A stretch of DNA of 64,000 nucleotides from positions 48,670,001 through 48,734,000 of the forward strand of contig OX597825.1 of the NCBI GenBank assembly GCA_951406725.2, read 5' to 3'. The position numbers and the translations under genes were made by a program. The DNA is from Octopus vulgaris (Eukaryota). Positions 1 to 64,000 of the stretch are shown here, in pieces; the stretch's first letter is position 1; each line of letters starts with the position of its first letter. Under the pieces are notes generated by a model that saw only the letters and a list, made by a program, of their open reading frames with translations, ran no database searches and had not been told where the DNA came from.

Positions 1-249
1 CTGGATTTGTTTCAATGTATTTTTTATACTCACGTCATCTGATAGAATTTTTGTTAAATGTACTTATTAACAGGAGGGGAGCGCCAGCAGGGCGGTTCTT
101 ATCAAATTTATACATTTTCAAGTTCAACGTGTTTCAAATAAGTACTGACAATTGAAGGTGATTGCGATGACAAAGAAACTACCTGATTTTTTAACTATTT
201 TAACTGTGAGAACATCGGATTATACATGTTATTAACATTTATTGTTTGT

Positions 250-367
250 GGCTCAGCTAATTACTGTTGAGATGGCATAATCCATGCTTCATTTTACTTA
301 GAGATGTAAAAGGCATTTTTAAATTTCATTATTTTCTTTAACCCGGGAAAGCCGGGTATTTCTGCTA

Positions 368-368
<1 letters not shown>
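250..368 (+). mobile_element. Helitron-type 3' terminus (non-autonomous fragment)
   Basis: Hairpin cccgg-gaaag-ccggg (342-356), then CTAG (365-368) followed by T; reverse-complement homologue at ~63720-63825. Confidence 0.6.
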
Positions 369-401
<33 letters not shown>

Positions 402-429
402 GTGCACATACATTTTTCGTTTATTTTTT

Positions 430-885
430 CTCTTACTTCTTATACTTGATTCAGTCACTTGACTGCTGTCATGCTGCAACACCACCTTGAAGGGTCCTAG
501 TCGAGCAGATCGACCCCATGATTAATTTTTTAAGCCTTGTACGTATTCTATTGGCCACCTTTACAGAGACTGGTTACAGAGACGTAAACATGAACGCTGG
601 TTGTCAAGAAGTGATAAGAGAAACGCTGACAGAAAAACACATACAAACGCACACACACATACACGCACACACAGACAGACACACACACACACACATACAC
701 ACACACATATATACATACACATGACTGGCTTCTTTCAGTTTCCGTTTACCAAATCCACTTACCAGGCTTTGGTCGGCCCGAGGCTATAGTAGAAGACACT
801 TGCCGAAGGTGCCACGTAGTGGGACTAAACCAGGAACCATGTGGTTGCAAAGCAAGCTTCCTACGACACAGACACACCTGCGCCT
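430..885 (-). mobile_element. tRNA-derived SINE, family A
   Basis: Minus-strand tRNA-like head with A/B-box-like motifs; homologous to copies at 13357, 42983, 43385 and 53020. Confidence 0.85.
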
Positions 886-1445
886 ATATATATATATATA
901 TATGTAAAATTTTCAATTTCATTTTTATACAGCATAACAATATTGTTTATTAACACTCATCCATAGCACTCCAAGATAAAATTTCCTCTGTATTAACATC
1001 CTATGTTTTATTTGCGTCTTGCCCCTTTAACTGGTAATTAACATCATGACTGAGTCTTCCCCTACCCAGTCTCCTTTCATAGATAGAGACTCTATATCCA
1101 ATTTACTACTCCTAATGTCTTCTTCCCTCCCTGAGGGAAAGGGATACATATGACAATATTTATGACCATACCTAGCCATGAGTTGTCAACTCACTCTTGC
1201 ACTTCATTCTAAACAGACACAGTCCTCTAGTCTTAGATTTAGTAGTTGATAAAAAGACTAATAAATTAGAAATGAACCACAATCTTTTACAAGCTATGAC
1301 CACTGTTGGCTTCATGCCATTCTTGGAAGTGTTGTCTATTCTTAGCTACAATAGAGGCATGAATTTTTTCCATCTTCATTCTCTGTTAAAGTATTTGAGA
1401 AAAATTATATTAATGTGTCCAACTAGTTAAAGTTCTATTTATCTG

Positions 1446-1531
1446 TGCAGCTGATGATAGCACTGTATTTAAATTGATGTAATGATTGCATTTTTCAATT
1501 AAATGAATCCACATGAAACGGTCGAACTGCA
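1446..1531 (+). ncRNA. Degenerate type I hammerhead ribozyme motif
   Basis: tgcag-CTGATGA-long stem/loop II-GAAA-cggtcg-aa-ctgca; stem I is perfect, but UH is mutated to AA and the base of stem II is poor. Confidence 0.45.
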
Positions 1532-1644
1532 TCACTACTTGATATCTTGTTGCTTATTCTGATTTTATTCACCTTACTTCGAGCTGTGAGGATAATACCG
1601 TATTGACTTGGTGCTTCAACTTAAATACCTAATTCAAGTGAATC

Positions 1645-1830
<186 letters not shown>

Positions 1831-2520
1831 AGTGGCATAACATGACCTTCATTATTTATCACTACGTAAACCATTACAGTTGGTGGAAACTTAGGGAACA
1901 CAATTCTGAAGATATCAGAAGTATCTGTACATAGCCACTTATCTTATCTTCTAAGAACCAAAGAAAATCATGCTTGTGATGGTTTTTAACCTTGTTAAGT
2001 AACCATGTGCCTTTGCAGACATGAATTAGTACATCGAATTTCCTCTTACACCGCAGTTCTGCTAATCCCCTCTAAAATCTGAAGTTTTTCGGAGTTAAAC
2101 CTCATTGATATTTTTGACCTGATCCATCGGTAATGTTTTGAACCCACTGGATGAATTGCGACGTCCTTATTGTGTTCGAATGCTTAGAATGTCATTTTTT
2201 CTTGAAACATTCCCGCCAGAGAATTCCAGGTCCATTCGAACTTTGTGTATTTTAAAATTGCTGCATTCGGCACGTACAGCAACAGTAACAGTCTCGTTTC
2301 ATTTCTTGTGCTAGCGTTTTATCTGAAGGAAATAAAAACATTCTAATTGGTCTGAAGAGAGTAATATACTCATAATTAAGTGTCCTCAAGTACTCCTCGC
2401 GTCCTATACATAGAATATATAAAATAAAAGATATCAAAGCGTTTATATATTAGTATTGAAGGAGTTTAAATATAATTTAGAAATACTGAAAAACAGGAAA
2501 ACAAAAGAGTGAAAATTCAC

Positions 2521-2810
2521 CGTAGTTCTTCATAAGTAGATAGATATCCAGAAAGTTCTTATTCTAAGATAAAATGTAAAAGTTTATTTTGATAATCCTT
2601 CATAGTAGTTTTCATAGATAGATATCTAGAGAGTTCATAGTCTGATTCTCTTTTCTCTTGTGTGTGGTGTAAGAGTATGAACTCTCCGGATATCTATCCA
2701 TCTTTGAAAAACTACAATAAAGGATTATCTGGATTCTCCCCTCTTTTATTTGTGATATTAGAGCATGAACTTTCTAGATACTAACTGTCTATAAAGAACT
2801 ACAATAAACT
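2521..2810. repeat. Foldback cluster of ~45-bp diverged motifs (two direct, two inverted)
   Basis: gtagtt..cata..tagatatc..gagagttc at ~2522 and ~2605; reverse-complement versions at ~2672 and ~2760. Confidence 0.6.
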
Positions 2811-2883
2811 CTTACTTTCCGTTTTCTTTAATCCTGTTTTTTTTTATCTACGTAATTATATTTATGCCCACTTCTGTATAACT

Positions 2884-3020
2884 GGCACTCCGTCGGTTAC
2901 GACAATAAGTATCACAGCTGATCGGATCACGGAACACTTTGAAATTAACATGTAAGTGTCTAAGCACTCCACAAACACGCGTACCCTTAACGTAGTTCTC
3001 AGGAAGCTTCAGCGGGACAC
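2884..3020 (-). mobile_element. SINE family B fragment
   Basis: Homologous to 10160-10310 (ggcactccgtcggttacgac...cttaacgtagttctc). Confidence 0.75.
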
Positions 3021-5167
3021 AAATATCTTTAAAAAGCAAATCCCAATTTTGTACTGCAGAAAAGCAATATAATAAAGCGTCTATAGGAAACGAAGAAATA
3101 CCTGTCAATATTATTTTCCCTCGGGATTTCATTATCCGTGCAAAGGTTACAAGCAGTAATTGGATCAATAATATCTTTGTTATAGCGCTGTGAGTTAAGA
3201 AATGGAAATTGTAAGACAAGGAAATTATAAAATAACATAATTATTTTGTACATTTGATTTGCACGACAATATTTTATGCATTTAAGAATATGGGATTTCA
3301 AAAATAATAAAGAATTCAGTTAGCTAACCAAGTATTCTTAAATATACATTTGAAGAAAGCTTAAACCACTGATCTTGTAAGTATTCTGAAGTGACGGTAC
3401 CGAATATAAATGACTGATCAGTTAAACTCATCAATCCAAATGATCTGACTCTGGGAAATATCACATACAGAATTAGAGAAGGTTAATCGCTAATTTAGCA
3501 AGAAAAAGATATAAAGGAAAAGAAGGAAATAAGAGGACTATAACATCAAAGGTCAATGGAATGTCTCTCAAGAAAAATCCAAGTTCCAACATGATCACCA
3601 AGATATTTCTAGGGAGAACACTACAATAGATTTGTGACTATAGGATTTATTTTCGAAAACTACTTTAATTTCTTTCATCTTTGTATTACGAGAAATGTCA
3701 ATGGATGATAATCATTGTCTATTTAAAGTAAGTATCGGGATAGAAACGACAGATCTCTGTAAAAATATCTTAGAGCAATATTTTCATGAATATACTTCGA
3801 GTCCAGTTTTGATTAAGAAATTTCGGGCATATAAAAGCAAACCTTTATAACTATATATTTCTGTTTTGGTTGCTGTTTTAGATTCAATTTTAGCGGTTCA
3901 AAGTTTAAATGAATTTATTGTGAAAACTTTGTTGCTGCGAATATAACAGATTTGTCAAAATATTAATTATAATCAAAAAGAACCTGCAGCAGACCTTCTT
4001 GTTTGGTAGGAATTTAATGAGCATCAGTAATGGCTGCCTTCTGGTATTACTCCTTGACATTCAATAGTCCCAACTATTCTGTCTTCTAAGGGCAGACAGT
4101 CTTTAGGTCTCGGATTTATTCTGTAGTATAGTGGTGTTTTATTAAATAGGTTTCTGGTATAATAACCTACAGAATTAAGTTCTATAACGTTCCAGTGCGA
4201 TACCACAAAAGCATATATTTGATACAGATAGTGTGAAAATGTGATGGTAGCAGAGACAGTGTGGTGACTTTGAAAATGAAGATTTTTGCTGACTCTGCGA
4301 GAATATTTATTTTGGATCTTTACGTTTTGACCGACATATTTTAAAAATAACTTTTTGTAACTAAACACTTTCAAACTTCGGACACTGGTAGAATGTGTCA
4401 TATAAAACATCTTTTACTGTTAGCATTTTTGAGAAAAATTTATATTTACGAAGTTATTTCGCGTTAAAGTTGTCGTATTTCGGTAATTTCAACCAATCAA
4501 TTTCGGGTCTTGTGCCTAGAGTTAGCATTTTCGAACACAATTATTTTCTCCGTTTGTTTCACATCTTTTGAGTTCAAATCCGGCCGTGGATAGCTTTACC
4601 TTCTGTTTTTACAACCACGAAATCAAGTAGGAGTAGTACTTTCAGAAAGTCAAAGACAATGTGAACTCACTTGCATCTTATAGTACAACTTGTCTTTATA
4701 TAAAGTTAGAGAAGAACTGGAAACTGGAGAATAGCACAAATATCAGGGCCGGTTGGGAAAAAGAAAAATGGAAAATGAAGGAGTTCAAGCCGATAGTGCC
4801 TCAGATGCAAACAAGATTTAAAACTTCATGAAAAATCTCGGCTTTGGGTTGATCCAAAAGAAACAATTCATCTACTCAATCATTGAGCGCTGAGATAAAC
4901 GATTCAATTAAAATGTTGTTTGGGCGTAAGTTAAGAGAACAGCACCAGACATCCCGAAAAGACTGATTTTCGATAAAGACCACATTTGAAAGATTATGCC
5001 TCAGGAAGAATAGAGCCATTCACAACTCGTCTGACCCTGAAAAATATTCACAGGTACTAGAACTATAAACCACCTGGAGCTGTGGGGTAATTTAATATAA
5101 GCTAGGTTATGGTAACTGATCTCTTTTTGGTTGGGTTACTCTTGTATTCATATGTGTATATCACATA

Positions 5168-5203
5168 GTCGCAGGAGTGGCTGTGTGGTAAGTAGCTTGC
5201 TTC
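5168..5203 (+). mobile_element. 5' head of a SINE family A copy, truncated by the LINE that follows
   Basis: gcaggagtggctgtgtggtaagtagcttgctt matches the family A head. Confidence 0.75.
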
Positions 5204-7630
5204 CTGTTTGTGTCTCAGCTAGTCAGACGTGCATTTTTCGTTCTGAGGATTACTTGCTTTCTGTGTGGAGTACCTGTTTAAACTGTCTCTTGTATTCGGA
5301 TTATCACCTGCGAATATTTTGTGACGCCTCTCAGAGCGGGAAGGTAAGAAACATTCTTTGAAAACTTTTAGTGGAAAAAAACTGAACTTTATTAAGCCGT
5401 TTTAGGGTTTTTGTTGCACCCGCCCCCAAGTGGGGGAGATGATTGGAATTACTATCTTTTGTTAGGCTTCGTGGAAGCTATATTACGTTTTTTTCTGAAC
5501 ATTTAAAAAAATATTATTATAAGTTTCCACTTTTGTGGAAGTGATACATTTGTTTTTTGTGTAAACGAATTTATTTTGAACCGGTGTAAAGTTTTACAAA
5601 GAACCCCGCTCCCAGTCGGGGTAGTACTTGGAACATTATCCTCGCTAGAAGGAAAAAATATTTTCTGTCTTGTTTCTGACTTTGCTAATTTCGGGCGAGT
5701 ATGTCGGTCGAGATTATCAGAGAGAAATGTACCCTCGAAGAGGGAGGTGTCAGTGTGGCAATGATGCTACTACTGCTAAGAAGTTTGCGCCTTTTGCAGT
5801 CGTTGCAACAGAGACAATTATTATTCCTCTAGAAAAATTAGAGGAATAATTTAAGAGAATGTCGGAAGAGGTTGGAGACATTAAGACATCGCCCGCCTCC
5901 AACGAAATAGAGAAAAAAAGAAAAACTGTGTTATTCAAATCGTTCTGCACAGAACATAAAAGATTCGGGCATTTCGATAAGGAAAAAATTGAAAAGTGTC
6001 TGGCCCCTGTGTGGAAAGATATTGTTTATGTCGCCAGGGGTCAGACGTATGCCTCTATAGAGGTGCAATTCAGAACCGAGGAATTGGCCCACGGGTACTC
6101 GGTGAGTCCACGGAAAACAGAAGAAATGACACTTCTACCAGCCTACATGGGGAGACGGACTTCTCGTGTAAAGGTAACAGAAGTGTCATCAGAAGTCGGT
6201 CCAAGGGAGGTGATGGCTGCACTTTTGTTTAACAGGCAAGGGAAAATTAAGTTCCAACAAATTACATGCTCTGCATCCCAGAACTGACTGGGGCAGAGCA
6301 TTTCAGCTATCATTCAAGGGGCACCGGAAGGTATTTAAATGACTCCGGATCGGGTACTCGTGGGGGAGAATGTGGCCCTTCAGATACAGGTGGAAGGGAA
6401 GAAACCTACCTGTTATGAATGTGGAAGGAAGGGCCACTTTCGTTTGAATTGTGAGGTAAGGAAGCAAAAAAAAAAAAAAGAAAAAAGGACAGTATTGTAC
6501 AACACCAGGCTCTACATCTGTGAAAAACAACCCCAAGCCCACACACACACCAGCCCCCACAAAGACAAATACTCCCACACCCTCTGTTGTTGTGCCGCCC
6601 CACAAACAAACAAACAAAAAGACCTAACCCCTGCATACAGAAGACTCCACAATAACAAAACCTCCACCATTTTGAAACCTGTGGCACCAAGTGATAGTAA
6701 AAATATGACTCTCCCTGACGACACGATGGAGGTGGCAGAGGGGGAGTTTACAACAGTTCGGAAATGAACGCACGTGCCTTCCTACATCCCCCACAAAAGA
6801 AAACAACAGCACGTCACTACACATAACAAAAACAAAACCCTGCTCCCCCAAGTAATATAAAAACAAGAAAAATACTGACTGAGTATAATACAAAAGACAG
6901 CTATTTGGAGGAGATCATTACAAATCACCATACGACGGAACTTTTCCCGCAACAAAGGGATATGAAAAAGAGGTGTTCCTGGACAGGGGAAACACTATAC
7001 AAACAACTTAAGGAGAGGTGTCCTAAACTTATTAGAAGAATTACGACCCTACCAGCGTACTTAAAAAAAGGAGGAGGAAGGCGCTGCGCCGCGTGTAATG
7101 AGGTCAACCCCAACATCACCAGTCAAGGGTAAGTAGAACCCTTGTTTTTCCCCTTGTTTTATGGCTTTGCTTAACTTGGGGTGCTTGAAGGTGCGTGGTC
7201 TGAGCTCGAAGTGGAAGCAGGCCTGTTTCCTCGATGACCTCAGATCACATGATATACAAGTGATGGTTGCTACAGAGACTAAGCTGGACAGTCTACAAAC
7301 CTTCTCATCCCTGCTGAATGGCTATGAGAAAATCATGTCTCCAAGCCAGACCTAGCCAGTGGGCGTAGTAGTACTCGTCCGAAAAGGCTTGTCTCTGCAA
7401 ACAAGTACAGTCTATGTGGACCCTGAATGTGGCCTAGTCGTCCTTGGTATGACACACAGCGGTAAGGCCTTCAGGTTGATCGAAATCTACGCACCCTGTG
7501 CTAGAGGATTACAAACTGATTTTTATCGGCGCCTGGAGAACTTTCACGTGACGGTTGTGTTAGGAGACTACACGCTATCGTTGACGCACACGTCGATAGC
7601 ATAGTCGTCCCAGAGTGGACCTGGATGAGT
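5204..7630 (+). mobile_element. Tx1/L1-clade LINE, 5' part (ORF1 with CCHC knuckle and start of ORF2 APE endonuclease), decayed
   Basis: ORF1 pieces 5859-6767 include CYECGRKGHFRLNC; APE N-terminus at 7161-7604 (LNLGCLKVRGL...ETKL...IYAP...LGD); stops and frameshifts present. Confidence 0.85.
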
Positions 7631-8051
7631 GGCGACGGAAGGTTTATTAAACTTTCCTATCTGATTCAAATTAATATTTTTCTGGTAACTTTTACCAGCC
7701 TTTGCAAAATTCATTTTATCTACGTTGTCAATTGCTCTAAGGAGTTCCTCTTCTGAGGAGGAACACTCAGACGAGCTCATGCTACTAGTATAGGACATCC
7801 TTGAAGCTACGCAGCCCCCTATAAAAGGGGAACAGCGTAAAATAATTCAGCCATTAACCAGCAATACAATTGTTCAACAATGCAATACAATAACAAATTA
7901 AACAATTTTCACAATTTTTAGTTTTCCCCTGACCCCAAAATTACGCGAGAATTTTTTCTCTGCAATGGTTAACCATGTTTTGTATCCACTCGTAAAAACA
8001 GACAACCGAAACCAACAGGCGTGCTAATGATTCTGCCAGCTCACCGCCTTA

Positions 8052-8853
8052 AAGTCATCCCATAAATAATGCAAGTCATCCCATAAATAATACTTCTTTT
8101 ATCTTACAAAATTAAGATAAAAAATTTCTTTTTTAATCTAAGATATACTCTATATGTTAGACTTGCGAGGCTCCATTTCCAAAATTAACTTGTCCGAAAA
8201 ATACTCCTCAAGTACTGTTCTGACCTCGTCTACAGAATTCATATTTTTTTCGCCCAAATGTCCGGCGAATATGATGGGTGGGGCATCGTTTCCAATTCAA
8301 ACTGCTCCAGCCTTTGGAATGTCATCCTCGCTGTATGTATCCGAGCATTATCCTCATGGAAGAACACCTTTCGTCTTGAAACCAAAGATGGTCATTTTCC
8401 TTCTAACGCTGAATTAATCCGCCTAAGCTTCTCGCAGATTTCCTTTGTTATCATTTGGTTTGGGCTTAAAAGCTCAAAGTGGAATAAACCTGTCATATAC
8501 CACCAAACAGATAACAACACCTTACGTGGGTGAAGACCTTCTTTAGCCTGGACTGCCGGTGTTTCTACTTTCCCTATCCACTGTCTTCGGCCCTTGATAT
8601 TTTTATAGGAACCCATTTCTTGTCATCAGTTATCATTCGGTTAAAAAAGGTTCATTCGTGACAGCAAAGAAAAGCAAACATTCACTCTCTGCGCGTGATT
8701 AGACTCGGCAAGTTTGTGAGGAACCCATTCACCCAATTTGCTGACTTTTCCAATAGCACGAAGTTGCCGATGAATGGTTGAATGACCAAATGCAAGCTTC
8801 TCTGCTAGTTTTAGCAATTGAAAAAAACCCGCATTATTTATGGGATGACCCAA
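8052..8853 (-). mobile_element. Internally deleted mariner element
   Basis: TIR gtcatcccataaataatgc at ~8054 and its reverse complement at 8831-8849; transposase motifs WVPHKL and HPRKVLLSVWW. Confidence 0.9.
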
Positions 8854-9035
8854 CATTTCAGTTCAGAACCCATCCATATAAGCATCATTGCAATGATCTG
8901 ATACTGAATCGAATTTCCTATTCAATGTACGAAATAAATGTAGTTAAGGAAACAGACTGAAATACAATTATAACATTATATATACTTTCAATATCAGTTC
9001 AGAGTAAAAATATTACAAATGTTATCCTTGGTTAA

Positions 9036-9158
<123 letters not shown>

Positions 9159-10159
9159 ACTATAGAAAGACCCAAATAAAAGACAAAAAATTTAAGGTTA
9201 TTCAAATATGTTTTTATGTTGTTGGAATATCATTTGGAATTCCAGAGCATGATTTGAAGACAATATTATCCAAGAACCTTCTTGTTTCGAAGCAATCCAC
9301 TACTGCACACGAATTAAAGTATTTGATTTCAAGTGGCATCAGTCGATACTTGATGTTGTTAAGCAGCATATTAGATTTTTTAGAATATTCCTTTCAGACA
9401 ATCGACAATTCCAGCTGAAACTGTTCAGTTCAATCGCGTAAAAACATTGGGAACTGAAACTTAGCAAACATTAAATAATGCCAAAAGAGCCCAAAATTGA
9501 ATATTTCATTTTCATTTACAATTTTTATTTTTAAATAATTAATGCGTTAAGCTGGAAATAAAAAGTATATGCTTGGAATTAACTCATTTTGAAATAAAAA
9601 ATTGATTTTCAAAAACAAACAAACAAACAAAATCCCCCAAAAAACAAAAACAAACAAACAAAACAAAACAAAACAAAACAAAAAGAAAAAAGATTCAGTT
9701 GCGAATAAAATTCTCTAGCTGCTTCCCTTTTTAATATCAAATTATTCGAACAGTTGAAAGTTAAGTTAATAGGTATGAAAAAATATTATAGAAAAATGTT
9801 CTTGAACCAGAGAGAGAAGAGAGTGCAGAAATAAGTTATAATTGTTTATAATGGTTTTGAATTCATAGTAAGTGATTTGGTTGGACTATCGACAAAAATC
9901 TTTATTCTACACTGTGCCAACTAGATTTAGGGATCAAATACCATATCACAAGGGGAAAATTACCTGACAAAAATTGAAGTCTAAGAAGTTAATCTAGTAT
10001 CCATTAGTATTATGAAACTAGAGATGAATAAAGATCTTAAAACAGTATAGAGTTAATCATAGTATCTATAGTGTACAATATAATCTTGGTATTTATATTC
10101 TACAAAATAATCACGATATTCATATTACTCAAACCCTATAGTGTCTCCGTGGCACTCAT

Positions 10160-10511
10160 GGCACTCCGTCGGTTACGACGACGAACGTTCCAGTTGATCC
10201 GATCAACGGAACAACCTGCTCGTGGAATTAACGTGTAAGTGGCTGAGCACTCTATAGACACGTGTACTCTTAACGTAGTTCTCGAGGAGAGTCAGCGTGA
10301 CACAGTGTGTGATAAGGCTGACCCTTTGAAATACAGGTACAACAGAAACAGGAAGAAAGAGCGAGAAAAAGTTGCGAAAGAGTACTGCAAGGTTCGCCAC
10401 CCTCCCTGCCGGAGCCTCAGGTGTTTTTGCTCAATAAACACCAACAACACCCGGTCTGGGAATCGAAACTGCTATCCCACGACCGTGAGTCCGCTGGGCC
10501 ATTGCGCCTCC
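10160..10511 (-). mobile_element. tRNA-derived SINE, family B
   Basis: Minus-strand head ggaggcgcaatggcccagcgg...gtttcgattccc (B-box-like); body shared with 2884 and 37925. Confidence 0.8.
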
Positions 10512-10719
10512 AGCTTATAGTGTTTGACTGTTCAATGGAAAATGACAAAATGATTCGTGAACAGCCGTCTCGAAATAAAAATCAACCAAACCTCTTCGGT
10601 AAATGCTATCACAATAAATAAGTAATGACGTATATGCGTCATAAGATATTCAACGAGTGAAACTTAGTAATTGTACATAGCACAATTGATAAACCTTCGT
10701 GTAACACGAAGAAATTATC

Positions 10720-11190
10720 TCTAGCTGGAGCCATCAACTTGACACTGAAATAGGCATCAGAATGAGTAAAATTTGGTTAATGGTTTACTGAGGAAAGTGT
10801 TGGCGGTACTGCCTTGTTTTACAAGCTCTACGAGATTGGTGAGGACTTTGACCAGTATACATGTTACAGGGTGAACTTTGCTGAAAGCACAGAATTGTGA
10901 GGTAATGGTGTTGTTAAACCGGGCCATCTCAGATTAAGTCTAGTAACAAATTGATGGATTTCGCCCACTTAACACTTGCTTTGCTGCATTTGATACATTT
11001 TGTAGAGACAATCCGGGAAAAATACTTCATGAGCTCTCTGTTGGCACATCAGGCTAAGAATATTGATTAGATTAGTGAAGAACTCCAGGTCATCTTTTTG
11101 GCAGGCTCCAAGGTCATGTTTCATCACAATTCTATATTGCAAAGTCCGTGAATGGGCTCCGGACAAAGAGATTTTCACACAGAGTGATAT
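10720..11190 (+). mobile_element. Highly decayed RTE-like LINE 3' fragment
   Basis: Traces such as LDTEIGIRMSK resemble the post-RT region of the RTE at 41742-42830. Confidence 0.4.
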
Positions 11191-11247
11191 ATAAGAAATA
11201 AGTTAGAAATAATGGTCATTGCATATTATTCCTTATATATACATATA

Positions 11248-12470
11248 CAGAGTGTCCCAAAATTAAGGCAACCAACTCTTTTCTATTTTGCCAAAACAAA
11301 ATATTATTATATTTCGAGTCCAAGCGTTGCAATGCAATGGTAAAAGAAACACAATTTTGACACTACCACATTTATTCGATATGACCATCTCTGGTTCAAA
11401 TCATTGCCTTAAGTCTATGTATGAATGCTTCATACACGGCACGCAATTGTTCTTGCAGAACCACAGCCCATTCCTGGCGCAGTTTTGCCTTCAGAGCGTC
11501 GAGCGAAACATGAGGAGTGCTCGAGACCTTCGTCTCCAAAATGGACCAAACAGAAACGGGTTGAGATCGGGGCTTCTCGACGGGCGTATATCCTTGCCTT
11601 ATGAACGACAGAATCTTTTTCTGAATCCACTGTTGTGTCTTTTTGGAGCAGTGGGATTGTGCCTAGTCCTGTTGGAGGTTCACTGTGCGCCTTGAAATTG
11701 CTCATTCGCCCATGGAAGCAGTTCAGCTTCCATATTGTCGCTAATGTACCGCTGGGTATTAATTTTAACACCCGAGGGCACAAAAACAAGGGGAGATCTT
11801 CCAGTGGATGTCACAGTCGCCCAGACCATAACTGACTGTGAATTTTGACGTCGAGTTACGAGTCTACCCTCGATGGAGTTAGATACACTCCAAAGTCGGT
11901 CATTCTGGTGGTTTACTGTCTGTTCGATGTCAACAGCGAACACCAGGTCGGGCACCATGCCTTCAGCAATCTGACGCAGGATAAGATGACTTATCTTCAG
12001 CCCCATGGCCTTATAAACTTGATTGAGCTAATGATGACGGATCATCTTGGAGGTATGTGTCCTGAGATACATCGATATTCGGCTTATTTTTGTTAACGAC
12101 AAGGATTTCGCCGACAAGGATGGAACGACAAGGATTTCGCCGTATCTTTTCTCTCGTACTTTTGATAAGTTGGAGGGCCCGCACACTTTTTTTCGACCAC
12201 TTTAAGATCGATCAGCGGTGGAACCAGTTTCTTGAAATTTCTTGACAATTTTCCAGATTGTTGATCGGTTAATTCTAAGCTCCTTTGTGGAGGGTTATGA
12301 TTGTCTTTCGGTGTATAACCATTATCTAATTTATAAATCCGAATTTATTTAGTCCGAAACAAAAGCAAGAAACACTAAACTTTTATAATGATGTATAGTT
12401 TTCATATCTTATCACATTTATCGACAGCTTTTAAAGCTCGAAGCTTCGGTTGCCTTAATTTTGCAACAAC

Positions 12471-12473
<3 letters not shown>
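11248..12473 (-). mobile_element. Tc1/mariner-superfamily transposon (maT/DD37D-like), decayed
   Basis: TIRs cagagtgtcccaaaattaaggcaacc / ggttgccttaattttgcaacaacctg, TA on both sides; transposase motifs SVMVWATVT...PLVFVPSGVKIN and SPDLNP. Confidence 0.9.
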
Positions 12474-12520
<47 letters not shown>

Positions 12521-13222
12521 CTACTGCCGTTTGTATTATGAGCAATATGGAAAAATATATACCATCCTATATTATTAATCGTGATCACAAATGTGGTGAA
12601 AGGTTAAGTAATTTGTGGAGATAGTGATTAATGTAAAATATGAAATATAGTTTAATTTATGGTTTCATGATAGTTTTCCTCCTTTCATGCTAGTTTAGAA
12701 AGGAGGAAAACTGAAAAGCAATAAAAATAGGAAGAAAGTGAAAGAAAGAAAGCAAACAAAGTAAAAGTTCAAAGAAAACATAAAAAAAACCGAAGGAAGA
12801 TTTTTTTCCTTAAATTATGTGTGAATGCTATCACATGCAGATACACATACATACGTACGTATGTATGTGTATGCGTATACACATACATACGTACGTATGT
12901 ATGTGTATGCGTGCGTGTGTTTTTTGTGTGTTTGGTTTAGGCAGCTTTAGCTGTGGAGGTCAATATAATATGAAAATATTCTATTATTTCCTAAAGAAAA
13001 TAGAAACATAACTGAGAACCACCTTATAAATCTGTTTCTGGATAATTTTTCCTTCTTAAGAGGAGCATATACCATAGTTCTTCGGCCACCTTGAGCATCT
13101 TGAGTCTAAATCTTTCTATATACAGCTGTAGCTTGACAGATTATAACAACTGTTCTAATTTGCATATAATATTTCTCGTCAATCTAGAAGTAAATTAAAG
13201 AATATATATGTATGTGTGTGTT

Positions 13223-13253
<31 letters not shown>

Positions 13254-13356
13254 TTGTGTGTGTGTGTGACTATAAATATAGATAAATATATATATGTATT
13301 TATACAGAACACAGAATAATCCAGGATATCCCAAACATTTATGATTTAACTCCTAT

Positions 13357-13724
13357 CTCTTACTTGTTTTAGTCAATCGATAGCAGCTGGGGCACCGTCT
13401 TGAAGAGTTTTAGTCGAACGAATCGACCCCAGTACTTACTTTTTAAGGCCTGCTGCTTATTTTGTAAACCTTTAACCGCTAAGTTAAGGGACGCAAAAAC
13501 CCAGTATCAGTCACCAAGCGGTGCTTAGAGATCAACACAGAGACAAAGACACACACACATACATATGCAACACGAGCTTCTTTCAGTATTTATGTACCAA
13601 ATTCACGAACAAGGCCCTGATCGCCCCGAGGCTGTAGAAGACACTTGTCCCAGGTGTCACACAGTGAGATTGAATCAGAAGCCATGTGGTTAGGAAGCAA
13701 ACTTTTTACTACACAACCATGCCT
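13357..13724 (-). mobile_element. tRNA-derived SINE, family A (diverged)
   Basis: Homology to the other family A copies. Confidence 0.8.
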
Positions 13725-14029
13725 AAAATTTATAAATTATTTGTTTGAAATTTTCCGCTGTGATAATCAAGATGATATGAAGACATACTATTGTGTTCTT
13801 AAGTAACCCGAAAAATAATTGGGAATATTCTTACAAATCTGTTTCGAATTGTCTCGTCTAAGAGAAGTGAGATAAAGTTTAAAGAGTACCTCAAAATATT
13901 CTATCTTTGGGAGTCACTGGTTTTGTATTTACTGGTCTAGGTGGAGGTGATGGTGGTGATAAACAGAGAAAGTATGAGTAATGTACTAGATTTCTCTTTA
14001 TGATGGGGCTTTTAAAACCTTAGATCAGT

Positions 14030-14200
14030 CTAAAAGACGAGACAAAATTTGAACTCAGAAGGCAAAAGGACTCATCCGACTCTCTAACAGTTATAATACT
14101 TAATTTATAGACTCGAAAGAATGAAAGGCAAAGTTGACCTCGGCGTGATTTGAACTCAGAGCGCCGGAACGAATTTCGCAAGTCATTCAACCCGACACTC
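14030..14200 (-). mobile_element. SINE family C fragments
   Basis: gaaaggcaaagttgacctcggcgtgatttgaactcaga is the reverse complement of the 28414 family core. Confidence 0.65.
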
Positions 14201-16926
14201 TTAGTTCAGGTTATAGTGAGAATATCAAATGAAGATTATTCGAAAAGTTTGAAAATTTTGAAAAAAAAAAGAAAAACGATAACAAAAATTTTATGATAAA
14301 AATAATTTCAGCAATCTCATTTTCATAGAATTGTTTCTCCTTTATTGCAAATCTTATTTTGTCCCCCATTGCAAACTCTCGACAAATCGATTTTCAAGTT
14401 GGGAAAATATTACTTGGAATTGATGTCGAAAGATGAACATTTTTTAAACGTTACATGGTGATTAAGATTGGGGTATGATTGATTGGTGAAAGTCAAACTC
14501 ATTTAGATGTCAAATATCTTTAAGACGAATGATTACGAGAAAATGTAACCAATGGTGCTGCGTTAGAATTGGGTAGAATATTTTTATAAAAAGTTTAACT
14601 GATGATATTGATGCCTGCCAAAGTAGTAATAAACATTACGTTTAGAAATTACATGACGGTTATTTGAAAAATCAGTAACCTTTACCACTATTTGATGTGG
14701 CCTCATAAAAAGGTAGTTAGAAATATATTAATACGAAATGTAGTAATAGTGTATGGGATTTTGATTAATCACGACTAGCAAATTGATCCACAATATTATA
14801 AAGTGTAGAGGTTTTTCTTTTATAACCATTTTGATACATTTGAGGACATATTTTTTCTAGCAGGAAAATGAATTCTAATGATTCTGATTATTGAAAAATA
14901 TTACTGTGTACCTGCGGCTGGCTAATTTCTTGTTTACTGCTCCATATTCTGAAATAAATGAAATATTTTTTTACTAGTTATTGAGGAGCTAATAGCCAAT
15001 CCATTACGTTATTTGGAAATAAAAGTATAGTGAGCTGTGGCTGCGACTAGTTAAAAGGAAGTATAAGTGACGCTATACGCAACATCGATTCCCTAATCAA
15101 CAAGGCCATACGTCATTTTATCATATAAAGAATACACTGAAACACATCATACGACATGAATCATAGCAGATGATTGTATTAAAAATGTTTGTGTCGATGC
15201 GTATGTATGTGAAGGCATGTGAAATACATAAAATTGATTCAAAGTATTTTATTAACGAACATACTTTTGTACTGATTCTGCAGAGATGAATAGAAATACC
15301 AAAAAATGTGAATGGTTTCTTTCATTCGATCTGCTCATCATATGTATCTGTTAGAAACGTCTGTTTAATTTCTCTGTAAATTATAATTATTTACAGAAAA
15401 CTTGTTTAATTACTTTCAGAAATAGAATTAGGTTGGTGGAGAAAGCAAGAATATACGAACACAATTTTTTACGTAAACTATTTCTAAATATTTCTATCCA
15501 GGTTATCAATAGAGATTCAAAATGAATTACCAAGTATGCAACGAGAATTACCATTGTTATTTTGTAAAGCAAGAACAATCTTACTCTAAATATCAGTTGT
15601 AGTCAATGGAAAATTTAGTATGAGCAATTAGTGTTTGATAAACGCTAATTTATTTTAACCAGACACTAAATAATGATTCAGTAAGAAGAGGGTAGAGTTA
15701 TGGTAGCTGAATTAAATCTATTATAGTACTGTAATTTATTTTAATGATTCCAAAAGAATCTAAAGCCAACTTTACTCTGGAAAAATTTAAGTTTAGACAC
15801 AGAACTAAGTATAGTAATTTTTTTGTGTAGAGAAATTTGCGGATTCTGTGTCATGTTTTAAAATATTGGAGAGCTGATGGAAGGAGACAATCATATTGGT
15901 TTGTTATTCATTATCATAGAATTATATTTTAGCATTCAAATTTATCCAAACGAATATAGAAATATTTGAGCAAAACCAACCGTACTAAATCTGTTTTCTT
16001 TAATATTTTACTTTACGATACAGTATTGAGGGTTGTATTGATAAGAGGAGACATTATCTTATAGGTCAAGGTATACATAGTTACAGGGCGCCATCTTATT
16101 CACCTCGGACTTGCAGTTGTCAACGTGTCTCGGCGAGAAACTGCACATAGTCCACCAATCGCAGTTTTTATCAATAGAAATCTTATTGTTGCTGAGCGTC
16201 ACCAGCAACCTGCCTGGTGGTGCCAGCAAGGTAGCACCAGCTACCTGCCAACATCCTGCCAAAACATATAGGCCTACAAATAGAGAAAATAGCTAATGTC
16301 GCTTTGATGACATTAATACCACGTGATCCGAGCTGACAAATAGAAGCCCAAACACCTAGAAGCCATTCTGAATTTCTTTGGAGCCTCATATTCTACTTTG
16401 TAGCATGTGAGAAACGTTTCCTACACGGCCAAGACAATTTAAGTCAGGTGGAGCTGAGTAAAATTTTATCATTAATACACACACGCACTCACACGCACAC
16501 ACATAAACACGCGCAGGCACACACACACCACACGCACACACACACATGATCCAAATAAGAAGACGAAGAATGAATTTAGCACATCTTTATTATTGGTTAA
16601 AAATGTTTTGGTAGCATTTTGTTTTCAATGACATTACGCATAAAGGGTTTCCTGTCAAATTACTCAGTATTTGTGGCTGATTACGTTGGAATGGCACTTC
16701 ATCGAACCTGCATCCAGAGATACGCAATACATATATACATACATACCTACGTACATACATCGATAATGGCACGAAATTACGTTTGACACTCTAGTCGAAA
16801 TTGATGAGGTGACCTTCTGTGTTTGTTTTTCGTTCGTCTGTGCATTTAGTATATGTTTTTCAACTTGACCTTCTGTGATTGTTTTCCTTTCGTTTGTTTA
16901 TTTACTATACGTTTTTTGACTTATAC

Positions 16927-16972
<46 letters not shown>

Positions 16973-17335
16973 ACAATATTCAATAAGGATTACAACGAAG
17001 TTGCATAGCATTACCTTCAATTCTTTAATTTACATATATGTTTATGTATTGCTAGAATGCATATTTAACTATGTGCAGTTGAAACACGCGTAGGTCCGGA
17101 AGATATGCTGTAAATAATTGTTAAATAAAATTATGGATGTGAGAAAAATCACCATTCCTTATCATTATTAATGTTATTAATTACTCTATGGAACATTTGC
17201 AGTACTAAACTGGCAGGCGATTCAAACGGTTACTGTGTCCATAACAGCTGCATATGTATGAGCTCGAGTACTACATATGCTGACAGTTGTGGTTAGCCGG
17301 CATTTGAGTGAAAAACCGCTAACCGCCTGGATGAA

Positions 17336-17362
<27 letters not shown>

Positions 17363-17366
<4 letters not shown>

Positions 17367-18327
17367 ATTAATCAATATAGGGGGGCTTGAAAAAAATTTT
17401 GTAGAATTTCTTTGCCACCAGCGGCCTAGTGGGAAAAAATTAAATAGTCATAGACCATTTATAAGTTCAACATCACAATCAAGGAACGGCCATAATAGGC
17501 CATTCACCCACTAGAAATAACAGCCAAAGCTTCAACCGCAAAATAACATTAATTCCGCAAACCAGGAGAAAATTAAAAAAACATTTACCCTGTAATTTCT
17601 TATACGATGCACCGTTTCGTCTATTGTTTAATGGTAAACTAACCTGATTAAATTTAATCAGGTTAGTTTACCATTAAACTGGCTAGACGAAACGTGCATA
17701 TGTATAAGTATTACACGGGTAAATGTTTTTATATTTTGCTGCATTTGCGAATATGTTATTTTGTTACCCTTGATATATTCAATTGATGACGGTAAAGCCT
17801 ATCTAAAGCAGTTCCTTGAAATTGTGATGTTGAATTATTAAATGGTTTTTGCTTTTATGTTTTTCTCCGCTTTACCTCATGGTGCGATATGAACATTCTA
17901 CAAAATGGCATTCTCATTTTTGCCACCCTATATTGATTAATTATGAATTTTCTGGTTGATTCCGTAATGGAATCGGCGGCTTATATTTATTTGCTGCCGA
18001 TAAATTTGGCGCGAGTGCGATGATTTGAAAATTTTAGGTCAGATATTGCCGAGGCAGGGACAGAAGTGCCTCGTGAAAATATCTGTTCCGATCTGGCTAT
18101 TTCTTACTGACGAATCTAAGGGCATATGGAAGATTGGCTTGATTTAATTTAATCAGGTTAGTTTACCATTAAACAATAGACGAAACGGTGCATCGTATAA
18201 GAAATTACAGGGTAAATGTTTTTTTAATTTTCTCCTGGTTTGCGGAATTAATGTTATTTTGCGGTTGAAGCTTTGGCTGTTATTTCTAGTGGGTGAATGG
18301 CCTATTATGGCCGTTCCTTGATTGTGA

Positions 18328-18329
<2 letters not shown>
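17363..18329 (+). mobile_element. Hammerhead-containing retrozyme/pLTR-like element: inverted copy plus ~1.4 tandem units (~490 bp), in (TA)n
   Basis: 17363-17650 is the reverse complement of 17655-17945 (noisy) and of 18145-18329 (near perfect); HHR at 18099-18205. Confidence 0.75.
18099..18205 (+). ncRNA. Type I hammerhead ribozyme with extended stem II
   Basis: atttctta-CTGACGA-atcta...tagac-GAAA-cggtgcatcg-TA-taagaaat; 8-bp stem I, near-palindromic stem III, GUA cleavage triplet, one A-C mismatch at the base of stem II. Confidence 0.8.
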
Positions 18330-18394
<65 letters not shown>

Positions 18395-18399
18395 CATAG

Positions 18400-18955
18400 T
18401 GGCTGCCCCCTCGTTATCGAGTATGGCCATTTGCACGAAGCTTAATCAATGTTGTTATTGTGCAATGCCTGTGCAAGAATATAATTTTGTAAAGTGAGGA
18501 AAGGCTGTGCACTGAGTTAATCCCACTCACTAAGCAACGGCAACCATAATCCGAAAAGAAGAACAAGTCAACATCATCGGTAACCACTGAGCCGCAGGTT
18601 TTATGTCAGAGTTATCCCAGTTACCTGAGTTACCTTCTCCTAGAAGGATGCGCTAACAAAGGCTAGGAGCCCTTCACTCCCAATCGTTTAACCGCGCGAT
18701 CGGGTATTCGGTCCGATTATTTCTATGTCCCCGCCCATGATACATCCTTAAGACATTTATTGGATGGCCGTTGACGCTCAAGAGTTCCTCCGCCCTTTGA
18801 CGTGTTTTGGTTTTCATCCCGTAGGGTGTCCAATAAACACCCTCCTTACCAAGCAAGCTTGGTGGGGTTGCCGGTTTAGTCACCGACGACCCGACCATGC
18901 AACAGGTTGCACTGGGTTACATGTTACCATTAGCACTCGAAAGTGACTTGACATA
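18400..18955 (-). mobile_element. Bipartite non-autonomous RTE derivative (5' UTR joined to 3' tail)
   Basis: 18446-18955 matches RTE 38703-39213; 18400-18445 matches the RTE 3' end at 42872-42917. Confidence 0.9.
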
Positions 18956-19039
18956 GATACATACATACATACATGCATACATACGTACATACATACAAAC
19001 ACACACACACACATATATATATATCGACACGCATACATA

Positions 19040-19800
19040 CAGGGCGTGATCGGTAAATTATCACCATTTATACATTTAATGTCGCGCATGCGCATTTTTG
19101 TTTTTGATTTTGTCGATTGCATAATATAATAGGATCAGTTAAGCAACGTCTGTGAGTAAAACAGCACCCTGCCGCAATTCACTCTACCAGAAATTTGGAA
19201 ACCACATGCTGTACTGCTTGGCATTCGCGCCGGGCGCTCCAATACAAACCGATGGTGAACACACAGAACATCCGTTGAGTTATCCTGTCCCCTAAACATG
19301 TACCGAGAGTTAAAAATTAAACATCCAGTCAACACCATGATATTTGGATGGATCACTAGTGATGGCGATGTTATGTCTACATTCATCTTTCCACACCACC
19401 TCACACTCAATAAGAAGACCTACATCAAGTGCCTGGTGGAGGTAGTGCTTCCCTGGGTCAAGAGGGTGGCTGCTGGAAGACCACATGTCTGGCAACGGGA
19501 CTCTACACTATGCTACACAAGCAAGAGAACCAAGCCATGGCTGTCAGAATTTCTGCGACATAACATCAGGCTACCTAACTCCCCAGACTATAACCCCCTT
19601 CATTATTATGTGCGGGGCGTAGTTGAGCGAGAGATAAGCAAAACACCTTGTAACACCAAAGATAAACTGAAGCCAAGGGTTATGGCAGCATTCAGCAACT
19701 TTAACAAGGAGACCATCCAAAGACTTGTTGGAGATTCGGAAGTCGTCTGGAAGCCGTGGTTTGAAGCCAATGACAATTTTATTGAATAAATTTACTCTTT
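19040..19800 (+). mobile_element. Tc1/mariner (maT-like) transposon fragment
   Basis: TA-cagggcgtgatcgg terminus; ORF 19298-19789 with WQRDS and PNSPDYNPL motifs. Confidence 0.8.
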
Positions 19801-19819
19801 AGTATTTCAATATATTTTA

Positions 19820-20785
19820 ATCTAAGTTTTGAAAACACAAAACAGCTAACTTTCTGGAAGTTACTTTAGATTTAGAATCTTTGCTATACTCCCCCTTCCA
19901 TAAACCTAATCAGTACCTCAGATATGTTAACATAGACTCTAACCACCATAAATCTATCTTTGATAGTGTAATTAAAGGCATATCTATCCGATTGTTTGAT
20001 ATCTCGGTCACGGAAGAAATCCTCAATGACCATGCTACATATTATAACCAAGCACTAACTGCAAATTGAATCCATCGCTAATCTCAGTCCCGAAAGGACA
20101 CGCCCCACTAATAGACAAATGAATGATTCCACTATAAATAGACAATCTTAAACCCCAGATAGTAACTTGGAAGGACCTCGGGTAAGACACTTTCGTCAGT
20201 CCTACGCTCAGTTGTATAACACTCGATCGAAACTCAAGCAGATAAACAAAAATGAAACTTACAACTTTCCTCTAACAAATACTATAGATTATACTTCCCC
20301 TATTTTACTTAATAAAAGCGGGGTAGATTCATTCTTTGGTTTGCACCCCCATTCGCCTTAAACGCTTAGGGCTTAGCCAAAACATTCTTTCAAATAGTAG
20401 ACTCTAACTTCCAACGTCACCGTAAGTACCATTCATTCTCTAATAGATCTACCATAAAATTATCTCCGCCCAATATAGAATCCATTGTTACCTCTTCCAA
20501 TAAACGTAAACTTAATTCCTACTAACTAAATATACATAATCATGACATATGTCATAGCCCCCAAATCACTAATACCAACATTGATGGCATGCAGCACACC
20601 CGCAACCCTAGCACTACAACCAGAATTAACCAAGGTATAAACATCCCCGCTTCCTATGAAGGTACAAGTGTAACTGAGGCAACTGATAATAATAGCACCA
20701 CCACTAATACTAGTATTAATAACTCCAATACGACCGATACCACCACTACTACTATTTCTAGTGATATTGATAGTGATAATGTCAT

Positions 20786-20790
<5 letters not shown>
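19820..20790 (+). mobile_element. Penelope-like element, RT C-terminal part (decayed)
   Basis: FLEVTLDL...YSPFHKPNQYLRYVNIDSNH motifs typical of the PLE RT thumb. Confidence 0.7.
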
Positions 20791-20817
<27 letters not shown>

Positions 20818-20841
20818 ATAATAATAATAATAATAATGATG

Positions 20842-20884
<43 letters not shown>

Positions 20885-20885
<1 letters not shown>

Positions 20886-22865
20886 CACTAGCCATTAACA
20901 AAGTAGCACCAACAATTATAAAATTCATAGGGCACTCTATGAATAAATGGCAAACAGTGCTACAGCTACAAACAAAAAAGGGACTCATGAAAACCAACGC
21001 CATCCCCATTAGAAGAGGAATATTCCAGGGAGACACGCTCTCCCCACTCCTTTTCTGCTTGGCACTGTCACCTCTATCTGATATGCTAAATAGAACTGGA
21101 TGCGGATATAAATGTTACGGCAAAACGATCAGCCACCTTTTATATATGGATGACCTAAAACTATACGCTGCAAATGACAAACAGCTGGAAACACTATTAA
21201 AGACAGTTCATGGATTTACCAAAGAAATAGATATGAAATTTGGATTAGAAAAATGCGCCAAAGTAACCATGAAAAGAGGAAAACTAGTTAAGAGTAGCAA
21301 CATCACACTAGATAAAACCAATGAAATAAAAGAATTAGACCAAAGCCAAACTTACAAATACTTAGGAATCCATGAACTAGATAAGACACAACACACACAA
21401 ATGAAAGAGAAAATAAAAAAAGAATATTATAGACGAGTTAGATCAATACTAAAAACAGAGCTCAATGCTAAAAACAAGATAATAGGTATTAACACTTTAG
21501 CTGTCCCAGTTATAAGTTACAGCTACAATATCCTTAACTGGACACTAAATGAACTGACCAAAATAGATAGGAAAACAAGAAAAATAATGACAGGATCTAG
21601 GATGCATCACCCAAAATTTGACATAGAAAGACTATATATACAACATATAGAAGGTGATAGAGGCCTTATAAAGCTGGAAAACTACTATAGAATAACCACC
21701 ATAGGACTGCAAAAATATCTACTTCAGAAGGAAGGAAAACAAATAGCGGCAAAACTCGAGCAAAACAAAAAACTGTTCTCAGTATTTAAGGAAACTGACA
21801 AATACAAACAAGAAATCATACCACCTAATAAATATGAAGAAGAAGAAGAAGAAGAAGAAGAAGAAGAAGAAGAAGAAGAAGAAGAAGAAGAAGAAGAAGA
21901 AGAAGAAGAAGAAGAAGAAGAAGAAGAAGAAGAAGAAACAACAAAAGCTATAAAACAAATGAAATCCAAACTAAAAATAGAACAGCAACGAACCATGATA
22001 ACACGATGGCCAGAAAAGCTCCTTCATGGTAAATACTGGACTAAACTAAACGCAAAAGAAATAGACAAAGAAAAATCCCAGCAATGGTTGAGAAGCTCAG
22101 GACTCAAAGCAGAGACAGAGGGATTTTTAATTGCAGCACAAGACCAAAGCCTCCACACCAGAAATTACCAAAAACATGTAATGAAAAGAAATATAACAAG
22201 TAACTGCAGAATATGTGATGGACAAGAAACAATAAATCATATTATCTCTGGCTGCCCAGTCCTGGCTAAGAAGGAATATATTCACAGACATGACAGAGTT
22301 GGAACCTACATACACTGGAAGCAATGCCAACATTATGGAATAACAACAGAAAAAAGATGGTATAGGCACACACCAGAAAAGGTCACAGAAAACGAGAAAG
22401 CAGCCATACTCTGGGATATGCCGATACACACAGATAGAGAAATTAAGGCCAACAGACCAGATATAGTTGTCAGAGATCATGAAGAAAAAAATGCTTTCTA
22501 ATTGATGTATCAATACCGGCAGATGACAACGTGTCTCTAAAAGAAATGGAGAAACTTTCAAAAAACAAAGACCTGGAAATAGAGGTAACCAGAATGTGGA
22601 ATCTAAAAACAGAAACAATTCCTATCATAGTAGGTGCATTAGGCGTAATAAAAAAAATATTCAAAAAAATACATAACAAAAACACCAGGACTTACAAACA
22701 CATGTAACATACAGAAAATTGCACTACTAGGCACTGCACACATCCTACGCAGAACACTTTCCATACAATAACCATCAGAGCATCAAAACAAATCACAGCA
22801 TATACCTAAGGCACACAAAGCTGCGCTCGGTAGTGAAGTGAAAGCACGCTATAAAAATAAAACTA

Positions 22866-22870
<5 letters not shown>
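20885..22870 (+). mobile_element. 5'-truncated R4/Dong-type RLE LINE in (TAA)n
   Basis: RT (GIFQGD, YMDD), CCHC (CRIC...H...C), RHD and RPDIVV RLE motifs; flanked by (AAT)n. Confidence 0.9.
20939..22501 (+). pseudogene. RT-RLE ORF fragment (520 aa) with in-frame poly-Glu; frameshifted near the C-terminus
   Basis: ORF track; the RLE continues in another frame to ~22770 (IDVSIP...QKIALLGT). Confidence 0.85.
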
Positions 22871-22918
<48 letters not shown>

Positions 22919-22950
22919 TAATAATAATAATGATAATAATAATAATAATA

Positions 22951-25142
22951 AACTAGCTTACCGTGCGCACACGGTAAGCTAGTTCAGCTGCTCAATGGAA
23001 TTATGAGAGACCCAAAGAAAACACCTGAATGGTTAGCAAGTGGCATTACTTACCTACTCCCAAAGAATAACGAAACCAACCTTCCAAAAAACTATCGGCC
23101 TATAACCTGTCTATCCACCACGTATAAAATCCTAACATCTATCCTGGCGGAGAAGACATATGCATTCATGAAGAAGAACGATATTTTCCCCATTGAACAA
23201 AAAGGGTGCCGCCGAGGCTCTTACGGATGCAAAGATCAACTGCTAATCAATCGTATGATCCTTGAGAACTGTCACAACAAGCGCAGAAATCTCAGCACCG
23301 CATGGATTGACTATATAAAGGCCTTCGACAGTATACCGCATCCATGGATCTTGAGATCGCTGGACATCTTCAAAATTTCCCCTGTGATTTCAAACTTCCT
23401 GATTTCATTTTATATGGATGACTTAAAACTTTATGGTAAAGACAATAATGAACTTGAAGGCCTATTGCGCACCGTGAAAGCATTCAGCGATGACATCGGG
23501 ATGGAGTTTGGACTTGAGAAGTGTGCCAAGGCCACTTTCCAGAAAGGGAAAGTGAAGACCACAAATTCAGTCGTGTTAGATGTTGACACAGTCATAAGAG
23601 AGCTTGAACAAGAACAAACATACAAATATTTAGGGATAAATGAAGGCTCTGGTATTCAGCATGCAAGCATGAAAGAGAAAATCAGGAAGGAATGTTATAG
23701 GAGAGTTCGTGCAGTCCTGAAATCTGAACTAAATGCACGTAACAAGGTGTTAGCTATAAATTCCCTAGCAGTTCCAGTTGTTACTTATAGCTACAATGTG
23801 TTGAAGTGGAATATGAGTGAAGTAAAGAATATAGATAGAAAAATACGCAAGCTGCTGAGTTGTAATAGGATGCACCACCCAAAGGCAGACGTAGATCGCC
23901 TTTACCTTCCCAGAGCCCAAGGAGGTCGAGGCCTGATCCAATTTGAACTAGCTTACAAAACAACCACAATTGGACTGGTCAAATATCTCGAAATATCGAA
24001 TGACTGGATGCTAAAGCTCGTGGAAAATCACGAGAGACGAAAGAAGCTTCATTCTATCATCAAGGAAAGCAAAAAATTTGCTATTGATCTCGTGCAGGAT
24101 ACCCAAACTGAACAACCCGAGGGAAGTACGGCAACTATTGTTGCAAAGAAGGTGAAAATGATGGCAATGAAAAAAGCGCACGAGCAATTGGCTGATAGGT
24201 GGGAGGAGAAACCTCTGCACGGCAAATATGTGACCCGCAGCAAACAAGCTGATGTTGACCAGAAGCAAACCCATCAGTGGCTGCGGAGCTCAGGGCTAAA
24301 AGCAGAGAGCGAAGGTTTCATCCTGGCTGCTCAAGACCAAAGCCTATCAACCCGGAACTACCAGGCCAATGTGATGAAAAATGGAGCAGACCCAAAATGC
24401 CGATTCTGCAACGACATGATTGAAACAGTGGACCACCTAATCTCTGGATGTAAAGTCTTAGCACCAGTGGAGTATAAATTAAGAAATGACAGAGTTGGCC
24501 AATATCTCCACTGGCTAATAAGTCGGCATTACAATATCAAAACTGCCGACAAGTGGTATAATCACCACCCTGAGGCTGTAACTGAAGGAGAAAATGTAAC
24601 CATTCTGTGGGACTTTCCAGTACATACAGACCGAAACATCAAGGCCAATAAACCAGATATTGTTGTGAAAGACCAAAACAATAAAGTTTGCTTATTGATC
24701 GACATGAGCATCCCCTGTGATCATAATATCTCAGCGAAAGAGTTTGACAAGCTCAGAAAATATAAAGACCTACTCATTGAAATTGAGAAAATGTGGCATC
24801 TCAAGGCGGTTACAATACCAGTGATCGTAGGAGCACTAGGAATGATCAAGAAGGGAACCGAAAATTATATGAGAATGATCCCTGGCTTACCATCCCTGCA
24901 AGAAGTGCAAAAGATTGTCTTAACTGGTACATCACACGTATTGAGAAGAGCATTGTCGATGTGAGAACTGTTGCTGCTCATGTATTTTAATTTAACTTTA
25001 AAAAAAAAAAAAAAAAAAAAATGAACGAACTACTGAGTTTGGTTTAATGGCCTACCAATATACACTATGAGTTTCTTTGCCCTATGAGTCGGGAAGACAC
25101 TCGGCAAGAAATGGAAGAAAATTTGAAAGAAGAAAAAAAAAG
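22951..25142 (+). mobile_element. Second 5'-truncated R4/Dong-type RLE LINE (different family) in (TAA)n
   Basis: RT, CRFC...H...C and KPDIVV motifs; 3' UTR ends in (AAT)n. Confidence 0.9.
23003..24964 (+). pseudogene. RT-RLE ORF (653 aa), 5'-truncated, with an in-frame RT deletion
   Basis: KNYRPITCL and KAFDS are followed by ISNFL|ISFYMDD, so the QGD motif region is missing. Confidence 0.85.
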
Positions 25143-25159
25143 TAATAATAATAATAATG

Positions 25160-25237
<78 letters not shown>

Positions 25238-25244
25238 TTAAAAC

Positions 25245-25772
25245 AACAACAATAATTATAATACTTGCCAAATCCCTAACAACACCCTTAATTCTAATTT
25301 CTTCATAAATAGTACTGTAGCATCTCTTTCCACTAATAACACTCAGCTGTAGAAGATTTAACGTAGTATACAAATGCACGGTCCACAACATATCGCATAA
25401 TTCTATTAATTGCTATACCGGATCTACTATTACTTTTAAAGAGAGATATTCTGCACATATAAACTCATTTAAGTATGAGGATCATAGCAAATCTACCTCC
25501 CTAGCCAACCTTATAAACCGTCTAATAAGTAGAAATGTACCATGCAGAATATTCTGAGCCATAATAGATTCCGGGGTCTCATACTAAGGCCAACGACCCA
25601 TTTGTGGACTATGCCTAAAAGAATATTAGTACGTAATTCACCGCAATTACTAAATAAATAAAACAAAGCTTTTTCTACTGTTGTCATAGGTTCTATCACA
25701 CCTTTAAATTCTTCCATCGAACCAAATGCAAACAAAATCAACACGTATATCACAGCCATCAACGGTCGTTAC

Positions 25773-25814
<42 letters not shown>

Positions 25815-27290
25815 CACACACGTATGTACGGAGCAAATAATTCAGGAGAAAATATACTTGCAAAGATATTGAGTCTATTATTATCTAGTGTAACAGTTGA
25901 ACACGTTAATAACACAATCAGTAATATAGGCAATTGCAGGTCCCCAAAAAGCATTAAATAGTTGAAGGATTAAAATTAGTCAAAGGACATACTAAGTATA
26001 TCCTTTGATTAATTTTAATCCTGCGCTATATATATATATGTTTGTGTGTGTGTGTATACATATGTGTGTGTGTATGTATGTGTGTATATGTATATATGCG
26101 CGCCTTATATGTACGTATATATGTATCTATATGTATATATGCATGTATATATGTCTATGTCTATATAAGTATGTGTATATATATATATGTACACACTCCT
26201 CTTTTTCCCTTACCTCTCTATCAACATAACTATATTAGAAACTAACTTCAATTCAATAATTTCTAATTTTATGTTTTTAGATCTTAGTTTTTTTAATTTG
26301 TAATTTTAAATTTAAGTTTTAAATTTTAATTTTCAAAATTAATTTTGAATTTTAGGCTTAATCCTTTATCCTATATCAATTTAATGGCTATGAAGCTTGA
26401 AATACAATTTTAAATATCTGCACCAAACTATTGTCATTATAACCTTATCTAGATTAGCCTTCCAATCCCACACTAACCCTCATACAATATTGACATATCT
26501 TTATCGCTACCTTTACTTTTATTTATTTACTTTTTATCGTATTATTCTTTGTTACCTCTATCTTACTTCATTTTATTTTTATTCCCATTCTCCTGTCTCC
26601 CATACACGCTCATTCACAAAACCCATTTAGGATATATCTGTCATTACCTCATCTTTTATCTTTTTCTTCTTCTTCTTCTTCTTATTTAATTTTTATTATT
26701 TTCTATCTTGATTTTATTATTTTTCCCTTTTGCCATCTTTTAATCCTTTCTCCTATCACTGTTTCTCTCTTTCTCCTCTCTCTTTTTCTCTCTTACACCC
26801 ACTCACAAAATCCATTTATATCCATCATACATTCTCGTCCCATATACACATTTACAGTATGAATACATCATTCAGAACATTGCCAAAATATTGCCTGGTT
26901 TTACCTGGGATTTTAACTAAAAACGAGTACGTTCATGGAAGTACCGACCAACACCCATATCCTCTGGGAAAAGATGAGTTGTGAACATTTTTCTCCTGCC
27001 TATTTTCTTCTAACTACTTTTACTCCTTATTCTTTTATTTTAATACTTTATTCTTCTATTTTATTCTTTATAAACTGCGAATTGTATTACTTGTAAACTG
27101 TAAATTTTTCCAGTCTAAAATATTCATACCTTCTCTCTGATGATGGAATAATCAGTGAACGGACATGCTAACCAACCAATTGAGTTAGCCCAGAAACAGC
27201 TATAAGAATTCAAATTCACCTTACCCTAATTAAATTATTCTAAATAACTTGAGATGCTCGTTCTGCCTTGTTTTTGATTTTTTCTCTAAT
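25245..27290 (+). mobile_element. Penelope-like element 3' part (GIY-YIG remnant and pLTR with HHR)
   Basis: NVVYKC...YTGSTITFKERYSAHINSFKYEDHSKSTSLA at ~25360-25510; HHR at 27133-27208. Confidence 0.7.
27133..27208 (+). ncRNA. Type I hammerhead ribozyme motif (slightly degenerate) in a PLE pLTR
   Basis: ctct-CTGATGA-tgg...cca-GAAA-cagcta-TA-agaa. Confidence 0.65.
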
Positions 27291-27336
27291 ATAATATAAT
27301 ATATAATAAAGTAATATAATAATATAATGTTATATA

Positions 27337-27455
<119 letters not shown>

Positions 27456-28289
27456 GCATGCGTGCATACATACATACACACATACATACATACATACATA
27501 CATACACACATACATACATATATATATACATGTATGTATGCATCTATATATACATACACACATACACACACTTTCACATCTGTAATCCAAAATACTAACA
27601 TAAACGAGTTTTGAATTTTTTCACACTTCTCTATATCTTTCAACCATTGTTTTCTGTTTGTCTGTCTCTTCATTTATCTATTTATCATTCTACCCATGTA
27701 TCTAGGTATCTACACACTAATATCTGCATAAAGTACACCCCAAATACACGCACACACACACGCACACATATGTATATACATACAGATACATACACATACA
27801 TATGCCTACATGCACACATATATATACATAAATATACACATAAAACAGAATCAAGCACCATGACTAGATTATGAGCGATACCAAGTGAGCAAATTCAATG
27901 AAGTAAAACGATTTTATTAAGAACGATCCCGGGTATAATAATATATAAAGCAATTATTACAGTTGTGTCAACGAAATCATATAACTCAGTTTATCATAGC
28001 TTGAAATATTTTATGAAGCAATGTTAAACAATGTTCCGTTTGTTCTTAACAAGACAAATGTATTCGGAACTGTAAGAAAATAATTGAATTACGATAGATC
28101 AATATAATATTGTTTATTAAGGTAGCTAGAAAGAATATACATGAAATCAAATACACTGGATGTGGCTAAGAAAATTGTTAGAAAGAATCGATTATACTTT
28201 TTAACGAAATTACAACTTCATAATTAATTTCTTAAAGTAGCAGAAACACTAATAAGAATGTGTTGCGTTAATGCAGCACCGTCATGACT

Positions 28290-28400
28290 GTCATCATCAT
28301 CATCATCATCATAGTCATCATCATAGTCATCATCGTCGTCATCATCGTCGTCATCATCATCATCCTCATCATCATCATCATCATCATCATTGTTATTATG
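28290..28400. repeat. (TCA)n microsatellite
   Basis: Direct inspection. Confidence 0.9.
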
Positions 28401-28413
28401 ATTATTACCATTA

Positions 28414-29335
28414 AGGCGGCGAGCTGGCAGAAACGTTAGCACGCCGGGCAAAATGCGTAGCCGTATTTCGTCTGCCGTTACATTCTGAGTTCAAATTCCG
28501 CCGAGGTCGACTTTGCCCTTCATCCTTTCGGGGTCAATAAATTAAGTACCAGTTACAAATTGGGGTCGATATAATCGACTTAATCCGTTTGTCTGTCCTT
28601 GTTTGTCCTCTCTGTGTTTAGCCCCTTATGGGTAGTTAAGAAATAGGTATTTCGTCTGCGGTTACATTCAAATTCTGCGGTTCAAATTCTGCCGAGGTCG
28701 ACTGTCATCCTTTCGGGATCGATTAAATAAGTACCAGTTACGCACTGGGGTCGATATAATCGACTTAATCCGTTTGTCTGTCTTTGTTTGGCCTCTCTGT
28801 GTTTAGCCCCTTGTGGGTAGTAAAGAAATAGGTATTTCGTCTGCCACTACGTTCTGATTTCAAATTCCACCGAGGTCGACGTTGCCTTTCATTCTTTCGG
28901 GATCAATAAATTAAGTACCAGTTGAATACTAGGTTCGATGCAATCGACTGTCCCCCTCCCCAGAAAATCCAGACCTTGTGCCTATAGTAGAAACTTTTAT
29001 TATTATTATTTCTAAGGCGGCGAGCTGGTAGACTCGTTCACCCGTCGATACGTTCTGAGTTCAAATTTCGTTGAGGTCGATTTTACTGTTCATCTTTTCG
29101 GTGTCGATAAGTTAAGTACTGTGGTCGAAGTAATCGACTCGTACCCACCCTCAAAATTGCTGTCCTTTTGGAAAAATTTGAAACCATTTTGATCATTATT
29201 ACTATGAAGGTGGTGATCTAGTAGAATCGTTATCAATTCGGAGAAAATGTTTAGCAGTATTTCTTCCCCCTCCTTATATTCTGAGTTCGAATTCCGCCGA
29301 GGTTGACTTTACTTTTCACCCTTTCGGGATCGCCT
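28414..29335 (+). mobile_element. Cluster of tRNA/CORE-like SINEs (family C), including a ~185-bp internal triplication
   Basis: Heads ggcggcgagctggcagaa; repeated gagttcaaattccgccgaggtcgactttgcc...tcatcctttcgggg; unit gtatttcgtctgc recurs at ~28463, ~28647 and ~28832. Confidence 0.85.
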
Positions 29336-29409
29336 GCCACAATTCAGGCATTGTGCCTATAGTAGAAGGAATTATCATTATTCGAAATTTCAGGCAGACA
29401 TTTGCAGCA

Positions 29410-29815
29410 ACCCCTGCTACGTCGTCGTGTCACTGAGGTGTGTTTATAACATTCTGTGTTCTTGTTTTTTGTTATTGGGGAGGTACAAACTCTTCCCGGT
29501 ATTGCATTGCATAAATTTGTTTTGATATCGGGTTTGATTAGAGTCTTTTGTTGTATCAGTGTTTTGTGTATGCAATGCAAGTTGTTCTGTTGGGTATCCG
29601 ACTTGTAGAGTTCATGCTGTGTGAGTTTATCTTTTTTTAAATTTTTGTTTTAGATATTTACTGTATAGAGTGTGTCTTGAGTTTGTGGATTGTTTTATTT
29701 AGTTTGTACTATTGAATTGACACGTCTTGCGAAAGATGCGAGCTGTTCCTAGCAGGGCTATTTTTGGGTTAGTGTTGAGAGCCCAGGTATAGCTTCTACG
29801 TTTTTGTTCATAAGG
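29410..29815 (-). mobile_element. 3' end of another R4/Dong-type LINE
   Basis: Minus strand encodes IPGLS...QKIALLGTARIFRKT, matching the C-termini of the LINEs at 20885 and 22951. Confidence 0.65.
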
Positions 29816-29829
29816 TGTTTCCTTGAGGT

Positions 29830-30620
29830 GGTGTAATCGCCGCTTATTAAATGGAACTCGTCTCTTTGGCAGAACTGTAGTCTTGAATCAAGCGTGGAGC
29901 GAGACAGGGTAACAGGTACTTTGAGTGATGCTAGGTAAACATAGCCCTCTGTCAGTCAAGCATAGCAGTTAGTGGATGCTTCACCATAGCTTCTTTAAGA
30001 GGATTAGAAGTGGGTAATAATGACACAGACCCCAAGAGATGAACATCAATCGGCTGGTCTCTTTCTGCATGTTCATGCGGTTATTCGCGCTTGTACAGTG
30101 CTCAAGCATTGCTGACTTATAGAATTACGTCGGATAACTGAAATCATGTATAAAACGTATCCGGCTATCGGTAGATTCTATCGTGAACATCGCCCGCCAC
30201 TTCTTTGTGGCAGCGAGGGGCATGCAGTTTTCTTCTGTATGTTGGCTATGGTGAAAAGATGTGTGGTTGACGCGGCTGAAAGATTGAAGCAAACACCTTC
30301 CTTTTCAGCAAAGATCTCAACAAATTTTCCATGAAAATGGTAGAAAGAGAGGTGTTGTTCCTCAACCCAGTAAATTTCTAAAATGGTGAATGTATCTAAC
30401 ATGGATGGCACCTGTAGCCTGATGATCACGGAGAGGATTTCTAGCCATGGTACTCTTGATAAAGGGCTTGCTTGGGATTTGAGTTGTTCCTTGACTTCTC
30501 CAGGATGTCTTTCCTGCCCTATTGGGAATTTTTTAAGGATTTTTTGTCACATATTATCATTCTTTATCCCTTGTCTTTGAATTGCAATAAGTGTTTTTTT
30601 GCAGCCTTTGTGGTCAACAA
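29830..30620 (-). mobile_element. Decayed Penelope-like fragment (GIY-YIG region)
   Basis: Minus-strand motif VIRRNS..KSAMLEHC. Confidence 0.4.
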
Positions 30621-30624
30621 AGTA

Positions 30625-30659
30625 TTCTTCTTCTTCTTCTTCTTCTTCTTCTTCTTCTT

Positions 30660-30757
<98 letters not shown>
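30625..30757. repeat. (TTC)n(TTA)n compound microsatellite
   Basis: Direct inspection. Confidence 0.95.
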
Positions 30758-33012
30758 GGCCGCCATACTGTGAAGTAACGGAAATTGGGTGCTCTGTAAG
30801 TTGAAAAAGTTTTTGTAATCGTTTCGGCCTTCTAAGGCCCCATCTTTTCATTTCTGTTGTTACCATTACATTTCGGAGATTGTCTGAATTGTGCAGATAG
30901 TATTTTTATGTAGAAACACCCACTGTTTCGCAGGAAGTGCGCGTAAATAATTTTAAAATTTTAACTGCTTTCGGCAAAAACAAATATTTCGCAATTTTCT
31001 GCAATTTTTAAAGATGGCTGATAAAGAAGCCATTATGATGTTCGATAAAGGAACGCGCTCCTTGAGAAATTTTGAGATCAAGGAAAGAAATGAGAATATT
31101 ATCATCGAATGGCCTAAATTTAATGACGTTACCGGGGCGAAAAATATTTCGTCTCTAAGCAACGTCAAAACTTCAGGGGTCGACAAAGAGAACAACAACA
31201 GCAACAGCAGCAGCAGTGACATCAGCAGCAGCAGTGACAGCAGCAGCAGCAGCAGTAGCAGGAGTAGCAACAACAACAATAAAAATAAATAAAACATAAA
31301 AATGCAAATTTCGCACCTGTTTCTTTTGCGTCAGTGGCGAGAACTATGAAGTGCTTCCACATAGATGAAGAAGAATTAAAATTTGCTAGAAAAATTGTTA
31401 AAAGAGATGGAAGAAGGGTAGCTCTAAATCCTTCATCAGACGTGATAGAAAATATCGCAAGATGTACGGTCACATACCATTGCATCAGAATCAGGTCTCG
31501 GTGGGTGGAAAATGCTCCCGAGAGCGAAGTACAAAAATGCCTTGGGCGCGTGTCGTAACAAAAGACCCACATCACATGAGGAAAGAAGTTTGGAACCTTT
31601 GAGGTGAGATTTAGGACGGAATAAGAAGCTCGATGCTATTCCGCAATCACTTTGAAGAATGACAACTTTTCTTAATCCCCAGCTAGCGTGGCCAACGTCT
31701 TTCCATGGTTAGGGTGCTGAATGTGCTACCAGAAATATCAATTACCTGGTTAGTGGAACCGTCCTTGGCAGGTTTAGAAGATACAATACTGGAAGTCAAG
31801 AAACTACCTAAGCACAACTGCGGAAGCTGGATGTTTCGAGGGGCATCCCGCGGGAACTGAGATGCGGAATGTTCGTATCGGTGTATACGGACGACGTCAC
31901 TGTGATAGTGTCGGACATCTCGGAAATAGAGATAGTCAACACTCCCCTAACGGAATACGAAGCGGTGACCCAGGAGAAGTCAGTGGACCTGCAGCTCGGC
32001 ATCTGGAGAGGCATGACCATGCCAACCGACAGTGTTGTGGGGCGTTGGATGGAAGGACCTGTTACATTACTCATGGTCTGGTTCGGTCCGGATCGAGGTG
32101 ACAGACAGGGTGGCCAATTTCACCCAGAAATAGGCCGAGAGGAAGCTGTCCATGAGAGGAGATTGGTGGAGAGCAAGAGCGATGACATACGCGGAGAGGA
32201 CCTGGGTGTCGAGGGGGATCAACTGGCTGGTCTCTTCCGGAGGACTTTCGGACCGGGAACTATGGATACTTCCAGAAATCCCTGGTCTGGCCGTGTTACC
32301 TGGGGGCGCTGCCTGTTCGAGATGAGCTCTACAAGAACGGGTATGCAGTCAGTTGGGTTTGTGCGAGATGCATGGGAAGCGATAAAACCGTTCTACATGC
32401 TCTCCGACATTGTCCGTGCATTGCTGACTTGTGGAGCTTTGTAGAACAGTAAGTGTCACGTGTAGGACGGATCCGGCTATCGTCTGAGTCCATTGTGAAG
32501 ATCGCCCCGCCTTTTTCCTTTGGCCAAGAAGGGAGGGCATTTGCTCTCTATCCGGTGGCTATGACAAAAGAGGTTGTGTGGTGGATGCGATTGAAAGAGT
32601 TGAAGACGAGTACTTTCCTCTTTAGCCCAGGCCTATTGAATTTTTCAGATTCTACCAGAAAAGGAAAGTGAGGCTAGAGAGGGTGGTACTATCACCCAGT
32701 AGGTTCGTTGAAAGGTGGATGCATGTGGAAATAATGGCCCGCTTGAATGGGCCTACTCTAAGTGAGCACCCGCAGGTCGGATGGAACGGAGAAGAGAAGG
32801 GTGCCTTCCTGAGGAGCCACTGATGTTAAGGGGGCCGAAGGGCGTGAGGTCTCTTTTGGTCACCTTAAGGGAAACTTCCTTTTACTGGTGAAGCATATTG
32901 TTGATTTAATCATTTTGTTAATTGTTGTGTTTGTTTTCTGTTTACAAGCTTAACCTTACTGTCCCTCGTCTGTGTATCACCTACTAGGTTTTATGTTTGA
33001 CCAATAAATAAA
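30758..33012 (+). mobile_element. Internally deleted Tx1-like LINE between (ATT)n tracts
   Basis: ORF1 piece ALNPSSDVIENIARCTV; RT YTDD and post-RT motif LQLGIWRG...GPVTLLMVWFGPD shared with 47678-48130; AATAAA at the 3' end. Confidence 0.8.
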
Positions 33013-33026
33013 GTATTATTATTATT

Positions 33027-33420
33027 GAGTGAGAGAGCAGTGCATGCCATCAAAGTGACACTGGGGTAAAATATACGAGCCAATATACCCATCATGACTA
33101 CCCGTCTGATAAGGGTACACAGGACATGCATCACAACCATATGGCCGACATGGTGGTCTCATATCAAGTAAGCACGACCCGGTGGCCCAGTTAGAATTTT
33201 CTTCAGGTTTAGTAGCCCATCCCGCTCAAAAGGTCCCTGAATAAGGGTTGTTTAGGATGTTGAAAGAACCACCATGTTTGAGGTGAATTATTCAAACCCC
33301 AAAGAACCTCTCAACACATGGCTATGATTCACTATTGTTGATGAGATGACATTCTACCTAGACATGCTCAACTGGTTATGGTCAAGCAACTGACAACAAA
33401 TCTGTGGTATTGAGCAGAAT
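33027..33420. repeat. Unclassified ~400-bp element between (ATT)n tracts (possibly a non-autonomous retroelement)
   Basis: Non-simple block bounded on both sides by (ATT)n; no coding motif recognised. Confidence 0.35.
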
Positions 33421-33421
33421 A

Positions 33422-33670
<249 letters not shown>

Positions 33671-33799
33671 ATACTTGCTGCGGAATGCATCGGACGTGTT
33701 TTCGAACGCTCCAAGTATGTCCAGTTCAAAGTATTTATTTACTCCAGGATTGGTGTTGTTTTGCAATATTTATTTTATCCCAAGTTGTGAATAGAAACA

Positions 33800-34870
33800 C
33801 AGGAACCTGTTACTGGTATTCTATGGTTGTTTAACCCCTAGAGCGGCCATATTCGTCCCACCAAGTAATTTCGGTGGGTGTTTAATTTAATTGAATCAAA
33901 TATTACTCAACAAGATGGCCAAGCGTATCTTGAAAGTGTTGGGGAAAAAAATAAAACAACCCTTCCTTTGAATATGGTAACTGTTGAAGATTTTACTCCC
34001 CTTCCCACCGTTACTGGCTACAATGCAGGAGAAGGGGAAGAGGAGAAGAACAATACTATCACGGTACAAAGTCCACCTAACAACAAGAACAACAGTAGCA
34101 GAAACAGCAACAGCGGTAATAACGATAACAGCAGCAGCCGCAACAGTCACAGCAGCCCCAGCAGTAGTAGTAGTGACAGCAACATCAGCCACGAAGAAGA
34201 CAGCAACTGCAGCCGCACTACCGATAGCGACTACAGCAACAACTAGAGCAAAAGTGACAACAACAACAACAGCAACAAAACCAGTACCAACAACATCAAA
34301 AAGAGCACCAACAACAACAGCAATGGCAGCAGAAGCAGCAGCAGCACCACCACCACCATCACCAACAACAACAGTGAGAACAATACCAACAACAGAAGCA
34401 CGTTTGCAGCAGCAGTAACAGCTCCCCGACTTCCTACGCAACCGCTGAACCTTGATGCGCATTCAGCCATCGGTCGATGCTCTCGGTGTCAGGGGTTGAC
34501 CTGCTTTCTCTTTTACGGGTCTTACGAATAGCAAAGGACCACGTTTCGGACTATTCCCATCTTGCGAGCTCTGGGACGAAGACCGTTCGCTCAACAGCAA
34601 CAGCAACAGCAGCAGCGAAGAAAAAGAAACAACGCTTTACTGTGGACGTCACAAATAGGGACCAGATGCTAATGCAAGCATGGGAACTAAACAAGAGAAA
34701 ACGTGGGCCAGTCTAATTATTCCGTCAGAGGCAATTGAAGCAGTGGAGAGGGGAGCGGTGCTTTTCAGATGCATCTTAGCAGGCGTGAAAATAGACTAAC
34801 TCTCAACAAAATTCAAGAGAGACCCGCGACCAAGTACTGTTCCAGTATTTGGGATGGTGCTGCTACGCAT
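33800..34870 (+). mobile_element. 5' fragment of a Tx1-like ORF1 with low-complexity (CAA/CAG) N-terminus
   Basis: PSEAIEAVERGAVLFRCI at ~34722-34775 aligns with ORF1 motifs at 31334-31558 and 5859. Confidence 0.55.
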
Positions 34871-36423
34871 GCACAGGCATACATTGTAGATCGCATTCAG
34901 AGAAGTGCTACTTGATTAATTGATATAAAACCGTTCATCAATGCACTTCAATCTCTCACTCACAAACATGATGTGTCTTCTCTGTCGTCTCTACAACAAC
35001 AATGATGTCCTCTGCTTCTTGGAACTAATTGATCTCTTGATACCTTACCAGGATGAATTCGAATTTATTCGTCTCCCCTTTTCTCCGCATCTATATTCTA
35101 TTTACCTGAAATCTAATACTCACCAGTCTCTGAGTCCCTTCTTCGCAGAAATCCAATCCTCTAGAATTTGCTTTATATTAATTTCAGTATAATTCCAGCT
35201 TGCAGTCTGCTTCATTTCAAACTTATGGATGATTACAACCTCCTTGCAAACAATATTGAATTGTCTATTGACAAGAGAAGATAACCATATAACATTAAAA
35301 ATCTAGGAGCTAATAAAAATGCTAGCTTTAATATTACACATATGTTGTGTAAATGTGAAAGTCAAGTATATCGCATGTTTAGATCGATCAGAATGAAACT
35401 TGATCTAGAATGACAGAATCTGAAAGGATAAAATGTAAGAAACTAATTGTATGAGCAGCAGATATGGGAGTATTCTGTCGAAAAATCATTTATATTCTCT
35501 CTAAAAGAAGGTAGAATAGAAATAACTAGAAAGTCAACATGACCGCTTCTATCTAATAGTTAGGTTCACATCAACTTCTGTTCTGTCGTTAAAAATCAAT
35601 ACTTAACACTATTTCTTCATTGCTTGAACGAAAAAGAGTAGGTTCATCTATGTAATTGGTCGGTGAAGACCTCAGTTTCGAGCAGGTTAATAATCACAGC
35701 TGACATTACATAATTACTTGAAATGAAATATTTGGATCAAATATGCATTCTAACACGCTCACAGCGATGCCCTGTAGATTAAGTCACGTGACCTGCCTTT
35801 CACTTTCTCGACGGAGTTAAACATATTTGATTAAAAGCCACCCTAAGCACCATTATTGGCCTACCAATATACGAAGGCTGCATTAATAGAGGCTGCAATT
35901 TTGATTTACTGGCATAAAAAATTAGATTGCAACCCCACCACAGCCATATACACACATACACACGCAAACACACAAATCTACGTACACATGCAAACGCACT
36001 CTCATTCACATGCATATTACATACAAATTAACACTTACACACATACACACATACAATTACATGAATTGGTATCACATTCCGAACAACTATCAAAGTTTTT
36101 ATAGATAAGCTTAAGGATTGAAGAGAGGTGAGCACCATGGAGTTTATTCTGTCAGTGAATGGAGGAGGTAAAGAATAGGGGAGGAGGAGCGGTAGCCTTG
36201 AATTTGACAAGATATCCCTGACTAGTGATATTGATGAGTTTGATGTTCAATCTGAACTTAGATAGATCAATGTTTACAGGAAGAATGACGTGGATATTCC
36301 AGGAGTGGGAGGAAAATGGTCAGATGGTTTCCGGATTCTGAAATAAAAAGTAAACACAGAGAAAGAAAGAAAGAGTGTGTGTGTGTGTGGGTGAGAGAGA
36401 GAAATAGAGAGAGAGAGAGAGAT

Positions 36424-36474
<51 letters not shown>

Positions 36475-36574
36475 ATGCCATTTCAGTCATTTCCCTTCAG
36501 AAATAGACTGGTGTATATCAAGAAGATATTTTTGCTCAGTGCTGAGATCGTTTCTGTCGACTGATGGTAAGTCC

Positions 36575-37858
36575 GTTGGAATCTGATTAAATTTCACAAC
36601 ACTTAGTGTTTCACGTCACTCCAGTCTCTTACCAATCGGCCCAAGAAATCCACGAGGCCCGGTAGTTTTTCCGTCGAGATCTTTAATAAGATGGCGTAAG
36701 GAAAACTCATTTGCGTAGAGCTGACACACAAGCCAATGCAATGGCTTCTTCAGTTTATACTCCAAAAAATCTAATGGTGCCTCATTTTGGTCCTGTATTG
36801 ACTGTAGTACCATCGCAACCTATAATCCAAATAATTCAACAAAACATCGGAAATGGCTTTTGCAGAACCTGTTTTAACAGAAAAGCGCCCAAGATAGCGG
36901 GACTTAGGTTCTTCTATCAATGAAATGTGTTCTTGAATTGTTTTCTTACGAAATGCTTTGTTCACTTATGAGGGTTGTGTTTCACCTTCCATCAAAATAC
37001 ACAGCAGACAATGCTTTATGTGGCCTACCTACCCTAACTCTACGTACCCGCTGCAGGGATTTACGTTTTCTGGATTGTTCCCGCCTTTTTATTTTTCACA
37101 GATTTTAATAATGCTTGGTATTTATAAAGTTTAAGATTTTCAGTTTAACTGACTCAATCGTAACACAAGGGATGAATGCCTTTTGCCAAAGAAGAATTAT
37201 CTTTCTGCTACAATTTCGACAATTTGTTTAATTAAAGGATCTTTCTTAACTATATTCTTTTCTTTTTCTCGTTCAAATAAAACACATTTTAGTATATCCT
37301 TGTAAGTTGGCAAAACTCGCTCGTTAAGATCACACAGAGTACCAAATATTGGGCATTCAGTATCATGACGCGTTATTGGCTTATGAGTCATCATTAAATG
37401 TAAACAACACTGAATTTCCCACGATCATTAATTTTAATACAATGGCCTAAAGACAAGGTACAAAGCAGAAAACTTCACACGCGTACGACTTACGTCCACA
37501 CGCAACGACCGTTGCAGCAGCACCGGAGAGAAGTTCACACACCCGTTCTATTTATAGTCAATGCAGTACCTCAAGATATTAGTCAACTGTATTGAAACTT
37601 GGTATGCAACCTCTTAAGGATACTATATTTACTGTTTTGCATTCTGCTATGTAGAAATATGCATTTGTTACGGCTTATAATCCATGAAATCCAAACTTCG
37701 ATCAAAAATAGCGATTTTTAAGATATTCAATTGCGCTGTGGAGCTTGAAAAAATATTTAACCGCAAAGTTCTTTATACACCTTTCTTTTAACCCTAATTC
37801 TCAACAATATATCGATTCTTTATTACGAATTTCGAAAGTTGCATTTTTCACTCTACTC
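36575..37858 (-). mobile_element. DDE DNA transposon fragment, superfamily uncertain
   Basis: CDGT..NTG and KPLHWLVCQLYANEFSLRHL...DGKTTGP motifs on the minus strand. Confidence 0.65.
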
Positions 37859-37924
37859 TAACCTACAAGTATACAGCTGGGAAAAATGAGTTATACCTAT
37901 AATTCTGTGTCATACTGAATCTCC

Positions 37925-38038
37925 ATGGGAACTTTGTTAAGGGTACATCACGTGTTTGTGGAGTGCGGAGCCACTTGTACGTTAACTTCACGAGCAGGCT
38001 GTTCCGTTAATCGGATCAACTGGAACATTCGTTGTCGG
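37925..38038 (+). mobile_element. SINE family B fragment
   Basis: Reverse complement of 10175-10285. Confidence 0.7.
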
Positions 38039-38040
38039 AA

Positions 38041-38090
<50 letters not shown>

Positions 38091-38117
38091 ATATAAGGGT
38101 AGCAAAAAATTCAATAG

Positions 38118-38187
<70 letters not shown>

Positions 38188-38702
38188 TTTTAAGGTGTGG
38201 AGTGGAGTGAAAGCATTTGAAGAGGCCAGGAAGGCACAAGTAAGACTTAAAAGAAATCTAAGGAAGAATGTAACGATCGAGATGGTGAATGACAATGACC
38301 TTTTAGTGTGCACAATCTTTTCTTGGCCTCAAATCTCATCTGCGAATGCATGGAAAACAAACCTCCACCAAATATTCTGCCTATATGCCTGTGCACACAT
38401 TTGAATGCAGTGTATGCCAGAAGGTTTGAAAATCCAACGGAGGCATCAAGAGGCATTTTAAGATCCACAAATAGCAAAACTTATGTTCAGCTCTTGGTGG
38501 TCCAAATCGGAGGTGCAATCTATGTGGGTGTCTTTTCAGAACATTGTCTGGTTTAAAAAGCCTCATCAGATGCCATGATGGTGCTAAGATGTAGGTACAG
38601 GAGGTGGTCAAACTCTGCACAAGGTGTAGACAACTACTATGTATGTATGTATGGATGTATGTATGTATGTATGTATGTATGCATGTATGTATGTATGTAT
38701 GT

Positions 38703-41700
38703 TATGTCAAGGTCACTTTCGAGTGCTACTTGTAACATGTAACCCAGCACAACCTGTTGCATGGTCGGGTCATCGGTGACTAAACCGGCAACCCCACCAA
38801 GCTTGCTTGGTAAGGAGGGTGTTTATTGGACACCCTACGGGATGAAAAGCAAAACACGTCAAAAGGCGGAGGAACTCTTGAGAGTCAACGGCCATCCAAT
38901 AAATATCTTAAGGATGTATCATGCGCGGGGACATAGAAATAATCGGACCGAATACCCGATCGCGCGGTTAAACGATTGGGAGTGAAGGACTCCTAGCCTT
39001 TGTTAGCGCATCCTTCTAGGAGAAGGTAACTCAGGTAACTGGGATAACACCGACATAAAACCTGCGGCTCAGTGGTTACCGATGATGTTGACTTGTTCTT
39101 CTTTTCGGATTATGGCTGCTGTCGCTTAGTGACTGGGATTGACTCAGTGCACAGCCTTTCCTCACTTAAAAAAAAATCTTCTTGTACAGGCATTGCACGA
39201 TAACAACATTGATTGATTACATTTATTATCTAATTCATGATTGTTGATGGCGCTGTGAGTCTCAACTGAATGGCTGGCTGTAGCCTTAAAAAGCAAAAAA
39301 TCAATAATGTACCAAAAGAATATAAAAATAAATGGCAGTAAGGACTCTGGAACCACATCAGCTGAAAGAGTCTGGCCCGGCAGGGGCTCCAGAGCATCAC
39401 AGTCTGAACCCGGCCGTCATCATTCTACTGTGATAGAACCAAAGAAAATATTGAATATTGGCTGTTGGAATGTACGGACATTGCTTGACCGCAAGTCCTC
39501 TGAATGTCCTGAAAGAAGGACTGCGCTTGTTGCGAAGGAGCTTCAACGCTATGATCTTGACATCGTTGCTTTATTGGAGACGAGATTACCTGGAGATGGT
39601 CATCTTACAGAATCTCATGGAAAATATACATTCTTTTGGAAAGGGAGGAATGAAGAGTTTAGAGGAGAAGCTGGAGTGGCCTTTACTGTTAGGACTACTC
39701 TTGTAGACAAGTTGGAAGAATTCCCAGTCGGAATTAACGAGCGTCTTATGTCCATGAGAGTTCCTTTGGTTAAAGGAAATGATATGATCTTGGTGAGTGT
39801 GTGTGCTGCAACTATGTGCTATACTGATGACGAAAAACTTTCTTTCTACCATGCTTTGAAGGGCATTATAAGAAATATCCTTCGGGCAGACAAAGTCGTC
39901 GTACTGGGTGACTTTAATGCTAGAGTGGGTAGGGATTTTAACACGTGGACTGTAATTGGAAAGCATGGGGTGGGGAAGTGTAATAGTAATGACATGCTTT
40001 TGCTGCAGATGTGTGAGGAGCTACGTCTGTGTGTTACCAATACCATGTTTCAACAAAAGAATAAGTTTAAGACTATATGGATGCACCCTGCATCTAAAGA
40101 ATGGCATATTCTGGATTATATCCTTGTTAGGGAGCGTGACAGACAGAATGTGCAGTGTGTTCGTGTTCTTCATGGAGCTGAGTGTTGGACTGACCACCGC
40201 CTAGTAGTGCAAAAGTGAAATTAGTCACAAAACATAAAATCTGAGCTGCAGGGATTACCCTGCCTAAAAGACTGAATGTTGATCGTCTTAGGTGTAATAG
40301 TGTGAAGAGAACTTTACGAGAGGAAATGAATGCTGTAGATATTGGGGAGGATTGGCCGATCCTTAAAAAGTCAGTTTATGATATAGGCAAGAAAGTTCTG
40401 GGATTGATACAAAGAAAGCATCAAGATTGGTTTAAAGAAAATGATGAACATATAAATTATTTATTGGCTGATAAAAGACGTACTTTGTCACGCTATTTTT
40501 CAGCAAAGCCACAAGAAAGAGAAGTGTTGCATAGGGAACTAAAGGACGTAAAATCACGTGTGAGGCAAAGGCTCTCTCAGATGAGGGATACGTGGTGGAG
40601 TAAGAAGGCTGATGAGATACAGGTGGCATTGGATTCCAATAACACAAAGCCGTTGTATGGTCTCTTGTGAGAAATTTATGGACCGACGTCTTCCCTGATG
40701 ACACCACTTCGAAGCAGGGATGGTAAAGAACGTCTTCGTGACTCACAAGGAATTCTGCGAAGGTAGCAAGAACACTTTGATGAACTTTTAAATCAGCAGT
40801 CTGTAGTTAGTGAGGATGTTCTCAATCTCATCCCTGGATTACCTGTGAAGGCAGCACTCGCAGAACCACCAAAGTTGGAAGAAGTTGCAGTGGCTGTCTC
40901 AAGGTTGAATAATGGGAAGTTTCCGGGTATGGATGGCATACATGTGGAGTTGTTACAGCATGGTGGTGAGAAACTTCTGCAGAAACTTCACTCTTTGTTT
41001 GTTAAGATATGAACTAGTGAATTAGTACCTGAGGACTGGAGAGATACAGTAATGGTGGTCCTGTATAAGGGAAAGGGCAACAGGAATGATTGTGGTAATT
41101 ATAGAGGAGTATCATTGCTGTCTGTCGTAGGAAAGGTTTTATGCAGGATACTTCTGGATCGTCTGCTGAAATACGTTGCAGATTTGTGTTCTTCTAGAAA
41201 GTCAATCTGGCTTTCATGTGGGACGTGGCACTGCTGATATGATCTTTTCACCTAGACAGCTTCAGGAGAAGTGTGTGGAACAGGGTCTGGATTTGTATCA
41301 GGTTTTTGTCGATCTGACAAAAGCCTTTTATACCGTCAACAGAAAAGCATTGTGGAAAGTCCTCCAGAAACTTGGGTGTCCTGAAAAGTTCCTTGCTTTG
41401 GTTAGGTCTTTTCATGAAGACATGGATGGTAGGGTGAATGTTAGAGGGTAAATGTCGGAGCCCATTTCAATACAAAATGGAGTAAAACAGGTGGATATTC
41501 TGGCACAGACCCTATTTTCCATATATTTTGCGATGGTGTTCTGTATTGCATTCAGAAACTGCAGATACGGTGTTTACATCCATTATCGGACCTCTGGCAG
41601 CATATTTGATATCAGATGCTTTGCTGCGAAAACAAAGGTATTTACCTCTATCATGAGAGACCTTTTGTATGCTGATGATTGTGAGCTAGTAGCACACACA

Positions 41701-42926
41701 GAGATTGATATGCAACACATTTTGAATGCTTTCTCTGATGCTTGCACTGCCTTAGGATTGACAGTCAATCTCAAGAAAACTGTTGTCATGCATCAACTTG
41801 CCCCTGGTTGTATAGTGTACCAAATATCTATGTGTATGGTAAACGGCTTGATGTAGTTGATCAGTTTGTCTACCTGGGAAGCACTATTAATAGATATAGC
41901 AATTTGGATGATGAAATTCCTTATAGAATTAGGAAAGCAAGTGTTGCTTTCGGAAGGCTAGAAAAGCGCTTCTGGAGTCGGCGAGATATATGCAGAAAGA
42001 CAAAGATAAAGGTGTACAAGACATGTGTGCTCCCTTCTCTTCCCTATGCCTGCGAGACGTGGGTCACATATCGATACCACCTTAAACAACTGGAACGTTT
42101 CCATCAGATGTGTCTCAGACGGATCTATGGAATTAAGTGGAAGGACCGCATCAATGATCTTGAAATATTGGAAGGCTCTCGGTGTGAAAGTATAAAAGCT
42201 CTTGTGTTAAAGCAAAGGCTCAGATGGAGTGGTCATCTGGTCAGGATGAAGGATTCAAGGATGCCAAAACAACTCTTTTATGGAGAGTTAGCTAAAGGAG
42301 AACGACCTCCACATAAACCAAAAAAGAGATATAAGGACTTGCTGAAGGCTTCCTTAAGAGATGCTTGCATCTCTCCTGACACATGGGAAGGCATAGCTAT
42401 TGATCGTAGCAGGTGGAGAAGAATTGTGCACGAGGGGACAACCACTTTTGAGAAATCTCGAGTTGCACATGAGAAAGTAAGGAGAGATGTCAGGAAGGGC
42501 ATCGCTGTTACACTTCCAGATGGGAAGGGTCTTCCTATGATGCTGACATGCAGTGTCTGTGCAAGACCCTGCCTCAGTAAAGCTGGACTCAAGAGTCATC
42601 TTCGTAGTCATAAAGCGAGACAGATGAGTGACAACCTGACGGCAGTGTTACTGGTGGCAGTGTTACACACCATACCAATCATATCTGTCAGGCATGTGGA
42701 AGAGAGTGTAATTCGGCAGGAGGACTTAAACGACATGCAAAGGTACATGAAGCCCAGTTACAACTACAGCCGGCTATTGCCGGTAAAGGTTTTAGTTGTC
42801 AATTCTGTACAAGACATTGTAGATCTTTAGCTGTGCTAAAAAGTCACATTCGATCACAGCACCAGTAACAGTTAAGCTTCGTGCAATGGCCATACTCGAT
42901 AACGAGTGGGCAGCCATAATAATAAT
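38703..42926 (+). mobile_element. Near-full-length RTE-clade LINE, inactivated
   Basis: ~600-bp 5' UTR; APE (GCWNVRTL, LGDFNARVG, TDH); RT (NYRGVSLLS, DLTKAF, YADD); C-terminal C2H2 fingers; (TAA)n tail; several stops and frameshifts. Confidence 0.95.
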
Positions 42927-42982
42927 GTATGTATGTATATATGTATGTATATATGTTTATGTATGTAAATATATATATATTC

Positions 42983-43771
42983 TCCTTTACTTGTTTCAGT
43001 CATTTGACTGTGGCCATGCTGGAGCACCGCCTTTTAGCCGAGCTAATCAACCCCAGGACTTACTCTTTGTAAACCTAGTACTAATTCTATCGGTCTCTTT
43101 TTGCCGAAACGCTAAGTTACGGGGACGTAAACACATCAGCATCGGTTGTCAAACAATGTTGGGGGACAAACACAGATACACAAACATATACACAAACTTA
43201 CATATATATACAAATATACGACGGGCTTCTTTCAGTTTCCGTCTACCAAATCCACTCACAAGGCTTTGGTCGGCCCGAGGCTGTAGTAGAAGACACCTGC
43301 CCAAGGTGCCACGCAATCGGACTGAATCCGGAACCATGTGGTTCATAAGCAAGCTACTTACCACACATCCACTCATATACTCTTTTACTCTTTTATTTGT
43401 TTCAGTCATGTGACTGTGGCCATGCAGGAGCACCGCCTTTTAGTCGAGCAAATTGACCACAGGACTTATTCTTTGTAAGCCTAGTACTTATTCTATCGGG
43501 CTCTTTTGACGAACCGCTAAGTTACGGGGACATAAACACAGCAGCATCGGTTATCAAGCGATGTTGAGGGGACAAACACATACACACACATAAATATATA
43601 TACATATATACAATGGGCTTTTTTCAGTTTCTGTCTACCAAATCCACTCACAAGGCGTTGGTCGGCCCGAAGCTATAGTAGAAGACACTTGCTCAAGGTG
43701 CCACGCAGTGGGACTGAACCCGGAGCCATGTGGTTCGTAAGCAATCTACTTACCACAGCCACTCCTACGCC

Positions 43772-43772
<1 letters not shown>
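42983..43772 (-). mobile_element. Two tandem SINE family A copies
   Basis: Units at 42983-43375 and 43385-43772. Confidence 0.9.
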
Positions 43773-43808
<36 letters not shown>

Positions 43809-43852
43809 TCACTAGTTTCAGCTTAGAGCTGCGGCCATGGTGATGTACCATC

Positions 43853-43965
<113 letters not shown>

Positions 43966-43974
43966 TATGTATAT

Positions 43975-44186
43975 ATAAACGCATACCACATATTTAGTTT
44001 AGTCGTAATATCTTCGTCACATGTTTCAACAGCTAAAGGCAAATACACAGCAGTTACTGTGGAGAAAAAATCTCTCTTATGGTAAAAAGGTGTAAAAAGG
44101 AGTGTCGCCCTCTCTCAGGAATCTCAGACATCGATGTTTCGAGTTTATTGGTTCTTGTCGATGAGATGTACCTAAGAGATGATTCT
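43975..44186 (-). repeat. HHR repeat copy A (partial)
   Basis: Homologous to 46258-46580 and 51584-51834. Confidence 0.85.
44121..44167 (-). ncRNA. Type I hammerhead ribozyme, variant core (copy A)
   Basis: Minus strand: atctca-TCGACAA-gaaccaataaactc-GAAA-catcgatg-TC-tgagat. Confidence 0.7.
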
Positions 44187-46256
44187 TTATTACGATAATT
44201 ATATATCATACATAGATGGGACGAAACAGGACGTTACAAACAAATAGTATGAGTCCTTTTTAAAGTGGTTTTTAAAATATGATGATGAATGATATATTTT
44301 AAAAATTTACAAATTTTATATGAAGCCCAACCGCTACACCATACTTTTTTTTTTAACCATGGATGAGATTAATTTCCTTACCACATCCTTCCATCTTTTC
44401 TCGAACATACTTCGCGACAGGTGTCTTCTCTCCAGCCCTATCTTGCTCTTCAGATGATATCTGAAGTATTACAGCAAACCAGGGCCGGAGATGAAAGTTT
44501 CCGTCTCGACTCCTTTCATTCTAGTTTTCCATATACACTGTTTCAACACTGCGACAGTACATAAAAAAACATGCCTCACTTTTTCGTTTAGGTTGTACGT
44601 TTTATAAACAACCATTCTCGTAGCTAAGTTACGTACAATTTCCTGCGTGGGGAGCAACTTCGTATCATTTCCGTTCTTTTTAACGAGATTTTTGCACTTA
44701 AACAATCCAGCCGTCGTCACCTCTAGCGTTATCATATTCGCGCCCACAGTGGCCGAAAAAAGGGGTCCCTCCCCAAACACTTGCTCCGCATCACCGGCTT
44801 CCCCGTCCGGCACCTTCTCCATTTCCGGAGAATCCTCCCCAGACAACACGTTGAACTCCACAATGCAATTCTAGAGAAAAAGGAATTCCTTCAAAAGGAA
44901 TCGAAAAATTACTCGTGACAAAAAATAACCCTTGCCAAAACTACCCACAAAAACAATACTTTTCACCCTGCAAAGGGCAAAAAATCAAAGTGTTCGAATC
45001 ACAAAAAGTTCAATAGCAGCCGCTTCTAAGAAAAATCCCACCGCCTTCCTTGCTTATTTTCTTGCGTTCTTTCTTGTGTAACTTCTTTTGTCTTTTCTTG
45101 TCATTTCAGTTCTTGTTTCTCTTTTTCTCCCGTCTCTAGCGGTTCTTTTGGGGAGATGCTTCACTCTTTTTTTCTTTAGGCTTGCATTCAGAGCGGACGT
45201 GGCCCTTTTCGCCGCACTTAGAGCAACGTGGCCTACGCCCCTCTACTGCAACTCTCACAGTCAGCCACTCCGCCATGAATACCCTATCGGGCAGCCCTTC
45301 TAATACTTCAAGGGTAGCTTGAAGCACGACCTTGAGGGTCTGCCACTTTCAATTTTCGGCCTCTTTCATTTTCATTTGTTAAATAGCTATTTTTTCCTCC
45401 ACATCATATGTTATGACTGCTGCTATCCAAATTATGTCGTATCCTGCTGGTAGTTCTTCTACGTTTATTTTTGCCGTTCTTCTACCCAAATACGTTGTTA
45501 GTAGAATTATTTCTTCATTTTTTAAAAAGTTCTTGTTGATAACTATTTAGCCGTGTTCTCATTAGAAAACTGTGCTTCTACCATGGCATTCCTTCTACCA
45601 CGTCCAACGTACACAATTTTCTTCCATGTAGGTGCCTGACACCTTTCAATTATTTCACAGTTGTAAGTTAAAATTCTTTTTTTGTTTAGGTTGTTCGTTT
45701 TATAAACCACTGTTCTCGCAGCTATATTTTCCTGCGGAGGGAGTACGAGATTTCTGTACTTAAACAATTCAGTCATCGTCACCTTTAGCGTTACCATGTA
45801 ACCGCCTACGGCTGCTGAAAGACTGGTTTTTCCCCCAAACACTTGTTTTACATTATCATCTTCTCCGTTTGTTACTCCTTACATTTCTGGGAAATCCTCT
45901 TTAGACATTCCGTTGAATTCCATACTGCAACTTTACAGAAAAATAAATCCCTTAAAAAGAAATATACTAATGACAAAAATATTTTGACGAAAAATAATTT
46001 TTGCCAAAGAAAAAAAAATTTTATCCTGCAAAGAGTAGGAGTTTAAATCACAAAAAGTTCAATAGCAGTTGTTTCCAACAATATTAAAACAATTCACAAT
46101 TTTCCGCCCGCAGAGCGAAAATAACAGTCATCAGATTAACAGCTGTTCAAATTTCAACAGGTACAACAAACAGTGCAATAACTAAGAAACATTAGAGAAT
46201 AACAGATAGAACTCACAAACAAGCAGCAGCCAACACCGAGATGTAGCTACAAGATG
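44187..46256 (-). mobile_element. Tx1-like LINE remnants: a 5'UTR+ORF1 copy followed by a second partial 5'UTR/ORF1 fused to an ORF2 3' end
   Basis: ORF1 at 45543-45842 and CSKCGEKGHVRSEC at 45136-45327; second 5' UTR at ~45030; fused ORF 44469-44861; AATAAA at 44186-44191. Confidence 0.85.
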
Positions 46257-46257
46257 C

Positions 46258-46580
46258 AACTAATATAGCTTATAGCTTTATATATAATTCAGCCAACACA
46301 TTGACTAGTAGATCGCCTGATCAAGAAAATTATCGGAGTAATGGCGCTTAGCACTGTTTACGTATAATCACAATTTAGGTTAGTTGAAATATGTTTGTCA
46401 CATGGTTCAACTACAAAAAGTAAATATACTCCAGTTACCGGGGAGAAAAAAAGCTCTCTCATGGTAAAAAGGTGTGAAAACACCCCGTTCGTTCAGTGTC
46501 ATCCTCTGTCTGGAATCTTAAACATCGATGTTTCGAGTTTATTGACTCTTGTCGATAACATGTACCTAAGAGATAACTCT
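46258..46580 (-). repeat. HHR repeat copy B (complete spacer between two LINEs)
   Basis: Contains the HHR, a tagttgaa..ttcaacta hairpin and a TATA-like tatataaag near the 46258 end. Confidence 0.9.
46515..46561 (-). ncRNA. Type I hammerhead ribozyme, variant core (copy B)
   Basis: Minus strand: atgtta-TCGACAA-gagt-caataa-actc-GAAA-catcgatg-TT-taagat. Confidence 0.75.
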
Positions 46581-49500
46581 TTATTTTGATAATTTACATC
46601 GTATACAGAAAAGGACAGTACAGGACATTACAAACAAATAGAGCGATTATGAGTCCAATTTAAGATGTTTAAAAAAAATCGGATTGTTAATATAGCATTA
46701 AAACATTTTGTACTTTTTACAGACACACCATGACAGTGAAGTCCAACGTCTACACCTTACTTTGACCACGAATGAGATTAAGTAGGATCAATCACACCCA
46801 ACTTACTTGCTACATCCTTCTATCTTTTCTCGAATATATTTCGCGACAGGTGTCTCCTCTCCAGACCTATCTTGCTCTATCTTGTGAAGTATTACAGCAA
46901 CCCAGGGCCGGAGATGAAGGATCCTGTCACAAGCCCTTGCATTCTAGTTCTCCACACAAACTCTTTCAACACTGCAACTGTACACAAAAAGCATGCCTCA
47001 CCTTTCTTTGGTAGCTCTAATCTTCCTAGATGCGACAATACGTGTTCTACGTAAATTATCGAGCCCGAAAGCTCTGAGCACTGTACAAGAGCGTGCAGGA
47101 CGGTTTCATCGTCCTTCACGCATCTTGGGCATACAGGTGGCACAGATAACACGTTCCTATAGTATTGCTAGGTCAGGCATTTTTGGTAGTTATCCAAGTA
47201 CCCTGGCTAGAAAGTTCTCTGAAACAGGTTGGCTAGCTGGTTCTCATCGAGTCCCAGAGCACGTCCCAGGACCTCATCACTCTTAAACTCTACAGGCCTT
47301 TATAAAATACCGAGGTGGTATTCCTGCTGCCGGCCTTGCTCACCTTGTGGATTAACGCAAGTGCCTCTCGGCACTCCTTTTGCCATTCAGTCGTATTACA
47401 TCTTTTAAACAAATCGGGTATAAATTCGCCCAAGGAGGACGATTGTGGAAAGAATTCCTCTGCAAGCGAATTCAACAACTAGCCACCATCAAGAGATGCC
47501 TTACCCTCAATGCATGCCTGTGCCTGCACATCATTAACCACGCCTTCCCTAACTTACCCTTTAGCGGTTCTTGGCAGCATACGGAGCACCTCACAAGCGG
47601 CTTTCCTCCCCTCCACATCAAGCGGAAGAGAAGGCGTGCTATCTTGCTTAGCTACGAATCAGAGCAAGTCACGAAGGTCAGACGGTAGGTGATAATAGAT
47701 GCAATAAACACCTGCACCACTTACTCCCTCTCTTGCAGGGATAGCGCCTCCACCCTGCTGTCACCTCGCTCTGATTATTCTCCTTCTGGGAATCTGGTCC
47801 GAACCAGACTCCAAGCAACTTAACAGGGCCATCTGTCCAGTGCCCCACGACACTGGACGTTGTCGTCTTTCCGCTCCAGGTGCCGAGCCGTAAGCCGATC
47901 GACTTGTCTTTGTTAACCGCCCCGTATCCTTTGATTGCATCCTCTACACAAGGTAACTGAGTTTCATTGGACGTCATCTGCATGAGCAGAAACAGACTTA
48001 CTACATCAGATTTCATAAGGGATGTCCCCAAACTCTCCAACTTCTGCAACAATGGCTCAAGAGCCAGTACATACAGAAGCGGAGACAGGGGGCACCTTTG
48101 CCGAATCGAGCGCTCGATCTCAAACGGCACTAACAGGTAACCGTTTATCTGGACTGTGGATTTGATGCCATCATAAATGGCAATGATCCAACCACGGAAG
48201 TCCGAGCCTAGCCCAGCCGCATTGAGGACCGCTGCCAGGTACCGGTGTCTACCTTATCAAACGCTTTACTCTGGTCTAAATCGACCAGTACCTCATCTTA
48301 ACCGGATAATTTACCAACCATGTCTAAGGTGTAGCGTAAGAGATGAAGATTGTCCTGGGATGGCGTTTCTCCGCGACACGCGTCAACGTTTTTGCTAGCA
48401 GCTTGGCGAAATTCTTTAACTCAACATTAAGTAAAGTTATAGGCCTGAAATTACTAATATGATACCCTTTGCTCGGGTCTTTTCTGATCAGGGTCACCAC
48501 TCCCCGACTATGAGATGGGAATCATCCCATCTTGCTGCCAGTTTGTGTAGACGCAGGACAGCAAGTGTCCGAACAAGTGCGGCACACTACGATAAAATTC
48601 TTAGAGCAGACCATCCAGCCCCGGCGATTTGTCCCCGGCACACTCAGCCAGCACCTCTTCGGCTTCCGCAGCTATAATCGGCCCTTCACAGCAATCTGCC
48701 TCCCGTGCCGAGAGTCACGGTCCACCGGCAAGGTAATTCTTTAGGGACTCACCACGGTCCAGCATCACTCTCCCCGAACAATCGGGCGAAATGCTGGTGA
48801 AAAGCCTTTTGCATCTCTTCCTGTCCTTGAATCGTATGGCCATGTCCGTCCGTTAAAGACTTGATAGAGGCTTCTCTGTCTCTCCGGCTCTTCACACGAC
48901 GTGGCCATCCGGAAACGTTAATACCTTCTCTCCCTACCGCACGTAACTAGCCCTGTCTCTACACCCTTCGTGTTTGGCTTTGAGATGACGGAACAAAACC
49001 GCTTTCGCTGCCATCACTCTGGATGAAGTGCCAGATTTCAAGGCCTCCTCTAATTCCTTAATTAAGTTCTCTTCTATACTAGTCTTCTCTAAACTTAGCC
49101 GATTATTAAATCTAATAGACTCAGAATAAATGGCTCGCTTGAGAGCGCACCACCACCTATTATTAATGATGGCGCCGATTAATGCCATCTGCAATAACTC
49201 CTTAACCCGAGCACGGAAGGTTTTCAAGTCAAAATAGACTTGTTCATCTTCCAGCTTATCTAGGTACACCTCGCACGTCACAAACATGTGATCCGTGTAA
49301 GAGACACAACAAAAGCGTGAACATCTAAACGTATTCCTATCTCTATCTCTAACAATTATCCTATCTAAATAAGATCTGTGTGAACCGTCGTTATTAGCCC
49401 ACGTCCACTGTGGAACGAGCAGTTCATTCAGTCTATATCGGTCTGCTAGGTTATAGCTTCCTAGTAGCCTTTTGAAGGCAGGATTTCCCCTTTTATCAGT

Positions 49501-51470
49501 CGATCCAACAGAATCCACCCGTGCGTCGAGAATAGTGATAAAGTCTCCTAATAAAACTAGAGGTTTTGACGTCACTAAAAGAAGCTCTACAGGTCCCGGT
49601 AAAAACCAGCTTGTCTATACTCTTTAGGAGCGTAGACAGCTACCAACTCGGACAGCTTAGTTACATGTATCATATTCAAAACGACCAGCTTACATTCTGG
49701 GTCCAGAAAGACTGTACTTACCTGTACGTCCAATTTTTTTGAATAAGACCACTACGCCCACGCCTACCCGCCGACAAGGAGAAATAATTTTGTCGTAGCC
49801 ATTTAGAAGACGCGAGAACGCTTGTGGCCCGTTCAGCTTGGACTCAGTCACGACACATACATCAATGTCCAGTAACCTAAGTTCGCCCAGGAGACAAGTT
49901 TGTTTCCATTTCGATCCCAGGCCACGTGTATTTATACACCCTAACTTAATCTCCATAGTAAAAGTTTAATTGCATTTTAAGTTTGGAGAGGGGCTGCACA
50001 AATATGGCATCATCCCCATCTTTTTCCTTCTGTGGTGTAGCCGCTGGGCTAAAATAAACCTTTTTTTCCCGCCATCTCCTGGCTTACATCATGAATGTCC
50101 GTGGGGTATCTTTCTTTGAACCCTTGGAACAGCTCCGCATCCATTCTCACCAAACGGATGTTAGGTGGCATATCTTGTATTATTTTATATACATGCGCCT
50201 TATACGTTCGAATGACTTAACATGGGAGTGGAGTGGGGAATTTTTTCTGTGTGTCTGTGTAGTTTTTGCTTATTTTCTTTGTCTGGAGAGGGAAGTCCGG
50301 GGTTTGGGCTTTTTTTCCTTATGTGTGATATGACCGTCGTAAATTCCATGTCCTCTTCCACCACAAGAGTTGTGTTTTCTAATGTTTTCTCTTGGGTATG
50401 CTGCTTCTCTTTGTCATTTTTTTCTTCTACTTTTTCTATTTCTTTTTCTTCCTTTTCTTGTTGTTCGTTCGTGTTATCTTTAGCATTTTTTTAGGAGGGG
50501 TTCAAATTTTTTTGTTTCTGTTTTTCGCACTCTCAGCGGACGTGGTCCTTTTCTCCACACTTGAAGCACCGAGGCCTACGTCCCTCGACCGCGACTCTGA
50601 CGCTCAACCCCTTCCCCATGAAAACTCTACCGGGCAGCGTTTCCAACACTTCGTTCGCTTGTACCAACATTTGGAGGGTCTGTCCCCTCCAATTCACTAC
50701 CTTCCTCTTCTTCATTTGTCGTATTGCCATCTCCTCCATATCATCGTACCCTGCTGGTATTTCTTCTACCGCTATCTTGGCGGTTCTTCGCCCTAGATAT
50801 GTGGTTAGTAATATAATTTCTTCGATTTTCAATGTTCTCGTCTATACCTCCTTTGCAATATTTGCGTTTTGAATTGTGCCTCTACAGTGGCGCTCCTTAT
50901 CCCACGTCCCACGTAGGTAATTTGGCTCCAAATTCTTCACGGGTATTATTTTTTTTCTTTTATGGTGAATATTTTCTCGCTATTAAACTTTTTACTGTCT
51001 CCTGCGGGGGCAGTAACTTGGTATCGTTACCATTTTTCTTGATTAAGTTGCGGTACTTGAAAAACTGTTCCATGGTAACATTCATTTCTATTAAATTTCC
51101 GTCTACAGCGACCAAAGAACTGGGTTTTTCCTTATTTCCTTTTGGTACTTTTCAACATTCTCTGACTTTTCCATCTCAGAGAAATCCTTATTTGATAATA
51201 AATTAAATTCCATTTTGTCAAAAATGGTTTCCTTCAATAGGAATAAACACACAAATTTTCAAAAATAAGTTGCCAAAAATGACAAAAATTAATATTTTTC
51301 CAACAAAGTACAATTTTCTTCCTCGTTGGGCGAAATTACCGTTCACAAAACGGTAACAGTTCAAATCCGACAAGTATATACAGTGTAACAAACAGTGCAA
51401 TAACAATAAACATTAAACAGAATGACTTCACAAAAGCAGCAGCAGCTAAACGAGACGTAGATTAGGGATG
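46581..51470 (-). mobile_element. Near-full-length Tx1/L1-clade LINE, decayed
   Basis: ORF1 with CFKCGEKDHVR; APE (GCINTRGL, LGDF, YLDRI, TDH); RT (SIRQRCPLSPLLY); C-terminal CPRC...ET..H; AATAAA at the 3' end. Confidence 0.92.
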
Positions 51471-51582
51471 CAACTCTGAATGAACTGAATAAAGCTTATA
51501 GCTTATTATATAATTCAGCCAACACATCGACTGATTTGCACTAGTAGATCGTCCGATCGAGAACATTATCGGAGTAATGGCG
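51471..51582 (-). promoter_or_regulatory. Putative TATA/Inr promoter part of the HHR repeat, upstream of the LINE
   Basis: Minus strand ttatataataagctataagctttattcagttcattcagagttg; equivalent sequence at 46258-46345. Confidence 0.5.
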
Positions 51583-51583
51583 G

Positions 51584-51834
51584 TCAGTTTGTTCAGAGTT
51601 GTCTCTCTTAGGTACATCTCCTCGACAAGAGTCAATAAACTCGAAACATCGATGTCTGAGATTCCCGAGAGAGAGCGACACTGATCGAACAGGGTGTTTT
51701 CGCACATTTTTACAATAAGAGAGAATCTTTCTGCACGGTAACTGCAGTGTATTTGCCTTTAGTAGTTGAAATATATTTCAACTAACCTAAATTGTGATTA
51801 TACGTAAACAGTGCTTAGCGCCATTACTCCGATA
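51584..51834 (+). repeat. HHR repeat copy C, inverted and without a LINE (empty site)
   Basis: tcagtttgttcagagttg is joined directly to tctctcttaggtacatc and the HHR. Confidence 0.85.
51616..51662 (+). ncRNA. Type I hammerhead ribozyme, variant core (copy C)
   Basis: atctcc-TCGACAA-gagt-caataa-actc-GAAA-catcgatg-TC-tgagat. Confidence 0.75.
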
Positions 51835-51883
<49 letters not shown>

Positions 51884-51899
51884 TATATATTGATATTGA

Positions 51900-52640
51900 T
51901 ATTCTACCCTCTTGGTAGATCGCAGGTATGACAGTGCTGTTGAAGAAACTGGTGCTTAGGATCAGTTGTTCAGTTTTGCCTTGAGCACATCTTTTATCGA
52001 GGCAAACGCCTTCCATTATACCCTTATTGTCCTCGAGATTTCACCATCTGTGTCTCAAGTAACTGTACTTCTTTATCTCCTTGACTTCATCTCTTCCCAC
52101 TCTTATTCAGCTTCGTGCTTTGCTCTCGGACTGCATATATTTTGTTTTCATGCTCTTCCTTTTAAGGTCTACAGCTGAGCTACGGGTGTCAAACTTTGTC
52201 AGCATGCTATGCAGCCAATCTATGTTTATGGCGATGAGTACGGAGTCATCTGCGAATCGGAGTTGTGATAATGCCTATCGATATCACTGATAACTATTCC
52301 TAGACATGTAGTAAAGAGCTTCGGAACGACGGTACCATCCTGTCTGATGCCCCTCACTACTGGAACTCTTACGAGTGACAATAGTAGTGGTGCATCTGGA
52401 ACTCGCATCCCTGAGCAGTTTAGTATATTGCGACTCGTCGACTCCTTGGATTTCAGCAATTTCGGCACTGCATTCTTCTCAATGCTGTCGAAGGCATTTT
52501 CGTTGACGACGAAAGCAATACTTAGAGACAGCTTGTATTCTTTCGCTTTTTCTATAAGCTGTCTCTGGATGAATATGTGATCTGTCCATTGGCTATGACG
52601 TAGAGAGCGGTGAAAATATCCGTGCACGATATATCATTGC
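51900..52640 (-). mobile_element. Decayed RTE-like RT fragment
   Basis: DHIFIQRQLIEKAKEY...AFDS...GIRQDG and RFADD motifs. Confidence 0.7.
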
Positions 52641-53019
52641 GACAGTACACTTTAAATGAGGTAATTCGACATGTTTCCATACATACACACTGAAAGACAC
52701 ACACAGACACAGACAAACTGACACACACACACATATACACATATACATTCTCATGTATGTATAAATTGTTTGAAGTGGTGCACAGATTAAATATATTAAG
52801 AACAAGAAGTAATGAGAATTTGGAATAAGTATTTGTTTAACGCTTTCAAATCTTTTTGAGAGATGCATCATGAACAATTTATTTGCAGAAAATTCTTGCC
52901 TTTTACATATATATATATATATATTTATGACTAGAAAAATACAGCAGTTGAATTAAGAAGGGAATGTTCTGAGTTTTTTAAATCTATTTGTGCGTGTGTA
53001 TATTCTTTTATACTTTGAT

Positions 53020-53795
53020 TCTTTTACTTGTTTCAGTCATCTGACTGCGGCCATGCTGGAGCACTGCTCAGGTAGACAACCTGAGACGTTAGATATATAT
53101 TATATTTAAATGAGAATTCAGGTAGGTTCAGCAATTTAGAATACTAATACAACATATACTAAGCCTTAAAGCCGGTGTATGAAAATTATTAAAGTATATT
53201 TAATGTATCACTCATTATAATATTATAAATCATTACAAATTTACAGATACATAAATATATAAATATATAATAGACATATATGGGTAGAAAAACTATACTG
53301 CTGTGTAAAAAAAACATTAGTATCTTAAAAGGTATATATTGAAGACATCATCCTAAGAGCGTTGTTAAAAAGATATTTTTAAAAATATTTAAAATATACT
53401 AAAAACAATATTAACAAATATTTTTAAGATATTAAAAGTATTTTTTAATATTTTAAAAAATATCTTTTTAGCAACGCTCTTAATCTCTAAGTAGGATGAT
53501 ATCTTCAATATATACCTTTTAAGAGGCTAATATTTTTTATACAGCAGTATAGTATTTCTACCCATGTATGTCTATTATAATTATAAATTGTTGAACCTAC
53601 CTGAATTCTCCTTTTAAATATAATACAATATACGACGAGCTTTTTTCAGTCTCCGTCTACTAAATCCACTAACAAGGCTTAGCCCACCCGAGGCTATAGT
53701 AGAAGACACTTTCCTAAGGTGGTACGCTGTGGAACTGAACCCAGAACCATGTGGTTGGAAAACAAACTTCTTACCACATAGTCACGTCTGCGCCT
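53020..53795 (-). mobile_element. SINE family A copy whose middle is replaced by a palindromic insert
   Basis: SINE tail at 53020-53068 and head at 53628-53795. Confidence 0.8.
53098..53625. repeat. ~530-bp imperfect palindrome
   Basis: 53098-53138 pairs with 53584-53625; 53266-53390 pairs with 53448-53580. Confidence 0.9.
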
Positions 53796-53869
53796 ACATA
53801 CACACATAAAAATTCAAAAATAACAAGGAACATTCTCTTCCCAGTTCAACTCTAGATTTTTTCAACTAA

Positions 53870-53906
<37 letters not shown>

Positions 53907-54199
53907 CGGGAAGCTTTATGAAAATAGACAAAAGACGAAGGCAGGTGGAAAACAAACAAACAATTGTATTAGTATGGCGCTCAGGAAATATAAATAAAAC
54001 GTTTCGAGCCTACGCTCTTCAACAGAAAGATACACAGAGAGAAAAAAAACACAGAAAGAAGGAGAGAAAAAAAATGCGTGCAGTAACTAACGAATCAACA
54101 TGGCGATCTGATTTCGGCCAGAAGTCAAAGATCAAACATGAGACGCGAGAGCGAAATAAGGGGAGATAATAGGGTTGATAATAGGGTTGAATGACCACC

Positions 54200-54487
54200 T
54201 ATTAGTGCGTAGGAGGGGTCTGGACGTGTGTATGTGTAGGGTTGGTGTATGTATTAGTATGTATAAGGGTGTGTGTGTGTGTGTGTGTGTGTGTATGAGA
54301 GAGTATTAGTGCGTAGGATAGGTCTGGACAGGCGTATGTATGGGGTTGGTGTATGTATTAGTATGTATTAGTATGTATTAGTACGTATTAGTATGTATAA
54401 GTGTGTGTGTGTGTGTATGAGAGAGTATAAGTGCGTATGAGGGGTCTGGACGTGTGTATGTATAGGGTTGGTGTATGTATTAGTATA
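54200..54487. repeat. Minisatellite, three units of ~105-125 bp
   Basis: agtgcgta.ga.gggtctggac...ggttggtgtatgtattagtat repeated three times. Confidence 0.85.
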
Positions 54488-55024
54488 TCATCCTATATTC
54501 TACCAATACCACTATCAACACTTACCTCTACCTTGGATTTTCTTTACCTCTTGGATACTTACCATTGGCTGCACCTCTCTTTCGCGGATCAAAGTGACTT
54601 TGCATTTATATATATATATATATAAACGGCATGAATTCCTGCAAATAAATAATTCATGATGAATCTCTAAGAAAGCGATGAATGTGCTAAATGAATAATT
54701 GTGCAAAATTCTTACTATATGTATACACTCACACACACGTGGATTCACACACACACATGCACACGCACACGCATACACCCACCCACACACATTAGATTTG
54801 TATATTGAGAGTATAATGAGAAGGAAGGTTGGTTAAACATCTTTCGAGGATGACGTGTTTTATTAAAAATTTTACCTTTTGCAATTGATAAATGAATATT
54901 CACAAAAACAAAAGAACGAGCGACATGCGGTGGGTGGAGGACATTCTCATATATATAATGTGAATAGAGGCACATGCGCAATTTCCAATATCAACTGAGA
55001 ATGATTTCAACTCCATAATAAATG

Positions 55025-55067
<43 letters not shown>

Positions 55068-55097
55068 TAGATAAATGTATTTTAACCCATGTCTGTG

Positions 55098-55154
<57 letters not shown>

Positions 55155-55589
55155 GTCATAATTCTAGTTAAAGCTGTTTCAAACATAATATTTGAGCCTT
55201 CATTTAAAAAGGGAATAACACTGTGACATAAATATAAAAAGAATAAAGAATTTAAGCCTAACTTTTAGTTTTAAGAATCAGAAATATATTTCCTGGAATG
55301 ATTGCAATATCATAAGTCCCTTAACTCACAAATATATTACTCCTGAAACAAAAATGGTAAACTCAAGATAATATATATTCCTTTTCACTTTTTAAAAAAT
55401 TGCTTTTTACCTTTCATGACTTCAAGCGTATGTTTTTAACTTATAGATTCTTAATAGAAAATATTTCTCTCGCTACAAATCTCTATTTTATTCCCCTCTC
55501 CCATTTCTCTCCATCTCCCACACACAGACTAACATACATACATGTATATGTATGTGTGTTTGCATATAATTATATATACCGAAGTAAAA

Positions 55590-55627
55590 CTGTCTGATGA
55601 ACGGCAGCGAGAAACTCAGAGTAACAG
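55590..55627 (+). ncRNA. Minimal type I hammerhead ribozyme motif
   Basis: ctgt-CTGATGA-acggcagcga-GAAA-ctcagag-TA-acag; AATAAA about 27 nt downstream. Confidence 0.7.
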
Positions 55628-55747
55628 ATTTTGTTGAATTTTCTGCTGCTTTAAATAAAGTATAATTATATATATATAGATAGATATACACATATGCATA
55701 TACACATAATAGACATACATATACATTTACACATGTATATATATATA

Positions 55748-55791
<44 letters not shown>

Positions 55792-56479
55792 TATATGTAG
55801 ATATGTAATTTTGTGTCTATTTATCTATCTATCTATCAATCTTTTTCTCTATGTCCCGATCTATCTATCTGCTTGTCTGCCTATCTATCTGTGTGTGTCT
55901 GTCTGTCTATATACATGCTTATATTTATATATGAATGCATGTGTGTGTGTGTGTAATTTTCTAATTCAATTTGCATCAAAGTTTTTGACTGCATGCGCGT
56001 GTGTGAGTATATACGTTCCCGTATTGCCGGATAACTAATTTTTCCTGTATCTGTTCATCACTCTTTAAATTATCCTAGCACTTCACAGGACTCATTAAAA
56101 CTCTGCTTATGCATCAGTATTGTTATTAGTATTCTGAATTTAACAGAAGTGAGGAAAATATCAAGAAATAAAAGCGTTAACATAAGTAAAGAACAAGTTT
56201 TACTAATATAATAAAATACACATATTGTAATTGTAATAAAATAAAATTTTGTACTTTGTGAAGCAACAAACTATTTTAGATACAGTAGAAACTCTCCTTT
56301 AATAGTGGCTAATACATATTAAAACAAATTCTATTTAATTAACAAAACATATCCTTTCTACTAAAATATTACTAAATAACATTTAAATGCGCTTCATCGT
56401 ATAATTTTTTACATGCATTACACCAAATACATAATGAAAAGAAAATTACCATTACTACGTTTATTTTCAACACTTAACA

Positions 56480-56960
56480 CTAAGATGCTTTATCTGAAAA
56501 GAAATCTATCCTGAGAGTTCGTCGTTGGAGAGTGTGGCGTACTTAACGATTGGTGAGGTTGATGTTCAGGGAAGGATGAAGTTGATGAGGCAAGGAAGGG
56601 AGAGGTTGCTGAGGCAAGGAGGGGAGAGGTCGATGGTATAATGAGGGTTGACATAGAATGATCTCCTACATCAGCTGTGAAAGGTGTAGGGGACATAGTG
56701 GTGGATGGAGTTTGGATTTTTCTTTTATTTTCTACAGCACTTTATCTATATGCCTTTGCTTTTCTATGAGGAAATTTATTCTTAATAATATGAAAGTGTA
56801 TGGCGCAATGTTTACGTTGATTGCTCTGCGAAGGAAATAGTTGTTTCTGCGCCTCTCCCTCTAGCTGCCTTCCAATAAACTTTAAACTTTGCGTCGTTTT
56901 TGTCTTAGATTTCCACATAGCTGGGTGCTATAATATGTAAGAAATTATTTCTACATTATT
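56480..56960 (-). mobile_element. Possible Penelope-like GIY-YIG C-terminal/3' remnant
   Basis: Frameshifted minus-strand traces resembling SYVW.LK...FKVYWK. Confidence 0.35.
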
Positions 56961-57134
56961 TAAAGATATAGTGAAAATAACATTTCTGTTAATACTAACC
57001 CAACGTTCATTATCTTCCTCACTGATGTCATATTTAGTTTTCACTAATGTACATATCTACCTAACCACTTTATGTAACGGTCTGCTTCTGAATATAAACA
57101 CACACACACACACACACATACACACACACACACA

Positions 57135-57174
<40 letters not shown>

Positions 57175-57838
57175 ACACACACATGCATATATATGATATG
57201 TATAATTTGTATATAATTAAGTTGTTTTAATCACATTATGTCAAGTCACTTAGAGCATGTGTCTTCTAATATAGCGTCCAGTCGATCAAGCCATTCCGAA
57301 TGAAATTTACTACGCAGAGACTATGTGGAATTCAGTCTATGAGTCCATTCATGTTGTTCTGTGGTAGCCTTAACCGGCCAACAATTCAACACAGACTATC
57401 GAGTAACCGTTGGTAGAGTATAAGTTGAAAGTGCCCGAGCCATGTTTACTGTGTAAGAATACGTTCATAGATCCTTTCTACCACTATACACGGATATATT
57501 CAGAATATAACACATCCAAGTAGTCACAATATACTGTCTGGTATATATTAGTAATTAAAGATACAAACAAGTATTACTCGAATGCTAAATGACCAAACCA
57601 CAAATTTTTATATAACCACAACGGAGAAAGCGGCCAAATAATGTATAAAAATCTAAAACCCCGTACCAATGACGAAAATAATCTAAAATTGAAAACTTCA
57701 GACATACCCGTATACCTGTGATTTCGAAATTTGAGAAAATATCCTCGTTCATCTTCAGCGAGTCTTACTGATCCCAGGGTTATAAAGATTATTCACCTCA
57801 CCAATTTTAAAACAGTGGATAGAAATTATCTAAATATA

Positions 57839-58005
57839 TATGAGGATATCATTGTTTATAATAACATCAGTGGCTTAGCATGTATAAAAAACCAATAACA
57901 GTAAAAAATTATCAATTAATAATTAAGGGTAACTTTAATTAGCAATTGATAATTTTTTACACATGCTAAGCCATTGAATTTATTATAAGCAATAATATCC
58001 TCATA
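57839..58005. repeat. ~165-bp imperfect palindrome
   Basis: tatgaggatat...ggcttagcatgt pairs with acatgctaagcc...atatcctcata; inner gtaaaaaattatcaatt pairs with aattgataattttttac. Confidence 0.85.
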
Positions 58006-58015
58006 CACATACACA

Positions 58016-58065
<50 letters not shown>

Positions 58066-59759
58066 CATATATATATCATATGTATGTGTGTAAGTATATC
58101 TATATACCTATATGCGTATAACACACATCCACTACATATTTATATAAACACATATGAGTATATATTTTCATTCATACATATAAACCATATTCCTATATAT
58201 GTTTATAATACAATGATCTATGTAACTGTACAACTAACACAGCACACACTCATATCTATATAAGGTACATACAAAACACACACTCATACGCACACGGGAT
58301 ACACACACATATAGTCACACACGCAAGCTCTCTCATAAGCACATACACACACATTTATATTTGAATTCTTTCAGATATATACGCAAATAGAAAAATGTTC
58401 TTTGTGTATATACATACATATATCTGTATATATGTATATGTGCGTGTGTGTATGTGTGTGCATGTGTGTGTGTGTATACAAAATAGACACAGCACATATA
58501 CTTCACTTTTTCAAATATATACGTAAATAGTCGGCTTTTTCAGTATATATATATATATATATCACCTTCTCTCTCTATCTGTCTCTATCACATACGCACA
58601 TCTCCACACGCATGTGTCTATCAGAACTATTGATAGGATTTACAAGCTTGTGTAGTTTTTACTTTATGCAGTTTATAGATTGACAGCTGATATAGCTTCA
58701 TCACATTTTAAAAGCTTTTCAAATATTACAGAATCTACCACTTGAAACGTGCACCAGTTACTTCAGCACCGAACAACAACTAAATCAGCCACAAGCACAA
58801 ATATAACAAGTAAGATATGGAAGACAAGATATGATAAAAGTAATAGACAAGAAAATACACGAGACTTGAAGAATATTGTAATGGAGAAATAAGTTGCATA
58901 AACATAGAAAGAAGGCAATTATTTGATACGTCTATCTTAGCAGATTGGATACGACTGAAGAGAACATGTTGAAACTGATTAATCGGATGGAGTAAATCAT
59001 GGGTTTGAACAGCTTCAAGTTAATGGCGCTTGGCAGACTGAAGATATTCTATAATGGATGATTCTTTTTCACAACGCCTTTATATGGTAGCTGAAGGACA
59101 TCGTTGCAAATTATGCTACTGTGGCATTAGATTACCACAGAATTAGCATAGCGACGGATTAAATACGTTTAAGTTTGACTTTTTGTTCTTTTACATTCTA
59201 GGTTCGAATCCTACTGACGACTCTAGGATCAAGATAAAATTCTTTAGGTAAACATATGGGGAACGATTAGTGGGCTATCTCTGTGCCAAACCTTATCATA
59301 ATTTCGAAAAGTGACGCACAACTTTTCCGCAAAAATTGATTAGAATATAAATGAATCATGTTTTTTTTTTATTGAAGGTAGATTTAATAATTTTTAATTG
59401 ATAAGATAATGGAAAGGTGGCTGTAAGATTCCTTGTTTAAACATAGTCACATTTTAATTCGATACACATGCTGATCATCGTTATTATTCACTCTTACTTA
59501 TTGAGATCCAATCACAAATCAGTTTATTTAATATTTTTTTTTCTGAAAAATGCTTTTAAAAGCATAGATCTACAATGATACAATGATATTAATAGGACTT
59601 GTAAATATAATTAAAGGAATTACGGTAAAATTAATTTCACTAGTTTTGAATCTTAAATCTTATATAAATATGGACTCACAAACTGAATTGTTTGTGTGAA
59701 AGTACAATGCTTAGTTATAGGTCGTATCTCTTCATAGAGACAAGCAACGGAGTTGACAT

Positions 59760-60720
59760 AACTGATATTAATGTAATTAGCATAATTAGATTAGTTAAGT
59801 GGACCTAAAGAAGAGAACTGTAGCAGTCGTTTTATTTTCCACTTTAGATTATCATATCTGACCTGCTTCTCATCTTTTCCGATAACCTGTCATACAACCA
59901 GATCATACAATATCTATGATAAAACAGATTTTTTTCCACTTTATTCACAACCAATATATTTGGCATTTGTTGTAAATTTCATAATTACTATGGATCATTA
60001 CATCCCACAATACCTTTACTTTGTCATTCTTAGTTACTCTTTTTGGGTTTTCCATACCACTTCTTTGCTTTATCCAATCCATACTTGCAACAACATATTT
60101 AGTAACTCATTCTCTTGTTTTCTTTTTGGGCCAGCTTCGTACACTCATCCACAATGTGCAGTTCAGTTTAATCTTTATCACAGCACACCTTGCATTTGTC
60201 AGTTTCAAACGTATTGTTAATACGGTATTTGATGATATTTGTCTTAAGTGCCTGTTCCGGTACAACACAGCTAAGCGCTTCTGTCTCTAACTTCTAGTCA
60301 CTTTTCCTTAATCAGTGTCAACTTCCATTAACATCTATATTCCAGCTCATCTCTTGTGCAAGTACCGTGTACATCTTTTTCCGGTCCACTTTCTTTCGTC
60401 TTCCTTACTCTTGTTTTATATTCCTCTGTCTCCACGCAAGTATCTGTCCTGACTAGACCAGATATTTCTACGTGAACCAGCCAAGGGTTCAACGGAACAC
60501 TCGATATACTACCGCAAACTATTGTATTCTGAGAATATACAACTTTTATGGCTGCATAGCCCTAATCCACGTTTGTGCCTGGCTAGATATAACGTGTCCA
60601 TATCGTTGTTGGGGTGGAATACTCTATGATTGTAAGTAGTTTTCTCGATTTTCAGTCAAGCTCCTCTAAGTTCTCTAACTGCCATTGATAATACCATCGT
60701 TATTTTCCAACAAGTCTTTT
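59760..60720 (-). mobile_element. Old R4/Dong-type RLE LINE 3' fragment
   Basis: Minus-strand traces RVFHPNNDMDTLYLARHKRGLGL, CTKLAQKE, KWY and KVKVLWD. Confidence 0.7.
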
Positions 60721-60803
60721 ACGGTCGGGTTGTGTGTAATTATGAATTACTATTGTGTAGAATGCGTGGAACAAAAGGAAAATTGGTTAGGCATCTTGTT
60801 AGC

Positions 60804-61060
60804 CAGTGGTTCCCAAAGTGGTGGTATTGCCTCCCTGGGGGCGGTGGAAAGTTCCAAGAAAAGTGAAGAAAATTGAAGCAATAAGAAGGTATCGATTCAT
60901 GTAAATAATGGGTTCATCAGACTAAGTTTTATTCGTTAAATACAGTTGTTTAAATCTGCTTCAGAAAGAGGTCTATGTTTGTGATGGTTAGTTGGGGGGC
61001 GATAGAAATGTGGCCTGGGTGTCAAGGGGGCAGCAGCCTGAAAATGTTTGGGAACCACTG
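60804..61060. mobile_element. hAT-type MITE
   Basis: TIR cagtggttcccaaa / tttgggaaccactg; 8-bp TSD ttgttagc / ttgtaagc. Confidence 0.9.
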
Positions 61061-61316
61061 TTGTAAGCGAATGTGATAAGTTGGCACATCAAGAGTATAA
61101 GCCACGACATGAAAATGTTGCCAGATATATATCCACTGGATGATATGTGAGAAATGTGGTTTTGTTAGAGCAAGTAAATGGTATGAGCAGAAAACAGAGG
61201 GGCTGTTGGAGAGTGAAAAATATAAACTTTGTGGGACTTTAACATTCAATGTGATAATATAATTGAAGCAAAAATCAGATTTTGTAACTACAACAAAGAA
61301 AAAGAGGCCCAAATTA

Positions 61317-62800
61317 CACTGTACAACAAATTTCAGGGTCAAGAAAAAATCATAGTTCTCATGTACATTTTATTATGAAGTTAATTGTGCTAAATTTGAA
61401 TTTTATAACAAAAATTTCCCATCACGTCACATTTCCTTATTACCGATTTAATATCTATGCAATTTATGCCAATTTCCACGATACCATAAATTTATATATA
61501 ATGAATCGGCATGTTTGTTAGCATTATATAATGTATTAACCTTCATTTTAGTATTTACTTCTTTGTTTATAAGACGTCTTAGGTGTGTTACGCTTCAGAT
61601 TCCCGCAGAAGTCAGCCAGCATAGCTGGGCTCCATTTTTCCTTATATCTATTTTCCATTGACGCTATATCTTGATGGAACCTCTCTCCATGTTCATCACT
61701 CACATCTTCTGCATTCTTTTGGAAGAAGGACAGATGAGAATGAAGAAAGTGTATCTTCAGTGACATATTGCATCCAAGATCTTGGTAGCAATTGATTAGA
61801 CTCTCCACTCTTCACTCTCGCTGGGCCACTTGGTGATTTCCCAGAAATTCTTTGCATATATCTTTGAATGCATGCCAGGCCGCATGTTCAGTTTCATCCA
61901 TCATTACCTTGAAGTTCTCATCAGTTATAAGTTGACGAATCTTGACATCACTTATTTTAGGAAAGATCGCCCCTTGAGGTACTGGAAACACAACTTGTTA
62001 TGTTGCAGCGCTTTGGTAACTTGCCTCTTTAGGCCTAGTTTTATATGCAGTGGTGGCAAAATGATTTTTTCCTTCATAACTACATTATGGCATCCAGGCG
62101 TCATAGTCTTCCTAGGTGGCCATTCTAGGCGTACATAATGTTCTGATCAAGCCATACTGTCCCATTTGCAAAGGAAACACATAGACTTGGTGTATCCAGT
62201 ATGTAGCTAATTAAGTAGGGTTACTACTTTCAAGTCCGCACAAATTAGCCCCTCATGCTTCTTGTAACTTATGCGGTCTAGAATAAAAGCGATGTTCTTA
62301 TATGGCTCTCTAAAAATGACTCAGTGAGCAACTGGAACTGAAGGCATTGTGTTGCCAATGTGCAACAGAACCGCCTTTATGCTATAAAGGGATGCATCTA
62401 TGGAGAACCTCCACTCATTTGGTTCATAGGTCAGCACAAGGGCATTGAATAGGTCTCTTGGTATCATTACAATAAGTCAAGTGAAGAATTATGCAGATGA
62501 CACTAGATTTTCTACTGATACAATGACAACTGGATGCATGCATTGTAAAGCAAAGAAATGTCCTGGAGAGACACCTGCATTGTGCTGCAGTGGTGGGAAG
62601 GTTAAACTCCCAGCAATACCCCAACCTCCAGAGCTATTGAAGAAACTGTTATCATCAACTGACTAAGATTCCAAGCACTTCCAAGAACTGTAGATCTGCA
62701 GAACGCTTGCTAAATACTGTAATTCGAGCATCTTTATCCAACAGGTTCCATTGTTACAGACAGGAGGCTTAGACGTCACTCTGTTGCTTTGTTATCAGTT
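61317..62800 (-). mobile_element. Chapaev3-like (CMC) DNA transposon, decayed
   Basis: TTA followed by a CAC terminus at 61317; motifs MSLKIHFLHSHL...SDEHGERFHQDI, EWRFSIDAS...KAVLLHIGN and QWNLL. Confidence 0.75.
62435..62690 (+). mobile_element. Helitron Rep/Hel N-terminal fragment nested in the Chapaev3 relic
   Basis: CMHCKAKKCPGETPALCCSGGKVKLPAIPQPPELLKKLL motif. Confidence 0.7.
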
Positions 62801-63719
62801 TCAGCTCAATCCTGTTTGTACTCAATTCATACGGAACCATCAGTGTATCTAATGTAAGATGGTAATTTACGAAAAACTACACACAAAATACCTCTAGGAA
62901 AGGTTATTTTCATTTCCGTATTTTTTATTGTTATATAGTGTTATTGATATCACTATCGCAGGAGAAAGTAGAGGAAGATAAAGAGCATGAAAATATGGAA
63001 AAGTATGATCCACCGAAGGAGATTGGAATGCTGTGAGGGATGAAGAAAATGTTAGTGATTCCAGTGGTGACCGGATCATTGACAAGCATATCAGACAGTT
63101 TCGAGTACTGTAAATAAAATCGGAATTGTTGCAAGGTCACAGGTCATGCAAAAGACAACACTTTTTGGTACAGCAGGAATTCTAAGGGTATCTTGTCTAT
63201 GTAAGGTAAAGGAGAAGAAGTAGAAAGGGACTTTTGTCAAGTTGTTGTTGACTGCTCCTTAAGTGAAATGCCCGGACTGTTTAACATTTAAGTCTCTGAG
63301 ATTTACAAAAATGAAACATAATAATGTCATTAGTCACCACTGTAAAAGAACAGTACAGAACAATTCAATGCGATATGATGTGATGAGGGATTATATTAAA
63401 CAGTAAAATATGAAAAGAATGAAAAGTTTTAAAATTTCCTAAAGGTACTGGTGGGGACACTTCCAAGGCAGGCTCGTAGAAATCCTACAAAAACTACGGC
63501 CACCCCGACCACTGGGGCAAGTGCTCTCTCCATATTTATTTCACAATGTACAGCTGCATGCTTAGAGCAGCATCGTCGACTCGGACAATTATTCCCGCGT
63601 TCATCCATCTTTCAACACACTGACTTTTATTTTGAAGTAATACATTCCTTCCACATCAATTGATCGTTAAACAGCATGGCTTTTATAGCGAGCTTATTCA
63701 TAGAAAAAATATTATATTT

Positions 63720-63830
63720 ATAGCAGAAATAGCATAAATAGCCGGCGTTACCCTGGTTAAAGAGAATAATGAAATTTAAAAACGCCGTCTAGATTACGCA
63801 GGTCTCAACTGCTTGTAGCTGAGATATCTA
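63720..63830 (-). mobile_element. Degraded Helitron 3' terminus, same family as 250-368
   Basis: ccggcgttaccctggttaaagagaataatgaaatttaaaaa matches the reverse complement of 316-356. Confidence 0.55.
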
Positions 63831-64000
63831 CTTTTACATTAATAACTCACCAACCCATACCAACATGGAACATAGACGTTAAGTGAAATGTTCGAAGAAA
63901 GTTTTCAACTTATATATGTATGTAAAGAAAATATACGTAATTGTTTTGACTAGCTTATTTCATAACCAAACAATAGGTACAGTTTATAAACAATGAAAGG

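Follow-up and report, generated by a model that had tools for sequence, protein, structure and literature searches.

Position-specific insertion is known from Ty3 and from TRE5 of Dictyostelium, and Keno uses a site inside U2 rather than at +1. Multicopy snRNA genes are targeted by Keno (Tx1 clade) and Utopia, both at U2, and by Dada-U1/U6 (PMC4640811). Other mobile elements receive Tx1L of Xenopus, inserted in Tx1D, and crocodilian Tx1-Mar, inserted in Mariner-N4_AMi, with which Tx1-8_Crp and Tx1-9_AMi are described; the same account raised transcription from the flank and hitchhiking, noted co-transcription with the host for the R2/R1 rDNA elements, and concluded that truncated SINEU-3 copies, host-flanked on at least one side, were inserted independently (PMC4494074).

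Here we describe a locus in a window (the whole 64,000-nucleotide stretch of Octopus vulgaris DNA that was analysed) where old copies of a Tx1-like LINE occupy a repeat, R1, bearing a hammerhead motif. As with R2/R1, Ty3 and TRE5, host transcription would be used or a fixed place taken relative to a promoter; unlike there, other enzymes and hosts are involved, a mobile repeat acts as the host, and tethering counts as a rival reading. The octopus elements resemble the Tx1L/Tx1-Mar group as APE-type LINEs preferring another mobile element, with target site duplications (TSDs) and tandem copies sandwiching a TSD, but their host is a putative hammerhead retrozyme/pLTR repeat, with the site beside its predicted start (PMC4494074). 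Like Keno, Utopia and Dada, relatives of the window family occupy multicopy snRNA genes (U2 and U1), but their site is +1 and their targets change between snRNA genes and retrozymes, and the window's own family, unlike Keno and Utopia, targets R1 and not U2 (PMC4640811). Retrozyme/pLTR repeats would constitute a new target class for site-specific APE LINEs; no LINE targeting hammerhead repeats was found in the freely accessible literature searched.

Layout of the locus

The minus-strand order proposed in an earlier note on this DNA (promoter part, LINE, repeat, LINE remnants, repeat) was recovered, with (TA)n at both ends of the locus, AATAAA at both LINE 3' ends directly followed by repeat, and an inverted copy with an uninterrupted site (Table 1). 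The junctions had been read differently. The 5' boundary given as agttg|catc lies 19 nt further, after 51452 and after 46238, and AGAGTT, taken for a TSD, is a coincidence, as 12/17 tabulated 3' junctions read AAAGAAT and only the window LINE1 reads AAAGAGT. The duplicated segment is instead 17–19 bp, C[A/C]TCTCTTAGGTACATCTC, before the ribozyme core. At 46575 and 46577, most contigs of two other sequencing runs disagree with the window; contigs from two other runs also bridge the 3' junction, which argues against an assembly artefact. A look-up of other genomes gave no stretches resembling the window.

Table 1. Annotated features of the LINE/R1 locus, in window positions
Feature	Position	Strand	Details
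(TA)n flank, direct end	43854–43977	.	
Repeat A	43980–44181	-	3' duplicated segment 44181–44163
Repeat A hammerhead	core 44161–44155	-	GUC 44129–44127
Remnants of further LINE copies	44182–46237	-	
Remnant: subfamily A2 ORF2 C-terminus and 3' UTR	44591–44182	-	AATAAA 44191–44186
Remnant: second diverged 5' piece	~45040–44583	-	
Remnant: 5' UTR and ORF1	46237 to ~45050	-	
Duplicated segment, 5' copy before second LINE	46238–46256	-	
Repeat B, one R1 monomer	46257–46575	-	hammerhead motif 46561–46515, core 46555–46549
Duplicated segment, 3' copy after LINE1	46557–46575	-	
LINE1, subfamily A1, decayed, 5' UTR included	46576–51451	-	AATAAA 46585–46580
LINE1 ORF2	~49956–46763	-	APE, RT, zf-RVT by homology to intact relative
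LINE1 ORF1	~51213–50224	-	zinc knuckle 50568
Duplicated segment, 5' copy before LINE1 (LINE leader)	51452–51470	-	has LINE-linked G>C
R1 promoter half	51471–51582	-	PSE-like ATCAGT 51535–51530, TATA-like 51512–51506
Predicted +1 of R1 promoter half	~51477	-	position taken from U1/U2 promoter spacing
Copy C, inverted arm of R1	51584–51834	+	empty site, segment 51602–51620
Copy C hammerhead	core 51622–51628	+	GUC 51654–51656
(TA)n flank, inverted end	51832–51890	.	

LINE1 contains numerous stops and frameshifts, and its ORF2 aligns along its length to an intact relative at 44–65%. An intact relative has Exo_endo_phos, RVT_1 and zf-RVT domains in ORF2, and intact relatives have a CCHC zinc knuckle in ORF1, the latter also visible in the window. 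By sequence the family appears to be APE-type and Tx1-like; the best solved match, human L1 ORF2p (E 1.6e-66), places the LINE only within the L1/Tx1 group, and no named Tx1 protein or reference was among the protein-search matches. Repeat B has GUU as its cleavage triplet, one mismatch in stem I, and a promoter partly deleted by losses in the PSE-like and start regions. Copy C terminates at ~250, where R1 ends are most frequent (17/36 microsatellite-adjacent R1 ends fall at positions 250–259), and repeat A stops at R1 position ~221, ~30 nt short of the copy C end.

Insertion site and duplicated segment

Genome-wide searches bore out the proposal that this LINE family inserts site-specifically into a retrozyme/pLTR-like repeat with a hammerhead. 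Among the best-scoring 30–40 hits per search, from which counts were drawn, 19/23 family-A copies with an intact 3' end join R1 at one position, on 11 chromosomes, rather than having mostly unrelated flanks; such a concentration of 3' ends on one position of one repeat is far beyond chance. Two further lineages (L004 and L018) also use the R1 site. The two LINE 3' ends of the window belong to different subfamilies, A1 and A2, and the nearest kin of each lie on other chromosomes, so local tandem duplication of one insertion is rejected; the underlying tree of 3' parts, which also defines clade B, was built with six rows left out for short or interrupted 3' parts. The off-target truncated copies L121 and L123 have TSDs of 19 and 16 bp at sites resembling the R1 site, and the young truncated copy L283 has an upstream repeat and a TSD.

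The 5' copy of the duplicated segment likely travels in the LINE RNA, since it carries LINE-linked changes: the leader G>C was present in 7/11 5' junctions, compared with 1/21 empty sites and 0/17 3' junctions. Position 2 of the segment was A in 16/17 3' junctions and in 1/21 empty sites. Young copies inserted in U2 have, after the U2 TSD, a leader that agrees with the beginning of repeat R6.

Host repeats, predicted promoters and sister families

R1 is ~340 bp long, with at least 1,256 candidates in the genome, and its sequence features are those of a retrozyme/pLTR-type unit carrying a type-I hammerhead motif. The motif claimed earlier is present in the window repeats; an Rfam search of the window gave 0 matches, leaving the hammerhead undetected. 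Pattern search and alignment of 32 copies identified a 6-bp helix I, a 4-bp helix II, a short palindromic helix III and the conserved core, with a compensatory stem/helix I change in 6/32 aligned copies. The core is of the U3-A8 type, with position 4 mostly C, departing from the usual U. Self-cleavage is predicted from the motif, and the predicted cleavage site lies past the LINE end as the earlier note had it, at a distance of 55 nt and not about 60 nt. R1 also shows short tandem monomers, inverted arms and fixed ends at (TA)n. It resembles non-LTR retrozymes and PLE pLTRs in its ~300-bp tandem monomers, type-I hammerhead, palindromic helix III and U3-A8 variant, and in its inverted arms, 30–40 bp tail and AT-rich targets (PMC7229834, PMC4209133, PMC8557442, bioRxiv 10.64898/2026.07.22.740005, PMC11167929); a resident LINE distinguishes it from known retrozymes and pLTRs as described in three of these sources (PMC7229834, PMC4209133, PMC8557442).

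ATCAGT, a motif also present in R1, lies 57–59 nt before +1 in 5/5 U1/U2 promoter types. A matrix derived from U1/U2 promoters scored highest at -56 to -59 in 5/5 repeat families, which are not five independent tests because R2, R5 and R6 are related; in R3y the motif score is low (5.3 bits versus 9.8–14.5). Sequence and spacing thereby point to a PSE located, like that of the octopus U1/U2 genes, at about -55 to -60; the predicted +1 of R1 itself was placed partly by the U1/U2 motif spacing. Where the earlier note had an upstream TATA promoter, a TATA-like box is present; the promoter looks snRNA-type (PSE-like) and not simply TATA. The LINE likely borrows this predicted promoter of its host repeat. 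These data suggest that retrozymes of these types may use snRNA-type promoters, and newt satellite 2 has been reported with one (cited in PMC2220036).

Insertions of sister families were found at U1/U2 +1 and, in other hammerhead repeats, at the predicted start or a little past it. Among best-scoring hits, 19/23 ends of family B lie in R2, R2b, R3 or R4, 20/30 ends of Y1 in R3y with 1 at U1 +1, and 5/30 ends of Y2 at U2 +1 with 20 in hammerhead repeats. The Y2 copies in U2, R5 and R6 are near-identical, with end branches of 0.001–0.004 in a tree built with six rows of little aligned sequence left out and L106 dropped for its interrupted span. Five young-family LINEs are 0.1–0.2% apart and their host repeats 1.0–1.4% apart. 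PSE-like promoters are absent at the sites of Y3/Y4 and of several off-target copies. A natural series of target switches is seen among near-identical elements, some of which have intact ORFs; it makes testable the long-standing issue of how far the endonuclease, RNA-target pairing and borrowed-promoter selection each shape LINE target choice.

Proposed mechanism and alternatives

The reading we favour, with a probability of about 0.72, is that old copies of a Tx1-like LINE sit at a fixed site ~8 nt past the predicted snRNA-type start of R1, likely borrow its promoter and spread in four steps. TSDs and truncated copies show the first, insertion of the LINE by its own target-primed reverse transcription (TPRT) with duplication of 14–19 bp in the families examined. 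The host promoter would then yield an RNA whose 5' end is the initial ~26 nt of the host and whose 3' end lies just beyond AATAAA, in host sequence, and these host-derived ends together with endonuclease sequence preference would guide new copies to the same site. Transcription, and with it the role of master copy, would be reserved for copies landing just behind such a start, and this would account for the presence of sister families at the starts of hammerhead repeats and U1/U2. Lastly, as the structures suggest, Penelope-type machinery may sometimes re-copy LINE and repeat transcripts into (TA)n, beginning from the repeat's own fixed end. We more tentatively propose, at clearly less than even odds, a LINE clade living on snRNA-type starts, retargeted by host sequence at both RNA ends and spread by its own TPRT and a Penelope-type reverse transcriptase, with mobile ribozyme repeats as stepping stones to U1/U2.

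A protein at snRNA-type promoters, SNAPc or the initiating polymerase, might instead bring the LINE, which would cut at a distance and largely independently of sequence. The promoter motif is common at equal spacing to all main targets, and the young-looking clade B (100/100, star-like) inserts in R2 and R3 ~9–13 nt past their predicted starts, at sites with little sequence in common, and has also entered R4. Such tethering is nevertheless unlikely: the off-target family-A copies L121, L123, L034 and L040 sit in R1-site-like sequence, and the DNA upstream of L121 and of L123 showed no ATCAGT where one would be expected; offsets in R2 differ between lineages; and TT[T/C]ATCG is common to the three targets of Y2, so that sequence alone could suffice. 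We give still less credence to the mechanism of the earlier note, in which the ribozyme is the point, the LINE being kept just upstream of a hammerhead whose self-cleavage makes its 3' end. The fold is conserved, with compensatory changes in some R1 copies, and the core follows the LINE end by 9–22 nt in families A and B and by ~26–33 nt in Y1 and Y2; however, no hammerhead is present where near-identical elements occupy U2 +1 and a close relative occupies U1 +1, the LINE-end AATAAA is conserved in every family read, re-copied composites would extend through an uncleaved ribozyme, core position 4 is mostly C in R1, and hammerhead mutants left Penelope element insertion unaffected in vitro (PMC11167929). 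Given the U1/U2 insertions and the conserved AATAAA, the ribozyme is probably neither targeted nor needed, and would be a passenger of the host repeat.

A composite that moves only as a unit, with the repeat as its integral LTR-like terminus, was an alternative also raised earlier and is very improbable. Most truncated copies do hold the downstream repeat to its fixed end without an upstream half-site, and LINE pieces occur in inverted arms, but filled repeats are few: 3/27 repeat-first loci besides the window hold a LINE junction, and empty repeats are far commoner. One LINE clade covers several repeats and U2, and TSD-flanked copies exist outside the repeat. In family A, LINE and downstream repeat lack co-divergence (Mantel rho 0.07, p 0.35, n=15, four rows with short or misplaced repeat parts dropped), and subtype assignment by eye puts A1 and A2 in three repeat subtypes each. 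Terminal repeats thus do not always travel with the internal part, and movement as a unit as the sole route is contradicted by L121, L123, L283 and the U2 copies. Off-target copies with TSDs and the absent co-divergence make the alternative wrong as a definition of the element; it appears partly right as a second step, in which LINE and repeat were apparently re-copied together.

With regard to this later step of the favoured reading, the upstream half-site was absent within 8.5 kb in 9/10 family-A and 17/18 family-B truncated copies, and in L136, L280 and L286 LINE 3' pieces lie in or against inverted arms. These structures suggest later joint copying by Penelope-type machinery, for which a 5-kb LINE could then be cargo; in old copies the half-site could also have been lost by deletion during integration or by subsequent rearrangement. 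With half-sites mostly missing and some copies in inverted arms, the octopus truncated copies differ from SINEU-3 as described in PMC4494074. In 30 of 150 GIY-YIG loci, no link was found to an autonomous Penelope element carrying these repeats. L295 and L296 share a deletion and inversion joint and have unrelated flanks; as DNA-level duplication is possible, this pair was set aside as evidence. For Y1, LINE distances rise with repeat distances (rho 0.71, p 0.002), a pattern that shared age or co-copying could each give.

The window locus and its host repeat

The arrangement described in the earlier note, in which arm C is followed by the promoter half of R1, LINE1, repeat B, LINE remnants and repeat A, was confirmed and the observation at this locus is real, with the whole composite bounded by two (TA)n tracts. 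LINE1 is decayed, with 44–65% alignment along ORF2 to an intact relative in which ORF2 contains APE, RT and zf-RVT domains and ORF1 a zinc knuckle, and for which the closest named protein is from Argonauta hians (63% identity). The LINE1 family is Tx1-like, its probable place in Tx1 being drawn from domain order and behaviour. When empty and filled sites were aligned the junction had to be redrawn: a segment of 17–19 bp, stopping one base short of the hammerhead core, flanks the LINE on both sides, whilst the AGAGTT previously proposed as the duplication is a match peculiar to the LINE1 copy of the window.

Features of the window
Feature	Position	Strand	Remarks
Inverted repeat arm C	51584-51834	+	R1 copy
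LINE1	51451-46576	-	precedes repeat B, then further LINE remnants, then repeat A
Degenerate 5' UTR hairpins	51336-51311 and 46121-46096	-	
More distant relative of the same LINE group	5799-7574	+	
More distant relative of the same LINE group	31289-33030	+	AATAAA plus (TAT)n at end, no hammerhead repeat
Other LINE-type ORFs (RT with zf-RVT; APE domain)	20885-24964 and 39259-43413	+	unrelated to finding; (TAA)n/(GAA)n tracts on either side of the first set

R1, the retrozyme/pLTR-type repeat hosting LINE1, is a monomer of ~340 bp occurring in tandem and inverted arrangements, with at least 1,256 candidates in the 2.8-Gb assembly, from which 40 were scored and 30 loci read. It bears a type-I hammerhead motif in which helix III is palindromic and the core is of the U3-A8 type, the latter a variant recorded in PMC4209133, and a compensatory helix I change was present in 6/32 copies. 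Core position 4 of the predicted R1 hammerhead is mostly C; a C at this position was seen in several hammerhead repeats (CCGACGA, TCGAAGA and TCGACAA, in the 3' flanks of L270, L272 and L273 and in R1 copies) and may be a tolerated natural variant. R1 ends adjoining microsatellites fell at positions 250–259 in 17 of 36 cases and otherwise at 190–249 or 260. Of the window's copies, arm C stops near position 250 and copy A near 221, an offset resembling the one-sided 30–40 bp tail of Penelope-like elements (PMC8557442). No autonomous Penelope partner for R1 was found in the 30 loci examined of 150 GIY-YIG loci. An abundant young family whose 781-aa open frame bears a GIY-YIG domain (L151, L156 and other GIY-YIG loci) is likely an active Penelope-like element, and BLAST gave no connection between it and hammerhead repeats R1–R4.

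Site specificity of family A

A search with the 3' part of LINE1 alone produced 512 candidates, of which 40 loci were scored and 34 read, comprising 23 copies of LINE1's own family A in which the 3' end is intact, seven of sister family B and four without the end. The R1 site was joined by 19 of the 23 family A ends, 18 entering the repeat and one entering another LINE via the duplicated segment, and the earlier proposal of a LINE family specific for a fixed site in R1 is thus upheld. The remaining four ends join TC-rich or CATCT sites. Copies at the R1 site other than those in the window are spread over 11 chromosomes. The two LINE 3' ends of the window represent subfamilies A1 and A2, with nearest copies elsewhere at 86% and 92% identity, and the R1 site is common to two further lineages (L004 and L018).

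Tx1 families are already known to occupy other transposons as well as U2 (PMC4494074, PMC4640811); no report of a LINE targeting hammerhead repeats was found in the literature covered, which excluded Repbase and subscription journals. The window contributes an old R1 lineage, an offset site, off-targets resembling the site sequence and two classes of truncated copy.

Targets of related families

Of 23 distinct family B ends, 19 join one of four further hammerhead repeats. A protein search of the wider LINE group returned 7,792 candidates, many with open frames of 1,000–1,170 aa. Young family Y1 joined hammerhead repeat R3y at 20/30 loci, with a TSD of 17 bp, and an older relative was located at +1 of U1. 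Young family Y2 lay at +1 of U2 at 5/30 loci and in hammerhead repeats at 20/30, the copies within U2 and within repeats R5 and R6 being almost identical. The motif ATCAGT is present 57–59 nt upstream of +1 in five U1/U2 promoter types, and a matrix derived from U1/U2 promoters scored highest at -56 to -59 in each of five repeat families, although three of the five are related, the R3y score is weak and the +1 of R1 was partly placed by the same spacing. The U1/U2 targets together with this motif at matching spacing argue from sequence that the feature common to the targets is their predicted promoter-proximal position, not the ribozyme. On that reading, promoter spacing would place the cut at about +8 in family A, at about +9 to +13 in family B and at the start in Y1 and Y2. 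A newt satellite, satellite 2, is reported with an snRNA-type promoter (cited in PMC2220036).

Families Y3 and Y4 are of lower specificity or self-tandem. Y3 copies have a ~17-bp duplication, and a TATAAAAG box stands about 30 nt ahead of them in multicopy flank (L189, about 1440–1510 and after ORF2; L193), a position hinting that the start-site preference possibly extends to TATA promoters. In Y4 nine intact LINEs lie head-to-tail with a period of about 5,277 bp, apparently without a host repeat (G000:C9:59205988-59248884 and similar).

Direct insertion and proposed copying with the repeat

Off-target family A copies retain TSDs, those flanking truncated off-target copies L121 and L123 being 19 and 16 bp, and a young truncated copy inside its repeat array (L283) has both an upstream half-site and a TSD. 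LINE and downstream-repeat distances were uncorrelated in family A (rho 0.07, p 0.35, 15 loci). Five Y1 LINEs differing by 0.1–0.2% occupy repeats differing by 1.0–1.4%, and over 12 Y1 loci LINE and repeat distances were correlated (rho 0.71, p 0.002).

The count of upstream half-sites covered truncated copies for which 8.5 kb of upstream sequence was read; amongst these, 9/10 of family A and 17/18 of family B had no same-strand upstream half-site whilst keeping the downstream repeat or spacer. At L136 a truncated LINE is adjoined by an inverted repeat arm, and at L280 and L286 one arm of an inverted structure holds 694 and 69 nt, respectively, of LINE 3' end plus repeat. These structures fit copying from the fixed end of the repeat on both strands, as reported in vitro for a Penelope element using uncleaved RNA (PMC11167929); a rival explanation for the absent half-sites is deletion at integration. 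Two loci 48 Mb apart on C6 (L295 and L296) have in common an internally deleted LINE and an inversion joint, although their flanks are unrelated, and could have arisen by either composite copying or DNA-level duplication.

Within the duplicated segment, G>C at base 11 was found at 7/11 5' junctions versus 1/21 empty sites and 0/17 3' copies, and base 2 was A in 16/17 3' copies versus 1/21 empty sites. These changes are common by descent, the host-derived ends being inherited along with the LINE. In U2 genes, young copies show a 14-bp U2 duplication followed by a leader matching the start of R6, which suggests that the LINE RNA would start at the predicted +1 of its host, the element having probably passed from R6 into U2. 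Families A, B and Y share a conserved 5' UTR hairpin whose tetraloop reads C(UUCG)G or C(UACG)G (L183:1517-1540 and its homologues in other 5' UTRs); it may serve in protein binding or in translation.
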